NCBI GenBank assembly: GCA_963555825.3 | Contig: CAUVXB020000002.1 | Span: 3,392,001-3,456,000, forward strand | Reading direction: 5' to 3' | DNA from: Alphaproteobacteria bacterium | GTDB lineage: Bacteria > Pseudomonadota > Alphaproteobacteria > JAAXGF01 | DNA length: 64,000 nt | Part shown: positions 1 through 64,000 of the stretch, piece by piece | Layout: every line of letters begins with the position of its first letter | How positions within the stretch are numbered: the stretch's first letter is position 1 | Notes under the pieces: model-generated | What the model was told of the DNA's origin: nothing | The model's input: the letters and a program-made list of their open reading frames with translations, nothing else | Databases searched by the model: none | Translations under genes and position numbers: made by a program

Positions 1-74
1 ATCAGCGGATGCTCAGACCTAGGCGAGGACAGGCTTAATAGTCTAGAAAAAATTCATGTACAGGGGTGTCCTGA

Positions 75-332
75 GGCTCGACCGGAGTTCAATATGAAAT
101 TGCTATTCTTGCCTATGCCTTTCATAATCAGACCATTAACGTATCCGAGGCCCAGCGGTTGACTGGGAAAACGTGGGCAACATCAAAGAAAGACCTAGAC
201 CCCTTGGCAAATCGCGGATTTTTCACTTTTGTCCCAGGAAAGTTTGTGCGGGATGCTACCGCACATTACAGTTTAGCAAAACCTCGAGAGGCATTTGGAA
301 ATGGGAAGTCGAACATCGGCGATGGGACGTGA
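75..332 (+). pseudogene. Start-less C-terminal fragment, possibly a winged-helix domain (…TINVSEAQRLTGKTWATSKKDLDPL…)
   Basis: Open frame between TGA 72-74 and TGA 330-332; HTH-like pattern; no clear start. Confidence 0.3.
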
Positions 333-389
333 GCCATCAAAGCGTACTCAAAAGATCGACGTGGCTTCCATAAATGAGGAGAGCCTGAC

Positions 390-563
390 ATGCTCGGCAC
401 CAAGAACAAGCCCGCACCACGCGGCCGACCAGTAAAGAACATCATGCCTGAGCCGATCCCCGACACGGCGGAGAACATCGCGCGGGCGATCATGCGAGGC
501 CAACCCAAGAAAGAATGGGATTACATGAAGGCGACGGAGGCACGAGATTCAAAGGAGGGATAA
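390..563 (+). CDS. 57-aa small protein (MLGTKNKPAPRGRPVKNIMPEPIPDTAENIARAIMRGQPKKEWDYMK…), probable IS1595 passenger
   Basis: GAGGAG RBS, ATG 390, TAA 561-563; below the ORF-track size cutoff; followed by an IS1595-like end. Confidence 0.55.
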   Translation: MLGTKNKPAPRGRPVKNIMPEPIPDTAENIARAIMRGQPKKEWDYMKATEARDSKEG

Positions 564-573
564 TTCGGCTCCT

Positions 574-596
574 GGGTAAACACGTATATAATTCCC
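574..596. mobile_element. Probable right terminal inverted repeat of an IS1595-family element whose body lies upstream
   Basis: Reverse complement GGAATTATATACGTGTTTACCC; abuts a 5'-truncated gene; partner end not in the window. Confidence 0.35.
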
Positions 597-1067
597 AAAG
601 GAAAGACCCCTGATTTTCGGGTGATGCGTGGTGAAAATCTCTTGGCATTTTGTGAAGTTAAATCGCCGCAGGACGATTGGCTTGATACACAGCTTGAGGA
701 AGCCACCAATGGAGAGATTGTCGGGGGGCACCGAAAGGATCCAGTGTTTAATCGCCTGTCACGCATCGTCGAAAAAGCCACATCACAATTTGACGCTGTA
801 AACGCGAGCCGTGATGTTCCAAACATCCTCATTCTGATCAACCATGACGATATGTCGTATTTCGGAGACTTACGAGAAACGATAAGCGGTATGTTTCATT
901 CTGAGGATGGTTCGCGGCATCCGACAGTCCTGCCTGTCTCGGAAGGTAAGATCAAAGAGTTGAAAACTCGAATAGATGCGTACTTTTAGTACGACTTTGA
1001 ACCGAGACGCTGTCAACTACGGATGCTGAATGAGTTCTCTGAACACTTTGATGCAATATGTTCAATG
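597..1067 (+). pseudogene. PD-(D/E)xK-like nuclease remnant
   Basis: KGKTPDF…FCEVKS motif; no 5' end; TAG at 987-989 with the frame open beyond it until the MITE at 1068. Confidence 0.45.
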
Positions 1068-1177
1068 CGTGCCTATCCGCTTTACGCATACACACACTAG
1101 GGGTAGATTGTGGGCGTAAAATGGCGAGTCAAAGCATCCTACATATAGTAGGTGTCTGCATTAACCGGATAGGCACG
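1068..1177. mobile_element. 110-bp MITE derived from an IS1595-family element
   Basis: TIRs CGTGCCTATCCG…CGGATAGGCACG; 8-bp TSD GTTCAATG (1060-1067, 1178-1185); both ends resemble the IS at 22066-23170. Confidence 0.85.
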
Positions 1178-1946
1178 GTTCAATGTTCGAAATAGACAAA
1201 TCTAAAATCGTAAGATGACATGTAAGCTGGGATTCCCGGGATGGCTTCTCCCAACCGCCGGCAATGCTAGCAGAATGGGTATCCCAACCTATTGTACAAG
1301 CTCGCGAAGTGCTTAAGGGATGTAGGTGCGCTACACCCTGCCGCTGACCAAGCCGCAGAAGGCAGGCGTCGATCACGCGCTGGCGCTGATGAAGCTCTCG
1401 GGATACGGCCTGCCCCATCACTTCATGCAGACAGCTGAGGTGACGGTCTCGGGCCGGGAGTGCGCAAGCAGCTCATGAAAAGCGGTGATCCCCGTATGAT
1501 GATGCTTGCGCGACAGCGATCAGTGGGGCTGGTGGCCCACGATTGGGGCTGGCTACCCGCCCGCCGCCTGATCGCTCATCACGCGGCCTCTCGTTGCTGC
1601 CGTCTGATTAGCCGGGATTCCCCATATGAAACCCTCCCAGCCCGTTGAGTGTGACTCGAAACCGCTCGACGTTCAATTCGCCTTCGAATGACGGCCATCT
1701 TCGCGCCGATCCGGATGATTGAGGATCAATTGGCGGCGTTGGTGGCGCGGAATGGCATTTTTGCCGACGATCCGGGCGCACCGATCCTGTCGGCGGCGAC
1801 GCGAAGGAACGGGGTGCCGTCGCTCATGCCGGGGCTGGCGGCGGTCTGAGCCGGTCGATACGGCGCAGGATGTCGGCGAATAGGTCACGAGGAATGACAA
1901 CCTCGGCCATCTGGAACGTGACGTAGCGCCCGTGGCGCACGATCTT

Positions 1947-3321
1947 GAGCTATAACCGAATCTTGTGTACGGCGTTGAAATGAAGGCGGCGTATCCTGGT
2001 GATTGTTGATGTCACCACTTGAGCTAAGCCAAGGAAGGATACGCCATGAAAGAGAATACCGTTGTTGCTTTTCAAAACCCATCTGATTTTCAGAAAGATC
2101 CGTTGACGGAAGTCCTACAAGCTGGAGCTCGCGAGTTGTTGGCCCAAGCCGTTGAGGCCGAGGTCTCCGTGTTTTTGGGTAGCCATGCGGCGCTTGTTGA
2201 CGCCGCCGGCCGCCGCCGGGTTGTCCGCAATGGATATCTGCCGGAACGCTTCATCCAGACCGGGATCGGCCCGGTGAGCGTGCGCCAACCCCGTGTGCGG
2301 GACCGGGGGGACGGCGCCATCCGCTTCACGTCGGCGATCCTGCCGCGCTATCTGCGCCGCGCCAAGAGCCTGGAAGACCTTTTGCCATGGCTGTATCTGA
2401 AGGGCATTTCCACCGGCGACTTCGGGGAAGCCTTGGCGGCGCTCCTGGGGAGCTCCGCGCCGGGGCTTTCGGCCTCCACGATCACCCGGCTGAAAGAGGT
2501 CTGGGGGGTTGAGGCGGAGCGCTGGCAACGGCGCGACCTCACGGCCAAGCGCTACGTCTATTTCTGGGTGGACGGCATCTATTTCAGCGCCCGCATGGAG
2601 GAAGAGAAGCAGTGCATCCTGGTGATCGTCGGGGCCACGGACAAGGGACAGAAGGAACTGATCGCCATCGCCGACGGCTATCGCGAAAGTGAGCAGTCCT
2701 GGCTCGAAGTTCTGCTCGATCTCAAGCGGCGCGGCCTTGAAATGGGTCCGCAACTGGCGCTCGGCGACGGCGCGCTCGGCTTCTGGAAGGCGCTCCGCCA
2801 AGTCTACCCAGGCGCCCGCGAGCAACGCTGCTGGGTTCACAAGACGGGCAACGTCTTGAACAAGCTGCCCAAGGGTCTGCAAAAGAAAGCCAAGGGGCGC
2901 CTGCAAGACATCTGGATGGCCGAAACCAGGAAGGATGCCGAGAGCGCCTTCGACTTCTTCCTGGAAGCCTACGGGCCGAAGTACGACAAGGCCGCGGCCT
3001 GCCTGGCCAAGGACCGCGACGTCCTGCTGACGTTCTACGACTTCCCCGCCGAGCACTGGAAGCATGTACGCACGACCAACCCCATCGAGAGCACGTTCGC
3101 CACGGTTCGTCTGCGCACCTACCGGACCAAGGGCTGCCTGTCGCGCAAGACGGCGATGGCCATGGTCTTCAAACTATGCCAGTGCGCTCAGAGAAAATGG
3201 AGAAAACTCGATGGATCGAACCATCTCGCCGAGATCATTCGCGGCGTCAAATTCGTAGATGGAGAACGCCAGGATCGCGCCGCCGCATGATCAGCCCATA
3301 CACAACTTTTGACAATAGCTC
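1947..3321 (+). mobile_element. IS256-family element, complete
   Basis: TIRs GAGCTATAACCGAATCTTGTGTACGG / GAGCTATTGTCAAAAGTTGTGTATGG; 9-bp TSD CACGATCTT (1938-1946, 3322-3330). Confidence 0.95.
2046..3290 (+). CDS. IS256 (mutator-type) transposase
   Basis: 414 aa; WVDG, GDGALG, QRCWVH, RTTNPIES motifs; AAGGA RBS. Confidence 0.95.
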   Translation: MKENTVVAFQNPSDFQKDPLTEVLQAGARELLAQAVEAEVSVFLGSHAALVDAAGRRRVVRNGYLPERFIQTGIGPVSVRQPRVRDRGDGAIRFTSAILPRYLRRAKSLEDLLPWLYLKGISTGDFGEALAALLGSSAPGLSASTITRLKEVWGVEAERWQRRDLTAKRYVYFWVDGIYFSARMEEEKQCILVIVGATDKGQKELIAIADGYRESEQSWLEVLLDLKRRGLEMGPQLALGDGALGFWKALRQVYPGAREQRCWVHKTGNVLNKLPKGLQKKAKGRLQDIWMAETRKDAESAFDFFLEAYGPKYDKAAACLAKDRDVLLTFYDFPAEHWKHVRTTNPIESTFATVRLRTYRTKGCLSRKTAMAMVFKLCQCAQRKWRKLDGSNHLAEIIRGVKFVDGERQDRAAA

Positions 3322-4664
3322 CACGATCTTCGCTCCGATCTTGATGAGCTTCTCTCGCAGGCTGGTCAGTGACCACTGTTCCACGGCATCGGGCAGCGCG
3401 AGGGTGCGCATGAAGTTGCCGAGGTTGTAGGCGAGCGCGTGAAGCTGGAGGCGAACGGCATTGTGGTCGAACCTGCGGCACGACAGGCGTGTCCACCGGA
3501 TCGCGTTTTTGCCCTCCTTGATCCATTGCTCAGCCGTGCCGCGCTGATTATAGAACGCGACCACCCGCTCGGCGGGGCGGCCCAGGTTGGTGACAATGAA
3601 CCCGACCCGCGGGTACAACTCACCCGGATGCCACTCGACCTTGGCGACGACGCGGCGGGGCTTGTCCCAGGTTCCGGCCTGATAACTGAAGCTGGCATGA
3701 TACCGGCGCACGTCCTTGGGCGGCCTGCCGACGGGGCGCTTCAGGAGATGAGCGATGCTCTCTTGCAGCACCTTGTTGGCGGGCAGCCGGATGGCGTAGA
3801 GCATTCCTTCGGCTTCGAGGTAGTCGTAGATCTCCGGTGAGGCGAAGGCCGCATCGCCGCGGAAGTAGAGGCGGATGGCTCGTTCCTTGTAACGTTCGAC
3901 CACTGGTACCAGGACGTCACGCCATCCGTGGGCGCTGTGCACGTTGCCGGGGCGCAGCGCGCAACGCTCCAGGTCGCCGAACTGGTTGAACACGAACAGC
4001 GGGTGATAGCAGGTGCAGCCGAAGTGGCCGTTATAGGCCGTGCCCTCCTGCTCACCGAATGTCGGGCTGACGGAGCTGTCCATTTCGAGCACGACGCGCC
4101 TCGGCGGATCGTGGTCGTGACCCCGGTCGATCCACATCCCCGACAGGTCCGCAAGGGCCGCGAGGTTCTCGTTGTTCGCCAGCAGCTCGGTCTCGAACCG
4201 CCCCATCTGGCTGGTCGGTGCCCCGCCGCGCTCGACCGCCTTGCCGCCGACGATCCAGCGCATCGCGGGATCACGCCCGAGCCGGTCGGCGTCGTTGACA
4301 TCCTCGTAGCCGGCGAGACGGCCATAGACGGACTGGCGAAGGAGACTGACGATGCCGTGCCAGCCGTTCCTGCCCGTACGGCTATCCGCGAGCACGCCGC
4401 CCGCCAGTGCGGTCAGCCCGAGCGCGTCGTCCAGTTCGCGATAAGCGAGCAACCCCGCATCGGAGGTCACCCGCGATCCGTGGAACTCCAGTTTCAGGCG
4501 GCGGCCGAAAAGGGGCCGGAGTGGCCCATGATCCGATTCACCCTCCGGGTTCCGCATCCGAGCCACCCTCCGACACCCTCAAGCCAGTGATTCTTATAGC
4601 AGAATCGTGCCAATCCGGCATCAGGCGGTCGTGATCCTCTTCCCCGATCGCGACGTCGCATGTC

Positions 4665-4793
4665 GGTTCGCTTGAGCAGCTGGTGCCCAAGGATCACGTC
4701 CTGGCCCGTGTGGACCGTGTTCTCGATCTGGGCTGGCTGCACGAGGAGGTAGCGGACTGCTATTGTCCGGGCAACGGCCGCCCGGGTATCGGA
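4665..4793 (+). pseudogene. IS1182/IS5-type transposase N-terminal fragment
   Basis: GSLEQLVPKDHVLARVDRVLDLGWLHEEVADCYCPGNGRPGI. Confidence 0.65.
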
Positions 4794-4798
4794 CTAGT

Positions 4799-6109
4799 CT
4801 ACCTTTGAGTGAGCTTGAACTCGATGCGACGGTTTCGGCGATAAGCTATTTCGTCGCCGCGATCATCGATCGGTTGGAATTCACCAAAGCCGGTCGCAGC
4901 TAATCGGGTGGGCGCGATACCTACGCCTACCAGGAACTCAACAACCGATACCGCGCGGGCGGTTGACAACTCCCAATTCGATGAAAAATGCTCGGTAACG
5001 ATGGGAGCTCGGTCAGTGTGGCCATCAACGCGCAGTATCCAATCGACATCTGCAGGAATAAGCGCCGCTAACTGCTTGATCACGAGGGCGAGTTGGTTGA
5101 GTTTCCGCGTTCCGGATTTGCCGATCCGCGCCGAGCCCGATGCAAATAGTTTTTCGGACTGAAGCACGAAACGATCGCCTACCACGCGTACATCGCTTTG
5201 GTCACCGAGCACGTCCTGCAGACGACCGAAGAACTCTGACCGATACTTTGCGAGTTCCCGCACCCTTCCGGCAAGTGCTGCGTTCAACCGCCGGCCAAGC
5301 TCATCGTTATTTTCTTTCTGGGCAGCCTCGCGAATCCGCGCCTGTGCAAGCGCGGCCTTGAATTCCTTAAGGTCGGCGCGGAGCGCCGCAACTTGATTGC
5401 TGAGGGTCACAATCTCGGCTTGCCGCCGACCGATCTCGCTGGTGCCCAGGTCAATCGCAGCGTGTGCGGATTTTAGATCGGCATTGAGGGCGGAGCGTTC
5501 TCGACGGAGCGCGGACACGGTCTCGGTTAGGGTGTTGCCCTGCCGAGCGAGAGCGTCGCGGACAGCGCGTTCGCTCTCCATCTCAACCGTCAACGCCGCG
5601 AGTTGAAGCTGAAGGTCGTTCAATTGTTGTTTGGTCCGTTGCTTGGCGGATTTGAATTCGTTCTCAAGCGTCGTTCGAGCGCTGGTCATTTTATTGAGCT
5701 GTTGCTTGAGCGCACTGGCCTCGACCACGAGTGCCCCACTGACGCCCCGCTCACTTTTTAGTTCTTCAGTTACTGCAGCGAGTTGCTGCTGCATTTCACG
5801 TGTGGCGGCAAGGGAGGATTTTTCTAGTGTGCGGTGCGCATCGCTGATTTCGCCAAGTTGCCATTGGAGCATAGTGTTCTTTGCTCGTAGCGCTTCGTTT
5901 TGCGCTTCGATCTCGGTAAGGCGGACGATGGCCCGCTCGACTTGGCTCATTAAATATTTCAGCTCCCCCCGCCTCGCGGTTGTGTTTTCGACAACGGCTC
6001 TAGCGCGTTCGATTGGTTCTGAGGCCGTGGGTTTCCCGGCCGTGGGAGGGCCGATGGTGGCCAATAGAACTATGGCAAAGAATTTGAATGCATGCCGGGT
6101 TTGCATCAT
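4799..6109 (-). CDS. Exported coiled-coil protein with a C-terminal OmpA/MotB-like peptidoglycan-binding domain
   Basis: Start refined to ATG 6109 (MMQTRHAFKFFAIVLLATIG, signal-like); long heptad region; VDGHTD, NWELSTARA, GFGEFQP, NRRIEF motifs. Confidence 0.9.
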   Translation of the reverse strand: MMQTRHAFKFFAIVLLATIGPPTAGKPTASEPIERARAVVENTTARRGELKYLMSQVERAIVRLTEIEAQNEALRAKNTMLQWQLGEISDAHRTLEKSSLAATREMQQQLAAVTEELKSERGVSGALVVEASALKQQLNKMTSARTTLENEFKSAKQRTKQQLNDLQLQLAALTVEMESERAVRDALARQGNTLTETVSALRRERSALNADLKSAHAAIDLGTSEIGRRQAEIVTLSNQVAALRADLKEFKAALAQARIREAAQKENNDELGRRLNAALAGRVRELAKYRSEFFGRLQDVLGDQSDVRVVGDRFVLQSEKLFASGSARIGKSGTRKLNQLALVIKQLAALIPADVDWILRVDGHTDRAPIVTEHFSSNWELSTARAVSVVEFLVGVGIAPTRLAATGFGEFQPIDDRGDEIAYRRNRRIEFKLTQR

Positions 6110-6215
6110 CTGGAATCCACCCCATTCTCTCCGGTTCCTCGAGGGGTCTTGAGATCCTCCCGCTCCTAATTTCCTTGGCTGGGATTTCCCATATAGAACC
6201 CTCCAGACCAGTAGA

Positions 6216-7856
6216 CCGACATTCCCCAGATGCCCTTCAAATTCATGGAAATCATACCACCGTTCCACCACCAAGGGAACGGCATCCCTTCCGCAGCCAT
6301 CCGATGGCTTGATTCTGGAGATTGGTCCTCGTCCGGAAGGCCATTACCCGGATTTTCCGCCATTCAGACAGACCCCTCCTGTCGTTTTCACCTGGCCATC
6401 GATTTTCCCGGCCTACACCGGAACGGGTCTTCGTCGTAGATCATCGATCAGACTCAGGATATTCCGGAACAGTTCCCTCGGCACCGCGACCTCGGCCAAT
6501 TGGAACGTGACGTAGCGGCCATGGCTGACCACCTTGGCGCCGATCTTGACCAGCTTCTCCCGTAGCGTGGTCAGCGACCAGTGCTCGATCTCCTTCGGCA
6601 AGGCCAGCATCCGCATGAAGTTGGCGAGATTGTAGGCCAGGGCATGAAGCTGGAGCCGGACAGCATTGTCGCGGAACTTGCGGCACGACAATCGCGTCCA
6701 TTTGATCGCGTTCTTGCCTTCCTTGATGTATTGCTCCGCCTTGCCCCGCTGATTGTAGAACCAAGTCACCCGCTCGGCGGAACGGGACAAGTTGGTGAGG
6801 ATGAAGCCGACACGGGGAACCAGTTCACCGGGATGCCATTCAACCTTGGCCACGACACGACGCTTTCTGTCCCAACTTCCAGCCCGGTAGCTGAAGCTGG
6901 CGTAATAGCGCCGCACATGGTTGGGCGGACGACCGACGGGGCGGGTCAGCAGGTGGGCAATGCTTTCCTGAAGAATTTGGTTCTTCGGCAACCGGATCGC
7001 GTAGAGAAAACCCTCACTTTCCAGGAACTCGTAGATGTCCGGTGCGGCAAAGGCGGCGTCCCCTCGGAAGTAGCGGCGCAGGTTCCGTTCCCGATAACGC
7101 TCAACGACCGGTTCCAGAACCTCACGCCAACCGTCGGCACTGTGGACATTGCCGGGGCGAAGGGAACACCGCTCCAGATCGCCGAACTGGTTGAACAGGA
7201 ATAGTGGATGGTAGCAGGTGCAGCCGAAGTGACCATTGTACGCCGCTCCCTCTTGTTCGCCATGGGTCGGGCTGACGCTTGAGTCCATGTCGAGGATGAT
7301 CATCTTCGGTGGGCGGCGGTCATGAACCTTGTCGATCCACGCCCCGTTCATCCCAGCCAGGACTTCGATGTTCGCATCGGTCGCCAGAAGCTCCGTCTCG
7401 AACCGCCCCATCTGGCTGGTGGACGCGGCCTGTCTGTCCACGGCCTTGCCACCAACAATCCACCGCATGGCGGGATCACGTCCGAGACGGTCGGCGTCGT
7501 TTACGTCCTCATAACCACCAAGGCGACCAAACACCGACTGACGGAACTGCCCCGTCATGCCGTGCCATCCGTTCTTGCCGGTACGGCTGTCCTGAAAAAT
7601 ATCCCCGGCAACCTCGGTCAGGCCAAGGGCATCATCAAGCTCCCGATAGACCAGCAACCCGCCGTCGGAAGTGATCTGGGAGCCGTGAAATTCGAGCTTC
7701 AGGCGGCGGTCGAAATCGACCCGAAGGCCGTCCCGTTTCGATTCACCCATCGGGTGTGCCATGCAAACCACTCCATCAACGCCTCAACATATTGATTCTT
7801 ATAGCAGAATCTCCATCTCAGGGCATCGAATATCGAGTTCACTTGGGAAATGGGGG
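6216..7856 (-). mobile_element. IS1380-family element, complete
   Basis: Ends CCGACATTCCCCAGATG and (rc) CCCCCATTTCCCAAGTG; 5-bp TSD GTAGA (6211-6215, 7857-7861). Confidence 0.9.
6413..7762 (-). CDS. IS1380 transposase
   Basis: Intact ~449 aa; TSDGGL, LDMDSS, YHPL, RGDAAF, YNQRGKAEQYIKEGK motifs. Confidence 0.93.
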   Translation of the reverse strand: MAHPMGESKRDGLRVDFDRRLKLEFHGSQITSDGGLLVYRELDDALGLTEVAGDIFQDSRTGKNGWHGMTGQFRQSVFGRLGGYEDVNDADRLGRDPAMRWIVGGKAVDRQAASTSQMGRFETELLATDANIEVLAGMNGAWIDKVHDRRPPKMIILDMDSSVSPTHGEQEGAAYNGHFGCTCYHPLFLFNQFGDLERCSLRPGNVHSADGWREVLEPVVERYRERNLRRYFRGDAAFAAPDIYEFLESEGFLYAIRLPKNQILQESIAHLLTRPVGRPPNHVRRYYASFSYRAGSWDRKRRVVAKVEWHPGELVPRVGFILTNLSRSAERVTWFYNQRGKAEQYIKEGKNAIKWTRLSCRKFRDNAVRLQLHALAYNLANFMRMLALPKEIEHWSLTTLREKLVKIGAKVVSHGRYVTFQLAEVAVPRELFRNILSLIDDLRRRPVPV

Positions 7857-8101
7857 GTAGAATGTCAGGGGAATCGGATAGATGAATTTATCCTGCGATG
7901 AGGCTTTGGGGGAAGTCGTCGCCCCATGTTGCCAGGCTTCGTCTAACACGGAGATTGTCTTTACCGGTAGCGCTGGTCTGCCCCCGTTGAGTAGTCCAGT
8001 CCGATTGTCTGTTGTTAAGCGCGCCTTGTTGACCCCTCGCAATCCAGCGAGATCAATGGATTACCGCGCCGATCGGCACCGAACCCATGCGCCGATCAAC
8101 A

Positions 8102-8350
8102 CCAGTGCGGTCAGCCCGAGCGCATCGTCCAGTTCGCGATAAGCGAGCAACCCCGCATCGGAGGCCCCCCGCGATCCGTGGAACTCCAGTTTCAGGCGGC
8201 GGTCGTAAAGGGGCCGGAGTGGCCCATGATCCGATTCACCCTCTGGGTTCCGCATCCGAGCCACCCTCCGACACCCTCAAGCCAGTGATTCTTATAGCAG
8301 AATCGTGCCAATCATGCATCAGGCGAAGCGGTCGCTTGGGAAATGCGGGG
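8102..8350 (-). mobile_element. IS1380 left end and 5' transposase fragment
   Basis: Near-identical to 4404-4625; [18 protein letters not shown]…LTAL then diverges; IRL rc CCCGCATTTCCCAAG. Confidence 0.85.
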
Positions 8351-8655
8351 TAAGAGGATAAATTTCGGGATTCTATCGTTGCCCGACGAGTTCCAACAGA
8401 AGGGGGATGTTTCGTGCTCCCAAAAGATTTAGTCGGCTGCGTTAGTAGAATCGGATCGAAATGCTGTGCTTTTCGTAGGTTTTTGTGAGGCCGAGAAAAG
8501 CGTCACGACAGGCGTGTCCCCAAATGAGCGCGGTCGGCAGTTATTTTCCAATGCAGAGTGATGATCCCGCCACCCCCAGCGTCAACATTGAGCCTTTCGA
8601 TCCCAGGCGCTCTGGTCCAGAGACACACCGCACCGTCGATTGCAGATGGAAGCCT

Positions 8656-9831
8656 TCATGGTGCAGGCTCCGGTACGGTGGGCGCTCTGTTCATGATCCT
8701 CGCCATCACTCCGCCGATGCGGTCGGCAGCGGCCTCGACGTCCCGGTCGCTGACGTGCGCGTAGCGCAGCGTCATTTGCACCTGGGCGTGGCCGAGCAGA
8801 CGCGCCACCACCGGCAGCGGAATACCTTGCATCGCCGCCTGACTGGCAAATGTATGTCTGAGATCGTGAAGGCGCACATCCTCGATACCGGCCAGCTTCC
8901 GCACCCTCTTCCACAGGCTGAGATCGACGCGCGCCCGCGCCGGATTCACCGGTGAGGGAAACACCCAGGGGCTTCCCGACCTTGGCTGCTGCTCGATAAT
9001 GGCGCGCGCCTCCGGGCTCAGCAACACTTGTCTCGGGCCGGTCTTGCTGTCCTCGAGCTCAAGGGTGTCGTCCTCAACTTCCCGCCACCGCAGCTTCAAC
9101 ATCTCGCCCGAGCGGCAACCGGTCAGCAACAGCAGGCGAATGATGTCCGCCTGTGCCTTGCATGAAGGCCGTCTGGGTTCGTATCCGTCCAACACTTCAT
9201 GGAGACGGCCGATTTCCTCGCGCGACAGGAAGCGGGTGAGCTTGGGGCGCGGATTCTTCTTTACGCCCCGGGTCGGGTTGGTCTCGATGTGTCCCCGGGA
9301 AATTGCATGGTTCATGATCTGCCGGAACACGAGCAACGCCGAGTTCGCGCCGCCGGGTGCTGTTGCACTGTACCCCTCGAACCATCGGATAACACCTGTC
9401 CTGTCGATCCCGTCGAGCGGCATGGCGCCGAAAACGGGCAGCAGCTGATTGTTCAAGGCCCAGTCTTTTGACGTCTTTGTCGATGGTTTACAGGGCTCAT
9501 ACCACGCCGCTCTCCACGACCCCGCGACAAAGTCCCGGAACAGTGGAGCCTGCGCGTCGTCGGCGCCTTCCGCCCGCCCACCCGACTGCATTATTCCCCA
9601 GACCTCCATGCAGTCGCGCCGGGCCTCGTCGACGCTCCCGAGCGCTACCTGCCCAAGCGTGAACCTCCGGGATTGGCCTTCGGCATAACGATGATACACG
9701 TAGCTCTTGTGCCCCGTCGGCCTGATCCGGACCCCGAACCCCAAGATACGGGTGTCCCAAACCGTGTATTCGACATCCCCGGCTCTGAGCTTGCCGATCC
9801 TCGCATCGGTCAGCTTGATCCTCCTTGCCAT
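8656..9831 (-). CDS. Tyrosine recombinase/integrase with an N-terminal arm-DNA-binding domain
   Basis: 391 aa; VWDTRILGFGVRI arm domain; TGCRSGE, SKTG, HDLRHT, LGH, TLRY catalytic residues. Confidence 0.93.
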   Translation of the reverse strand: MARRIKLTDARIGKLRAGDVEYTVWDTRILGFGVRIRPTGHKSYVYHRYAEGQSRRFTLGQVALGSVDEARRDCMEVWGIMQSGGRAEGADDAQAPLFRDFVAGSWRAAWYEPCKPSTKTSKDWALNNQLLPVFGAMPLDGIDRTGVIRWFEGYSATAPGGANSALLVFRQIMNHAISRGHIETNPTRGVKKNPRPKLTRFLSREEIGRLHEVLDGYEPRRPSCKAQADIIRLLLLTGCRSGEMLKLRWREVEDDTLELEDSKTGPRQVLLSPEARAIIEQQPRSGSPWVFPSPVNPARARVDLSLWKRVRKLAGIEDVRLHDLRHTFASQAAMQGIPLPVVARLLGHAQVQMTLRYAHVSDRDVEAAADRIGGVMARIMNRAPTVPEPAP

Positions 9832-10457
9832 GGCTCATGCCCTCCGCAGGACCGACGAGACGGCATCGACCGCCTCACGGGCCGCCGCATCGGCGAAGTT
9901 GGTGTATTTGAGCGTGGTTCCCGGATGGTCGTGCCCCAGCAACCGGCCTATGGTCAGCACAGTTTCGCCATGCATGAGGGCAATGCTGGCGTAGGTGTGC
10001 CGCAGATCGTGCGGCCGGACATCCCGAAGGCCGGCTTCCGTCCGCACGTCCTGCCAGAAATCGGTGATTCCCGAGAGATGGTCCAAGTTCCGCCAATGCG
10101 AGGGAAAGACCCATGCGCTTTTCCTCGGCAGCCGGTCCAGGACCTCCCGCGCGGCAGACGACAGCCAGACCGTGCGTGGCCCGCTCTTGCTATCCCGAAG
10201 GAAGAGCTTGCCTTCCCGGTAATCCCGCCATTTAAGGGTCAGAAGTTCGCCCTTGCGGCACCCCGTCAGTAACAGCAGCCGGATAACGGCCGCCTGGAAC
10301 GGACGCGCTTCGTCATACCGGTTCAGAACCTCGACGACGCGGCGGATCTCCTCCGGCGACAGGAAGCGTTCCCGCGCGCGGCGGCGGTAACGCTTGATAC
10401 CTTTGCAAGGGTTGAGTCGGACCCGATTTCCTTGGACACAGAATTGGCTTAATCGAA

Positions 10458-10889
10458 GTGTCCAAGGAGGACCGGAACATGACCGACAATTTTGAGAACA
10501 AAGTTGCTGTTGATGGGCCTGTGGTAAACGAGGGCGAGCTTGGCTCGTCCACGTTTTCCCCGGGCCAGGTTTCGCCGGCAGGCCCGCTGGGACTTGGCCA
10601 GCGGTGGACGGTGACGCGCAAGCGTGAGGTTGCCCTGCGGCTTTTGCGTGGCGAGCCGGTGGAACTTTTGTCGCGGCAGTTGGGCGTGGAGATTTTCCGG
10701 CTCGAGCAGTGGCGTGAGAAGGCGATCGCCGGGATCGATGCCTCGCTCAAGGAACGCAAGGGCGATCCGGTGAAGGCGGAACTGGACATCGCCATGAAGC
10801 GGATCGGGGAGTTGATCATGCAGGTGGAACTGCTGGAGGCCAAGACGGAGACGTCCGGCCCTTTGGGGCGGCGGAGGTCGCGGCGATGA
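10458..10889 (+). CDS. IS3-like OrfA (HTH); start may be ATG 10479
   Basis: RKREVALRLLRGEPVELLSRQLGV HTH; ATGA overlap with OrfB. Confidence 0.8.
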   Translation: MSKEDRNMTDNFENKVAVDGPVVNEGELGSSTFSPGQVSPAGPLGLGQRWTVTRKREVALRLLRGEPVELLSRQLGVEIFRLEQWREKAIAGIDASLKERKGDPVKAELDIAMKRIGELIMQVELLEAKTETSGPLGRRRSRR

Positions 10890-11797
10890 GTGCCGCCACC
10901 TCTCCCGGCACGGGTTTGGCCTACGGCCTCCAGCGGGTCTGTGCGGCCTGGGGTTTTGCCCGTTCCTCGTTCTACGCCATGAAATCCCGGCAGCAGGCCA
11001 CCGCTGAGCGCCCACCAGCAAAGCGCCGGGGACCGAAGCCCTCGATCTCGGACGAGGCTCTGCTGGTGGCCATCGAGGCCGACCTGGAGGCATCCCCCTG
11101 GGAGGGCGAGGGGCACCGCAAGGTCTGGGCTCGGCTTCGGGTCTGTCGTGGCATCCGTGTTTCCCGCAAGCGGGTGCTCCGGGTGATGCGCGAGAACAAC
11201 CTGCTCTCGCCCCATCGCTGCCGCCGCCGTGGCGGAAATCCCCATGTCGGTGAGATCATCACCCATGCCCCCAACCTCATGTGGGGCACGGACGGCGTTC
11301 GGGTGTTCACGGTGGACGACGGCTGGGGCTGGATATTCACCGCCATCGAGCATTGGAACGCCGAGTGCGTCGGCTGGCATGTGTGCAAGCGAGGCGACCG
11401 CTTCGCCGCCCTTCAGCCGATCTCCATGGGGCTTGCGAGGCTGTATGCCTCGACCTCCGCCGGTGCGGCGCGGGGGCTGGCCTTGCGGATGGATCACGGC
11501 TCCCAGTATCTGTCGGACCACTTCACCAACCAGATCAAGTTCTGGGGCATCCAGCCGTCCTACGCCTTCGTCGAACAGCCCCAGACCAACGGCGTCGCCG
11601 AGAGGTTCAATCGCACGCTCAAGGAACAGATCATCCATGGCCGCATCTACCGCAACATCGCGGAGCTGCGGAACGCCGTCCGCGGGTTCGTCGAACAGTA
11701 CAATGCCCAGTGGATCGTGGAGAAGAACGGCTACCTGAGCCCCGCTCAAGCTCGTCAGGCGTGGCACACCGCGATGTCACTCAGGCCCGCCGCATGA
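10886..11797 (+). CDS. IS3-like OrfB integrase-core (rve) transposase
   Basis: WGTD, DHGSQY, NGVAERFNRTLKE DDE motifs. Confidence 0.9.
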   Translation: MSAATSPGTGLAYGLQRVCAAWGFARSSFYAMKSRQQATAERPPAKRRGPKPSISDEALLVAIEADLEASPWEGEGHRKVWARLRVCRGIRVSRKRVLRVMRENNLLSPHRCRRRGGNPHVGEIITHAPNLMWGTDGVRVFTVDDGWGWIFTAIEHWNAECVGWHVCKRGDRFAALQPISMGLARLYASTSAGAARGLALRMDHGSQYLSDHFTNQIKFWGIQPSYAFVEQPQTNGVAERFNRTLKEQIIHGRIYRNIAELRNAVRGFVEQYNAQWIVEKNGYLSPAQARQAWHTAMSLRPAA

Positions 11798-12131
11798 GAC
11801 AAACTTGTGTCCAAGGAACCGGGTGCGATACAACCTTTGCAAGGGTTACTGTCCTCCGGTCGGTATCCGTATACCTCGGCCTGCCGCAGAATGACCGATA
11901 GCACCGGCAGCGAACGGTTAGCCGAGGCCGGTTTCGCGTGAAGGGACTCGAACCATTCCAGCACATCCCGCCGCGTAATGCCGGCGACCGGCCGCCCCTT
12001 GAACCATGGCTGGATATTGTTCTCGTAGTAGTTCAGGTTGACGGCGAGCGTGCGCGGCTTCCAGTGCCTCCGGTAATACGCGAACACCTCCTCGGCGACC
12101 GCCTCGAAAGCGAGAGCTATTGTCAAAAGTT

Positions 12132-13932
12132 GACGGGGCGGTAAAAAGTTGTTGGCCGATGGCGTGCTTGTACAGGTCTTTGCGGTTCGGTGAAGAATAT
12201 TTGCCTGTCTCCGCGTTGCTGGTGGATAAAACCTGATATTACCTATCCTTGGCTTCTCCTTGGCTTCGTTTTTTATGGTGCGATTGCCGCGCAGCGTCGG
12301 ATATTGAGGCCGAGGGCACGCAGATTGACCACGTAGCGCATGGCCGGCATGCCGCGAATGCGTAGGTGAGCCAGGTTCATCTGGTACTTTAATCGCGACA
12401 TGGTCGCTTCTATGCCGGCCCGCCATCTGTAGACGTCGCGGAAGGCATCGCTTTGTTCATAAAGCCGGCGCTTTTGGTTGGCAGCCCTGGCCGGGGTATA
12501 TTGAAAGCGGGAAAATTGGCCGTCACGCTTGGCCGCCTGCACGGGACATCGCAGTATATCGGGACATTTTTGGCAGATGGAAAGGTCGAAACGGGCCTGC
12601 AGCTTGGCTTTGGCGAGCGAGGCTGAAACCGGTTCGACGTTATTGGGACAGCGCAAGACCAAGCCTTCTTCGTTGAGAGTGAAATCCTCCAACGTCAACC
12701 GTCCCGAGACGGCGCCTTTCGGCGGTCGCGCGGGCGCCACGAGATTGATGTTCTGTTCGCGCGTCAGAGCCATGTTGTCACTGGAACCGTAATGTGAATC
12801 ACCCAGCATCACCGCCGGCGTCAGCGCGCGCTCGCTCAGATCATCCAGCGCATCGGCCAAGCGATGGCCGTCATGCACCGTCATCTTGTGGACCTCCACG
12901 TGGGTGATGAGGTCCGGTGTCGCGGCAACCGCCTCGTTACTGTCATCTTCACAATAGGTTTCGACGATCTGCGCCATGTATCCTTGACCCTTGTGCGCGT
13001 TGTAGCTCGCGTCCGGGTCGGCCGGATTGCCGACGGTATCGCACGGCACATCCTTTGGATCTCGAATCGCGGCGCGCGTTGCGTCACGATCGCCATACTC
13101 ATCATCAACGATCTCGAACTGATCGCGCAGAACCCTCTCCAGGATCGCAAAACTGAAAAGCTTTGCCGCCGCCGTGTCACGGAATTGCAGCACCAGGGCT
13201 AGGAGATACTGACCCGCTTCGCCGAGGCGCCGTTTTGAAACACTCGGCGCCGTATTCGCGAACGCGCCATTACCCTCGCGATCGACATAGCGGCGGATCA
13301 CCTCCTTGCTGATCTGCTCGTGCAGACCGGGATGATATCGCTCAAGCTCACGGGCAAACTTCGAGATGCTCTCAACAACGATACCAAGTCGTGTCAGCGC
13401 CCGCATTGCCGAACGAAGGGCCGTCGAATCCATGCGTTGGTGGCTGGTATCGACAGAGAACCCCTGCACCAGCCGATCCGTCAAACACCGGAACAGCAAT
13501 TCATCGAGACCTTGTTCGATAAACAGACGGCGATAGTTGCGCAGGGTTTTCTCACAGAAATAGCTGTCCGCTTCGCTGCGCACGTCCAAGGCATAGTGCC
13601 ACGCCATATTGAAGGCCAGGGCCTCGACGGTCTCTGCATCGCTCAGATCGTGCAGCTGCTGCAAAAGCAAGACCCCGATGACAACGTGTAGATCCTTCGA
13701 TGGTCGGCCCATGCGTTCATCAAGGTGACGGCAAAGATCGTCAACCGGAAGTTCGACAAGCAGATGGTTCCGAAAAACCCCGGCCCAGGATTGCTCCATC
13801 AGGCGCCGACGTTTGTCCCCGAAATCGGACCAGCGATCAAACAATTCCCCAGTCCGTCGGTCGCGTAAAGTAAACATGCACAATTATAATCCAGCCGACT
13901 CTCATGAGGAATCGACTTTTTACCGCCCCGTC
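12132..13932 (-). mobile_element. IS1182-family element
   Basis: Perfect TIR GACGGGGCGGTAAAAAGT / ACTTTTTACCGCCCCGTC; duplication AAAAGTT (boundary ambiguous by 1-2 nt). Confidence 0.88.
12273..13877 (-). CDS. IS1182-type DDE transposase
   Basis: GRPS…LQQLHDLSD N-terminal domain, MDST, GDSHYG, C-x2-C-x4-C, YRWRAGIEATMS. Confidence 0.85.
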   Translation of the reverse strand: MFTLRDRRTGELFDRWSDFGDKRRRLMEQSWAGVFRNHLLVELPVDDLCRHLDERMGRPSKDLHVVIGVLLLQQLHDLSDAETVEALAFNMAWHYALDVRSEADSYFCEKTLRNYRRLFIEQGLDELLFRCLTDRLVQGFSVDTSHQRMDSTALRSAMRALTRLGIVVESISKFARELERYHPGLHEQISKEVIRRYVDREGNGAFANTAPSVSKRRLGEAGQYLLALVLQFRDTAAAKLFSFAILERVLRDQFEIVDDEYGDRDATRAAIRDPKDVPCDTVGNPADPDASYNAHKGQGYMAQIVETYCEDDSNEAVAATPDLITHVEVHKMTVHDGHRLADALDDLSERALTPAVMLGDSHYGSSDNMALTREQNINLVAPARPPKGAVSGRLTLEDFTLNEEGLVLRCPNNVEPVSASLAKAKLQARFDLSICQKCPDILRCPVQAAKRDGQFSRFQYTPARAANQKRRLYEQSDAFRDVYRWRAGIEATMSRLKYQMNLAHLRIRGMPAMRYVVNLRALGLNIRRCAAIAP

Positions 13933-14392
13933 AAAAGTTGTGTATGGGCTGATCATGCGGCGGCGCGATCCTGGCGTTCTCCATCTACGAATTTGACGCC
14001 GCGAATGATCTCGGCGAGATGGTTCGATCCATCGAGTTTTCTCCATTTTCTCTGAGCGCACTGGCATAGTTTGAAGACCATGGCCATCGCCGTCTTGCGC
14101 GACAGGCAGCCCTTGGTCCGGTAGGTGCGCAGACGAACCGTGGCGAACGTGCTCTCGATGGGGTTGGTCGTGCGTACATGCTTCCAGTGCTCGGCGGGGA
14201 ATGTCAATGGCGGAGCAAAAAGGGACCACCTCGGCGGTGTAAGAAGGGACCGCTTGGCGGCTGCGGGCTTGTCCCCGTAGTCCACGGGAGGGCCCCGCGC
14301 GCGACGCGGCGTGCCCTCAACAGGCTGACGCGGCGGCGCGCGCGGGAGGGACCTGTGGGCCCACGGGGTCAAGCGTGGGCTGGGTGGTCGGT

Positions 14393-15157
14393 TCAGTTAG
14401 CAGTCGGGGTTTGACGCCTGCGGCTCTGGTTGAGCCTGTAGCTGTCACCGTTCATCTCGAGGATGTTGACGTGGTGGGTGAGGCGATCGAGGAGCGCGCC
14501 GGTGAGGCGCTCGGAGCCGAACACCTCGGTCCATTCGTCGAAGGGCAGATTGGTGGTGACCAGGGTCGAGCCCCGCTCGTAGCGTTGGCTGAACACCTCG
14601 AACAACAGCTCGGCGCCGGTCTTCGACAGCGGCACGAAGCCGAGTTCGTCGACGATCAGAAGCTTGTAGGTGGCGAGCTTCTTCTGGAACCTCAGCAGCT
14701 GCTTGTCATCGCGGGCCTCGATGAGTTCGTGGACCAGCGCGGCGGCGGTGATGAAGCCGACCGAGAGGCCCTTCTGGCAGGCCGCCAGGCCGAGACCGAG
14801 GGCGATGTGGGTCTTGCCGGTCCCACTGTTGCCGAGCGCGATGAGGTTCTCGCGGCGCTCGATGTACTCGCAGCGGGCCAGCTCCAGGACCAGCGCCTTG
14901 TTGAGCGAGGGGATGACCTTGAAGTCGAAGCTGTCGAGGCTCTTGACCACGGGGAAGCGCGCCGCCTTGATGCGCCGCTCGACCATGCGGCGCTCGCGGT
15001 CGATCAGCTCGAGCTCGGCGAGTCTCAACAGGTAGCGGACGTGATCGACGCCTTCCGAGGCGCACTGCCGGGCGATCTTGTCGTACTCGCGCAGGAAGGT
15101 CGGCAGCTTCAGCGTCTTGAGGTGGTGGGCGAGCAGCACTTGCGGTGTGTCGGTCAT
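14393..15157 (-). CDS. istB: IS21 helper ATPase IstB
   Basis: GNSGTGKT Walker A, LIVDELG Walker B, LLDRLTHH; ATGA overlap with istA. Confidence 0.95.
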   Translation of the reverse strand: MTDTPQVLLAHHLKTLKLPTFLREYDKIARQCASEGVDHVRYLLRLAELELIDRERRMVERRIKAARFPVVKSLDSFDFKVIPSLNKALVLELARCEYIERRENLIALGNSGTGKTHIALGLGLAACQKGLSVGFITAAALVHELIEARDDKQLLRFQKKLATYKLLIVDELGFVPLSKTGAELLFEVFSQRYERGSTLVTTNLPFDEWTEVFGSERLTGALLDRLTHHVNILEMNGDSYRLNQSRRRQTPTAN

Positions 15158-16653
15158 GCGCCGAGCCCCGACAGCAGGCTCATGTACGACTTGGCGGACG
15201 TCATCGCGACCCGGGCGCGCGGCAGATACGGATAGACGTCGAGGTTGAGCCTGGGCGGCCGCCGCTCGATGCGGCACAGTACCAGGTGCTTCACCGCATC
15301 AAAGCCGATTGCGCCGAGCCGCAGGGCGTCGCCGACCGCACCCTCGACCTCCTCGAGCCGGAAGGTCTCCAGTAGACGGAGCACCTGGACGTACTCGCGC
15401 TTGCCTGCCTTGCCCATACGAGCTTCGAGGAGCCGCCGCAGAGTGATGAAGGCCTCGGGCAGGTCCCAGCCCGCCAATGGCGCGGCCTGGTCGAGGGCGC
15501 CGATCTTCTGCTCGATCAAGGGCAGGTAATGCAGCGGGTCGAAGATCAGGTCCTCGCTGTCGTAGGACCGGCGGTGCCGGGCGATCACCTCGGCCCCGCA
15601 GCTGATCACCACCTCATCGACGTAGCCCCGGATGAGCACCTCACGGTGGCCGTAGGCCACGGGCACGGAATAGTCGTTGCTGCGGTAACGCACCAGCGAC
15701 AGCGAACTCGCCCGTCCAGGGCGCTTATCGCAGGCATCATAGGGAGCAGGCGGCAATGGCAAGAGAACTTGACGATCCCGCTCGAGACGCTCGCCGATGG
15801 TCTCCTTGTGGCCCCGCAGCCGCGCCGCCTGGCGCCGGCGGCACTGTTCGGCGAGAGCATCGTTGAGGGCCGCGAAGCTCTCGGCACGCGGGACGGGGAC
15901 CAGGAAGTTCCGCCGGATGAAGCCGACCAGTCCCTCGACCTTGCCCTTGTCGTTGCCCTTGCCCGGCCGGCCGAACCTGTCCTCGAACAGATAGTGGGAC
16001 TGAAGCTCCGTGAAGACGCGCGTTCGCTGCCGCTTCCCATCGCCCAGGATCCGGGCAACCGCCAGCTTGGTGTTGTCGTACAGGATGGATCGGGGGACGC
16101 CGCCGAAGAAGGCAAACGCCGCGTTGTGGCCATCGCAGAATGCTTCGGTCGTCTCCGCCGGATAGGCCGCAACAAAGCAACCATCACTGTGGGGAAGGTC
16201 GAAGGCAAGGAAGTGGATCTTCCGTAACGCGCCGCCGATCACCGCCATCGCTTCGCCGAAGTCCGCCTGGGCGTGACCGGGGGAATGGGAGAGTGGCACG
16301 AACACCTCACGCGACCGAAGCCCCTGCTCACGAACGTAGTCCTTCACGATGGTGTAGCCGCCCGTGAAACCGTACTCGTCCCGGAGGCGGTCGAAGATGC
16401 GCTTCGCAGTGTGCCGTTGCTTGCGGTGGCTGGTCCGATCGTCTTCCAAGATCCGATCGATGATTCCCGTGAACGGACCCAGCTTTGGCCGCCTCGGCGG
16501 CGCGCTTCGGCGATACCCTGGCGGCACCGAGAACGACAGCATCTTACGGACCGTCTTGCGGTCTACACCAAACACCCGCGAGGCCTCGCGGGTGCTCATC
16601 CCCTCGACATGACACGCCCGCCGAACCCGTGCGTACAACTCCACCCGATACAT
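15154..16653 (-). CDS. istA: IS21 transposase IstA
   Basis: 499 aa; AQADFG, YDN, KGKVE motifs. Confidence 0.95.
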   Translation of the reverse strand: MYRVELYARVRRACHVEGMSTREASRVFGVDRKTVRKMLSFSVPPGYRRSAPPRRPKLGPFTGIIDRILEDDRTSHRKQRHTAKRIFDRLRDEYGFTGGYTIVKDYVREQGLRSREVFVPLSHSPGHAQADFGEAMAVIGGALRKIHFLAFDLPHSDGCFVAAYPAETTEAFCDGHNAAFAFFGGVPRSILYDNTKLAVARILGDGKRQRTRVFTELQSHYLFEDRFGRPGKGNDKGKVEGLVGFIRRNFLVPVPRAESFAALNDALAEQCRRRQAARLRGHKETIGERLERDRQVLLPLPPAPYDACDKRPGRASSLSLVRYRSNDYSVPVAYGHREVLIRGYVDEVVISCGAEVIARHRRSYDSEDLIFDPLHYLPLIEQKIGALDQAAPLAGWDLPEAFITLRRLLEARMGKAGKREYVQVLRLLETFRLEEVEGAVGDALRLGAIGFDAVKHLVLCRIERRPPRLNLDVYPYLPRARVAMTSAKSYMSLLSGLGA

Positions 16654-16774
16654 CCCCCCCCGCCTTCCAGTCAGAGCAACCCTGACAGAAGGCTATACGC
16701 GGTCCCATTTTGGTCCGCCGCAGCCGGATCGACCGGCCGCTTCAGTGGGGGATTATTGCTCTGCCGTTCTCACA

Positions 16775-16836
16775 CCGGCAGCGCGTGCTGCTCATAGAAC
16801 GGCAGCACCTTGTCATTGAGCATGTCGGCTGACGTG
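16775..16836 (-). pseudogene. IS481-like transposase scrap between two IS21 ends
   Basis: rc translates SADMLNDKVLPFYEQHALP. Confidence 0.5.
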
Positions 16837-16958
16837 TGTTGGTAACGACCGTAAATTTCCCATTTGTAACGACCCAAAATTTCTCACTTTGGGCTTGTCG
16901 CTGAAGGCGTATCGGGCCGTTCTGTTGGCTTTGCCAACAGAACGGGATCGGTGCGCGG

Positions 16959-17981
16959 ATGTACAAATGGGAGATCAGGATGTTATTGAAGCACTATCTG
17001 GACCGGGGCGTCTCGAAGGCGGAGCTGTCGAGGCGGTTCGGGGTGAATCGTCGGACGATCCACAATTGGGTCGATACCGGCCAACTGGACCGGGATCTGG
17101 CCGCCGGTGCGCGAGGGTATTCGCCCCGTCCGCCGGTGGCCCACAAGCTGGCCCCCTACAAGGCAATCATCGACGCCCGTCTTGAGGCGTTCCCGAAGCT
17201 GTCGGCGAAGCGGCTTTTCGATGAGGTCCGCGCTGCGGGCTACCCGGGCTGCTACTCTCGCGTGAACGACTACGTGCGTGCGACGCGACCGCGCGAACCG
17301 GTTGAATCGCTGGTCCGGTTCGAGACGCCGGCGGGGCATCAGGGCCAGGTGGACTTCGGTACGTTCACGCTACCCTGGGGCCGGCGCCATGCCCTGGTGA
17401 TCGTCCTCGGCTACTCCCGGCTGCTGTGGCTGCACTTCTATACTCGGCAGACCATGCCGGTCCTGATGGAAGGTCTGGAGAGCGCCTTCGACCGGTTCAG
17501 CGGGGTTCCGGAGGAGCTGCTGTTCGACCAGATGCGCGCCGTGGTGCTGTCCGACGACCGCGGGGCCGGCGGCGGCCTGGTGCTGAACGAGGAGTTCCTG
17601 CGGTTCGCCGCGCACTGGGGGTTCATGCCGCGCTCGTGCCGACCCTATCGGGCCCAGACCAAGGGCAAAGTGGAGCGCCCGATCCGCTACATCCGCGAGA
17701 GCTTCTTCTACGGCCGCTCGTTTGCGAATGACAACGATCTCAACGAGCAGGCCGTGCGCTGGCTGGAGGGCACAGCCAACGTCCGCCGGCATGCCACGAC
17801 CGGGGAGCGTCCTGTCGACCGCTTCGAGCGCGACGAGCGGGCGGTGCTTCTCCCCTTGGCGAACCATCCCTATCGACGTCTCGGCGCCCGGCATGCTCCG
17901 GAGCCCGCGCCGCGGCGACTGCCGGCAACCGTGAAGGTCGAGCGGCGACCGCTTAGTATCTATACGGAGGCGCTGCAATGA
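16959..17981 (+). CDS. istA: IS21 transposase IstA (short type)
   Basis: RFETPAGHQGQVDFG, FDQM, TKGKVER. Confidence 0.93.
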   Translation: MYKWEIRMLLKHYLDRGVSKAELSRRFGVNRRTIHNWVDTGQLDRDLAAGARGYSPRPPVAHKLAPYKAIIDARLEAFPKLSAKRLFDEVRAAGYPGCYSRVNDYVRATRPREPVESLVRFETPAGHQGQVDFGTFTLPWGRRHALVIVLGYSRLLWLHFYTRQTMPVLMEGLESAFDRFSGVPEELLFDQMRAVVLSDDRGAGGGLVLNEEFLRFAAHWGFMPRSCRPYRAQTKGKVERPIRYIRESFFYGRSFANDNDLNEQAVRWLEGTANVRRHATTGERPVDRFERDERAVLLPLANHPYRRLGARHAPEPAPRRLPATVKVERRPLSIYTEALQ

Positions 17982-18775
17982 ACGCTCCGGCGCCGGCCCG
18001 GCGCGACCGGCTGCGGGCAATGCTGGCGGACCTCAAGATGCCGGGCGCGCTGGAGGCCGTCGACGGTATCCTCTCGGACGCCGACGGCGGCACAATCTCG
18101 GCGGCCGAGGCCATCGAGCAGTTGCTGAACGCCCAGATCGTGCTGCGCAACAACCGTCGTCTCCAGACCGCCATGCGCTCCTCGCGGCTGCCGGCTGTGA
18201 AGACGCTCGATCAGTTCGACTTCGCCTTCCAGCCCAGCATCAAGCGCGAGCAGATCGAGAGCTTGCACGAGCTCGGCTTCCTGGACCGCGGCGAGAACGT
18301 GATCCTGCTCGGCCCGCCAGGCGTCGGGAAAACGCACTTGGCGATCAGCCTCGCGATCGCGGCGGCCGAGGCCGGCCGGCGCGTCTACTACGGCACGCTC
18401 GCGGGGCTGATCGAGTCCCTCACCGAGGCCAAGGCCGCCGGCAATCTGACCCGGCGGCTGCGCGTGCTCACCCATCCGGCTCTGCTGGTGGTCGACGAGA
18501 TCGGCTACCTGCCGGTCAACCAGGACGGCGCCGTGCTCTTCTTCCAGCTCATCAACGCCCGGCACGAGAAGGCGTCGACTGTGCTGACGTCGAACAAGGG
18601 TTTCGAGGACTGGGGCGGCGTGCTGGGCGACGAGGTGATGGCGGCGGCTCTCATCGACCGCCTTGTGCACCACTGCCATATCGTCAACATCCGAGGCAAC
18701 AGCTACCGGATGAAGGATCATCAGAACCTGCTGCAGTCCGGCTCGGATCGACGCAGGAAAAGAGCCGCCGAGTGA
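17978..18775 (+). CDS. istB: IS21 helper ATPase IstB
   Basis: GPPGVGKT, LVVDEIGY, IDRLVHH. Confidence 0.95.
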   Translation: MNAPAPARRDRLRAMLADLKMPGALEAVDGILSDADGGTISAAEAIEQLLNAQIVLRNNRRLQTAMRSSRLPAVKTLDQFDFAFQPSIKREQIESLHELGFLDRGENVILLGPPGVGKTHLAISLAIAAAEAGRRVYYGTLAGLIESLTEAKAAGNLTRRLRVLTHPALLVVDEIGYLPVNQDGAVLFFQLINARHEKASTVLTSNKGFEDWGGVLGDEVMAAALIDRLVHHCHIVNIRGNSYRMKDHQNLLQSGSDRRRKRAAE

Positions 18776-18962
18776 TCGCCGACTCAAACGGAGACAGGAG
18801 CGGTGACACCCGCCCGCTGTGGATAACCGGGTTGTCGCCGCCAGACTCTTGGCGGTCGCTGCGCCAACCCGGTTACCTACAGCTCGACCAAGTCCGTACC
18901 CCCAAACACTGCGTCTGGGGGTACGACCGCACGCCCAAAGTGAGAAATTTTCGATCGACAAA

Positions 18963-19897
18963 TGGAGTGCGCCCCTGGACCCGGACAGGTGATGTATAAG
19001 GAGTTGACCGGGGACGCCGGGCTTTCAGAGGATGAAAGCCATGGCAAAGCACCGCACATACAGTATCGAATTCAAGCGGCAGGTGGCGCAGGAGTTTCTC
19101 GCCGGGGAGAGCCTTCACGGGCTCTCCCGGCGCCACGACGTCTCGCGTAACTTGATCCGTGTCTGGGTGGCGAAGCTGGAAGCCGGCACCTACGACGAAG
19201 ATGCCGAGGCTGCCGATCTCCTGCAGGAATACGAGGCGAAAATCGCTGCCCTCGAGCGCCTGGTCGGCCGGCAGGCGCTGGAGATCGAGTTTCTAAAAGG
19301 GGCTCTGAAAAGCGCACCCCGGCCGAGAAGCGCGACTACATCCGTGATTGCCGGCCCGATGGTCTCTCCATCGCCCAAGGATGCCGACTGATGGGCCTGC
19401 CACGCTCGACCTATTACGACGCGCCGGTGGCCACGGCCGACGAGGCCGAGATCGTCGCCCGCATCGAGGCGATCTGTGAGGAGTTCGAAGCCTACGGCTA
19501 TCGCCGTGTCGGTGCCGCGCTGCGCCACCAAGGCATCATCGTCAACAGCAAGAAGGTCCGCCGTCTGATGCGCGAACACGACCTGCAGCCCAGGCGCCGC
19601 AAGCGCTTCGTCGCCACCACTGACAGCGATCATGACGGGCCGATCTTCCCCAACCTTGCCAAGGACGTCACGGCTGACGGGCCGAACCAGCTCTGGGTCG
19701 CCGACATCACCTACGTCGCGATCGCTGTCGGCTTCGTCTATGTCGCGGTCATCCTCGATGCCTGGTCGCGCCGGGTCGTGGGCTATGCGATCAGCCGATC
19801 GATCGATGCGCGTCTCACCATAGCGGCGCTCAAAGCGGCCATTCGATCGCGGCGGCCCCCGGCGGGCTGCATCCACCATTCGGATCGCGGCTCGCAG
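18963..19897 (+). mobile_element. IS3-family element, 5' part (OrfA 19032-19391, OrfB 19391 onward), cut by IS30
   Basis: IRL TGGAGTGCGCCCC…CCGGACA; WVADITY…HHSDRGSQ then IS30 sequence. Confidence 0.88.
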
Positions 19898-21369
19898 GGC
19901 GGATTCAACCGGTCGTCGCAACACGTTCAGTTTGACTGGCCTGCAAGCACTGGTCCAGAGCTTCGGCGGGAGTTCTCCATCCGAGGGTCTTGCGGGGCCG
20001 TGTATTGAGCGCGTCAGCAACAACTGCGAGTACGTCCGGACTGTGTACGCTCAGATCGGTTCCTTTCGGGAAGTACTGTCGAAGCAGTCCATTGGTGTTC
20101 TCGTTCGTTCCGCGTTGCCAAGGGCTGTGCGGTTCGCAGAAGTAGACGGGAAGGCCGGTTGCGATCCGCAGATCCGCATGCCTGGCCATCTCTGCTCCCT
20201 GGTCCCAGGTCAGCGAGCGGCGAAGCTGCGCTGGCAATGTCGTGATCGTCCGGGCGATGGCATCGCGAACCGCTTCAGCCCCATGACCGGCAAGCGCAGG
20301 CCCGTTCTTCACGCGCGGGACGGTGCCGTGGCCTTCCATTCGGGGAAGATGCAGCAGCATTGTGAACCGCGTGGTGCGTTCCACCAGAGTGCCGATCGCC
20401 GATCTGCCCAAGCCGATGATCAGGTCACCTTCCCAGTGTCCGGGTACGGCCCGATCAGCTGCTTCCGCCGATCGTTCACTGATCATGATCTCAGGCGTGA
20501 CGAAGGATTTGCCCCGCCGGCGGCTACGTGCCCGAGGCACGCGCAGTGCCCTTCCCGTGCGAAGGCAGGCGGTCAGCTCACGACGGAGTGCGCCGCGGCC
20601 CTGTACGTAGAGCGCCTGATAGATCGCCTCATGACTGATCCGCATCGCTTGATCCTCGGGCCCGTCCCCAGGATAGTCGATCCGAAGACGGTGCGCGATC
20701 TGCTCAGGACTCCAGGCCCTGGCCCATCGCCTGTGCTGCCGCGGCCCATGCCGACGACCGTTCCAGACGACGCGTGGCCCCTCGATCACCGTTCCATCCG
20801 GTGCCGAGATCCGACCCGCAAGCCGATCCTGCACATAGCGCCGCAGCGCCTCATTCGTTGCCAGCTTGGCTGGCTTCGGCCTTTTGGCGGATCGATCAGC
20901 ATGCCACTGCGCCGTCGTTGCTCGGTAGTCCAGGCCACCGCTTCGGGTCGCCGCGTTGCGCCGCACCTCGCGGGAGATCGTCGACGGTGCTCGCTCCAGC
21001 CGGCAAGCAATATGACGTATGCCTCTTCCCTGGGCGCGCAGAAGAGCAATCTCCTCACGTTCCTCGAAAGACAGGTAACGTCCTGACAGCGGCTTGGCCG
21101 ATTGCGATAAATGTGATGGTGGCATGCCGCCCGACCTCCGGAACCACCTCGAGCCTACCGGAGGGGATACACCGGCATCTCGGGCCGCGTCCTCGCTCGA
21201 ACGCCCCGTCGCAATCGCTGCCCAGAACCGAACAAGCTCCTCACGCCGTGCCGAGTCCGGTCGACCTGGCGAATGCAACTTGCTCCGTCCAGACCGATCC
21301 GACCGCCGTCTGCGTACCGTCATAGCAACCTCCTATGCCAGAGTGTTGCGACGACCGATTGAACTCGCC
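19898..21369 (-). mobile_element. IS30-family element
   Basis: TIRs GGCGGATTCAACCGGTCGTCGCAACAC / (rc) GGCGAGTTCAATCGGTCGTCGCAACAC; CAG on both sides. Confidence 0.92.
19905..21323 (-). CDS. IS30 transposase
   Basis: GHWEGDL, TWDQGAEM, PWQRGTNENTNGLLRQYFPK. Confidence 0.95.
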   Translation of the reverse strand: MTVRRRRSDRSGRSKLHSPGRPDSARREELVRFWAAIATGRSSEDAARDAGVSPPVGSRWFRRSGGMPPSHLSQSAKPLSGRYLSFEEREEIALLRAQGRGIRHIACRLERAPSTISREVRRNAATRSGGLDYRATTAQWHADRSAKRPKPAKLATNEALRRYVQDRLAGRISAPDGTVIEGPRVVWNGRRHGPRQHRRWARAWSPEQIAHRLRIDYPGDGPEDQAMRISHEAIYQALYVQGRGALRRELTACLRTGRALRVPRARSRRRGKSFVTPEIMISERSAEAADRAVPGHWEGDLIIGLGRSAIGTLVERTTRFTMLLHLPRMEGHGTVPRVKNGPALAGHGAEAVRDAIARTITTLPAQLRRSLTWDQGAEMARHADLRIATGLPVYFCEPHSPWQRGTNENTNGLLRQYFPKGTDLSVHSPDVLAVVADALNTRPRKTLGWRTPAEALDQCLQASQTERVATTG

Positions 21370-21676
21370 CAGTACTGCTCAGACGCATACCAGGCGCGCC
21401 TCGGTGAACTCGGTTTCCTCGCCTCAATGAGCGGTAAGGGAAATTGCTATGATAACGCCGTCGTCGAGACCTTCTTCAAAACCATCAAGTCAGAACTGAT
21501 CTGGAGGACTGTGTTCATGTCAAGAAGCCAAGCTGAAACTGCCATAGCCGGATACATCGATGGGTTCTATAATCCAGTCCGTCGGCACTCGACGCTGGAC
21601 TTCACAAGCCCCGTCAAATTCGAGGCAGAAGCAATGCAAACGGTGTAGGGCGCCTCCACTTTTCCTGGATGGGTCC
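21370..21676 (+). mobile_element. IS3-family 3' part (OrfB C-terminus to TAG 21648, plus IRR)
   Basis: QYCSDAY…SMSGKGNCYDNAVVETFFKTIKSE…FYNPVRRHS; ends GGGTCCA. Confidence 0.88.
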
Positions 21677-22065
21677 AGTCTATGTGGCCTTCTCGGCAGT
21701 GGAGGAGGCTTCGATACCCGACACAACGGTTGGAACAGCATGACGCGGCGAAGAAGGCGGGGGTTCCGGAGTCCCGGAAAGACAAGTAGCCATTAGGTCG
21801 GTTACCGAAGATGCCGTTGGCGGAGATGGCGCGCGAACGGCTGAGTCCTTTGGCTACCTGCCGCCGTCGCCGGCCGTGCGCGGCCGATTTCCGCTGTCCG
21901 GCCGGTGGGCGGCGAGACAGCGAGGGCGCCGAAGCATGCCGATCAGGTGATCGTGAAACTGCTCGACCCCAGCCCTGACGCCGACGGTGGTCGTCAGCCG
22001 TCCACCGCCGATCAGCAGCATGCCGGTACCGAGCAAGACGGAGACCGTACCGGGGTCATTCGTTC

Positions 22066-23170
22066 CTTGCCTATCCGGTTAACGCCCATGACCGCTACAT
22101 GTAGGGTGCCGCCACTCTCCCGAGTAAAGCTCGGCATAGGTTGGAGCAGAGGTGTCGCCCGCGATGCCGAGCAATGAGCGGAAGGCGTTGAACGGGTAGA
22201 ACCGCCTGTTGAAGCGGAAGGTGAACTCGTTGAGGTAGGCTTGTAGGTGCTGGTGGCTAACGCCGTGGTGGATACCGATCAGCCACGTCTTCAGGTTGGC
22301 GAAAACCAGATGGATGATCGGCAGGTATTGCTCGGCAACCTCTGGATCACCACACTCGGCAACAGCGAAGTGCTCATAGCCGCGCTTACCGAGGCCAGCA
22401 TAGCCGCTCCAATCGTCAGTAACGATCAGCGATCCCGGCGCGACGGTGCTCTCGACGAACCCACAGAGCGACTCGGCGCTACGGTCGAGCACGACGGCGA
22501 GCCGAACGCGTCCGGCATAGCGTCCGTCTTTCCGGTTGTCGAGCTTGGTGCCCGGCTTTCGATGACGCACCTCGATGGCACAGGAGACGGGAACCTTGTG
22601 GTGAACACCACGGCCTTCCCCACGCGTTCGCCCGCCAACCCAGGTTTCGTCCACCTCAACATGGTTCTTGGGCTGTCCACCGATCCTGTCTTGGTTGGGC
22701 CGCACCATGCCCGAGCGGAGCTTGTGGAGAATTTGAAAGGCCGTCTCGTAGCGCGAAAGACCAAGTTGCCGCTGAAACTGCACGGCGGACATGCCGGGCG
22801 TCTGACTGGCGACCAGATAAGCGGCCCAGAACCAGACGTTCAGCGGAGTGTGGCTACGCTCCATCACTGTTCCCACCGTCAGCCCGGTGTTCTGGCGGCA
22901 CTTGCGGCAGCGCAGGACGCCAGGGCGGTTTTCAAAGTGGAACGGCTCTCCCGCCGTGCCGCAGTGCGGGCAGGCAAAGCCGTCTCCCCAGCGGGCTTTC
23001 TCCAGGTAGGCGGCGCAGGCCGCATCATCGGGGAAAAGTCGCTGGAACTCGGGTAGCGAATGCGGGAATGGGAGATCGGCGCGGTCGAGAACATCCATGG
23101 CGCGCTCCCCTATATCCGGTTTGCGCCCATTCTAGCCCTAGTGGGTGTGGGTGTAAACCGGATAGGCAAG
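22066..23170 (-). mobile_element. IS1595-family element (Zn-ribbon transposase), complete
   Basis: TIR CTTGCCTATCCGGTT; 8-bp TSD ATTCGTTC (22058-22065, 23171-23178). Confidence 0.93.
22079..23098 (-). CDS. IS1595 transposase
   Basis: CPHCG/CRKC Zn ribbon, VEVDET, TDDWSGY, YLNEFTFRFNRR. Confidence 0.93.
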   Translation of the reverse strand: MDVLDRADLPFPHSLPEFQRLFPDDAACAAYLEKARWGDGFACPHCGTAGEPFHFENRPGVLRCRKCRQNTGLTVGTVMERSHTPLNVWFWAAYLVASQTPGMSAVQFQRQLGLSRYETAFQILHKLRSGMVRPNQDRIGGQPKNHVEVDETWVGGRTRGEGRGVHHKVPVSCAIEVRHRKPGTKLDNRKDGRYAGRVRLAVVLDRSAESLCGFVESTVAPGSLIVTDDWSGYAGLGKRGYEHFAVAECGDPEVAEQYLPIIHLVFANLKTWLIGIHHGVSHQHLQAYLNEFTFRFNRRFYPFNAFRSLLGIAGDTSAPTYAELYSGEWRHPTCSGHGR

Positions 23171-23177
23171 ATTCGTT

Positions 23178-25043
23178 CTACGGGATGATCAGCACCATCT
23201 TGGCGAAGATGAGATCGGGATCATCGCCGATGAGATGATGGTTCGCCTTCACTATTCTCGTCCACAGGTGGCCATTTCGATAGAAGAATACGGCGATCTT
23301 CGAGAGCGAGTCCCCTTCCTGGACGGTGTAGATGCCCCGCGCATTAGTGAGTCTCGCCACCCCGCTCTGGGCCACTTCGATCGCGAGACGGGCGCTTTCA
23401 AGCTGCTGGCGCTGAGATTCGTTGAGACGACTGACATTGGCGCTTTGCCTCAGCAGCAGATCGTACTCCTGGGTTAGATCCGCCGCCTTGGACCGGGCAT
23501 GCTCAAGGTCTCCGCTCGTCAGCGCGAACTCGCGTTCGAGATCGGTCGCGGTGTCTTCCAGCTTGCTAAGCTCTTCACGAAGCCGATCACTTTCCACGGT
23601 CCTTGTCGACAGCTCTAGCCTGAGACGATCGCCATCCGACGTCGCCTGCGCGAGTGCGTGCTTGAGCTCGTCGTTGCGACGGGTCAACTCCTGATTCTGG
23701 GCTATCGCCTGATTGGTCTGGCTTAGCAATACGGCCAGCTCGTCCTCTTTCGCGCTGAGGGCATGGCGTTGTGTCTGCAGCTGGCGGCTGAGCTCGTCGC
23801 GTTCGCCGAGCACCCTCGATCGCTGCGTCTTTAGCTCGGCCACCTCGGATTCGGATCGTCGAGTCTCGGCAGTGAGCTGCTGGACGGAGCTTCGCGCACT
23901 GCCCAGGTGGTCCTCGAGCTGCGAGTTGAGAGCTTCGAGCTCCATCACTCGAGCGGTGGCCACCCCAAGCGTGGTTTCTAGCTCCTGCATCGACATTTCG
24001 GCAAACTCGAGCGAACGCGATTGTTCCGCCACCGAGGCGTTTCGAGCCGCGAGCAAGGACTGTGTTTCCGCTAGCTCGGAGCGCTGCTGTTCCAATGTCG
24101 AAAGCAGGTTCTCGACGTCCGCCACTTGTCGTCGAGCGTCGGCCCGAGCTTCCGCGAGCTCGGTCTGCAAAGCGGCTGTCGCGGCTTCGAGTGTCTGAAT
24201 CTGACCGCGGGAGACTTCGAGCTCGCTCGCCAGCGACTCGACCGATGCCTTGGCGACGTCGCGCGTGCCGGTGAGCCTCGTCACCTTGGCCTCACGTTCG
24301 CGCAGCTGTGCCTCGAGCTCGGCGAAGGCAAGTCTGAGACCGTCGAGGTCACTCGACATTTGTGCATTCGTTATGTTTTCTTGCTCGAGCTGACGCCGGA
24401 GGACCGAGTTCTTAGCCTCTAACTCGTCGCCTCGCGCCCTCGATGCGCTCAGTTCGCGGTTGAGCGCCTCGGATGCCGACTCGGCCTTGTCGAGCGCCTG
24501 TCGGGCCTGCAGCTGCGCAGCCCCGAGGGATAACAGCATCACAGCCTTCTCTTCGAGCCGCGCCGCGGTGCTTTCGAGATCAGACTCAACGGTCCGCAAA
24601 TCGGTTTGCAGCCGCTCACGATCTGATTCGAGCTCGGTAATCCGGCCGCTTCGAGACTCGGCCACCTCATCGAGCTGTCGCCGGTCTTCTCCAGCACGGG
24701 CAAGCGTTTGCCGGGTCTCGGCAAGGGAAGCTTCGAGCTGTTCAATCTGTTTGCTTTTTTCCGACAGCTGCTGGCCTAGGCTATTGCTTGCGGTGGTGAT
24801 GGTGGCGATCTGAGCGGCCAGACGATCGCGTTCTGCTGCTGCTTGCTCTGCACTTTGACGCGCCCGATCCAGTTTTTCAGACGCCTCCTGCAGCTTGGCG
24901 TCGAACTGCTCTTTCGCCCTCTCGAGCGCTGCTTCCTGTACCGCCACGCCCTGGCTTAGCCGGTAAGCGTGCACAGACATGCCGATGAGCAAGGCCAGGG
25001 TCACAAGTGCTCCAGCTACGGTCCACGATCCGGATTTTTTCAT
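23178..25043 (-). CDS. Membrane-anchored long coiled-coil protein with a C-terminal LysM domain
   Basis: N-terminal hydrophobic helix; ~540-aa heptad region; YTVQEGDSLSKIA…IVKAN…PDLIFAKMVLIIP. Confidence 0.9.
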   Translation of the reverse strand: MKKSGSWTVAGALVTLALLIGMSVHAYRLSQGVAVQEAALERAKEQFDAKLQEASEKLDRARQSAEQAAAERDRLAAQIATITTASNSLGQQLSEKSKQIEQLEASLAETRQTLARAGEDRRQLDEVAESRSGRITELESDRERLQTDLRTVESDLESTAARLEEKAVMLLSLGAAQLQARQALDKAESASEALNRELSASRARGDELEAKNSVLRRQLEQENITNAQMSSDLDGLRLAFAELEAQLREREAKVTRLTGTRDVAKASVESLASELEVSRGQIQTLEAATAALQTELAEARADARRQVADVENLLSTLEQQRSELAETQSLLAARNASVAEQSRSLEFAEMSMQELETTLGVATARVMELEALNSQLEDHLGSARSSVQQLTAETRRSESEVAELKTQRSRVLGERDELSRQLQTQRHALSAKEDELAVLLSQTNQAIAQNQELTRRNDELKHALAQATSDGDRLRLELSTRTVESDRLREELSKLEDTATDLEREFALTSGDLEHARSKAADLTQEYDLLLRQSANVSRLNESQRQQLESARLAIEVAQSGVARLTNARGIYTVQEGDSLSKIAVFFYRNGHLWTRIVKANHHLIGDDPDLIFAKMVLIIP

Positions 25044-25123
25044 TGTCGAGGTCCTCGTATGTCACGCTGCGGCTATTGGACCACACGAGATCAATTCACG
25101 TAAATTGCAAAGTTTGCCGGCTC

Positions 25124-26513
25124 TGTCGAGAACATTCTGAGTTGACCGGTTTATGTACCATATGAGTTGACCGCTTCTGTTGCGGTTTCTGGCCCTGTGG
25201 GGAAGTGGTCGGTCGCGGAGCGGCTGTCCACTTGTCCACAGGGCGCCGGTCGGTCGCGTCGAAGCGGGTCACGCGGCCTCGCGGGTTTGGCTGTCGATCG
25301 GTTGGCCATCGGCGTGGTATCGCGCCAGACATCGCGGTCCATGGAAGACGGCCATTGTGCCGTCGGGGTATTCGTGGACGCGGACCCTGGCCTTGACGTA
25401 ATGGCGGCGGTGGCGGCCGGCGGGGATCTGAAGTGCCAGGCGCTTGTAGCGCACCGTGTTGTCGTTTGAGACGGTGCGTTCCTCGTGGATGCAGAGGATG
25501 TCGTCGAGCGCGCCGGTGAAGGGGACGAAGGCAGTGCCCTGGTCCTCGGCCGGGGTCGCGAAGCGGGCGTTGTGTTGTGGCAGGAAGACCTCCTTGAGGA
25601 AGCGGTTGGCCTCGACCATGTCGGTGATGCCGGCGAGCCTGAGTTCCTGGGGCAGGCGCTTCTGCAAGGTGCCGAACATGCGCTCCGAGCGCCCCCTTGC
25701 CTCGGGCGAGTAGGCCGGGATCAACTCGATGCCGAGCTGCGCCAGGGCGCGGCCGACCTGGGTCGGGGTGTCCTTGTCCACCTTGCCGCCGGCCTCGGGC
25801 GTGTTCCAGTAGTGGCTGGCGCGGTCGGCGTAGAGCGAGCAGAACAGGCCCTTGGCCCGGATCGCCTCGGACACCCCCCTGGAAGCTCGACATGGTGCCC
25901 TCTTCGGCGACGAAGAAGGCCGAGTAGATATCGCTGGTCGCATCGTCCATGGTGACGATCAGGTCCCACCATCGACCGGGGACCCACTCGTGGCTCGAGC
26001 CGTCCTGGTGCAACATCATGCCGGGCAGGGCACGGCGCGGCCGCTTGCGCCGGTGCGCCCCACGCCTGGGCCCATGGGCTTGCAAGCTCAGCCGCAGCCA
26101 GTTGTAGCTGCGCTTGAAGCCGTGATCGGCCACCAGCTTCTCGTGGAAGTGCTTGGCCGTGAAGTCCCAGTAGCGGGTGTCGAACAACTCCAGCACCCGC
26201 GCCACCTCGTCCACCGGCGCGCGCCGCGCCGAGAGGCGGCCCAGGCGGCGGTCGTAGAGACCGTCGGCTCCCTCCGCCTCGTAGCGGTCGCGCCAGCGCC
26301 GGAAGGTGCGCTCCGAGACACCCAGAACCTCCGCCGCCTCCGCCTGGCTCAAGCCACCCCGATGGGTGCGCCCGTAAACCTCCTCGAACTTCATCAATCT
26401 CAGTCCCTGTACCTGCTCCGTCCGACGCATCGCCTCCCTCCATGGCTTGGAGGCGTTCTAAAACCGGACAGATCATCTGGTACATAAACCGGACATATCG
26501 CGTGTTACCGACA
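25124..26513 (-). mobile_element. IS1202-like (ISNCY) element
   Basis: TGTCG ends with repeated subterminal TGGTACATAAACCGG units; 16-bp TSD CAAAGTTTGCCGGCTC (25108-25123, 26514-26529). Confidence 0.85.
25269..26430 (-). pseudogene. IS1202-type transposase, frameshifted at the C6 run near 25874-25879
   Basis: HTH…LHQDGS…MDDAT in one frame; LYADRASHY…ARGRSERMFGTLQ in another. Confidence 0.8.
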
Positions 26514-26530
26514 CAAAGTTTGCCGGCTCT

Positions 26531-27157
26531 TGCCGAATCTCACGAAAGTAGCCACCCAATATCAGGCAAAGTAGCCACCGATTCTCACCAAAGTAGCCAC
26601 CCCTTCGGGGCGGGGGATTTTGGTTCGACTCAGTGTGCCGTCCTACGTCTCGGATTTTCGCGAAGTGTCCGAGGGGGATGCGATGGCACGGGGAAGGTTG
26701 GCGATGAGAAAGGTGAAGAAGATTCTTGCGTTTCATTTCGACGAGGGCCGCAGCGCCCGCGCCATCGCGACCCACTGCGGTCTTGCACGGCGCTCGGTGG
26801 CGCAGACCCTGGAGCGGTTCGCCGCCTCCGGGCTGAGCTGGCTGGAGGCCCGCGACCTGGACGAGGAGGTCCTGGAGGCGGCGCTCTATCGGATATCCCG
26901 GGCTTCGGATTGGCCGGAGGTGGACTGGGCGAAGGTCGAGAAAGACCTGTCCGGCCGTGGCATGACGCTGATGCTGCTGTGGGAGGAATGGCGCGAGACG
27001 CATCCCGACAGGATGAGCTATCCGACCTGGTGCCGCCGGTTCCGGGAATGGCGGCCGCGCCGGGACGTGACGATGCGCCAGAACCGCCGTCCCGGCGAGC
27101 GTCTGTTCGTCGATTACGCCGGCATGACGGCTCCACTCCTGGTCGAGGGGGTCGAGC
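26531..27157 (+). mobile_element. IS21-family element C, left end and truncated istA (ATG 26683)
   Basis: Three AAAGTAGCCACC repeats; …MRQNRRPGERLFVDYAG cut by IS3. Confidence 0.85.
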
Positions 27158-28098
27158 TGGACCCTGCTGACGAAAGTGGAGACGTCCTGCGATAGGATTT
27201 TGATCGCAGGAGGTGCAAATGTCGAAGCAGAATGGGAACAAGGGCCGGCGGTTTGATCGGGCCTTCAAGGAAGAAGCCGTCCGTCTTTTACAGACGAGCG
27301 GGCGCAGGCAGCGGCAGATAGCAGGAGATCTAGGGATCAGTGTCAGCGCGCTCGGACGCTGGGTCACAGAATTGCGTGCGGAGGATTTGCTTTCCGGTCC
27401 GCATGAGGATGCAGCGAAGGAGATTACCCGCCTACGCCGAGAGCGTGATCTGGCCCGTCAGGAACGTGATCTGCTAAAAAAAGCGCTGGCCTTCTTCGCC
27501 AGGGAAAGTCGATGAGGTTCCGGTTCATCGACGCGGAGAGGGCCGGGTTGGCGATGCCGATATTCCGCCTGTGCAGACTGCTGCAGGTCAGCGTCTCAGG
27601 CTTCTACGCTTGGCGCAATCGCGGCCCAAGCCAGCGACAGCTCGATGACATGGTTCTACTCGCCCATGTCCGGGCAGCCTTTCGGCGCAGCCGCGAGAGC
27701 TACGGTGCAGAGCGGGTCCATCACGAGCTTGCCGAGAATGGGATCGAGGTTGGACGCCATAGGGTGGCTCGGCTGATGCGGGGAAATGGGTTGTCTCCAA
27801 AACGGAAACAGAAGTTCAAAAAGACGACGGACAGCCAGCACAACAAGGCCGTCGCATCGAACCTTCTCGACCAGAACTTCTCCGCCGAGGCACCCAACGA
27901 GAAATGGGCTGCCGACATCAGCTATATCTGGACGGCACAGGGCTGGCGGTACCTGGCCGTCATGCTCGACCTCTACTCCCGGCGCGTCATCGGCTGGGCC
28001 GTGGGCGCTCGCATGACCAGCGACCTGCCGCTCAGGGCGCTTAACCGTGCTATCGGGCTGCGCCAACCTGGCGCCGGTGTGATCCACCATAGCGATAG
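27158..28098 (+). mobile_element. IS3-family element, 5' part (OrfA 27219-27515, OrfB 27512 onward), cut by IS110 at HHSD-R
   Basis: IRL TGGACCCTGCTGACGAAAGTGGAG; A7 slippery run near 27476; WAADISY…VIHHSD. Confidence 0.88.
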
Positions 28099-28486
28099 TG
28101 AGTATCTGCGGGCCGGTTCCCTCGGAGTGACCTGACCCGCACAGCGATAGACGCATCTAGACTGATAGGGCCGGCCGCCCTTGGGTGGCTTGACCCACAC
28201 TCAGATCGACCGAGATGTCATTCCCCGGACATGTCGGCCACCCGGGGGCAACCGGTTGAGGTTCCGACCTCGACCGACATCGTGACCTGATGAGAGCCCG
28301 GCCTTGGGCGCCCCGTCACTGTCGTGTCCGACATCGGCTGAGTTCGGAGCCAACCCCTCCACCCATCATAGACCAGGGGGCGGACATGGCGACTACAACA
28401 GCCGACAACATCCAGATCATCGGTGGCGTCGACACCCACCAGGACCTGCACACCGCCGCCGTCGTGAGCCACGACGGAACGGTGCT
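28099..28486 (+). mobile_element. IS110-family left end plus N-terminus of the recombinase (ATG 28387), cut by IS21
   Basis: ~290-nt non-coding leader, then MATTTADNIQIIGGVDTHQDLHTAAVVSHDGTV (RuvC-like first Asp). Confidence 0.8.
28110..28350 (+). ncRNA. Candidate IS110 bridge RNA (boundaries approximate)
   Basis: CACAGCGATAG (28140-28150) matches the insertion flank CATAGCGATAG (28088-28098); several hairpins. Confidence 0.5.
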
Positions 28487-28606
28487 TGTCAGAACGGCAG
28501 AGCAATAATCCCCCACTGAAGCGGCCGGTCGATCCGGCTGCGGCGGACCAAAATGGGACCGCGTATAGCCTTCTGTCAGGGTTGCTCTGACTGGAAGGCG
28601 GGGGGG

Positions 28607-30106
28607 ATGTATCGGGTGGAGTTGTACGCACGGGTTCGGCGGGCGTGTCATGTCGAGGGGATGAGCACCCGCGAGGCCTCGCGGGTGTTTGGTGTAGACC
28701 GCAAGACGGTCCGTAAGATGCTGTCGTTCTCGGTGCCGCCAGGGTATCGCCGAAGCGCGCCGCCGAGGCGGCCAAAGCTGGGTCCGTTCACGGGAATCAT
28801 CGATCGGATCTTGGAAGACGATCGGACCAGCCACCGCAAGCAACGGCACACTGCGAAGCGCATCTTCGACCGCCTCCGGGACGAGTACGGTTTCACGGGC
28901 GGCTACACCATCGTGAAGGACTACGTTCGTGAGCAGGGGCTTCGGTCGCGTGAGGTGTTCGTGCCACTCTCCCATTCCCCCGGTCACGCCCAGGCGGACT
29001 TCGGCGAAGCGATGGCGGTGATCGGCGGCGCGTTACGGAAGATCCACTTCCTTGCCTTCGACCTTCCCCACAGTGATGGTTGCTTTGTTGCGGCCTATCC
29101 GGCGGAGACGACCGAAGCATTCTGCGATGGCCACAACGCGGCGTTTGCCTTCTTCGGCGGCGTCCCCCGATCCATCCTGTACGACAACACCAAGCTGGCG
29201 GTTGCCCGGATCCTGGGCGATGGGAAGCGGCAGCGAACGCGCGTCTTCACGGAGCTTCAGTCCCACTATCTGTTCGAGGACAGGTTCGGCCGGCCGGGCA
29301 AGGGCAACGACAAGGGCAAGGTCGAGGGACTGGTCGGCTTCATCCGGCGGAACTTCCTGGTCCCCGTCCCGCGTGCCGAGAGCTTCGCGGCCCTCAACGA
29401 TGCTCTCGCCGAACAGTGCCGCCGGCGCCAGGCGGCGCGGCTGCGGGGCCACAAGGAGACCATCGGCGAGCGTCTCGAGCGGGATCGTCAAGTTCTCTTG
29501 CCATTGCCGCCTGCTCCCTATGATGCCTGCGATAAGCGCCCTGGACGGGCGAGTTCGCTGTCGCTGGTGCGTTACCGCAGCAACGACTATTCCGTGCCCG
29601 TGGCCTACGGCCACCGTGAGGTGCTCATCCGGGGCTACGTCGATGAGGTGGTGATCAGCTGCGGGGCCGAGGTGATCGCCCGGCACCGCCGGTCCTACGA
29701 CAGCGAGGACCTGATCTTCGACCCGCTGCATTACCTGCCCTTGATCGAGCAGAAGATCGGCGCCCTCGACCAGGCCGCGCCATTGGCGGGCTGGGACCTG
29801 CCCGAGGCCTTCATCACTCTGCGGCGGCTCCTCGAAGCTCGTATGGGCAAGGCAGGCAAGCGCGAGTACGTCCAGGTGCTCCGTCTACTGGAGACCTTCC
29901 GGCTCGAGGAGGTCGAGGGTGCGGTCGGCGACGCCCTGCGGCTCGGCGCAATCGGCTTTGATGCGGTGAAGCACCTGGTACTGTGCCGCATCGAGCGGCG
30001 GCCGCCCAGGCTCAACCTCGACGTCTATCCGTATCTGCCGCGCGCCCGGGTCGCGATGACGTCCGCCAAGTCGTACATGAGCCTGCTGTCGGGGCTCGGC
30101 GCATGA
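28607..30106 (+). CDS. istA: IS21 transposase IstA
   Basis: Same protein as 15154-16653. Confidence 0.95.
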   Translation: MYRVELYARVRRACHVEGMSTREASRVFGVDRKTVRKMLSFSVPPGYRRSAPPRRPKLGPFTGIIDRILEDDRTSHRKQRHTAKRIFDRLRDEYGFTGGYTIVKDYVREQGLRSREVFVPLSHSPGHAQADFGEAMAVIGGALRKIHFLAFDLPHSDGCFVAAYPAETTEAFCDGHNAAFAFFGGVPRSILYDNTKLAVARILGDGKRQRTRVFTELQSHYLFEDRFGRPGKGNDKGKVEGLVGFIRRNFLVPVPRAESFAALNDALAEQCRRRQAARLRGHKETIGERLERDRQVLLPLPPAPYDACDKRPGRASSLSLVRYRSNDYSVPVAYGHREVLIRGYVDEVVISCGAEVIARHRRSYDSEDLIFDPLHYLPLIEQKIGALDQAAPLAGWDLPEAFITLRRLLEARMGKAGKREYVQVLRLLETFRLEEVEGAVGDALRLGAIGFDAVKHLVLCRIERRPPRLNLDVYPYLPRARVAMTSAKSYMSLLSGLGA

Positions 30107-30867
30107 CCGACACACCGCAAGTGCTGCTCGCCCACCACCTCAAGACGCTGAAGCTGCCGACCTTCCTGCGCGAGTACGACAAGATCGCCCGGCAGTGCGC
30201 CTCGGAAGGCGTCGATCACGTCCGCTACCTGTTGAGACTCGCCGAGCTCGAGCTGATCGACCGCGAGCGCCGCATGGTCGAGCGGCGCATCAAGGCGGCG
30301 CGCTTCCCCGTGGTCAAGAGCCTCGACAGCTTCGACTTCAAGGTCATCCCCTCGCTCAACAAGGCGCTGGTCCTGGAGCTGGCCCGCTGCGAGTACATCG
30401 AGCGCCGCGAGAACCTCATCGCGCTCGGCAACAGTGGGACCGGCAAGACCCACATCGCCCTCGGTCTCGGCCTGGCGGCCTGCCAGAAGGGCCTCTCGGT
30501 CGGCTTCATCACCGCCGCCGCGCTGGTCCACGAACTCATCGAGGCCCGCGATGACAAGCAGCTGCTGAGGTTCCAGAAGAAGCTCGCCACCTACAAGCTT
30601 CTGATCGTCGACGAACTCGGCTTCGTGCCGCTGTCGAAGACCGGCGCCGAGCTGTTGTTCGAGGTGTTCAGCCAACGCTACGAGCGGGGCTCGACCCTGG
30701 TCACCACCAATCTGCCCTTCGACGAATGGACCGAGGTGTTCGGCTCCGAGCGCCTCACCGGCGCGCTCCTCGATCGCCTCACCCACCACGTCAACATCCT
30801 CGAGATGAACGGTGACAGCTACAGGCTCAACCAGAGCCGCAGGCGTCAAACCCCGACTGCTAACTGA
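30103..30867 (+). CDS. istB: IS21 helper ATPase IstB
   Basis: Same protein as 14393-15157. Confidence 0.95.
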   Translation: MTDTPQVLLAHHLKTLKLPTFLREYDKIARQCASEGVDHVRYLLRLAELELIDRERRMVERRIKAARFPVVKSLDSFDFKVIPSLNKALVLELARCEYIERRENLIALGNSGTGKTHIALGLGLAACQKGLSVGFITAAALVHELIEARDDKQLLRFQKKLATYKLLIVDELGFVPLSKTGAELLFEVFSQRYERGSTLVTTNLPFDEWTEVFGSERLTGALLDRLTHHVNILEMNGDSYRLNQSRRRQTPTAN

Positions 30868-31020
30868 ACCGACCACCCAGCCCACGCTTGACCCCGTGGG
30901 CCCACAGGTCCCTCCCGCGCGCGCCGCCGCGTCAGCCTGTTGAGGGCACGCCGCGTCGCGCGCGGGGCCCTCCCGTGGACTACGGGGACAAGCCCGCAGC
31001 CGCCAAGCGGTCCCTTCTTA

Positions 31021-32195
31021 TACCAGTGAGCGCCTGAATTGACTCTCGGGATATTCATTGATGGCGGATGATGGCGGATTGTGATTCTATGGTCTCCCAC
31101 CAGATGTGGGGGATGTCATGGGATCAGCACTCAAGATACGGGATGATTTGACGCCTTTGGAGCTTCGGCGCTGGGCTCGCGTGGAATCGTACGGTCGAGC
31201 GGCGGCGCGGGCCTATGGGATCGCGAATGCTTTGGAGGAGATGCCCCGGGCTGATGCCGCGCGGCTTGCGGGGATGGATCGCCAAACGCTTCGCGACGCG
31301 GTTGTTCGTTACAATGCAAAGGGATTGGAGGGGCTTCACGACCGTCCAAAGGGCTACTCGCCGCGGCGGCTGACGGCAGACGAGGAAGCGGCGCTGGCGG
31401 CGGTCATCATCGCCGGGCCGGAGCCTGAGCGCGACGGGGTTTGCGCCTGGACCCGGGCCGATCTGTGCCGCTGGCTGGAGGAGCGCTTCGCCAAGACCTA
31501 CCACCCCTCGAGCATGACCCGGGTTCTACGGCGGATGGGATTTTCCCGCCAGAAGGCGCGCCCGAGCCACCCGCGAAGGGACGCCGAAGCGCAGGAGCGC
31601 TTCAAAAAAGGGGGCTTCGCGACATCCTGAAGGCGACCGCCGCGGCGCATCCCGACAAGCGCCTACAGCTGTGGTTTCAGGATGAAGCGCGCGTCGGCAA
31701 CAAGGGCCGGGTGTGTCACCGGTGGTGGCGCAGGGGCGAGCGTGCCCCCGGGACGCGTCAAATCGGCTACCAGTGGGCCTACATCTTCTCCGCCGTGCGC
31801 CCGGACACCGGCGACGACGTCACCCTGGTGATGCCGAGCGTCAACGCCAAGGTCATGGACCTGTTTCTCGCACACTTCGCCGATACCCTGGACCAGGATG
31901 CGCACGCCGTCATGATGTGCGACGGCGCCGGTTGGCACGACGAGCGCGCCCTCACCGTCCCCGACAACGTCACCTTGGCGCTGTTGCCGCCTTACAGTCC
32001 CGAACTCAACCCCGTCGAGCGGGTTTGGCTCTACCTACGCGAACGCTTCCTATCGCTCCGCGTCCTCGACGACACCGAGGCCATCATCGACGCCTGTTGC
32101 CAAGCATGGATCGACCTCATCGCAGAACCGGATCGTATGCGAACCCTCTGCGCCTATCCATGGATCATGAAGGTGATTTCATAGGCTCACTGGTA
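31021..32195 (+). mobile_element. IS630-family element A, copy 1 (transposase 31118-32184 via -1 frameshift)
   Basis: TIR TACCAGTGAGC / GCTCACTGGTA; AAAAAAGGGGG slippery site at 31604; FQDEAR, DGAGWH, PPYSPELNPVE. Confidence 0.92.
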
Positions 32196-32445
32196 TCAGA
32201 CATCAATCAGGCCAGACTGCTGACAGCACGCTGTCACTAGACCCATGGTAGTTAGACCGACCTTGCTTAGGTGGAATCACCGCTGGGTTCCTGGTGAGGC
32301 GTTCGCTCTTGGTGGAGGAGTCACGAGTTTGAATCGCGGATCAATGTTCAGAGAGCGCGCAAAATCAAGAGCTTGCAGGCCTGTATCCGGATAGGCGCCG
32401 GGATGGCCCGCTCACGGGGCCTGTTCTCACCAACGAAGGAGAGGG

Positions 32446-33939
32446 GTGTTTATGACGAACGATAATGGAATCGCCGCGACACCAAGGAAGGGGGGGCGCA
32501 TCAGACTCGGTCTGAACGGCGCCAGCGCCTCCGATTCGCTCGACCCCGGTCAGCTCACGGACACGTTCCCAGCCGAGGTGTCATTCGGTCAGACTCGCAA
32601 CTGCTTGGTTGAGCTGAATACCGAACACGAAGCCGTCGGCGAACTGGCCGAGAACTGGGAATCTTCCAGTGCGGCAGACGTGTGGCATTTCAAGCTGCGT
32701 AAAGGCATCGAGTTTCACAATGGCAAGAGCCTGACATCAGATGACGTGGTTTACACCATACAACAGCACCTTGGTGAAGACTCCAAGTCGGCGGTCAGCG
32801 GTATTGTGAAGCCGGTGAAGAGCGTCAAGGCGGATGGCCCGAACGCGGTGGTGTTCGAGCTCGAAGCCGGCAACGCCGACTTCCCCTACATCCTAGGTGA
32901 CTATCACCTGTCCATCGTTCCTGTTGGCACCACCGGCAAAGAATATGAAAAGAGCATCGGCACCGGCGGCTACATCTTGAAAGAGTGGGAGCCTGGCGTC
33001 CGCGCGTTCAATGTTCGCAACCCGAACTACTGGAAGGAAGGAAGAGCCCATTTTGACGAAGTCGAAACCTTTGCCATGAACGACGTTGGTGCCAGAACCG
33101 ACGCGCTCAAGGCCGGCACCATTGACGTCATGGATCACGTCAACCTCGAAACGGTAGACCTTCTGGAGAAGACTCCCAGTATCAATGTAATCAAGACCAC
33201 AGGGCTCCGCCATTACGCCATGTCGATGCGCACCGATCAGGCGCCGTTCGACGACAACCACGTTCGACTGGCGCTGAAACATGCGCTCGACCGGGATGCC
33301 ATTCTGGAGACAGTGCAACGCGGCCACGGCGTAATCGGCAATGACACCCCCATCGGTCCCGGCCATCGATACTTCGCCAAAGAAATCCCGCAACGTAAAT
33401 ACGATCCCGACAAGGCCAAATGGCATCTAGGTCAGGCTGGTTTGAGCGGCATGAAAGTCGATCTGACCACCGCCGGCGTGGCATTTGGTGGCGCCGTCGA
33501 TGCGGCGTTCCTGTACAAGGAGCACGCCGCCTCTGCCGGTATCGACATCAACGTCGTACAGTGCGTGCCCGACGACGGATACTGGAGCAAGGTGTGGATG
33601 AAGAATGGCTGGCGCATGTCATATTGGAGCGGGCACGTCACCGCGGACTGGATCTTGTCGACCGTTTACGCTGCCGGTTCGGCCTGGAACGAAACCTTCT
33701 GGAATCACGAGCGGTTCAACAAGCTGCTGGTGGTTGCACGGTCCGAGCAAAACGACAATCGGCGCCATGAAATGTACGTGGAGTTACAGCAAATCCTTCA
33801 CGATGAAGGCGGCGCGGTCATACCGCTGTTCGCAAGTCACCTCGCTGCCACCCGCGATAATGTGGCCATTCCTGATGAGTTGATTCCTGCCTGGGGCATG
33901 GACGGCGCCAAGGCTACCGAACGTTGGTGGTTTAGCTGA
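32446..33939 (+). CDS. ABC transporter substrate-binding protein, family 5 (DppA/OppA-like)
   Basis: ELAENWE…FKLRKGIEFHNGKSLTSDDVVYT signature; GTGGY; AAGGAG RBS. Confidence 0.92.
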   Translation: MFMTNDNGIAATPRKGGRIRLGLNGASASDSLDPGQLTDTFPAEVSFGQTRNCLVELNTEHEAVGELAENWESSSAADVWHFKLRKGIEFHNGKSLTSDDVVYTIQQHLGEDSKSAVSGIVKPVKSVKADGPNAVVFELEAGNADFPYILGDYHLSIVPVGTTGKEYEKSIGTGGYILKEWEPGVRAFNVRNPNYWKEGRAHFDEVETFAMNDVGARTDALKAGTIDVMDHVNLETVDLLEKTPSINVIKTTGLRHYAMSMRTDQAPFDDNHVRLALKHALDRDAILETVQRGHGVIGNDTPIGPGHRYFAKEIPQRKYDPDKAKWHLGQAGLSGMKVDLTTAGVAFGGAVDAAFLYKEHAASAGIDINVVQCVPDDGYWSKVWMKNGWRMSYWSGHVTADWILSTVYAAGSAWNETFWNHERFNKLLVVARSEQNDNRRHEMYVELQQILHDEGGAVIPLFASHLAATRDNVAIPDELIPAWGMDGAKATERWWFS

Positions 33940-34027
33940 GCTCAGGGGATAATCCCGAATCGTAATCCCTATCTGTAATCGAGTCCAAAAAACCAACCTC
34001 ATCTGCTTTTCGTACTAATTTGTGCAA

Positions 34028-34747
34028 CGGGCTGTCCTAGCTAAGGGCGTTTCTGTCTCAAAATAATCCATGTCTTCAATTGGTTAAGCAGTTCTCGGTG
34101 GTCACCTCCGTTGAACCGCCATTCGCACTCCTTGAGGAACAGGTGAAAGCTCTGTTTCGGGACGCCATTGAAGCGCCGTAAATGCCGCTTCGCCTGGTTC
34201 CAGAAGTTCTCGATCCCGTTGATATGGCTCCGCTCGTCGACGAACCGCTCCGAGTGATTGATCCGAACATGGTGGAAGTCCGAAACGTCCAGGGCATCAT
34301 AGCTCGAAAAGCCGTCCGTATAGACGATGCTGTCAGGCCGGATCATACGCTCCATAATCGGCATCAACGTGGCAGTCCGGGCATTGGGAATCATCGCCGT
34401 GTAGACCTTCCCACCTCGCTTCAAAAGCCCGAAAACCGGGACTTTTCCGCCAGCGCCTCGACCCCGCTTGCCTTTGCGGCGGCCGCCAAAATAACTCTCA
34501 TCAACCTCGATCTCTCCGGCAAAAGGCGAGGCCTTCTCCATTTCCTCGGCAATCACCTTGCGAAGCCGAGTATAAAACGAGGCCGCCGTGTTCCGGTGGA
34601 CGCCAACCAGTTCGGCTGCTGCCCGAGCCGTCGTACCCGCAACGAAGTGCTCAATCAGACGACCGCGCTTCCAATCACTGAGCCGGCTTTTCCTCTCGTA
34701 CATCCCGCCATCCTAGCCTAAGCATGCCGCTTAGCTAGGACAGCCCC
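34028..34747 (-). mobile_element. IS1595-family (IS1016-like) element, copy 1, transposase 34041-34703
   Basis: TIR GGGCTGTCCTAGCTAAG; 8-bp TSD TTGTGCAA; EVDESYFGG, YTDG, INGIENFW. Confidence 0.95.
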
Positions 34748-35626
34748 TTGTGCAATATCTCTGGCGGCATGTGCAAACACAGCGGTGAGGACGATGCCGC
34801 CGCCAACGAAGCTTGCAAGCGGCGGTAGCTCTGCAAGCAGCAACCAAGCGAGCAGAATCGCAAATGGCGTTTCCGCGGCGCCGAGAAGGCCGGCCTCCGC
34901 CGCCGGGATCAGTCTTGTACCTTCCGTCCACAGCACGACCGCGAGGGCCCAAGAAATGCCGAATAAGGTCAAGAGTACCGCGTCCTGTTGTGATACCGCG
35001 AGGGGATCGACAACGAACCAGCCAACGAGGAACAGTTGGAATGCCGACACGCCGCCCGCCAGGACCACTGGACTGTCTCGAAACACGCGGATCAGCACCA
35101 TGTAGAGCGCGTTGCCCAATGTCATGAAGAGCGCAACGGCGTCACCCACCAGTTTGCCAGAAGCGGGTCCTCCCGCAACGAGGATGACCACCCCTAAGAG
35201 CGAAAAGGCGGTAGTAACTGCCGTTCGCCGCTGAAATCGCTCGCGAAGTAGCCACCAAGCGAGGCCTGCCGCCATGAACGGAACCGTGGCATAGATCACC
35301 GCAACATTCGCAATATACGTCAATTTGAAAGCGAAGATGAACGCCAAGCTCGCCACGCTGCCGACACACGCGAGGAGCCATCCTCGCCAGCCCAAGCGGA
35401 ACGATTCACGCGGGGGTTTGGCACGGCCCAACCACGCGACGTAAAGCGCGATCAACATTCCGCCCAGGAGTCCGCGCCAACAAGCTATCGTCCACGCGTC
35501 CGCTGCAATCGATTTCGTCAGAACACCCGCAAGGCTGAATGCGAGCGCGGAGGCGACCACAAGAAGAACGCCCAACAGATGTCCGTCGCGACGGCCGGCT
35601 GGTTTGCCCAAATCGGCCTCCTCCAC
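34718..35626 (-). CDS. DMT/EamA-family transporter; last codons supplied by the IS
   Basis: ~10 hydrophobic helices in two EamA-like repeats. Confidence 0.88.
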   Translation of the reverse strand: MEEADLGKPAGRRDGHLLGVLLVVASALAFSLAGVLTKSIAADAWTIACWRGLLGGMLIALYVAWLGRAKPPRESFRLGWRGWLLACVGSVASLAFIFAFKLTYIANVAVIYATVPFMAAGLAWWLLRERFQRRTAVTTAFSLLGVVILVAGGPASGKLVGDAVALFMTLGNALYMVLIRVFRDSPVVLAGGVSAFQLFLVGWFVVDPLAVSQQDAVLLTLFGISWALAVVLWTEGTRLIPAAEAGLLGAAETPFAILLAWLLLAELPPLASFVGGGIVLTAVFAHAARDIAQGAVLAKRHA

Positions 35627-35712
35627 TGGCTGCGGTCCGCCATCATAGGGGGAGGTTGCTGACAGCTATGTGTCAGCAGTGATGCTATACTCGACCACAA
35701 GGAGGCCTCGCA

Positions 35713-36396
35713 TTGAGCCGGTCCGTCCGCATGTTCGAGATCATTCAGCTGCTCAGGAGCGCCGAGGCGCCCCTGACCGCAAGCGCCATTGCGAGCGTGC
35801 TCGAAGTGACGAAGCGGACCATCTATCGCGACATTGCCGCGCTGCAAGCCACGCGCGTGCCGATCGAGGGGGAGGCCGGTGTCGGCTACGTGATGCGCCC
35901 AGGATTCGACCTGCCTCCGCTGATGTTCACGGCCGAGGAAGTCGAGGCGATTGTCGTCGGCTTGGCGCTTCTTGGGCGAACCGGGGACGCTGGTCTTCAG
36001 TCAGCGGCGGCAAGCGCCGGCCAGAAGATCGGCGCGGTTCTCCCCGGCGATGGCGAGCCCGATCTCAAGGGTTGGCCGTTCTACGCCTCGAGCTGGAATG
36101 CCATTCCTCAGTCGCGCGTCGATCTGCGGGTTTTCCGCAGAGCCGTTCGCGAGGAGGAAAAGGTCCGGCTCACCTATTCAAACGCTGATGGCAAGCGCAC
36201 GCAACGCACAGTCCTGCCGATCGCGCTTCTTTACTACATCGAGGTCGTCGTGCTAGCGGCTTGGTGCGAGCTCAGGTCCGACTTCAGGCACTTCCGCATC
36301 GACCGAATCGTCGATTGCAAGCCCATCGGCGAGCGGTTCGCTGGAGAGGGCAAGTTTCTCAGGGCGAAATGGCAAGAGCAACATCGTCTGCCCTGA
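35713..36396 (+). CDS. YafY-family HTH-WYL transcriptional regulator
   Basis: RTIYRDI HTH, LPPLMFT, AWCELRSDFRHFRIDRI. Confidence 0.92.
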   Translation: MSRSVRMFEIIQLLRSAEAPLTASAIASVLEVTKRTIYRDIAALQATRVPIEGEAGVGYVMRPGFDLPPLMFTAEEVEAIVVGLALLGRTGDAGLQSAAASAGQKIGAVLPGDGEPDLKGWPFYASSWNAIPQSRVDLRVFRRAVREEEKVRLTYSNADGKRTQRTVLPIALLYYIEVVVLAAWCELRSDFRHFRIDRIVDCKPIGERFAGEGKFLRAKWQEQHRLP

Positions 36397-36566
36397 TCGG
36401 TCCCGGATTCTCAATGTCGGTTTGGGTTCATGAACGGCCGTAGCGCTGCGCGTGCGTCGAGATCCGCCGTCGGGCGCGAAGAAAACATGAACCGCTGAAT
36501 GGCCGACATGCCGGGCGTCGGCCCGGCGGAATTTCAGACCGGGACACAACCCCGACCTCGGCATGC

Positions 36567-36595
36567 TTGCAATTGCACGGGGCGGTCGCTATAAG
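36567..36595 (+). promoter_or_regulatory. Putative sigma70 promoter of rpmI-rplT
   Basis: TTGCAA-17 bp-TATAAG. Confidence 0.55.
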
Positions 36596-36681
36596 GCGGC
36601 TTCGAATTCGAGTGGTGCGGCCGACGGCATGCCCAGCTGCTCAAAACGACACCTGGCAACCGCCAAACCAAGGACAGGAAA

Positions 36682-36879
36682 ATGCCGAAGCTCAAGACCA
36701 AGAGCAGCGCCAAGAAGCGCTTCTCGTTCACGGCCACCGGCAAACTTCGCAAGAACTACGCCGGCAAGAACCACTTTATGCGGCGGCGTTCGCAGAAGGT
36801 CATCCGCAACACGCGCGGCACCAGCCTCGTGTCCCGCGTCGATGCGCGCATCATCAAAAAATTTCTTCCCTACGGCTAA
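36682..36879 (+). CDS. rpmI: 50S ribosomal protein L35
   Basis: [21 protein letters not shown]; synteny. Confidence 0.97.
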
Positions 36880-36891
36880 GGAGAGCGATCG

Positions 36892-37257
36892 ATGGCTCGA
36901 GTAAGCCGGGGCGTCACCGCCCATGCCCGTCACAGGAAGGTCGTCAAGCTCGCCAAGGGCTACCGCGGCCGCAGCAACAACTGCTTCCGCCTGGCGCTCG
37001 GCCGGGTCGAGAAGGCGCTGCAATACGCCTATCGCGACCGGCGCACGCGCAAGCGCAACTTCCGTTCGCTGTGGATCCAGCGCATCAACGCAGGCGCGCG
37101 CGAGCGCGGCCTGACATACGCGCGCTTCATGCACGGCCTCAGCCGCGCCGGCGTCGGCATCGACCGCAAGGTGCTCGCCGACCTCGCGGTGCGCGAGCCG
37201 GAGTCGTTTAGCGCGCTCGTCGAAAAGGCGCGATCGGCGCTCGCCGACGCGGCCTGA
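36892..37257 (+). CDS. rplT: 50S ribosomal protein L20
   Basis: [16 protein letters not shown]…YAYRDRR…WIQRINA. Confidence 0.98.
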
Positions 37258-37283
37258 CGGGGCCACATCTCGACGATACGAGG

Positions 37284-37317
37284 AGGGGCCTCCCACATGA
37301 GAGGCCCCTTCTTCTTT
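37284..37317 (+). terminator. Rho-independent terminator-like hairpin between rplT and pheS
   Basis: AGGGGCCTC…GAGGCCCCT followed by TCTTCTTT. Confidence 0.65.
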
Positions 37318-37342
37318 GGCAGAAGGGGGTGAACGAAACGAC

Positions 37343-38419
37343 ATGGAAGACGCCGACCGACTGCGCGACAGGCTGCTCGCCGAAGTCGCCGAGGCGACCG
37401 ACCTCGACGGGCTCGAGCGCGCGCGTGTCGCCGCGCTCGGCAAGAAGGGCGTTCTCACCCAGCACATGAAGGGCCTGCGCGAGCTGGCGCCCGACGCGCG
37501 CAAGGCTGCCGGCGCGGCGCTAAATGCGGTCAAGGACGCGGTCGTGGCGGCGATCGAGGCGCGCAAGACCGCGCTCACGTCGGCGGCGATCGATGCGCGG
37601 CTGGCCAGCGAGAGCCTCGACGTCACGCTGAGCGCGCCACCCGAAGCCGAAGGCCGCGTCCATCCGGTCAGCCAGGTGCTCGACGAGATCGTCGAGATCT
37701 TCGCCGACATGGGTTTCGCGCTGGCCGAGGGGCCGCATATCGAGGACGACTTCCACAACTTCACGGCGCTCAACATCCCGCCCGAGCACCCGGCGCGCCA
37801 GGAGCACGACACCTTTTATTTCAATCCAGGCGCCGACGGCGTGCGCAAGCTGTTGCGCACCCACACCTCGCCGGTCCAGATCCGCTATCTCAAGGCCAAC
37901 CCGCCGCCGGTGCGGATCATCGCGCCGGGCCGCACCTATCGCTGCGATTCGGACCAGACGCACACGCCGATGTTCCACCAGGTCGAGGGGTTGGTGGTCG
38001 ACCGCACGACGCATATGGGACACCTCAAGGGCTGCCTGCACGATTTTGTGCGCGCCTTCTTCGAGGTCGACGACCTGCCGGTGCGCTTCCGGCCGAGCTA
38101 CTTCCCGTTCACCTCGCCATCGGCCGAGATGGACATCGGCTGCACGCGCGATGGCGGCGAACTCAAGATCGGCGCCGGCGACTCCTGGCTCGAGATCCTC
38201 GGCTGCGGCATGGTGCACCCCAACGTGCTGGCCAACTGCGGCGTCGATCCGGCCGAGTATCAGGGCTTCGCCTTCGGCGTCGGCATCGACCGCATCGCCA
38301 TGCTGAAGTACGGCATCGCCGACCTGCGCAGCTTCTTCGACGCCGATCTGCGCTGGCTCAGGCACTACGGTTTCGCCGCGCTGGATACGCCGACGCTGGG
38401 CGGGGGGCTGACGCGATGA
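37343..38419 (+). CDS. pheS: Phenylalanine-tRNA ligase alpha subunit
   Basis: [38 protein letters not shown]; start refined to ATG 37343. Confidence 0.98.
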
Positions 38420-40806
38420 AGCTCACGCTTTCGTGGCTCAAGAACCATCTCGAGACCGAGGCGACGCTCGACGAGATCGTCGCCCGCCTCACCGCGCTCG
38501 GCCTCGAGGTCGAGGACGTGGTTGACCCGGGCGCGGCGCTTGCCGCCTTCACCGTCGGCTATGTCATTGAGGCGACGCGGCATCCCAACGCCGACAAGCT
38601 TTCGGTCTGCCGGGTCGACACCGGCGCCGGCGAGGTCCAGGTGGTGTGCGGCGCGCCCAACGCGCGGGGTGGCATGAAAGGCGTCTTCGCTGCCTCGGGA
38701 CTGACCGTCCCGGGTACCGGCCTCAAGCTCAAGAAGTCGGTCATCCGCGACGTCGAGAGCAACGGCATGCTGCTGTCCGAGCGCGAGCTGGGCCTTTCGG
38801 ACGAGCACGACACGATCATCGAGCTGGCCGACGACGCACCACTCGGCGCGCCCGTCGCGCCGCTGATGGGCCTCGACGATCCGATGATCGACATCGCCAT
38901 CACACCCGACCGGGGCGACTGCCTGGGCGTGCGCGGCATTGCCCGCGACCTGGCGGCGGCCGGCATTGGCGGGCTGGCGCCGCTCGACGACGCGGCGATC
39001 GCCGGCGGCTTCGAGAGCCCGGTCGCCGTCCATCTCGAATTCGACGCCGAGACTGCGGATGCCTGCCCGGCCTTCGTCGGCCGCTACTTCCGCGGGCTCA
39101 CCAACGGGCCGAGCCCGAAATGGCTGCGCGACCGGCTGATCGCGGTGGGTTTAAGGCCGATCTCGGCGCTGGTCGACATCACCAACTGGCTGACCCTCGA
39201 CTTGGGCCGCCCGGCGCATGTCTTCGACGCCGGCAAGCTCGCGGGCGACGTCCGCGTGCGTCTGGCGCGCGACGGCGAGCGCATGGCGGCGCTCGACGAC
39301 CGCGAATACCAACTCAACGATCAGGTCACGGCGATCGCCGACGACAGCGGCGTCATCGGGCTCGGCGGCGTGATCGGCGGCACGGCGACCGGCTGTACCG
39401 CCGACACCACTGAGGTGCTGCTCGAGATCGCCTGTTTCGACCAACTGCGCACGGCGAAGACCGGCCGCACGCTGGGCATCGAGAGCGACGCGCGCTATCG
39501 CTTCGAGCGCGGCACCGACCCGGCTTTCATGCGGCCCGGCGCCGAGATCGCGACGCGGCTGATCCTCGAGCTGTGCGGCGGCGAGGCGAGCGAGGTCTTC
39601 GTCGCCGGCGAGATTCCCGCGGCGCGCCGCCGGCTGCCGTTCCGCACCGAGCGCGTCGAGAGCCTGGGCGGCATCGCGCTCGACGCCACGGCCTGCTACG
39701 ACATCCTCGGCCGGCTCGGCTTCGAGATCGACGGCGAGCACGTCACTGTGCCGAGCTGGCGTCACGACATCGAGGTCGAGCCCGACGTCGTCGAGGAGGT
39801 GCTGCGGGTCTACGGCTTCGACCGCATCCCCGAAGTCTCGATGCCGCGCGAGCACGGCGTCGCCGCGCCGGTGCTGACGACCGCCCAGCGCCGCGTCGGC
39901 TGGACCAAGCGGGCGCTGGCGGCGCGCGGCCTGGCCGAGGCGGTCACCTGGTCGTTCCTGCCGGCGGCGCAGGCCGAGGCGTTCGGCGGCGGCGGCGGCG
40001 ATCTCAAGCTGGCCAATCCGATCTCAGCCGAATTGACCGACATGCGGCCCAGCCTGATCGCCAACCTGATCGCCGCGGCGGGGCGCAACATCGACCGCGG
40101 CTTCAACCGCGTCGCGCTGTTCGAGGTCGGCCAGACCTATGCCGACGACACGCCCGACGGCCAACACATCGCGGCCGGCGTGGTGCGCGCCGGCGCGTCC
40201 GCCCCGCGCCACTGGCGCGATGCGCCGCGCCCGGTCGACGCCTTCGACGCCAAGGCCGACGCGCTCGCCGTGATCGCCGCCTGTGGCGGCCCGGCGGCCA
40301 AGGTCCAGGTCGGCGCGCCGGGGCCTGAGTGGTACCACCCGGGCCGTTCGGGCACGCTCAGGCTCGGCCCCACCGTGCTGGCCCATTTCGGCGAGCTGCA
40401 CCCGCGCGTCGCGGCCGACTTCGACGTCGGCGGCCCGCTGGTCGCCTGCGAGGTCATGCTCGACGCCATCCCGGCGCCCAAGGCCAAGACGACGCGCGCC
40501 AAGCCGCCGGTCACGCTGTCGCCGTTTCAGTCGCTGCGCCGCGACTTCGCCTTCGTCGTCGATGCGGGCGTGCGCGCCGACGACCTGGCGCGCGCCGCGC
40601 GGGGCGCCGACAAGGCGCTGATCGCAGCCGTTCGGCTGTTCGACTCCTATGAAGGATCCGAGCTGGGCGACGGCAAGCGCTCGCTCGCCATCGAGGTCAC
40701 CCTGCAGCCGACCGAGCGCACGCTGACCGACGCCGACATCGAGGCTGTCTCGAAGAAGATCACCGCCGCGGTCGAAAAAGCGACGGGGGGCGTGCTGAGG
40801 GGGTAG
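38416..40806 (+). CDS. pheT: Phenylalanine-tRNA ligase beta subunit
   Basis: [35 protein letters not shown]. Confidence 0.98.
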
Positions 40807-40938
40807 CGACTTACATTGCCTCTAGGAACGGCAACGCATAGTGCTTATACGTTTGCAACTGGCACGTGATTACGAAATTCGACCCAGTATTGAACGTACT
40901 AGGACTGAATCGGCTCAACAGCTATACTTAACCGGATC

Positions 40939-41622
40939 ATGCTCGAACGGAACACAAATGTAGGCGCGCCGGCTCGCGGACTACCTGGGTACAGCCCGGG
41001 TGAGGTGGCGCATTACATTGTTGTCCCCGTCTCTACCGTGAGGTATTGGTGTTTGGGTCGCGAGCAATATGCCTCTCTGATTAAACCGGCACAACCAAGC
41101 CCGCTCCTGTTGTCGTTTATCAATCTGGTTGAGTTACACGTTCTCGGCGCCATACGCCGCAAGCACCGGATATCCATGCCCAACGTTCGAACGGCGCTTA
41201 AATTCGTCGAGAAGAAGATGGATGTATCGCAGCCGCTTGCAAACCATCGTTTCCAGACCGACGGCGTGAGCCTGTTCGTTGAGCACCTTGGCCAGCTCAT
41301 TAATGCCCGCCAACAGGGGCAGATGGGCATGCGTGCGATTCTTGAAGATGCGCTCATCCGGATCGAATGGGATGATCGAGATTTGCCGATTCGTCTTTTC
41401 CCATATACGCGCAAGGCCACCTCAAAGACGTCGAAGCTTATCGTTATCGATCCCGAAGTGTGCGGCGGACGGGCAGTGATCGACCAAACACGAATCGCTG
41501 TCGAAGTTGTTGCAGAGCGCTTCAAGGCTGGTGACTCGATTCAGGACCTCGTATCGGACTATGGCTGTGGGCCAGAAGCGATCCAAGAAGCGATCCGGTG
41601 CGAACTTCCAATCGCCGCCTGA
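40939..41622 (+). CDS. DUF433-domain antitoxin with N-terminal HTH (VapB45-like)
   Basis: LSFINLVE; IVIDPEVCGGRAVIDQTRIAVEVVAERFKAGDSIQDL. Confidence 0.85.
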   Translation: MLERNTNVGAPARGLPGYSPGEVAHYIVVPVSTVRYWCLGREQYASLIKPAQPSPLLLSFINLVELHVLGAIRRKHRISMPNVRTALKFVEKKMDVSQPLANHRFQTDGVSLFVEHLGQLINARQQGQMGMRAILEDALIRIEWDDRDLPIRLFPYTRKATSKTSKLIVIDPEVCGGRAVIDQTRIAVEVVAERFKAGDSIQDLVSDYGCGPEAIQEAIRCELPIAA

Positions 41623-42019
41623 ATCGCTGGTAATATTCCTTGATGAATGTGTCGGCGGGCACCGCATCGCCAAATTGCTGCGTGCACACGGCCATGAAGT
41701 TCGAATTCCCAGCGAACCAGGAAGTGTTCCAAAAGGTCTCCCCGATTCCGAATGGACGCAACAGATCGCGGACCGCGGCTGGGTAGCCGTCACGCGAGAC
41801 AAGAGAATCCAAAACCGCACCGCAGAGAAACAAGCGGTGGCACAAGCGAAACTTGCGCTTTTCGTCCTTCGTACTTCCGGCAGCCTCAATGGCGCCGAAA
41901 TCGTGGAAATTATTGATCAGGCAGTGCCGCGAATGGTGAAATATTTGAGTGATAACGAACCGCCATTCATCGCAGGAATCTATCGTGAAGGTCGCGTAAA
42001 ACTACGAGAGCAACTTTGA
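41561..42019 (+). CDS. PIN-like toxin (VapC45/PIN_10-like); start uncertain
   Basis: IFLDEC, PDSEW, VTRDKRI acidic motifs; overlaps the DUF433 gene end. Confidence 0.8.
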   Translation: MAVGQKRSKKRSGANFQSPPESLVIFLDECVGGHRIAKLLRAHGHEVRIPSEPGSVPKGLPDSEWTQQIADRGWVAVTRDKRIQNRTAEKQAVAQAKLALFVLRTSGSLNGAEIVEIIDQAVPRMVKYLSDNEPPFIAGIYREGRVKLREQL

Positions 42020-42045
42020 AATTAGCGATGGATCGGGTGAGTGCG

Positions 42046-42237
42046 ATGAGGAAGCGATTTAGGGCAAGCCTGTGGCGAGAGGATGACTGGGTCGTCGCCC
42101 AGTGCCTCGACGTCGATGTCGCCAGCCAGGGACACGGCGCAGACGAGGCGCTGGAGAACCTGAAGGAAGCCTTGGAGCTTCACCTCGAGGCGCCTAGCGC
42201 CGCCGACGCACCGAGCATTCGGCCCACAAGGCGCTAA
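42046..42237 (+). CDS. Short HicB-like antitoxin
   Basis: WVVAQCLDVDVASQG…EALENLKEALELHLE. Confidence 0.75.
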   Translation: MRKRFRASLWREDDWVVAQCLDVDVASQGHGADEALENLKEALELHLEAPSAADAPSIRPTRR

Positions 42238-42268
42238 GGGGTAGGTTCCGAAAGGAAGCGAGACGACG

Positions 42269-44266
42269 ATGCCTCTTTTGCTCGGCATAGATACCGGCGG
42301 CACCTACACCGACGCGGTGCTGTTCGATGACGAAACCGGCGTCGTGGCGACCGCCAAGTCGCTGACCACCCGCCACGACCTCTCGGTCGGCATCGGCCAA
42401 TCGATCGACGCCGTTGTGGCGCAGTCGGGCATCGCGCCTTCCGAGATCGCGCTGGTTTCGCTGTCGACGACGCTGGCGACCAACGCCCTGGTCGAGGGCC
42501 AGGGCGGCCGTGTCTGCCTGGTGCTCGTCGGCTTCGCCGCGTCGGCGCTTTCGAAATACGGCCTGGCGGCGACCATGAAGGACAGCCCGGTCATTCTGCT
42601 CGACGGCGGCCATGACGCGCATGGCCAGCCGTTGTGCCCGCTCGACGCGGGTTCCCTCAAGGCCCAGCTCGACGCACTCGAGGGGCAGGTCTCGGGCTTC
42701 GCGGTCGTCGGCCGCTTCGCGGTGCGCAACCCGGCGCATGAAATCGCGGCGCGTGAGGTGATCCGCGATGTGACCGGCCGGCCGGTCACCTGCTCACACG
42801 AGCTTTCGAGCAAACTCGATGGCCCCAAGCGTGCCCTGACCTGCGTGCTGAACGCGCGGCTCATCAATCTGATCCACCACCTGATCGGCGCCACTGAGTC
42901 CCTGTTCGACACGCGCGGCATCGATGCGGCGCTGATGGTGGTGCAAGGCGATGGCGCGCTGATCTCGGCCGAGGTCGCCAAGGTCAAGCCGATCGAGACC
43001 ATCCTCTCGGGCCCGGCGGCCAGCTTGGTCGGCGCCGCCTATCTGACCGGCGCGAAGGACGCCGTTGTGTCCGACATCGGCGGCACGACGACCGATATCG
43101 CGATCCTCACCGACGGCCAGCCGCGCCTCGATACCGATGGCGCGACGGTCGGCGGCTGGCGGACCATGGTCGAGGCGGTCGACATGCACACCATCGGGCT
43201 CGGCGGCGACAGCGACGTACAGACGCTGCAGGTCGGCTTGCAGACGACCCTGAAGCTCGGGCCGCGGCGGCTGGTTCCGCTGAGCCTCTTCGCTGCCCAA
43301 CATGCGGACCTCGTCCACGGCACGCTCGATCGGCAGCTCAAGAAGCCGCGCGTCGACGAAACGGACGGGCGGTTCGCCATGGCGGTGGGCCGCGAGAGCG
43401 CCCATCTGGCTGCGTTGCAGCCGGGCGAGACGGAACTTCTCGAGCTGCTGCTGGCCGACCCGCTTCCGCTCGGCTCGGTCATGACCAGTCCGCGCCGTCG
43501 GCGGGCGCTCGATCACCTGGTCGCCTGCGGGTTGGCGATGGTGTCGGGCCTGACGCCGAGCGACGCGGCCCATGTGCTCGGCAAGCATGACGCGTGGGAC
43601 GCCGACGCCGCGCGCAAGGCGGCGACCCTGTTCGCGCGCAAGAAGGACAGCCTGGGCACGGCCATCGCGCCCAACGCCGAGGCGCTGAGCGCCTGGATCA
43701 TCGACACGCTGATTCGGACCTCGGCCGAAACCCTGCTCGAAACCAGTCTGGCGAACGACCGCTTCGCGGCGACGCATATGGCAGGCGTCCTGCTGGCCGC
43801 CTCGGTGCGCGACGATCCCGGCCGACTGATCGATTTCCAACTGCGCCTGAGCGTGCCGCTGATCGGCCTCGGGGCCGCCGCGCCGAGTTATTACCCCGAG
43901 GTCGCCGACCGGCTGCGGACCACGGCGCTGATACCCGAACACGCCGATGTCGCGAATGCGATCGGCGCGGTGGTCGGCCATGTCCGGGTGACGGCGGAAG
44001 CCCTGATCGCGCAGATCGAGGAAGGCGTTTTCCGCCTCTACATGGCCGACGCGCCGAACGACTTCACCTCGCTCGACGCCGCCGTGTCGTTCAGCGAACA
44101 GGCATTGACCGCCGATGCCCGCCGCCGCGCCATCGAGGCCGGCGCTGGCGACATCGAGATCAGGCTGAGCCGCAAGGACAACGCGGCGATCGTCGAAGGC
44201 CGCGAAATTCTCGTCGATTGTCTGGTCAAGGCGACGGCCTCGGGCCGCCCGCGCGTCGCCGTGTAG
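42269..44266 (+). CDS. Hydantoinase/oxoprolinase-family protein
   Basis: GIDTGGTYTD, STTLATNAL, SGPAAS, DIGGTTTD, IGLGGDS, ANAIGA. Confidence 0.92.
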   Translation: MPLLLGIDTGGTYTDAVLFDDETGVVATAKSLTTRHDLSVGIGQSIDAVVAQSGIAPSEIALVSLSTTLATNALVEGQGGRVCLVLVGFAASALSKYGLAATMKDSPVILLDGGHDAHGQPLCPLDAGSLKAQLDALEGQVSGFAVVGRFAVRNPAHEIAAREVIRDVTGRPVTCSHELSSKLDGPKRALTCVLNARLINLIHHLIGATESLFDTRGIDAALMVVQGDGALISAEVAKVKPIETILSGPAASLVGAAYLTGAKDAVVSDIGGTTTDIAILTDGQPRLDTDGATVGGWRTMVEAVDMHTIGLGGDSDVQTLQVGLQTTLKLGPRRLVPLSLFAAQHADLVHGTLDRQLKKPRVDETDGRFAMAVGRESAHLAALQPGETELLELLLADPLPLGSVMTSPRRRRALDHLVACGLAMVSGLTPSDAAHVLGKHDAWDADAARKAATLFARKKDSLGTAIAPNAEALSAWIIDTLIRTSAETLLETSLANDRFAATHMAGVLLAASVRDDPGRLIDFQLRLSVPLIGLGAAAPSYYPEVADRLRTTALIPEHADVANAIGAVVGHVRVTAEALIAQIEEGVFRLYMADAPNDFTSLDAAVSFSEQALTADARRRAIEAGAGDIEIRLSRKDNAAIVEGREILVDCLVKATASGRPRVAV

Positions 44267-44362
44267 CACTCGGCCGGCCTGGCGTTCGGCAACCATGGAA
44301 CGGCCCTCTAAAGCGAGCTAAGGTTCGGCTGTCGATGCTAACCGGGCCGAGGGGAACCCGCC

Positions 44363-45433
44363 ATGATGAGCATGCCGAACGACGCGCGTCTCGACGACCT
44401 GGTCGCGGCGATCAAGACCCTGCTGGCGAGCCAGGGCCGCATCTACATGCATTTTGCCGAGGCGACCATCGAGCGCTTCGGCCGCGACGGCGAGATGACC
44501 GTGCGGCTCGGCCTGCGCGCCTACGGGCAGTGGCGCGGTGGCGAGATGCGCGCGGCGCATCACGCGCTCGGCAAGGACATCAGCATGGCGACGCTGATCG
44601 GCTGCTGGGACAACGCCAGCACTTACGTGATCAAGGACGACATGGACGAGAGCGGCACCTTCGAGCCGTGCAACGTCCGCTTCGATGTGCCCTACTGCCC
44701 GGCCGCCGAGGCGTGGCAGGACGCCGAGTTCTTCCAGTGGGGCCACGTCTACTGCGACGAATTCCACCAGGCCTGCGCCTCGGCCTACCACCCGGACGGC
44801 AACGTGGTCATCCCGCAGAACATGATGAAGGGCGACGACCATTGCCATTTCCAGTGGATCATGCCGCCCGGCGCCGAGGCCCTCGAGCTGGGCGAGTCCG
44901 ACGCGCTTGGCCGCAAGCTGGCGCGCGACTACCAGCCGTCGGGCGAACTCGAGGACGCCTGGCTCGCGCTGAAGCGCAGCAACCGCCTGCTCGGCGGCCA
45001 TTACTTCACCCTGGCCCGGCCGCTGATCGAGCGCCACGGCGATGCGGGCCGCGCGGCCGTCGTCGACGCGCTGGAGCGCTGGGGCGCAGAGCGCGGCCGC
45101 CTGCTCAGGCAACGCCACGAGACGGCCGGCATCGAGGCCGGCCTCGCCGCATTCGTCCGCCACCACGACCTGCCGCTGGCCCTGGTCTGGGAGTCGGCCG
45201 AGGTCGAGGCCTCGGCCGCACGCGTCGTCGTCGAGATCGGCGACACCCCCCAGGACGACGCCTGGGCCGACGCCGACGTCCGCGAGCTCGGCGCGCTGTG
45301 GTACGAGACCGTCTACCCGGCCATGGTCGCCGCCTACCTGCCCGGCGCCGGCGCCCATTGGGCGAGCCTGCGCGCCCGCGGCGACGCCGTCAGCCGTCTC
45401 GAGCTGAGCAACCCCGGCGGTCCGGACGCGTAA
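44363..45433 (+). CDS. Tandem-domain L-2-amino-thiazoline-4-carboxylate-hydrolase-like (V4R-like) protein
   Basis: YCPAAEAW, YCD, MKGDDHCHF in domain 1; repeated ERFGRDG / ERHGDAG helix. Confidence 0.7.
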   Translation: MMSMPNDARLDDLVAAIKTLLASQGRIYMHFAEATIERFGRDGEMTVRLGLRAYGQWRGGEMRAAHHALGKDISMATLIGCWDNASTYVIKDDMDESGTFEPCNVRFDVPYCPAAEAWQDAEFFQWGHVYCDEFHQACASAYHPDGNVVIPQNMMKGDDHCHFQWIMPPGAEALELGESDALGRKLARDYQPSGELEDAWLALKRSNRLLGGHYFTLARPLIERHGDAGRAAVVDALERWGAERGRLLRQRHETAGIEAGLAAFVRHHDLPLALVWESAEVEASAARVVVEIGDTPQDDAWADADVRELGALWYETVYPAMVAAYLPGAGAHWASLRARGDAVSRLELSNPGGPDA

Positions 45434-45755
45434 TTCTCGGGCCGTGGCCGATGGCCGCACGGATCATCGGACGCTCGGATGCCTTCTCCCCGACCCGAAC
45501 CGGACGGTCAACGCACCATCGATCAAGGCGTAACCCAACGTCGGCGCATGGCACCATCGATCCGCTTCGAGACGGCCTGCCCATGACTGCTCAGGCCAAT
45601 GAGGCGACATCCCAACTCGGACATTCGGCGCTTTGGATATTTGATATCTTCTTCATGATACCGTGCCGCCCCGATCGGCTGATCAAAGGGATGAGTGTCG
45701 ACCGGGATGTTCAAGGCGCGACGAAATTTCATGGCGACGTGATTGGGGAGTTACG

Positions 45756-47969
45756 ATGCGAATTTTCAGTCTTTCACTTCTAACGTTTCTCATTTCTTCG
45801 ACTGTGCTGTCCGCTGAGGTTCAGGACGTACTATCCCGTGGAGAGACCACGCGGCTGTTGGTTGAACAGGGAGACAACCCGTGGGTCACGGTGGTCCTGT
45901 TTGCCGGCGGCAAGGGGGTGATGAAGATCTCAGAGAGCGGCAGTTTGGGATGGGGAAGTGGAAACTTCCTTATCCGCTCCCGACAGCACTTCTTAAATCA
46001 TGGTGCCATTACCGCCGTCATCGACGCGCCGACAGACAAGAGATATGGCCTTCATGGGTTCAGGAGCACTGAGGATCACGCCAAGGACGTCGGCACAGTG
46101 GTCAAGCACCTGCGGGCGGAATTCGGACTGAGTCGGACCCGATTTCCTTGGACACAGAATTGGCTTAATCGAAGTGTCCAAGGAGGACCGGAACATGACC
46201 GACAATTTTGAGAACAAAGTTGCTGTTGATGGGCCTGTGGTAAACGAGGGCGAGCTTGGCTCGTCCACGTTTTCCCCGGGCCAGGTTTCGCCGGCAGGCC
46301 CGCTGGGACTTGGCCAGCGGTGGACGGTGACGCGCAAGCGTGAGGTTGCCCTGCGGCTTTTGCGTGGCGAGCCGGTGGAACTTTTGTCGCGGCAGTTGGG
46401 CGTGGAGATTTTCCGGCTCGAGCAGTGGCGTGAGAAGGCGATCGCCGGGATCGATGCCTCGCTCAAGGAACGCAAGGGCGATCCGGTGAAGGCGGAACTG
46501 GACATCGCCATGAAGCGGATCGGGGAGTTGATCATGCAGGTGGAACTGCTGGAGGCCAAGACGGAGACGTCCGGCCCTTTGGGGCGGCGGAGGTCGCGGC
46601 GATGAGTGCCGCCACCTCTCCCGGCACGGGTTTGGCCTACGGCCTCCAGCGGGTCTGTGCGGCCTGGGGTTTTGCCCGTTCCTCGTTCTACGCCATGAAA
46701 TCCCGGCAGCAGGCCACCGCTGAGCGCCCACCAGCAAAGCGCCGGGGACCGAAGCCCTCGATCTCGGACGAGGCTCTGCTGGTGGCCATCGAGGCCGACC
46801 TGGAGGCATCCCCCTGGGAGGGCGAGGGACACCGCAAGGTCTGGGCTCGGCTTCGGGTCTGTCGTGGCATCCGTGTTTCCCGCAAGCGGGGGCTCCGGGT
46901 GATGCGCGAGAACAACCTGCTCTCGCCCCATCGCTGCCGCCGCCGTGGCGGAAATCCCCATGTCGGTGAGATCATCACCCATGCCCCCAACCTCATGTGG
47001 GGCACGGACGGCGTTCGGGTGTTCACGGTGGACGACGGCTGGGGCTGGATATTCACCGCCATCGAGCATTGGAACGCCGAGTGCGTCGGCTGGCATGTGT
47101 GCAAGCGAGGCGACCGCTTCGCCGCCCTTCAGCCGATCTCCATGGGGCTTGCGAGGCTGTATGCCTCGACCTCCGCCGGTGCGGCGCGGGGGCTGGCCTT
47201 GCGGATGGATCACGGCTCCCAGTATCTGTCGGACCACTTCACCAACCAGATCAAGTTCTGGGGCATCCAGCCGTCCTACGCCTTCGTCGAACAGCCCCAG
47301 ACCAACGGCGTCGCCGAGAGGTTCAATCGCACGCTCAAGGAACAGATCATCCATGGCCGCATCTACCGCAACATCGCGGAGCTGCGGAACGCCGTCCGCG
47401 GGTTCGTCGAACAGTACAATGCCCAGTGGATCGTGGAGAAGAACGGCTACCTGAGCCCCGCTCAAGCTCGTCAGGCGTGGCACACCGCGATGTCACTCAG
47501 GCCCGCCGCATGAGACAAACTTGTGTCCAAGGAACCGGGTGCGATACAGGCGGAATTCGGACTTCCGGTGTGGCTGATTGGCACCAGCCGGGGCACTAAT
47601 TCGGTGGCAAATTCGGCGCTGCGGTTATCGTCGGACAAGCCCGACGGCATCGTACTTACAGCCAGCATGCTGGCGTACAACTCCCGGTGGGGTGGCGATT
47701 ACCTGCTTACGATGGATTTAGAAAAAATAGAGATGCCGGTGTTGATCGCACATCACCGAAAGGACGCATGTTCGGTTACTCCGCCCGGCCTGGTTGGTGA
47801 ACTAAAGGCAAGACTGGAACACGCCGAGCCGTTGGCCGTAATGTGGTACGAGGGCGGCAGCGGCGTAAAAGGCAAGGTCTGTCAGGCCTTCCATCACCAC
47901 GGTTTCGCGGGCATCGAGGAAAGGGTGGTTTCGGACATCATGGGTTGGATCAAATCGCGATCACCCTAG
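45756..47969 (+). pseudogene. Secreted alpha/beta hydrolase split by the IS3-like element
   Basis: Signal-like N-terminus; excision restores HLRAEFGLPVWLIGTSRGT (nucleophile elbow); DAC, HHGF. Confidence 0.88.
46129..47548 (+). mobile_element. 1420-bp IS3-like element, copy 2 (OrfA 46174-46605, OrfB 46602-47513)
   Basis: Near-identical to 10413-11832; 14-bp TSD GGCGGAATTCGGAC. Confidence 0.93.
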
Positions 47970-48171
47970 CTCGTTCCCTGATGTCGCCCTGGCTGTGGAC
48001 GGACCATCGAAACGCTGAACCTCGACGTCCGTTTCACGCCTGATAGCCGACGCTAGCGCAGCGAAAATTCCAATCTAACCCTGTGATGTCCGGTTCCCGC
48101 GAGAAAGCAGACGCCGGAAGCGTCGCCGCCTAACGTCCGCTGGTGACCCATCCCGGAGATTCGCTATACCT

Positions 48172-49691
48172 TCAACAGCTTTTCAGAGCAATCGCTTTAC
48201 GTACTGCTTCTTTCTCTCCGCGCACATTTGCCAATTCAGATGCTTCCATTCCGTCGCCTTGACCGAACCCCCACCAGAATGCCTGCATTTGACTCGACTT
48301 AACTCTCTGCTCTTGCGCGACAACCAATTGATTTTCTCTCCTCGCTAATGAATCCAATTCCACCGATAATTTCGAACATTCAAATTCCTCATATCTAATG
48401 CCAGTGAGCGCCTGAATTGACTCTCGGGATATTCATTGATGGCGGATGATGGCGGATTGTGATTCTATGGTCTCCCACCAGATGTGGGGGATGTCATGGG
48501 ATCAGCACTCAAGATACGGGATGATTTGACGCCTTTGGAGCTTCGGCGCTGGGCTCGCGTGGAATCGTACGGTCGAGCGGCGGCGCGGGCCTATGGGATC
48601 GCGAATGCTTTGGAGGAGATGCCCCGGGCTGATGCCGCGCGGCTTGCGGGGATGGATCGCCAAACGCTTCGCGACGCGGTTGTTCGTTACAATGCAAAGG
48701 GATTGGAGGGGCTTCACGACCGTCCAAAGGGCTACTCGCCGCGGCGGCTGACGGCAGACGAGGAAGCGGCGCTGGCGGCGGTCATCATCGCCGGGCCGGA
48801 GCCTGAGCGCGACGGGGTTTGCGCCTGGACCCGGGCCGATCTGTGCCGCTGGCTGGAGGAGCGCTTCGCCAAGACCTACCACCCCTCGAGCATGACCCGG
48901 GTTCTACGGCGGATGGGATTTTCCCGCCAGAAGGCGCGCCCGAGCCACCCGCGAAGGGACGCCGAAGCGCAGGAGCGCTTCAAAAAAGGGGGCTTCGCGA
49001 CATCCTGAAGGCGACCGCCGCGGCGCATCCCGACAAGCGCCTACAGCTGTGGTTTCAGGATGAAGCGCGCGTCGGCAACAAGGGCCGGGTGTGTCACCGG
49101 TGGTGGCGCAGGGGCGAGCGTGCCCCCGGGACGCGTCAAATCGGCTACCAGTGGGCCTACATCTTCTCCGCCGTGCGCCCGGACACCGGCGACGACGTCA
49201 CCCTGGTGATGCCGAGCGTCAACGCCAAGGTCATGGACCTGTTTCTCGCACACTTCGCCGATACCCTGGACCAGGATGCGCACGCCGTCATGATGTGCGA
49301 CGGCGCCGGTTGGCACGACGAGCGCGCCCTCACCGTCCCCGACAACGTCACCTTGGCGCTGTTGCCGCCTTACAGTCCCGAACTCAACCCCGTCGAGCGG
49401 GTTTGGCTCTACCTACGCGAACGCTTCCTATCGCTCCGCGTCCTCGACGACACCGAGGCCATCATCGACGCCTGTTGCCAAGCATGGATCGACCTCATCG
49501 CAGAACCGGATCGTATGCGAACCCTCTGCGCCTATCCATGGATCATGAAGGTGATTTCATAGGCTCACTGGTATAAGGCCTGAGGTTTATGAACCCGTAA
49601 TTTGCGATGCTGGTGTGGGCATATTTATACACCCTGCCAAAGAAATAGGCCCAATCGCCGCACCGACCAGAATGATAGCCTTCACATTCAT
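48172..49691 (-). pseudogene. Small lipoprotein split by IS630 and carrying a nonsense codon
   Basis: AAGGAG RBS; MNVKAIILVGAAIGPISLAGC lipobox; ITGS*TSGL then RYEEFECSKL…LKSC*. Confidence 0.75.
48399..49573 (+). mobile_element. IS630-family element A, copy 2 (transposase 48496-49562)
   Basis: Near-identical to 31021-32195; TAA on both sides. Confidence 0.92.
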
Positions 49692-49763
49692 TTCTTTTCT
49701 CCTTTCGTGACCCCTCCCTATCTCGCCAATCCGCCACACGGCCGTCAAGAAGAATAGATCGGG

Positions 49764-50027
49764 CTACAGGACGAACAGCCGCCCTTTTCCCTCATTGACC
49801 GCGATTGTGGCATCCAGAAGGTCTGCGAGTTCGTCAAGGCGCTCGTGGGGTGCTTTCACGGCCTGTTCCATGAGGCCCTCCATGACGGATTCCCATCCGC
49901 AATCCTCGACGAGGCATTCGATAGCTGAAATGTGGTTGATGGTCATGGAGAAAGCATTGCAGAAACCGCTATGCGACTCTGGGCGGAGGGTCTCCAAGCT
50001 GAGCATCCCACCGGTGAAGCGGACCAA
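49764..50027 (-). CDS. Hypothetical protein or gene remnant
   Basis: 87-aa ORF with protein-like composition; no recognised motif. Confidence 0.3.
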   Translation of the reverse strand: MVRFTGGMLSLETLRPESHSGFCNAFSMTINHISAIECLVEDCGWESVMEGLMEQAVKAPHERLDELADLLDATIAVNEGKGRLFVL

Positions 50028-50058
50028 ATTCTGTTGAGAGTTTGACGCTTGTTAGCTA

Positions 50059-51237
50059 GTGTCCTGATCGATAAATTGATATGATTATGTCTCTATTTGT
50101 TTTTAGGAGGCGCGATTGATGGCGAGAGTGGCGGTGACGATCTCTTTGAGCGATGACGAGCGCGCCGAATTGGAGGCGCTGTCTCGTCGTCGCAAGACGT
50201 CGCAGGGGCTTGCGCGGCGGGCTCGGATCGTCTTGGCGGCGGCGGAAGGGTTGGAGAACAAGGAGATCGCCGTTCGTCTCGAGGCGAGCGCGGACACCGT
50301 GGGCAAGTGGCGTCGCCGCTATGCGGCGGAGGGCCTCGACGGTCTGTACGACGAACCCCGCCCCGGCGCGCCGCGTCAAATCGGCGATGACGCCATCGCG
50401 GAAGCGGTCCGGCTGACGCTGGAAGAGACGCCGCCGGACGCGACCCATTGGAGCCTTCGCTCGATGGCGCGGGCGAGCGGCCACGCGCCCTCGACCATTC
50501 ATCGCATCTGGCGGGCCTTCGGCTTGCAGCCGCATCGCTCGGAGACCTTCAAGCTGTCGAGCGATCCCTTCTTCGTGGAGAAGGTCCGCGACATCGTCGG
50601 TCTGTATTTGGCGCCGCCGGATCGTGCCCTGGTTCTCTGTGTCGACGAAAAGAGCCAGATCCAGGCCCTGGACCGTTCCCAGCCCCTCTTGCCGATGCGC
50701 CCCGGGCAGGCGGAGCGGCGCAGCCACGACTACAAGCGCCACGGCACGACCTCTCTCTTCGCGGCCCTCGACATCGCCACGGGAGAGATCATCGGCAAAT
50801 GTTTCCCGCGCCATCGGGCCCGAGAGTTCCGCAAATTCCTCGACCTCGTCGAGGCGAACGTCCCTGCTGATCTCGACATCCACATCGTCATGGACAACTA
50901 CGGGACCCACAAGACCAAGGCGATCCGCGACTGGTTCGCCAAACGGCCGCGCTGGCAGGCCCATTTCACACCCACCAGCGCCTCCTGGCTGAACCAGGTC
51001 GAGCGCTGGTTCGGGCTGCTGACCGACAAGCAGATCAGGCGCGGCGTCCATCGCTCCACCAAGGAGTTGGAGCGCACCATCCTCGACTACATCGACACGA
51101 CAAACCAGAACCCCAAACCCTTCAAATGGACCAAATCCGCCGATGACATCCTCGGCGCCATCCAGCGCTTCTGCCTCCGAACAATCGAAATCGCTGAACA
51201 GCAGGCGAAAATCATGCGAACTTCGGAATCGGGACAC
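50059..51237 (+). mobile_element. IS630-family element B (single-ORF transposase 50119-51240)
   Basis: GTGTCC…GGACAC ends within CTAG; [25 protein letters not shown]. Confidence 0.93.
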
Positions 51238-51239
51238 TA

Positions 51240-52289
51240 GCGCGTCTTCCGATCTGATTGAGTCTTAAGGGATTCCCTTTTGGTCGGTTTTGTGATTCAT
51301 CCTACGTGCTGGGATAGGAGGCCAGCATGTATGGTGAAGAGCCTTTCTGACGATCTTCGTGTGCGGGTGGTCGAAGCGGTCGATGCGGGAGCCTCCCGCC
51401 GCCAGGCGGCATCGCGATTTGGGGTGAGTGTATCGAGCACGATCCGTTGGGTTCGCAGATGGCGTGATCGTGGCGAAGTTGGCGCCAGGCCGCAGGGCGG
51501 CGATCGTCGCTCGGGTCGGATCGAGGCGCAGGCCGGCTTTATTCTGGCTGCGGTGGAAGAGAGACCGGATGTGACGCTGGCCGAGCTGCAAGCTTTGCTG
51601 CTTGAGCGCGGCGTCTCGGTGGGCATCGGTAGCTTGTGGCGGTTCTTCGAGCGCCGGGGGATCAGCTTCAAAAAAAACCGCGCACGCCGCCGAGCAAGAT
51701 CGGCCTGACGTGGTGGCGCGCCGGCTGGTCTGGCTCGCCTGGCAAGCCGATCTCGATCCCCACCGGTTGGTGTTCATCGATGAGACCGGCGCCTCGACCA
51801 AGATGGCGCGCCTGCGTGGCCGGGCCAAGCGTCGGACGCGCTGCCGCGCCGCGGTGCCCCATGGCCATTGGAAGACAACCACCTTCACCGCCGGTCTGCG
51901 CATGGGTGATCTCACCGCTCCCATGCTCCTCGACGGGCCGATGAACGGGGCTGCCTTCCTCGCCTATGTGACCCACGTCCTGGCTCCCACACTGACGCCG
52001 GGCGATCTGGTGATTATGGACAACCTGCCCGCCCACAAGGTCTCCGGTGTGAAAGAGGCCATCGAGACGGCTGGCGCCAGACGCGTTTTCCTGCCGCCGT
52101 ACTCACCCGACTTCAATCCCATCGAACAAGCCTTCGCAAAGCTCAAGGCCTTCCTCAGAAAGACCGCCGCCCGCAGCGTCGATGATCTCTGGGCCGCCAT
52201 CGCCGAGGCAATCGAGCTATTCCCGCCAGCGGAATGCGCAAACTTCTTCGCTAACTCAGGGTATAAGCCTAATTGATCGGAAAACGATC
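51240..52289 (+). mobile_element. IS630-family element C (transposase 51331-52276 via frameshift at the A8 run, 51670-51677)
   Basis: Ends GCGCGTCTTCCGATC / GATCGGAAAACGATC between TA dinucleotides; [21 protein letters not shown]. Confidence 0.92.
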
Positions 52290-52338
52290 TAGCGTGAAGG
52301 TGTCGTCCTTCGAGGCGTAGGCCGACGTGCCCCGACGC

Positions 52339-53655
52339 TTATCCGACCAGAAACCTGACCGGCCACATAACGATCTCGGGGAACACCATGATGAGAATGA
52401 GCCCGATGAGCTGCAGCCCGCAAAACGGTATGGCGGCGCGGAATATGTCGCCCATCGAAATGTCCGACGGGGCAACCGACTTGAGGTAGAACATGGCCGC
52501 GCCCACGGGCGGCGACAGGTAGGCGATCTGCATGTTGACGTCGAATAGTATGCCGAACCAAATGAGATCGAATCCCAGATCCTTGACGATTGGAATCACC
52601 ACCGGGCCGGTGATCAGGAGGATGCCGAGCCAGTCCATGGGTACGCCCATGATGATGTAGAACACCTGGATCGCGATGAGGGTGCCCCACCGACCGAGCT
52701 GCAGATCGAGGATCGCATCGCCGATCATTTCGCCGCCGCCGGCCAGGGTAAAGACGCTGCTGAACGCCGTGACGGCGAAGAAAATCCACAGGATCATGCA
52801 GGTTGCGCGGGTCGTGCGATGGACCGCGTCCCTGACGTTCGGCCACGTAAGTTGGCGGTGGACGGCGGCGCTCAACAGGGCGCCGAGGGCGCCGACGCCG
52901 GCCGCCTCGGTGGGCGTCGCGACGCCTTGGAAGATCGAGCCGAGGACGGCCAACACGAGGATCAGCGGGAGGATCACGCCGCGCAGCGCCGCGATCTTTT
53001 GCCCGATAGGAACCGAACGTTCCTCGATCGGCGCCGGTGGCGCAAGGTGTGGCTGGAGATAGCTGCGGAGCAGGATGTAGCCGATATAGAGGCTGGCAAG
53101 AAGCAGCCCGGCGCCGAGCCCGCCGGCGAACAGCTTGCCGATGGAAACGTTAGCGACCAGGCCATAGACGATGAGCATCACCGCGGGCGGAATGAGCTGA
53201 CCCAGGCCGCCGCCGGCGAGGATGCAGCCGAGCGCCAGGCCCTTGCTGTAGCCGCGCTTCAGCATGGCCGGCAGGGCGATCATGCCCATCAGCACCTCGC
53301 CGGCGCCGACGATGCCGACCATGGCGGCGAGCACGGTGGTGGCGAGTATGGTGGTCACGGCGAGGGACCCGGGGACCGGACCGGTCCACACGTGGATCGC
53401 CGTGAACAATCGTTCGCCGATGCCCGAGCGCTCCAAGACGCTGGCCATGAAAATGAACAGCGGAATGGCCGCCAGGCTGAACTCGTTCATCTCGCTCCAG
53501 ACCTGGGAGACCACCAGGTAGAAGGCGTCCGGGCTCATCACCAAAAGGATGGTGATCACCGACATGGCGCCGCAGACGAAGGCGATCGGCACCCCGGCGA
53601 GGAGCAGGGTGATCAGCCCGCCGAACATCATGACGGAGATGACCTGAACGCTCAT
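52339..53655 (-). CDS. dctM: TRAP transporter large permease
   Basis: AIPLFIFM, GQLIPP, ATPTEAA, YLSPPVG. Confidence 0.93.
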   Translation of the reverse strand: MSVQVISVMMFGGLITLLLAGVPIAFVCGAMSVITILLVMSPDAFYLVVSQVWSEMNEFSLAAIPLFIFMASVLERSGIGERLFTAIHVWTGPVPGSLAVTTILATTVLAAMVGIVGAGEVLMGMIALPAMLKRGYSKGLALGCILAGGGLGQLIPPAVMLIVYGLVANVSIGKLFAGGLGAGLLLASLYIGYILLRSYLQPHLAPPAPIEERSVPIGQKIAALRGVILPLILVLAVLGSIFQGVATPTEAAGVGALGALLSAAVHRQLTWPNVRDAVHRTTRATCMILWIFFAVTAFSSVFTLAGGGEMIGDAILDLQLGRWGTLIAIQVFYIIMGVPMDWLGILLITGPVVIPIVKDLGFDLIWFGILFDVNMQIAYLSPPVGAAMFYLKSVAPSDISMGDIFRAAIPFCGLQLIGLILIMVFPEIVMWPVRFLVG

Positions 53656-54200
53656 AGCTCCTTGTCGACCTCCGCGGCGGCGCTGACAGACAGGCCTTCT
53701 CCCGTCACCAGAGCCCGGATGTCACGGGTGAACTGGGCCAGGCCTTGGAGCATGATGAGAAGCGCCCCCAACGGGACCATCAGCTTGAACGGCCACACCA
53801 GGGGATTCCATAGGGTCCCGGCGTGTTCGCCATCCATCATCGAATCCCACCAGAACTCCGTTCCGACCCACAGCAGGACGCCGATGTAGAGAACGAACAA
53901 CGGGAAATGCAGCACCACCCTGGTTATCGTCTGCCACCGCGGCGACAGCAGGTCGTAGAGGGTATCCACGCTAATATGGCCGCGCAGGAAATGGGTGTAG
54001 GCGCCGCCGATGATGTAGAGGGTACCGGCGAGCATGATGACAACGTCCGTCGACCATATGGTCGGAGCGTTGAAGGCGTACCGGGAGATGACCTCGAAGA
54101 CCATGACGCTGACGATCGGCAGGATGAGAAAGCCGATCGCTTTGCCCGACCACTCGCTGACGAAGTCGATGGCGGCGAGCAGCCGGTCGAGTGCCAACAT
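53652..54200 (-). CDS. dctQ: TRAP transporter small permease
   Basis: 4 TM; EVISRYAFNAPTIW, GHISVD. Confidence 0.92.
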   Translation of the reverse strand: MLALDRLLAAIDFVSEWSGKAIGFLILPIVSVMVFEVISRYAFNAPTIWSTDVVIMLAGTLYIIGGAYTHFLRGHISVDTLYDLLSPRWQTITRVVLHFPLFVLYIGVLLWVGTEFWWDSMMDGEHAGTLWNPLVWPFKLMVPLGALLIMLQGLAQFTRDIRALVTGEGLSVSAAAEVDKEL

Positions 54201-54282
54201 CGGTGTTACCGGATGCTAAATGAAAGAAGGGGGGCGGCCCCGCCGGCCTTCACCGAAAGGGCCGCTCCGTCCCTCGACAGTT

Positions 54283-55323
54283 CTAGTCTATTAGTCCGAG
54301 CTTCTTCATGAAGCTTACCTGGGATTCGAACATCCTCTTGGCCATCGGCGACTTGTCGCGCCAGATCCCCCAGGCTTCCCGCGCCATCACGCGGATCTGT
54401 TTCATGTCGTCTTCGGACCACACCACGTGCACGTTGCCGGCTTCGGCATACAACTGCAACGCCTCGGCATCGGCCAGGTACATGGTCTCCCACTGCTGAG
54501 TGGACCAACTGCGCGCGGCGGCCTCGACGATCGCCTGGAGATCGCCAGGCAGGGCATCCCATGCCTTTTGGTTGACGAAGAAGTCGTCGACGCCGACCGG
54601 GCTGTGGAACGACGGATAGAGGAACGAGTCGCTGACCTCGTGCATGCCGATGCCGTAATTGGCGGCAAGACCGGTCCACTCGCCGACGTCGATGACGCCC
54701 TTGTCCAGCGCCGTATAGACCTCGGACCCGGACATGTAGAGCGGCGAGCCGCCCATGGCGGCGAACAGATCCGTCGGGATACCGGGAATCGTCCGCACCT
54801 TGGGCGCCATCGCCCTGAATTCCGCGAGCGAACGCACCACGCCCTTGAAGTGGAGAGACTCGCCGGGACGCAGCGTCAGGGCGATCAGATGCACGCCTTG
54901 TTTGGCATAGAGTTCGCGCGCCAGCTCGATGCCGCCGCCGGTGTCGAGCCAGGCTTGGTACTGCCAGAAAATCTCAAAGCCGGCCGAGGCGTTGCGCACG
55001 AAGACGAAGCCCGGGTCCTTGCCGGTCCAGTATGCCGGCGACTGCTGAGCGCCCTCGAACGTGCCTGCGGCAACACCATCGAGCGCTTCCTTGTTCTTGA
55101 TGATGGAGTCCCCCGCGAACGGCTTGATGACCAGCCGGCCGCCACTCATTTCTTCCACCAACGGAACGAAGTAGTCCCTGAACACCGCATAGTCCGAGGT
55201 GCCGGCGGGGAACAGCGACTGGATTTTCCATACAATGGTCTCGGCCGCGGAAACTTGCGGCGTCGCGAGTGCGATGACGAGCCCCAACGCGAGAGCAGGT
55301 AAAATTGTGAAACGTGCTTTCAT
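54283..55323 (-). CDS. dctP: TRAP transporter substrate-binding protein
   Basis: Signal peptide; WKIQS, EMSGGRL, EVYTALDKGVIDVGE. Confidence 0.92.
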   Translation of the reverse strand: MKARFTILPALALGLVIALATPQVSAAETIVWKIQSLFPAGTSDYAVFRDYFVPLVEEMSGGRLVIKPFAGDSIIKNKEALDGVAAGTFEGAQQSPAYWTGKDPGFVFVRNASAGFEIFWQYQAWLDTGGGIELARELYAKQGVHLIALTLRPGESLHFKGVVRSLAEFRAMAPKVRTIPGIPTDLFAAMGGSPLYMSGSEVYTALDKGVIDVGEWTGLAANYGIGMHEVSDSFLYPSFHSPVGVDDFFVNQKAWDALPGDLQAIVEAAARSWSTQQWETMYLADAEALQLYAEAGNVHVVWSEDDMKQIRVMAREAWGIWRDKSPMAKRMFESQVSFMKKLGLID

Positions 55324-55643
55324 CGTATGCCTCCCTTTCAGATACGAATTAGCAACGCAGTCAGTATGACGCTATCGAGCGTCATTCACAATGTGTGAAA
55401 GACGGTGCAAAAATTGCCACCAGAGCGGCCGCTAGATTTGACTGCGGCGGCATACAAATACATCGGGTATGGCATTCAATCAGTTTGTGGCTGACTGCGG
55501 GTCGGGGGGATGTGTCGAACGGAGCTTTACGCGCGGCTTCGGCGGGCGCGCGTGTCGTCATGCCAGGGCTTCGGTCTGAGTCGCTTGATGCAATCCCCAT
55601 CGAAACGCCGTCCACCCCGGTCTACAAATGTCCGTTTCTGGCC

Positions 55644-55803
55644 GAGGCTGTTGAAAAAGTCCCGAAACATCCATTTTGAGCCTGAATTGCCAATTCTCCG
55701 AAATCGGTGTTTTCCTAAGCCTTTGATTTCATTGAAATCGAATTCTCATTGGTTCCGGGAATTTGGCGAGTTTGGTTCCGCAACCGACTTTTTCAACAGC
55801 CTC
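55644..55803. mobile_element. 160-bp MITE (IS1182/IS5-like ends)
   Basis: Perfect 18-bp TIR GAGGCTGTTGAAAAAGTC; flanks GGCC/GGCT. Confidence 0.8.
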
Positions 55804-55894
55804 GGCTACGAGCAGACCTTGGAGAGGCTGAACCGCGAGGTCCGCTTTCCGCTCCAGAGCGGACGCCGTACGCCTCGGTCGACCGGACGATGAA

Positions 55895-56678
55895 CTAGCC
55901 CGGACGCCGGGCGCGGAAGTGGCCGTGTCTTAAACCGCCGCTCTCGAGCGCCCGTAGGCGGATGCCGCTGGCCTCGATGCGGACGGTGAACATCTCGTCG
56001 CCCAAGGCCTGCTTCAGCCCCGTCGAAGCGGGACTCGCCAGAAACTCGGTTTCGCGGCGGGTCGCTCGTATCGTGGTGGCGCTGTTGTCGCGGTGCTCGA
56101 CCGGGTCGAACCCCGCCGCGGCCAGGCCGGCCGCATAGACCGACCTTGGCTCGAACCAGAAGGTCAGGCCGTAATCCGCGATCTTCGTTACATAGTCGTC
56201 GAGGTCGACCGCGCCCGCGCCGTCCCCCTCGCCCAGGAAGTCGGTGCAGAGGAACTGGCCGCCGGGCCTCAGCACGCGGAAGGCCTCGGCGAAGAAAGGC
56301 GCCTTGTCGGCCATGTGGCAGGCGACGTCCTTGCAGAACACCGCATCGAAGCGCGCGTCCGACAGCGGCAGCGGCCCCGGTGTCACTTCCATCAGCGTCA
56401 CCCGGTCGGCCAGGCCCGCCGCCGCCACCTTGGCGGCCGTGCGGGCGATTGAATCGGCCTCGACGTCGACCCCGGTGACGTGGCCGGCGCCGTAGTCGCG
56501 CGCCAGCATGAGCGTCGCCGATGCCGCAGCCGAGGTCGAGCACGTCATGACCGGCGATCTCGATACCGTCGAGCATCTCGTGCACCTCGACCGCCCCGCC
56601 GGGCGACAGGAAGCCATCGCCGAAGAGCTTCTCCATACCCTCGATAACGGCGTCGCCGTACTGGTTCTGCTTGCTCAT
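55895..56678 (-). pseudogene. Class I SAM-dependent methyltransferase, frameshifted near 56517
   Basis: FLSPGG…VLDLGCGIG in one frame; ATLMLARDYG…FRVLRPGG in another. Confidence 0.82.
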
Positions 56679-56730
56679 GAGTCCACCGCCTCCCGCTCGT
56701 CAGCAGACGTTAGCGTCCGGAAAATCCGAA

Positions 56731-57450
56731 GGGGCTGTCCTAGCTAAGCGGCATGCTTAGGCTAGGATGGCGGGATGTACGAGAGGAAAAGCCGGCTCAG
56801 TGATTGGAGGCGCGGTCGTCTGATTGAGCACTTCGTTGCGGGTACGACGGCTCGGGCAGCAGCCGAACTGGTTGGCGTCCACCGGAACACGGCGGCCTCG
56901 TTTTATACTCGGCTTCGCAAGGTGATTGCCGAGGAAATGGAGAAGGCCTCGCCTTTTGCCGGAGAGATCGAGGTTGATGAGAGTTATTTTGGCGGCCGCC
57001 GCAAAGGCAAGCGGGGTCGAGGCGCTGGCGGAAAAGTCCCGGTTTTCGGGCTTTTGAAGCGAGGTGGGAAGGTCTACACGGCGATGATTCCCAATGCCCG
57101 GACTGCCACGTTGATGCCGATTATGGAGCGTATGATCCGGCCTGACAGCATCGTCTATACGGACGGCTTTTCGAGCTATGATGCCCTGGACGTTTCGGAC
57201 TTCCACCATGTTCGGATCAATCACTCGGAGCGGTTCGTCGACGAGCGGAGCCATATCAACGGGATCGAGAACTTCTGGAACCAGGCGAAGCGGCATTTAC
57301 GGCGCTTCAATGGCGTCCCGAAACAGAGCTTTCACCTGTTCCTCAAGGAGTGCGAATGGCGGTTCAACGGAGGTGACCACCGAGAACTGCTTAACCAATT
57401 GAAGACATGGATTATTTTGAGACAGAAACGCCCTTAGCTAGGACAGCCCG
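56731..57450 (+). mobile_element. IS1595-family (IS1016-like) element, copy 2, transposase 56775-57437
   Basis: 720 bp, near-identical to 34028-34747; 8-bp TSD AATCCGAA. Confidence 0.95.
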
Positions 57451-57800
57451 AATCCGAATTCCAGGGGTGTCTGGTTCCCGCGACCTAATTGCCGCGATCA
57501 AGGCTCGACTGTCCGACGCGCTTGGAGCCGAGCTGACAATGCTCCTCGATGGCTTCGCGATCTTCGCCGGAAGCTCTCGACACCGAATTCGCTACGGTTA
57601 TGGGCTTGTTGAACGTACTCTCCGGGGAATCTCGATCGCGAAGGTACTCGCCCGCTAGGCGGGAGGGTTGGTGATGGATGCAGGTCGGATCGTCGATTCG
57701 GGTCGTTAGCCGATCGCCGATATCGATGATGCCCCGGCCCGCGCGTTGATCGACGCCTGTCGCCGGAATCTCGATGAACAGCCCTTTGCACCCTAAGATC

Positions 57801-57890
57801 GGCGATCCGGGCCGCACGGACGCTGATAACCGTCTGTTTGTGAACGGCGTTTTGTGGGTGCTGCGCTCGGGTGCCCGGTGGTCCGATCTG
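57801..57890 (+). pseudogene. IS5-family transposase N-terminal scrap
   Basis: [30 protein letters not shown]. Confidence 0.7.
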
Positions 57891-57935
57891 GCCGGTCGGC
57901 GCCGCCATCGTCTAGCGCGCGGCGGCCCAGACCGT

Positions 57936-57989
57936 CCATGGTGATAAATCCGGCCATGGTGAGAAATCCGGCCATGGTGATAAATTCGG
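57936..57989. repeat. 3 x 18-bp tandem repeat
   Basis: CCATGGTGATAAATCCGG / CCATGGTGAGAAATCCGG / CCATGGTGATAAATTCGG. Confidence 0.9.
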
Positions 57990-58070
57990 GCTGGCCCGGC
58001 GCAGGCCGCCACGCGGCGGTCGCTTCGTGTTAGGATAGGCCGACGATCGACCACCAAAGGGCTGCAAGAG

Positions 58071-58493
58071 ATGACCGATTTCATTAGCGCCGCCAAGGCC
58101 GGCGACGTCGCCGTTGGTGTCATGAAGGCCGTCGTGATCGACGGCGCCGATATCGCCATCGCCAACGTCGGCGGCGACTACTTCGCTTTCGCGGACCGTT
58201 GCACCTGCGTGCCCCAGTTCGCCGGGCACACTGACGTCGAGAGCGGCGACGGGCACCAGCATCTGGGCGAGCGCGTGCACCTGTCGGACGGCACGCTCGA
58301 CGGCGACCGGGTGACTTGCCCGCAGCATTCGACCGTCTACAGCGTGAAGACCGGCAAGCCGCTCGGCGGGCCCGGCGAGATCCCGCTCAACACTTACGAG
58401 ATGCACGTCGAGGGCGGCGAGCTGCTGGTCGCGGCGATGCCCGACGCCTTGCGCCACTTCGTCAACGATCCCGGCAACCGCGAGCGCCCCTAA
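58071..58493 (+). CDS. Rieske-type ferredoxin with an atypical first motif
   Basis: IAIANVGGDYFAFADRCTC…HLSDGTLDGDRVTCPQHSTVYSVKTGKPLGGP. Confidence 0.85.
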   Translation: MTDFISAAKAGDVAVGVMKAVVIDGADIAIANVGGDYFAFADRCTCVPQFAGHTDVESGDGHQHLGERVHLSDGTLDGDRVTCPQHSTVYSVKTGKPLGGPGEIPLNTYEMHVEGGELLVAAMPDALRHFVNDPGNRERP

Positions 58494-59005
58494 GACGCCG
58501 CCGTCTGCCCGGCGCCCATCGTTGATGCGAGAGCCTCCGCCGCCGTCCGCTGACGCGACGCCCCGACATTGCGAGGAATGTCATGAACGGCGCGGAAAGC
58601 CTGGTTAGAACGCGGGTCGCTCACTATTCCAGTCCCGCCTTGCGCAGGCCGTCGAGGTAGGACGCGAGGCCGCCCGTGCCACGGCAGTCCCCCCGGTCCG
58701 TTTCGATGATGGTTTGCAGTCTATGGAACACGGTTAACCGAGTCTAACGCCGAGACTCGAGCCGCTTTCCCGGTCGTCGAGGTTTCACCGCGATGCCGCG
58801 ATGATCGAAAGCTCGTGACCGGCCCGATCGAACACGCCCGGCCAATCGCCAGGGAGCTCTCGGCGAATCAGCCGCATTGTCGGATACCAGGGGCTGTCGT
58901 CGCGATCTTCGCCTTGATGGTCTTCAAACCGGCGTGACGGCCATGGTTGCGCTCGGACTGCGCCGCCCCTATGGTCGCGCCGCCCGTTAGCATAGCCCCC
59001 ATATC

Positions 59006-60808
<1,803 letters not shown>

Positions 60809-60818
60809 GCGTGTCGAC

Positions 60819-61151
60819 CTAGCGGCGCCGACGCCTCCGACGGCGCCTGCGGCGCAGGTGGCAGAGCCAGACCAGCAGGCCGCCGGGCACGCCGAGGACG
60901 AGCCAGGCGGGCAGGCTGAGCAAGGGCACGATGACGTCGGTCCAGAGCGCCGGGCTGATCGATTTTTCGACGAAGGCGCCGAAGCCGACCAGGCTGTTGG
61001 CGTGGATCAAGCTCCACGGCTCGGCGAAGGGGATCGACTGGTAGACGCCTTCGCTCCAATAGCGCGCCAACTCGGCGCCGAACGCGACCAGCGCGGCGAT
61101 GCACAACAGCCAGCCGATGACACCGCCGATCTTCCTTAATCTTGCGCGCAC
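60819..61151 (-). CDS. Small membrane protein with an Arg-rich C-terminus
   Basis: Two hydrophobic segments; convergent with lepA. Confidence 0.6.
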   Translation of the reverse strand: MRARLRKIGGVIGWLLCIAALVAFGAELARYWSEGVYQSIPFAEPWSLIHANSLVGFGAFVEKSISPALWTDVIVPLLSLPAWLVLGVPGGLLVWLCHLRRRRRRRRRRR

Positions 61152-61243
61152 CGCCGCCCCCCGATCGCAGCCGTGCAGCCACCCTAGCGTATGGCTGCAT
61201 GCTCCGCTATACAGACCGGCGCAACGCCGCCGTTGGCGCGACA

Positions 61244-61331
61244 GGAGGGATGGCCGAGTGGTTTAAGGCGCACGCCTGGAAAGCGTGTTCACCGAAAGGT
61301 GTCCGGGGTTCGAATCCCCGTCCCTCCGCCA
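61244..61331 (+). tRNA. tRNA-Ser (GGA)
   Basis: GGAGGGA/TCCCTCC acceptor stem, CACGC-CTGGAAA-GCGTG anticodon arm, long variable arm, GTTCGAATC, encoded CCA. Confidence 0.97.
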
Positions 61332-61614
61332 CATCTAAGTAGTTAATATTACGTCACTTTTAGGAATTCTCGATATCTTGGGAATCTTCGCGTAGTTTCC
61401 GCGAGTTAGGCCGACAGCGCAGTCCAGCTGTGGTTTAGTGAGACCGGAGAGGTGCCGCAAACGGGCGGCTGACTGCGCCGAAGTCTCTTACGCCAGTTTT
61501 GGTGGTGCCCCAAGTGGCCCGCTGCGGGCACCGCGGAGCCTCATCCCATCCGGAAGTACGGCGTGATTTGCTAGGCAGGCGAGAGGCGTTGGGTTGCTTT
61601 CGGAATAGCGCCCG

Positions 61615-62583
61615 TCAAGTGATCCCGAGGACCGAGATCTGGTCCTGCCAAACGCTCGGCAGCTTGGTACGCAGTGAGAGCTGTTTTGCCGTGAGTTCAG
61701 GAGGGTGGCGATCGCGCAACACCGCCTTCACGATATCCGGGGCGAGAAAGCCGAGCCTGACGGTGCGGCAGAAGTAGGGACGCCCGACACCGGCTTGCCG
61801 CGCGAGATCGCTCATCGTGCTACCTTGGGCTTCGAGCATCATCTCGCGATAGCGATGCGCCTGGGCGAGGAGCCGCAGCATGCTGCGGTCCGGTGTTCTC
61901 CGCGACCGGTCGCCCGCACCGTCAATCAGCAACTTGATCTCCATGCCCGCCCGCTTCAGCTTTGCGGAGACGTCGAGGTCGAGCGTCGGCTCGACATCTG
62001 CCGCCGCCTGGTCGATCCGCATCATCTCGCTGTTGGCAATCACGACCTCCGGGATTCGGCTAGGTCGAACCCGAATCTTCACGCTCTCGCGCCGGACCTC
62101 GATCCGCGCGACAAGGGTCTGGAATATCCGACGCTTCTCCGGCGGCTCCAGGTTCGGCCAGCGCCCGGCAATATCCGCGGACTGGGTGAAGATCGATCGA
62201 CGCTCATTGACATCCTCGACGAAGGGTTCGATCGCGTCGAAGACCGCTGCTTCGTCACGTAGGAATCCAGTGATGCGCTCCGTCACCAATTGCTCGACGT
62301 CGCCCGCCGGAACCCGTCGCCCCGCATCCGACCTTTTTGGCCGCCCACGTTTGATGAGCGATTGGCTGACATAGTAGCGATAGCGGCGTCCCTTCTTGTT
62401 GGCGTGGGTCGGCGTCATCCGCTCGCCGACATCGTCGTAGATCAGACCGGCGAGCAGGCTCGGCTCGGCGGCATTGGCGCCGGATTGGCGCTCGACGCGA
62501 TTGGCGGCGAGCCGCTGCTGGACTTGGTTCCAGAGCGCCTCATCGATGATCGCCGCATGCTTGCCCGGGTAGCTCGTCTCCTT
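61615..62583 (-). pseudogene. Large serine recombinase, C-terminal portion, interrupted by IS110
   Basis: YPGKHAAIIDEALWNQVQ, SLLAGLIYD…MTPTHANKKGRRYRYYVS; points toward the tRNA 3' end. Confidence 0.8.
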
Positions 62584-64000
62584 ATATGAGGCGTTTGCTG
62601 TCAAGGTGGATTTAATCTACGCCACATGATCGTCTCTTCCATTGGTTATGGCTTTGTATCCAGGGCGGGTCTTGCGATGAGTTCCGTGTTTCGTGCGAGT
62701 GATCGCATCACCTTATATCCGGCAGCTCCGATCCGGCTTGCCACAATGCTGTATACATGGACCATCACAGGACGGGGATGGGACTAATCTTGTGGACGGC
62801 ACCTTCGCCAAGGAGACATGCAGTCACACATCCAACCTGCCAACAAGCGTTCCCATCGGGGAATGAAGCCCGTTAGAACGCTGAGCTGATCCGCAGTCCT
62901 ATTTGACGACAGCACCCACCGGGATCAGCCCGGTTTCCAGATACCGCCAAAGCGCGATCGCCAGTTTGCGGGCCAGGGCGACGATCATGACGCGCCTGAT
63001 GCGCCCCTTCTGACCTTGGGTGCGGTCATGGAACCACTGGGTCAGAGCGCTATCGGGTTGATGGCGGACCCAAAGCCATGCGGCTTCGATCATGGCAACC
63101 CGTGCCAGCCGATTGCCCGCCTTGGAGATGCCTTGGCTGCGGCGCCCGTCGCCGCTGTCATAGGCACTGGGCGTGATCCCGATATAGCTTGCCACCTGTC
63201 GGCGATTGGCGAACTGGCGATAATAGACTTCCCGTGCGAGCGTCGTGGATAAGGCCGGGCCGAGGCCCTTTAAGCGCAGCAGCTGGTGACGCTTGCTTTC
63301 CGTGGCCACACACGGTGTCGGCGCTTGATCACGCTCACGCTCGACCTCGACGATCTGCGCTTGGACCTGGGCCAGTCTCGCGATCTCCCGCGCGATCTCG
63401 CGGCCGAGACGGTCCGGCAGGGGTCGGCCGTCTCCGGTGACCAGCGCCGCCGGTGTCAAGGTCTTGTAGCGCGCCTTGACATTGATGCCGCGAATGCCCT
63501 GACCGAATAGCAGACCCTTGATCCGGTTGATGTGGGCGGTTCGCTCGCGGACCAATCGGTCACGTTCCCGATGAGAGCGGCGAAGGTCCTCCTCCGCGAC
63601 GCTCGGAATCACCACCATGGAGCAGACATGACGCTCGCCGCGGCACCAGGCGATCAGCGTATGAAGAATATTCTCGACATCGATGCGGTCGGTCTTCACC
63701 CGCCGCGCCCGGCGGTTGACCCGCAAGCTGGCCGGCTCCATGACCAGACACTCGATGCCGCGCTGCTCGAGGAACCGCGCCAACCAGAAGCCGTCGTAGC
63801 CGGCCTCGTAGCACAGCGTTATCGTCGGCGTTCGACCCGTCACCTTGACCACCCGGTCCCGCGCCGCGTCCAGCTTGGCCATCAGTCCTTCAGCGTCGCC
63901 GCCCTTGATCGGATGCAAGCTCGGATTGCCCCGCCCCGGAGCCTGGATCGCCAAAAGCCAGCTGTTCTTGCTCAACTCCAGTGCCGCATAAATAGCGTGT
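62584..64000 (-). mobile_element. IS110-family element with a ~315-nt 3' non-coding end; runs off the window
   Basis: Non-coding 62584-62898 between the transposase stop and the recombinase junction. Confidence 0.88.
62899..64000 (-). CDS. IS110 transposase (5' end outside the window)
   Basis: ALELSK, CYEAGYDGFW, KTDRID, GITPSAYDSG, ISKAGN, VALARKL. Confidence 0.93.
   Translation of the reverse strand, partial: HAIYAALELSKNSWLLAIQAPGRGNPSLHPIKGGDAEGLMAKLDAARDRVVKVTGRTPTITLCYEAGYDGFWLARFLEQRGIECLVMEPASLRVNRRARRVKTDRIDVENILHTLIAWCRGERHVCSMVVIPSVAEEDLRRSHRERDRLVRERTAHINRIKGLLFGQGIRGINVKARYKTLTPAALVTGDGRPLPDRLGREIAREIARLAQVQAQIVEVERERDQAPTPCVATESKRHQLLRLKGLGPALSTTLAREVYYRQFANRRQVASYIGITPSAYDSGDGRRSQGISKAGNRLARVAMIEAAWLWVRHQPDSALTQWFHDRTQGQKGRIRRVMIVALARKLAIALWRYLETGLIPVGAVVK

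Follow-up and report, generated by a model that had tools for sequence, protein, structure and literature searches.

A truncated IS110-family element whose left end very probably specifies a bridge RNA directed at IS3 transposase codons

The 64,000-nucleotide stretch of alphaproteobacterial DNA analysed here (the window) carries what is very probably the dead 5′ fragment of an IS110 element of the ISEc21/ISMch6 lineage, the left end of which specifies a bridge (seek) RNA that targets IS3 elements. RNA-guided targeting of IS3 catalytic codons is already known. [quoted passage not shown] 2024, Nat Commun, PMC11187229), and the novelty that an initial annotation of this DNA had implied is therefore lost. 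The source element represents a new, widespread branch of such elements, and its tandem second left-target guide looks new.

The interrupted IS3 gene and the boundaries of the element

The IS3 element lies on the forward strand and comprises orfA (27213–27515), encoding a helix-turn-helix protein (Pfam HTH_Tnp_1, E = 1.3e-10), and the 5′ part of orfB (27512–28096), which covers positions 2–73 of 102 of Pfam rve and positions 90–282 of 369 of the NCBIfam IS3 profile. The orfB product ends in V I H H S D, with the last four residues read from CAC CAT AGC GAT, and the gene is cut directly 3′ of the Asp codon at 28094–28096, splitting the motif HHSD|RGSQ. IS110 sequence starts at the next base, 28097. 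Behind an intact copy of the IS110 element, the right half of the IS3 gene (L005:2863–3150) accounts for profile positions 283–369; the profile is thus split contiguously, 282|283, in agreement with insertion without target duplication. When 13 genomes of the same taxonomic family were searched for this IS3, it was found in its own genome only, apart from one weak 37-nt match.

The IS110 fragment (28097–28488, forward strand) corresponds to nucleotides 1–392 of a 1361-nt element and is 99.7% identical over these 392 nt to intact copies (blastn), of which the genome holds six full ones elsewhere. It consists of a 289-nt non-coding left end that begins with AGTGAG (28097–28385), located upstream of the transposase gene, and the first 34 transposase codons (MATTTADNIQIIGGVDTHQDLH..., 28386–28488, start ATG at 28386). 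An IS21-family element on the forward strand has truncated it and spans at least 28489–30867 (istA, 28553–30106; istB, to 30867; Pfam Mu-transpos_C_2/rve and IstB_IS21); an IS630-like element follows at 31106–32184 (Pfam DDE_3). With only residues 1–34 of the transposase retained, the window copy is dead and incapable of acting. The protein of the intact copies, P0001, matches PF01548 (DEDD_Tnp_IS110, E = 2.6e-25, residues 14–158) and, in its C-terminal part, PF02371 (Transposase_20, E = 3e-17). It scores 183.4 bits against NCBIfam NF033542, 'IS110 family RNA-guided transposase', for which the cut-off is 140. The intact copies encode a DEDD/serine transposase behind the 289-nt left end; the right end, 3′ of the transposase stop codon, is short.

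The element is defined as AGTGAG...GCGTC, without target duplication, by uninterrupted copies of target genes that occur in a related genome as well as among public reads. In the related genome (G014), uninterrupted copies reading ...CACCATAGCGAC|CAGGGATCG (four read) coexist with occupied ones (two read). Contigs from all four public runs analysed join L005 position 1501 to 2863 and skip exactly 1361 nt. The initial annotation had taken AG as the recombination core; it is in fact internal to the element, as the uninterrupted copies show with ...GAC|CAG... and ...GAT|CGG.... These copies also exclude, together with the exact 1361-nt joint, a variant with an AG core in which CGTC belongs to the target and the empty site encodes HHSD-SV-RGSQ.

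The ends of the element may also form a promoter. The right end, ...CTTGACAAACATGAGAGCGTC, is kept in relatives and contains TTGACA, and GAGTAT at 28100–28105 on the forward strand is a candidate −10 element. Across the circularised ends the two would be spaced by 17 nt, counted by hand, and a promoter might span the RE–LE junction of a circular form. The principle of a circle-formed promoter is known for IS621 (PMC11208158) and ISEc21 (PMC11187229), and the −35 element of IS621 is likewise located in the right end (PMC11208160, PMC11208158). Among the joints listed for the four public runs there was no RE–LE (go-back) circle junction, a result that does not speak against a circular form. The left end is spanned by contigs from three RNA libraries, although contigs alone cannot prove transcription.

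Fold and parts of the putative bridge RNA

The left end has a conserved fold with two internal loops, as in the IS621 bridge RNA (Durrant et al. 2024, PMC11208160; Hiraizumi et al. 2024, PMC11208158). In the consensus fold 97% of cells are paired and all guide segments are unpaired. Both sides have changed in 16 of the 48 pairs, compared with 3.8 ± 1.5 in shuffled alignments (0 of 500 reach 16) and 2–5 in slid controls, with the fold itself derived from the alignment on which these changes were counted. Folded as a single sequence, the left end is not significantly stable (z = −1.84; 12 of 200 shuffles are equally stable), and a search of Rfam over 3.4 kb around an intact copy returned nothing at E ≤ 1.

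The target-binding loop (28177–28249) is closed by a stem pairing 28177–28194 with 28233–28249 and contains an inner hairpin (28208–28210 with 28217–28219; RNAalifold); in its helix 3, 7 of 15 pairs have changed on both sides. Its 5′ side carries the putative left-target guide LTG2, CACUCAGAU (28198–28206), which the initial annotation had passed over. On its 3′ side lies the putative right-target guide RTG, UUCCCCG (28221–28227), followed by GA (28228–28229) and the handshake base C (28230) in an IS621-like layout. This segment complements the right junction G-TC|CGGGGAA, in which GA pairs with TC of the donor, and an unbiased scan for right-junction matches peaks at 28221. The initial annotation had instead suggested that a GCCCC loop (28310–28314) could pair with an expected GGGGC right flank. 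The flank actually present on the right is CGGGGAAGCC, complemented by the UUCCCCG-GA-C at 28221–28230.

The donor-binding loop (28264–28347) is formed by stems pairing 28264–28286 with 28326–28347 and has an apical hairpin (28300–28302 with 28310–28312); seven pairs of its helices 6–8 have changed on both sides. It would contain two donor guides. LDG, AUGAGAGC (28290–28297), is identical to the right end ...ATGAGAGC-GTC; of the 8-mers in the terminal 14 nt of the right end, it alone recurs in the left end. Its match sits 3 nt back from the crossover, unlike those of the left-target guides, and LDG is invariant in the clade. The right-donor guide RDG, UCACU, followed by GU and a handshake base C (28316–28323), complements the left junction G-AC|AGTGA; its TCACT (28316–28320) had been correctly recognised by the initial annotation as complementary to AGTGA. 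The flanking GU complements the target A-C/T. One relative, L076, has A as its handshake base and T in the flank; the same element pairs a right end in ATC with GAU in the RNA, where the others have GTC and GAC. This arrangement follows IS621, in which LTG and LDG carry top-strand sequence, RTG and RDG complement the top strand (PMC11208160, PMC11208158), and the handshake bases 3′ of RTG and RDG read the donor and the target, respectively (PMC11208158).

Upstream of the target loop, a module repeats the 5′ half of that loop and carries a second guide-like segment, LTG1, CACAGCGAU (28140–28148), in the context UGACCC-N-[9]-N-GAC. This segment is not within the target-loop helix; it occupies the stretch that separates the outer helix from the loop stem. 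Burial in a stem, named at the outset as an observation that would speak against a guide at this position, is not what the consensus fold shows: LTG1 is unpaired. A 5′ helix UGCGGG:CCCGCA that overlaps LTG1 was discarded; judged by eye, it covaries in L039, fails in L031 and shifts register in L036. We also considered a second right-target guide in this first module, either UUCCCUCG or the stretch after LTG1, and saw by eye no consistent relation to the right flank. These segments are better read as a hairpin.

LTG1 is identical in 8 of 9 positions to the left target CATAGCGAT (28088–28096), which is made up of 7 nt plus the A-T of the Asp codon as a 2-nt crossover region. The match had been described as 10 of 11 between the flank CATAGCGATAG (28088–28098) and the internal CACAGCGATAG (28140–28150). 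The identity holds, and the single mismatch is the His wobble position; the last two letters, AG, belong to the element rather than to the target. They recur in the RNA within the conserved N-GAC motif that follows every guide. The estimate of about 0.002 for such a match by chance was reproduced (about 0.002 for at least 10 of 11 in about 281 windows).

By analogy with IS621 and ISEc21, the RNA would be made, bound by the transposase and used to guide recombination. The left guides carry the coding-strand sequence of His-Ser-Asp and the right guide complements the Arg/Gln-Gly codons; the crossover falls within the final bases of the Asp codon (A-C/T in the target, T-C in the donor), and insertion makes no duplication and destroys the IS3 transposase. 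Crossover position 8 always differs, being T in the donor and A in the target, and the top-strand arrangement is kept in 60 of 61 junctions. This is unlike the shared CT core of IS621, which also differs from the source element in its REP targets, its single LTG and its guide-free 5′ stem-loop (PMC11208160, PMC11208158). The RNA appears to complement the arrangement after strand exchange, and position 8 may act like an extra handshake position. As a side reading, the mismatch could be a natural marker of which strand is transferred.

Covariation of guides with flanks and the two putative left-target guides

In an unbiased scan of 38 unique pairs of left end and flank, 9-mers identical to their own left flank in at least 7 of 9 positions pile up at two alignment positions, 28140 (13 of 38) and 28198 (23 of 38), with all other positions at 3 or fewer. 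Peaks at only two positions across the family make a chance origin of the guide match untenable. In permutations of 49 unique triples from 29 guide pairs, LTG2 matched its left flank better than permuted partners (6.82 versus 5.86, P < 5e-5), as did LTG1 (5.76 versus 5.42, P = 9e-4; P = 0.0046 by blocks) and the better of the two (7.53 versus 6.48, P < 5e-5). RTG matched the right flank with a small effect (3.87 versus 3.56, P = 6.5e-4). Permutation by blocks agreed; all these statistics ignore the relatedness of elements that share hosts. Matches can be imperfect, with 6 of the 49 triples reaching only 6 of 9. When all columns of the left end were compared singly with the positions of the flanks, no clean diagonal emerged, and the top scores were scattered and phylogenetic-looking. 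The guide–target covariation that the initial annotation had proposed to look for is present for LTG2, LTG1 and RTG, and its motif at 28140 does behave like a left-target guide.

The same data bear on whether the transposase itself reads the DNA motif, the guide-like segments having arisen by coincidence or from the target. Since the target is similar across the clade, a conserved protein might in principle recognise it, and most donor-side segments are invariant and so cannot be used to decide. The guides and flanks nevertheless change together: CACGCCGAC and AACACCGAU each match their flanks in 9 of 9 positions, ACUUGUGAU versus ACTTGCGAT and ACGUGUGAU versus ACGTGGGAT are paired changes, and guides in ...UAU occur with flanks in ...TAT. 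RNA guidance has also been proven for ISEc21 (PMC11187229), which was retargeted by guide swaps, and for IS621 (PMC11208160). We consider protein recognition of the motif extremely improbable.

How many left guides the RNA has is a closer question. We lean slightly towards two interchangeable left-target guides in tandem modules, directed at the same peptide motif or at variants of it, and have moderate confidence that LTG1 and LTG2 both act as guides. Together they carry both serine codon families, CAC-AGC-GAU and CAC-UCA-GAU, and in other hosts the pair represents motif variants, AAC-ACU-GAU (NTD) and CAC-UCG-GAC (HSD). LTG1 and LTG2 each explain a different set of natural insertion sites. 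If this is true, one element could invade IS3 genes beyond the reach of a single guide, and the pair would constitute a natural multiplexed, codon-degeneracy-aware guide set against a protein-coding motif. A functional second module would widen the target range of a bridge RNA without loss of specificity and offer a design for bispecific target loops.

It is a tentative but serious possibility that only LTG2 works. LTG1 would then be a relic, without function, of an event that duplicated the 5′ half of the target loop in tandem, or have another role such as folding or protein binding, and AGC-type sites would be reached by LTG2 with mismatches together with RTG, or by half-match recombination, as reported for insertion of IS621 (10.64898/2026.08.31.748434). 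The position of LTG1 outside the target-loop helix fits such a leftover, as does its weaker permutation signal. So does its degeneration in several lineages to sequences that are not [HN][ST]D-like, for example CACGAUGUU, GUAAAUGUU and UUCAAUGUU. The unbiased scan nevertheless peaks at LTG1, and in 16 of the 49 triples LTG1 matches better than LTG2. Elements with LTG1 CACAGCGAU occupy nine distinct AGY-type sites that match LTG1 in 7–9 of 9 positions and LTG2 in only 4–6 of 9. In elements within NTD-type IS3s, LTG1 becomes AAC-ACU-GAU and matches 8 of 9 positions, where LTG2 matches 4–5.

Comparison with the nearest characterised elements bears on both readings. A Klebsiella plasmid copy, L113, is taken here to be ISEc21: between its transposase and that of ISMch6 there is 72% identity and 85% similarity, the same values as in PMC11187229. 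The left junction of L113 reads TIHHSD|AGTAAGAAT..., its right junction reads ...GGGCGTC|CAGGGCAG, and its loop layout, CACUCUGAA ... UUUCCCUG-GAC, is like that of the source element. [quoted passage not shown] ISEc21 has one evident left guide and the source element two, since the 9-mer in the ISEc21 upstream module, UGAGAUCAC, is not HSD-like; that ISEc21 lacks such a 9-mer and works with an RNA of 58–74 nt favours LTG2 as the sole guide. ISMch6, from the Methylorubrum extorquens CM4 plasmid pCMU01 (PGAP name 'IS110-like element ISMch6 family transposase'), has both modules, UGACCCG-CACAGCGAU-GGACC and UGACCCG-CACUCUGAU-CGACC. Its LTG1 is thus unchanged from that of the source element at 57% transposase identity, which favours a working LTG1. 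The right flank of ISMch6 is QGSQY of an IS3 orfB; its left flank, ACGCCGGAC, matches neither guide. The main text of PMC11187229 describes ISMch6 with three altered bases in one bottom-strand region only and no second guide. A crude word search of the literature returned nothing relevant on a second or dual target guide; supplements, such as Supplementary Fig. 12 of PMC11187229, may describe one. P0001 is 57% identical both to the ISMch6 transposase and, in the tblastn match, to L113, and the source element is consequently a clear relative and a different IS rather than an isoform. ISEc21 has been tested at the bench, whereas the source element is known here from its sequence.

Choice of insertion site

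The target HHSD|RGSQ of the source element fits that of the ISEc21-like lineage, and the catalytic HSD|RG codons that the initial annotation had named as the target hold clade-wide. Flanks, whose inspection in intact copies it had also advised, commonly carry [HN][ST]D codons in the relatives: of 79 parsed loci, drawn from many phyla, 66 have them on the left (13 of 79 read otherwise), and [RQN]G codons lie on the right in 43 of the 60 loci with a right junction (17 of 60 otherwise). The branch extends through Alpha- and Gammaproteobacteria, Gemmatimonadota and Actinomycetota-type MAGs.

Within the source genome, all seven occupied sites match a guide in at least 8 of 9 positions. All 32 empty rve-type D|[RQN]G sites match in 7 of 9 or fewer; 26 of them are copies of one FNTD|QGSQ element. 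This runs counter to the view that IS3 elements serve as general targets. Every copy of the matching IS3 in the genome has been knocked out (6 of 6 left halves). The remaining site, copy 4, is not an IS3 gene: a metallophosphoesterase-like ORF holds the element in antisense orientation, at a look-alike nucleotide sequence that matches LTG2 in 8 of 9 positions.

The repeated IS3::IS110 junction might instead reflect the copying of a composite, in trans or by duplication, in place of repeated RNA-guided hits. In 6 of the 7 copies the IS3 left flank is identical over at least 100 nt, an uninterrupted copy of this IS3 is absent from the genome, and the matching IS3 right half stands directly behind the element in only 2 of 6, all as a copied composite might leave them. 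Yet the first base after the element varies (C in copies 5 and 6, A in copy 7), copy 4 sits at a non-IS3 site, and the uninterrupted form of this very IS3 is present in the public runs. Filled and empty copies of one IS3 lie side by side in G014, and relatives are found at that codon in a wide range of IS3 elements, whose synonymous codons differ. Composite copying, which we regard as unlikely, could at most have raised the copy number in the source genome and would leave the choice of site unexplained.

Other DEDD elements also enter a defined sequence of another mobile element. IS4321 and IS5075, of the IS1111 group, enter the terminal repeats of the Tn21 family, according to a title cited in PMC11208160; that target is a non-coding repeat, whereas the source element enters catalytic-motif codons. 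IS1111-group elements have their guide region downstream of the transposase gene (PMC11187229). YD|NA, a further conserved motif of IS3, is the site of a sister clade, and an IS30 element lies three codons away. With the IS110 hits at HSD|RG, these cases make conserved transposase motifs look like landing pads contested by other mobile elements.

Boundaries of the element

In the window, orfA of the IS3 element (27213-27515; HTH_Tnp_1) is followed by an interrupted orfB (27512-28096; matching rve from position 2 to 73 of 102 and the NCBIfam IS3 profile from 90 to 282 of 369), whose last codons read ...GTG ATC CAC CAT AGC GAT, the Asp codon lying at 28094-28096. The IS110-family left end starts at 28097, with the transposase ATG at 28386. 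Homology to IS110 stops at 28488, 34 codons into the transposase gene, where an IS21-family element (istA, istB) begins, followed by an IS630-like element. The window copy is a relic. Every letter cited in the initial annotation is present: the CATAGCGATAG flank at 28088-28098, CACAGCGATAG at 28140-28150, TCACT at 28316-28320 and GCCCC at 28310-28314. Our own arithmetic agrees with its estimate of ~0.002 for a chance 10/11 match.

The genome contains six complete 1361-nt copies and, in addition, three fragments: the window copy, an internal piece of 581 nt (G000 C2:76985-77565) and the last 106 nt (G000 C2:2745747-2745852). The transposase of an intact copy (P0001, 351 aa) has DEDD_Tnp_IS110 and Transposase_20 domains and scores above the cut-off of the NCBIfam model 'IS110 family RNA-guided transposase'. 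The same IS3 sequence adjoins six of the seven left ends, the remaining one (copy 4) being preceded by ...CATTCAGAT, and all full copies share the right terminus ...CTTGACAAACATGAGAGCGTC. Behind copies 5 and 6, the IS3 orfB resumes with CGG GGA AGC CAG TAC (RGSQY). Copies 2 and 3 have IS3 on the left and unrelated sequence on the right, and these mismatched flanks suggest rearrangements between copies.

The uninterrupted form of the matching IS3 is absent from this genome, where its left 100-mer occurs six times, each time against the element. In a second genome, G014, the empty site ...CACCATAGCGAC/CAGGGATCG (the slash marks the insertion point) occurs in four copies of one IS3, and the element sits at the same point in two copies. 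In all four public runs analysed (one probably DNA, the other three RNA libraries spanning three studies), contigs include the uninterrupted IS3: they join position 1501 of locus L005, which holds an intact copy, to 2863 and skip exactly 1361 nt with ends AG..TC. The IS3 halves on either side correspond to NCBIfam profile positions 90-282 and 283-369. The empty sites, the exact joint and the contiguous profile halves therefore define the element as AGTGAG...GCGTC, lying at the codon boundary directly behind Asp, without duplication. By the same evidence, the AG initially proposed as the core is the element's first two bases.

Putative target and donor guides of the candidate bridge RNA

A scan of species genomes returned 68 loci (protein identity 41-100%), labelled Alpha- and Gammaproteobacteria, Palauibacter, Longimicrobiales, Thermoleophilia, Acidimicrobiia and others. 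A metagenome scan gave 74, of which 62 were examined (the other 12 were without an N-terminus) and 39 taken further. The parser received 113 loci and the left end was recognisable in 79. The final three codons of the left flank are [HN][ST]D in 66 of these 79 (HSD 54, NTD 9, HTD 3); [RQN]G continues on the right in 43 of the 60 loci with a right junction, and both sides conform in 38. Synonymous codons vary widely among the sites (CACCATAGCGAT, CACCACTCGGAC, CATCATTCCGAC, CTGAATACCGAC and others), and the occupied sites are therefore different IS3 elements.

We took the layout rules from the IS621 bridge RNA. As described in PMC11208160 and PMC11208158, its left target and left donor guides (LTG, LDG) carry the sequence of the top strand in the left halves, and the bases directly 3' of the right target and right donor guides (RTG, RDG) each pair with the other of the two partners once strands have been exchanged (the 'handshake'). 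Aligning 29 distinct left ends yields a consensus fold of 54 pairs, from which six invariant LDG-RDG pairs were taken out before testing. The 48 tested pairs are 97% paired, with two-sided changes in 16 against 3.8 ± 1.5 in shuffles (0 of 500 as high) and 2-5 in slid controls, figures obtained on the same alignment that produced the fold, which favours the fold. The fold features a target loop (stem 28177-28194 with 28233-28249, plus a small inner hairpin) and a donor loop (stems 28264-28286 with 28326-28347, plus an apical hairpin). Every guide-like segment falls in unpaired columns, so the motif highlighted in the initial annotation is unpaired rather than buried in a stem.

In an unbiased scan against the element's own left flank, matches of at least 7/9 cluster at 28140 (13 of 38 pairs) and 28198 (23 of 38), with at most 3 elsewhere. 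The left end carries the target loop's 5' half twice in tandem, with LTG1, the initially noted motif, at 28140-28148 (...CCUGACCCG-CACAGCGAU-AGAC) and LTG2 at 28198-28206 (...CUUGACCCA-CACUCAGAU-CGAC); of the two, the target-loop helix contains LTG2 only. Both read His-Ser-Asp, one per serine codon family. For 49 unique triples of guides and flank, drawn from 29 guide pairs (L029, L030, L178 and L179 were left out for a right-end-like left flank or a misplaced start), and with kinship among elements ignored, the mean match is 6.82/9 for LTG2 (5.86 shuffled, p<5e-5), 5.76/9 for LTG1 (5.42, p=9e-4) and 7.53/9 for the better of the two (6.48, p<5e-5). At least 7/9 is reached by 43 of the 49 triples; LTG1 matches better in 16 of the 49 and LTG2 in 32, with one tie. 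When entire flank sets are permuted as blocks among the guide pairs, kinship again ignored, p is 0.0046 for LTG1 and below 5e-5 for LTG2 as well as for the better of the two. Elements whose LTG1 is CACAGCGAU occupy nine distinct AGY-type sites (LTG1 7-9/9 versus LTG2 4-6/9) and also eleven TCN/ACN-type sites (LTG2 7-9/9). Among single cases, CACGCCGAC (L039), AACACCGAU (L045) and CACACGGAU (L075) match their flanks at 9/9, ACUUGUGAU faces ACTTGCGAT (L067) and ACGUGUGAU faces ACGTGGGAT (L141); in L076, UAU ends both guides and TAT ends the flank. LTG1 looks degenerate in several lineages, and the more distant relatives L050 and L071 have one guide.

On the right side, an unbiased scan places the complement of the right junction at 28221 in 11 of 23 cases, against 1 at other positions. 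The RTG there, UUCCCCG, is complementary at 7/7 to CGGGGAA, with which the window's IS3 encodes Arg-Gly. Its match is 3.87 versus 3.56 shuffled (p=6.5e-4; 45 unique pairs, kinship ignored), and its position 2 tracks whether the codon is Arg (G) or Gln (A) (Fisher p=0.012 on counts of 10, 5, 1 and 9). For the donor, AUGAGAGC at 28290 (LDG) is the sole right-end 8-mer present in the left end, and UCACU at 28316 (RDG) is the complement of the element's first five bases, a complementarity already recognised in the initial annotation. The LDG (28290-28297) aligns with the right end three bases short of the crossover (ATGAGAGC-GTC); unlike it, the LTGs reach the crossover, yet all three 9-mers are equally far from a UGAC anchor.

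The three RNA bases behind the RTG, GAC, are complementary to the element's terminal GTC, and those behind the RDG, GUC, to the target GAC (GAT by wobble). The right end is GTC in 59 of 61 loci, GAC in one (L026) and ATC in one; in L076, the right end ATC is accompanied by GAU in the RNA, and the flank TAT by GUA behind the RDG. From these sequences we infer that the exchanged region would be the final two bases of the Asp codon, with only the pyrimidine common to donor and target. At position 8 the donor has T and the target A; because the RNA is complementary to the post-exchange arrangement, this position probably acts like an added handshake position. A is kept at left junctions and T at right junctions, which, in a speculation prompted by 10.64898/2026.08.31.748434, is the pattern expected of a product derived from the top strand.

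The ISEc21 system has been reprogrammed, according to Siddiquee et al. 2024 (PMC11187229). The transposase of L113, a Klebsiella plasmid element, shares 72% identity and 85% similarity with that of the ISEc21 relative ISMch6; these are exactly the figures given for ISEc21 in that paper, and we therefore take L113 as ISEc21. Its layout is the same as in the window lineage: TIHHSD/AGTAAGAAT, CACUCUGAA, UUUCCCUG-GAC and ...GCGTC/CAGGGC. ISMch6, whose transposase is 57% identical to P0001, has both guide modules, as the window lineage does, and an identical LTG1. In contrast, the 9-mer of the upstream UGAC-NNN-[9 nt]-N-GAU module (UGAGAUCAC) in the ISEc21 left end is not HSD-like. The main text of PMC11187229 describes a single bottom-strand region in which three bases are altered; a word search of the literature, with supplementary material outside its reach, found no description of a second guide.

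Several flanks depart from the common pattern. AGT, as in the element's own AGTGAG, stands in place of the Arg/Gln codon in 6 of 45 unique right flanks of relatives (L017, L025, L031, L032, L046 and L117) and, outside that set, in genome copy 2. Such flanks fit half-match recombination of the right end with sites matching the donor-side guide only, and hence rearrangements. L029 and L030, from one genome, are both preceded by ...TTCATGAGAGCGAAT and differ in their right flanks. TTCATGAGAGCGAAT resembles the element's own right end (matching the LDG), but AAT replaces TC; it may be a pseudo-donor site or a tandem-copy remnant. A sister clade (L058, L066, L057, L060, L167 and L177; protein identity 43-47%) has a single guide module and the right end ...TATAGGAGCATC, and is inserted at another conserved motif of IS3 orfB: ...GDSYD precedes and N-A-L-A-E follows L058, and ...C-W-D precedes L066 and L057. 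Its guides track the flanks (GUCUACGAU versus GCTACGAC, GUCUGGGAU versus GCTGGGAT); at L060, L167 and L177, the sites end in GCAAC and the guide matches at 8-9/9.

Specificity within the genome and predicted effect on IS3

All seven occupied sites in the genome match a guide at ≥8/9, the IS3 sites via LTG1 (RTG 7/7) and that of copy 4 via LTG2 (RTG 5/7), whereas all 32 unoccupied rve-type D/[RQN]G sites match at ≤7/9. The 32 include 26 uninterrupted copies of an FNTD/QGSQ element (AATACGGAT/CAGGGCA; matches 5/9, 5/9 and 5/7), none of them hit by the IS110. Copy 4 lies antisense within a metallophosphoesterase-like frame (GDLVH, GNHD) that is otherwise open; its site, CAT TCA GAT/CGC GGA, is a nucleotide look-alike. 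Recognition therefore works on nucleotides and is directed at particular IS3 sequences rather than IS3 in general, which narrows the target proposed in the initial annotation.

The matching IS3 is occupied in six of six left halves in this genome. In another genome, G013, five of five orfB matches are occupied (two as read sequence; the same 228-aa open frame in all five), and in G014 two IS3 copies are occupied and at least four empty. Insertion would cut the second and third catalytic residues off OrfB and so leave the hit IS3 dead. The guides would also set the sense orientation, so that IS3 transcription could run into the IS110 left end; excision of IS621 is reported (PMC13626964) to depend on transcription that reads through into its left end.

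Elsewhere in the window (19700-21460), the orfB of another kind of IS3 (...IHHSD RGSQ) retains an intact D/R site (CATTCGGAT/CGCGGCT; LTG2 7/9, RTG 4/7). This IS3 is cut three codons on, directly behind RGSQ, by an IS30-family element on the minus strand (19905-21323; 472 aa; ends GGCGGATTCAACCGG... and ...CCGATTGAACTCGCC), and its right half picks up again at 21369. The same IS30 insertion behind RGSQ follows genome copy 7 and locus L016; the IS30-family element looks like a second element preferring the same conserved IS3 stretch. Insertion sequences are dense in the window (14375-16653, 22079-23098, 34041-34703 and 28489-32226) and include two IS1595-type transposases, the IS630-like element, apparently nested in or beside IS21, and a second istA/istB-sized ORF pair (14393-16653, minus strand).
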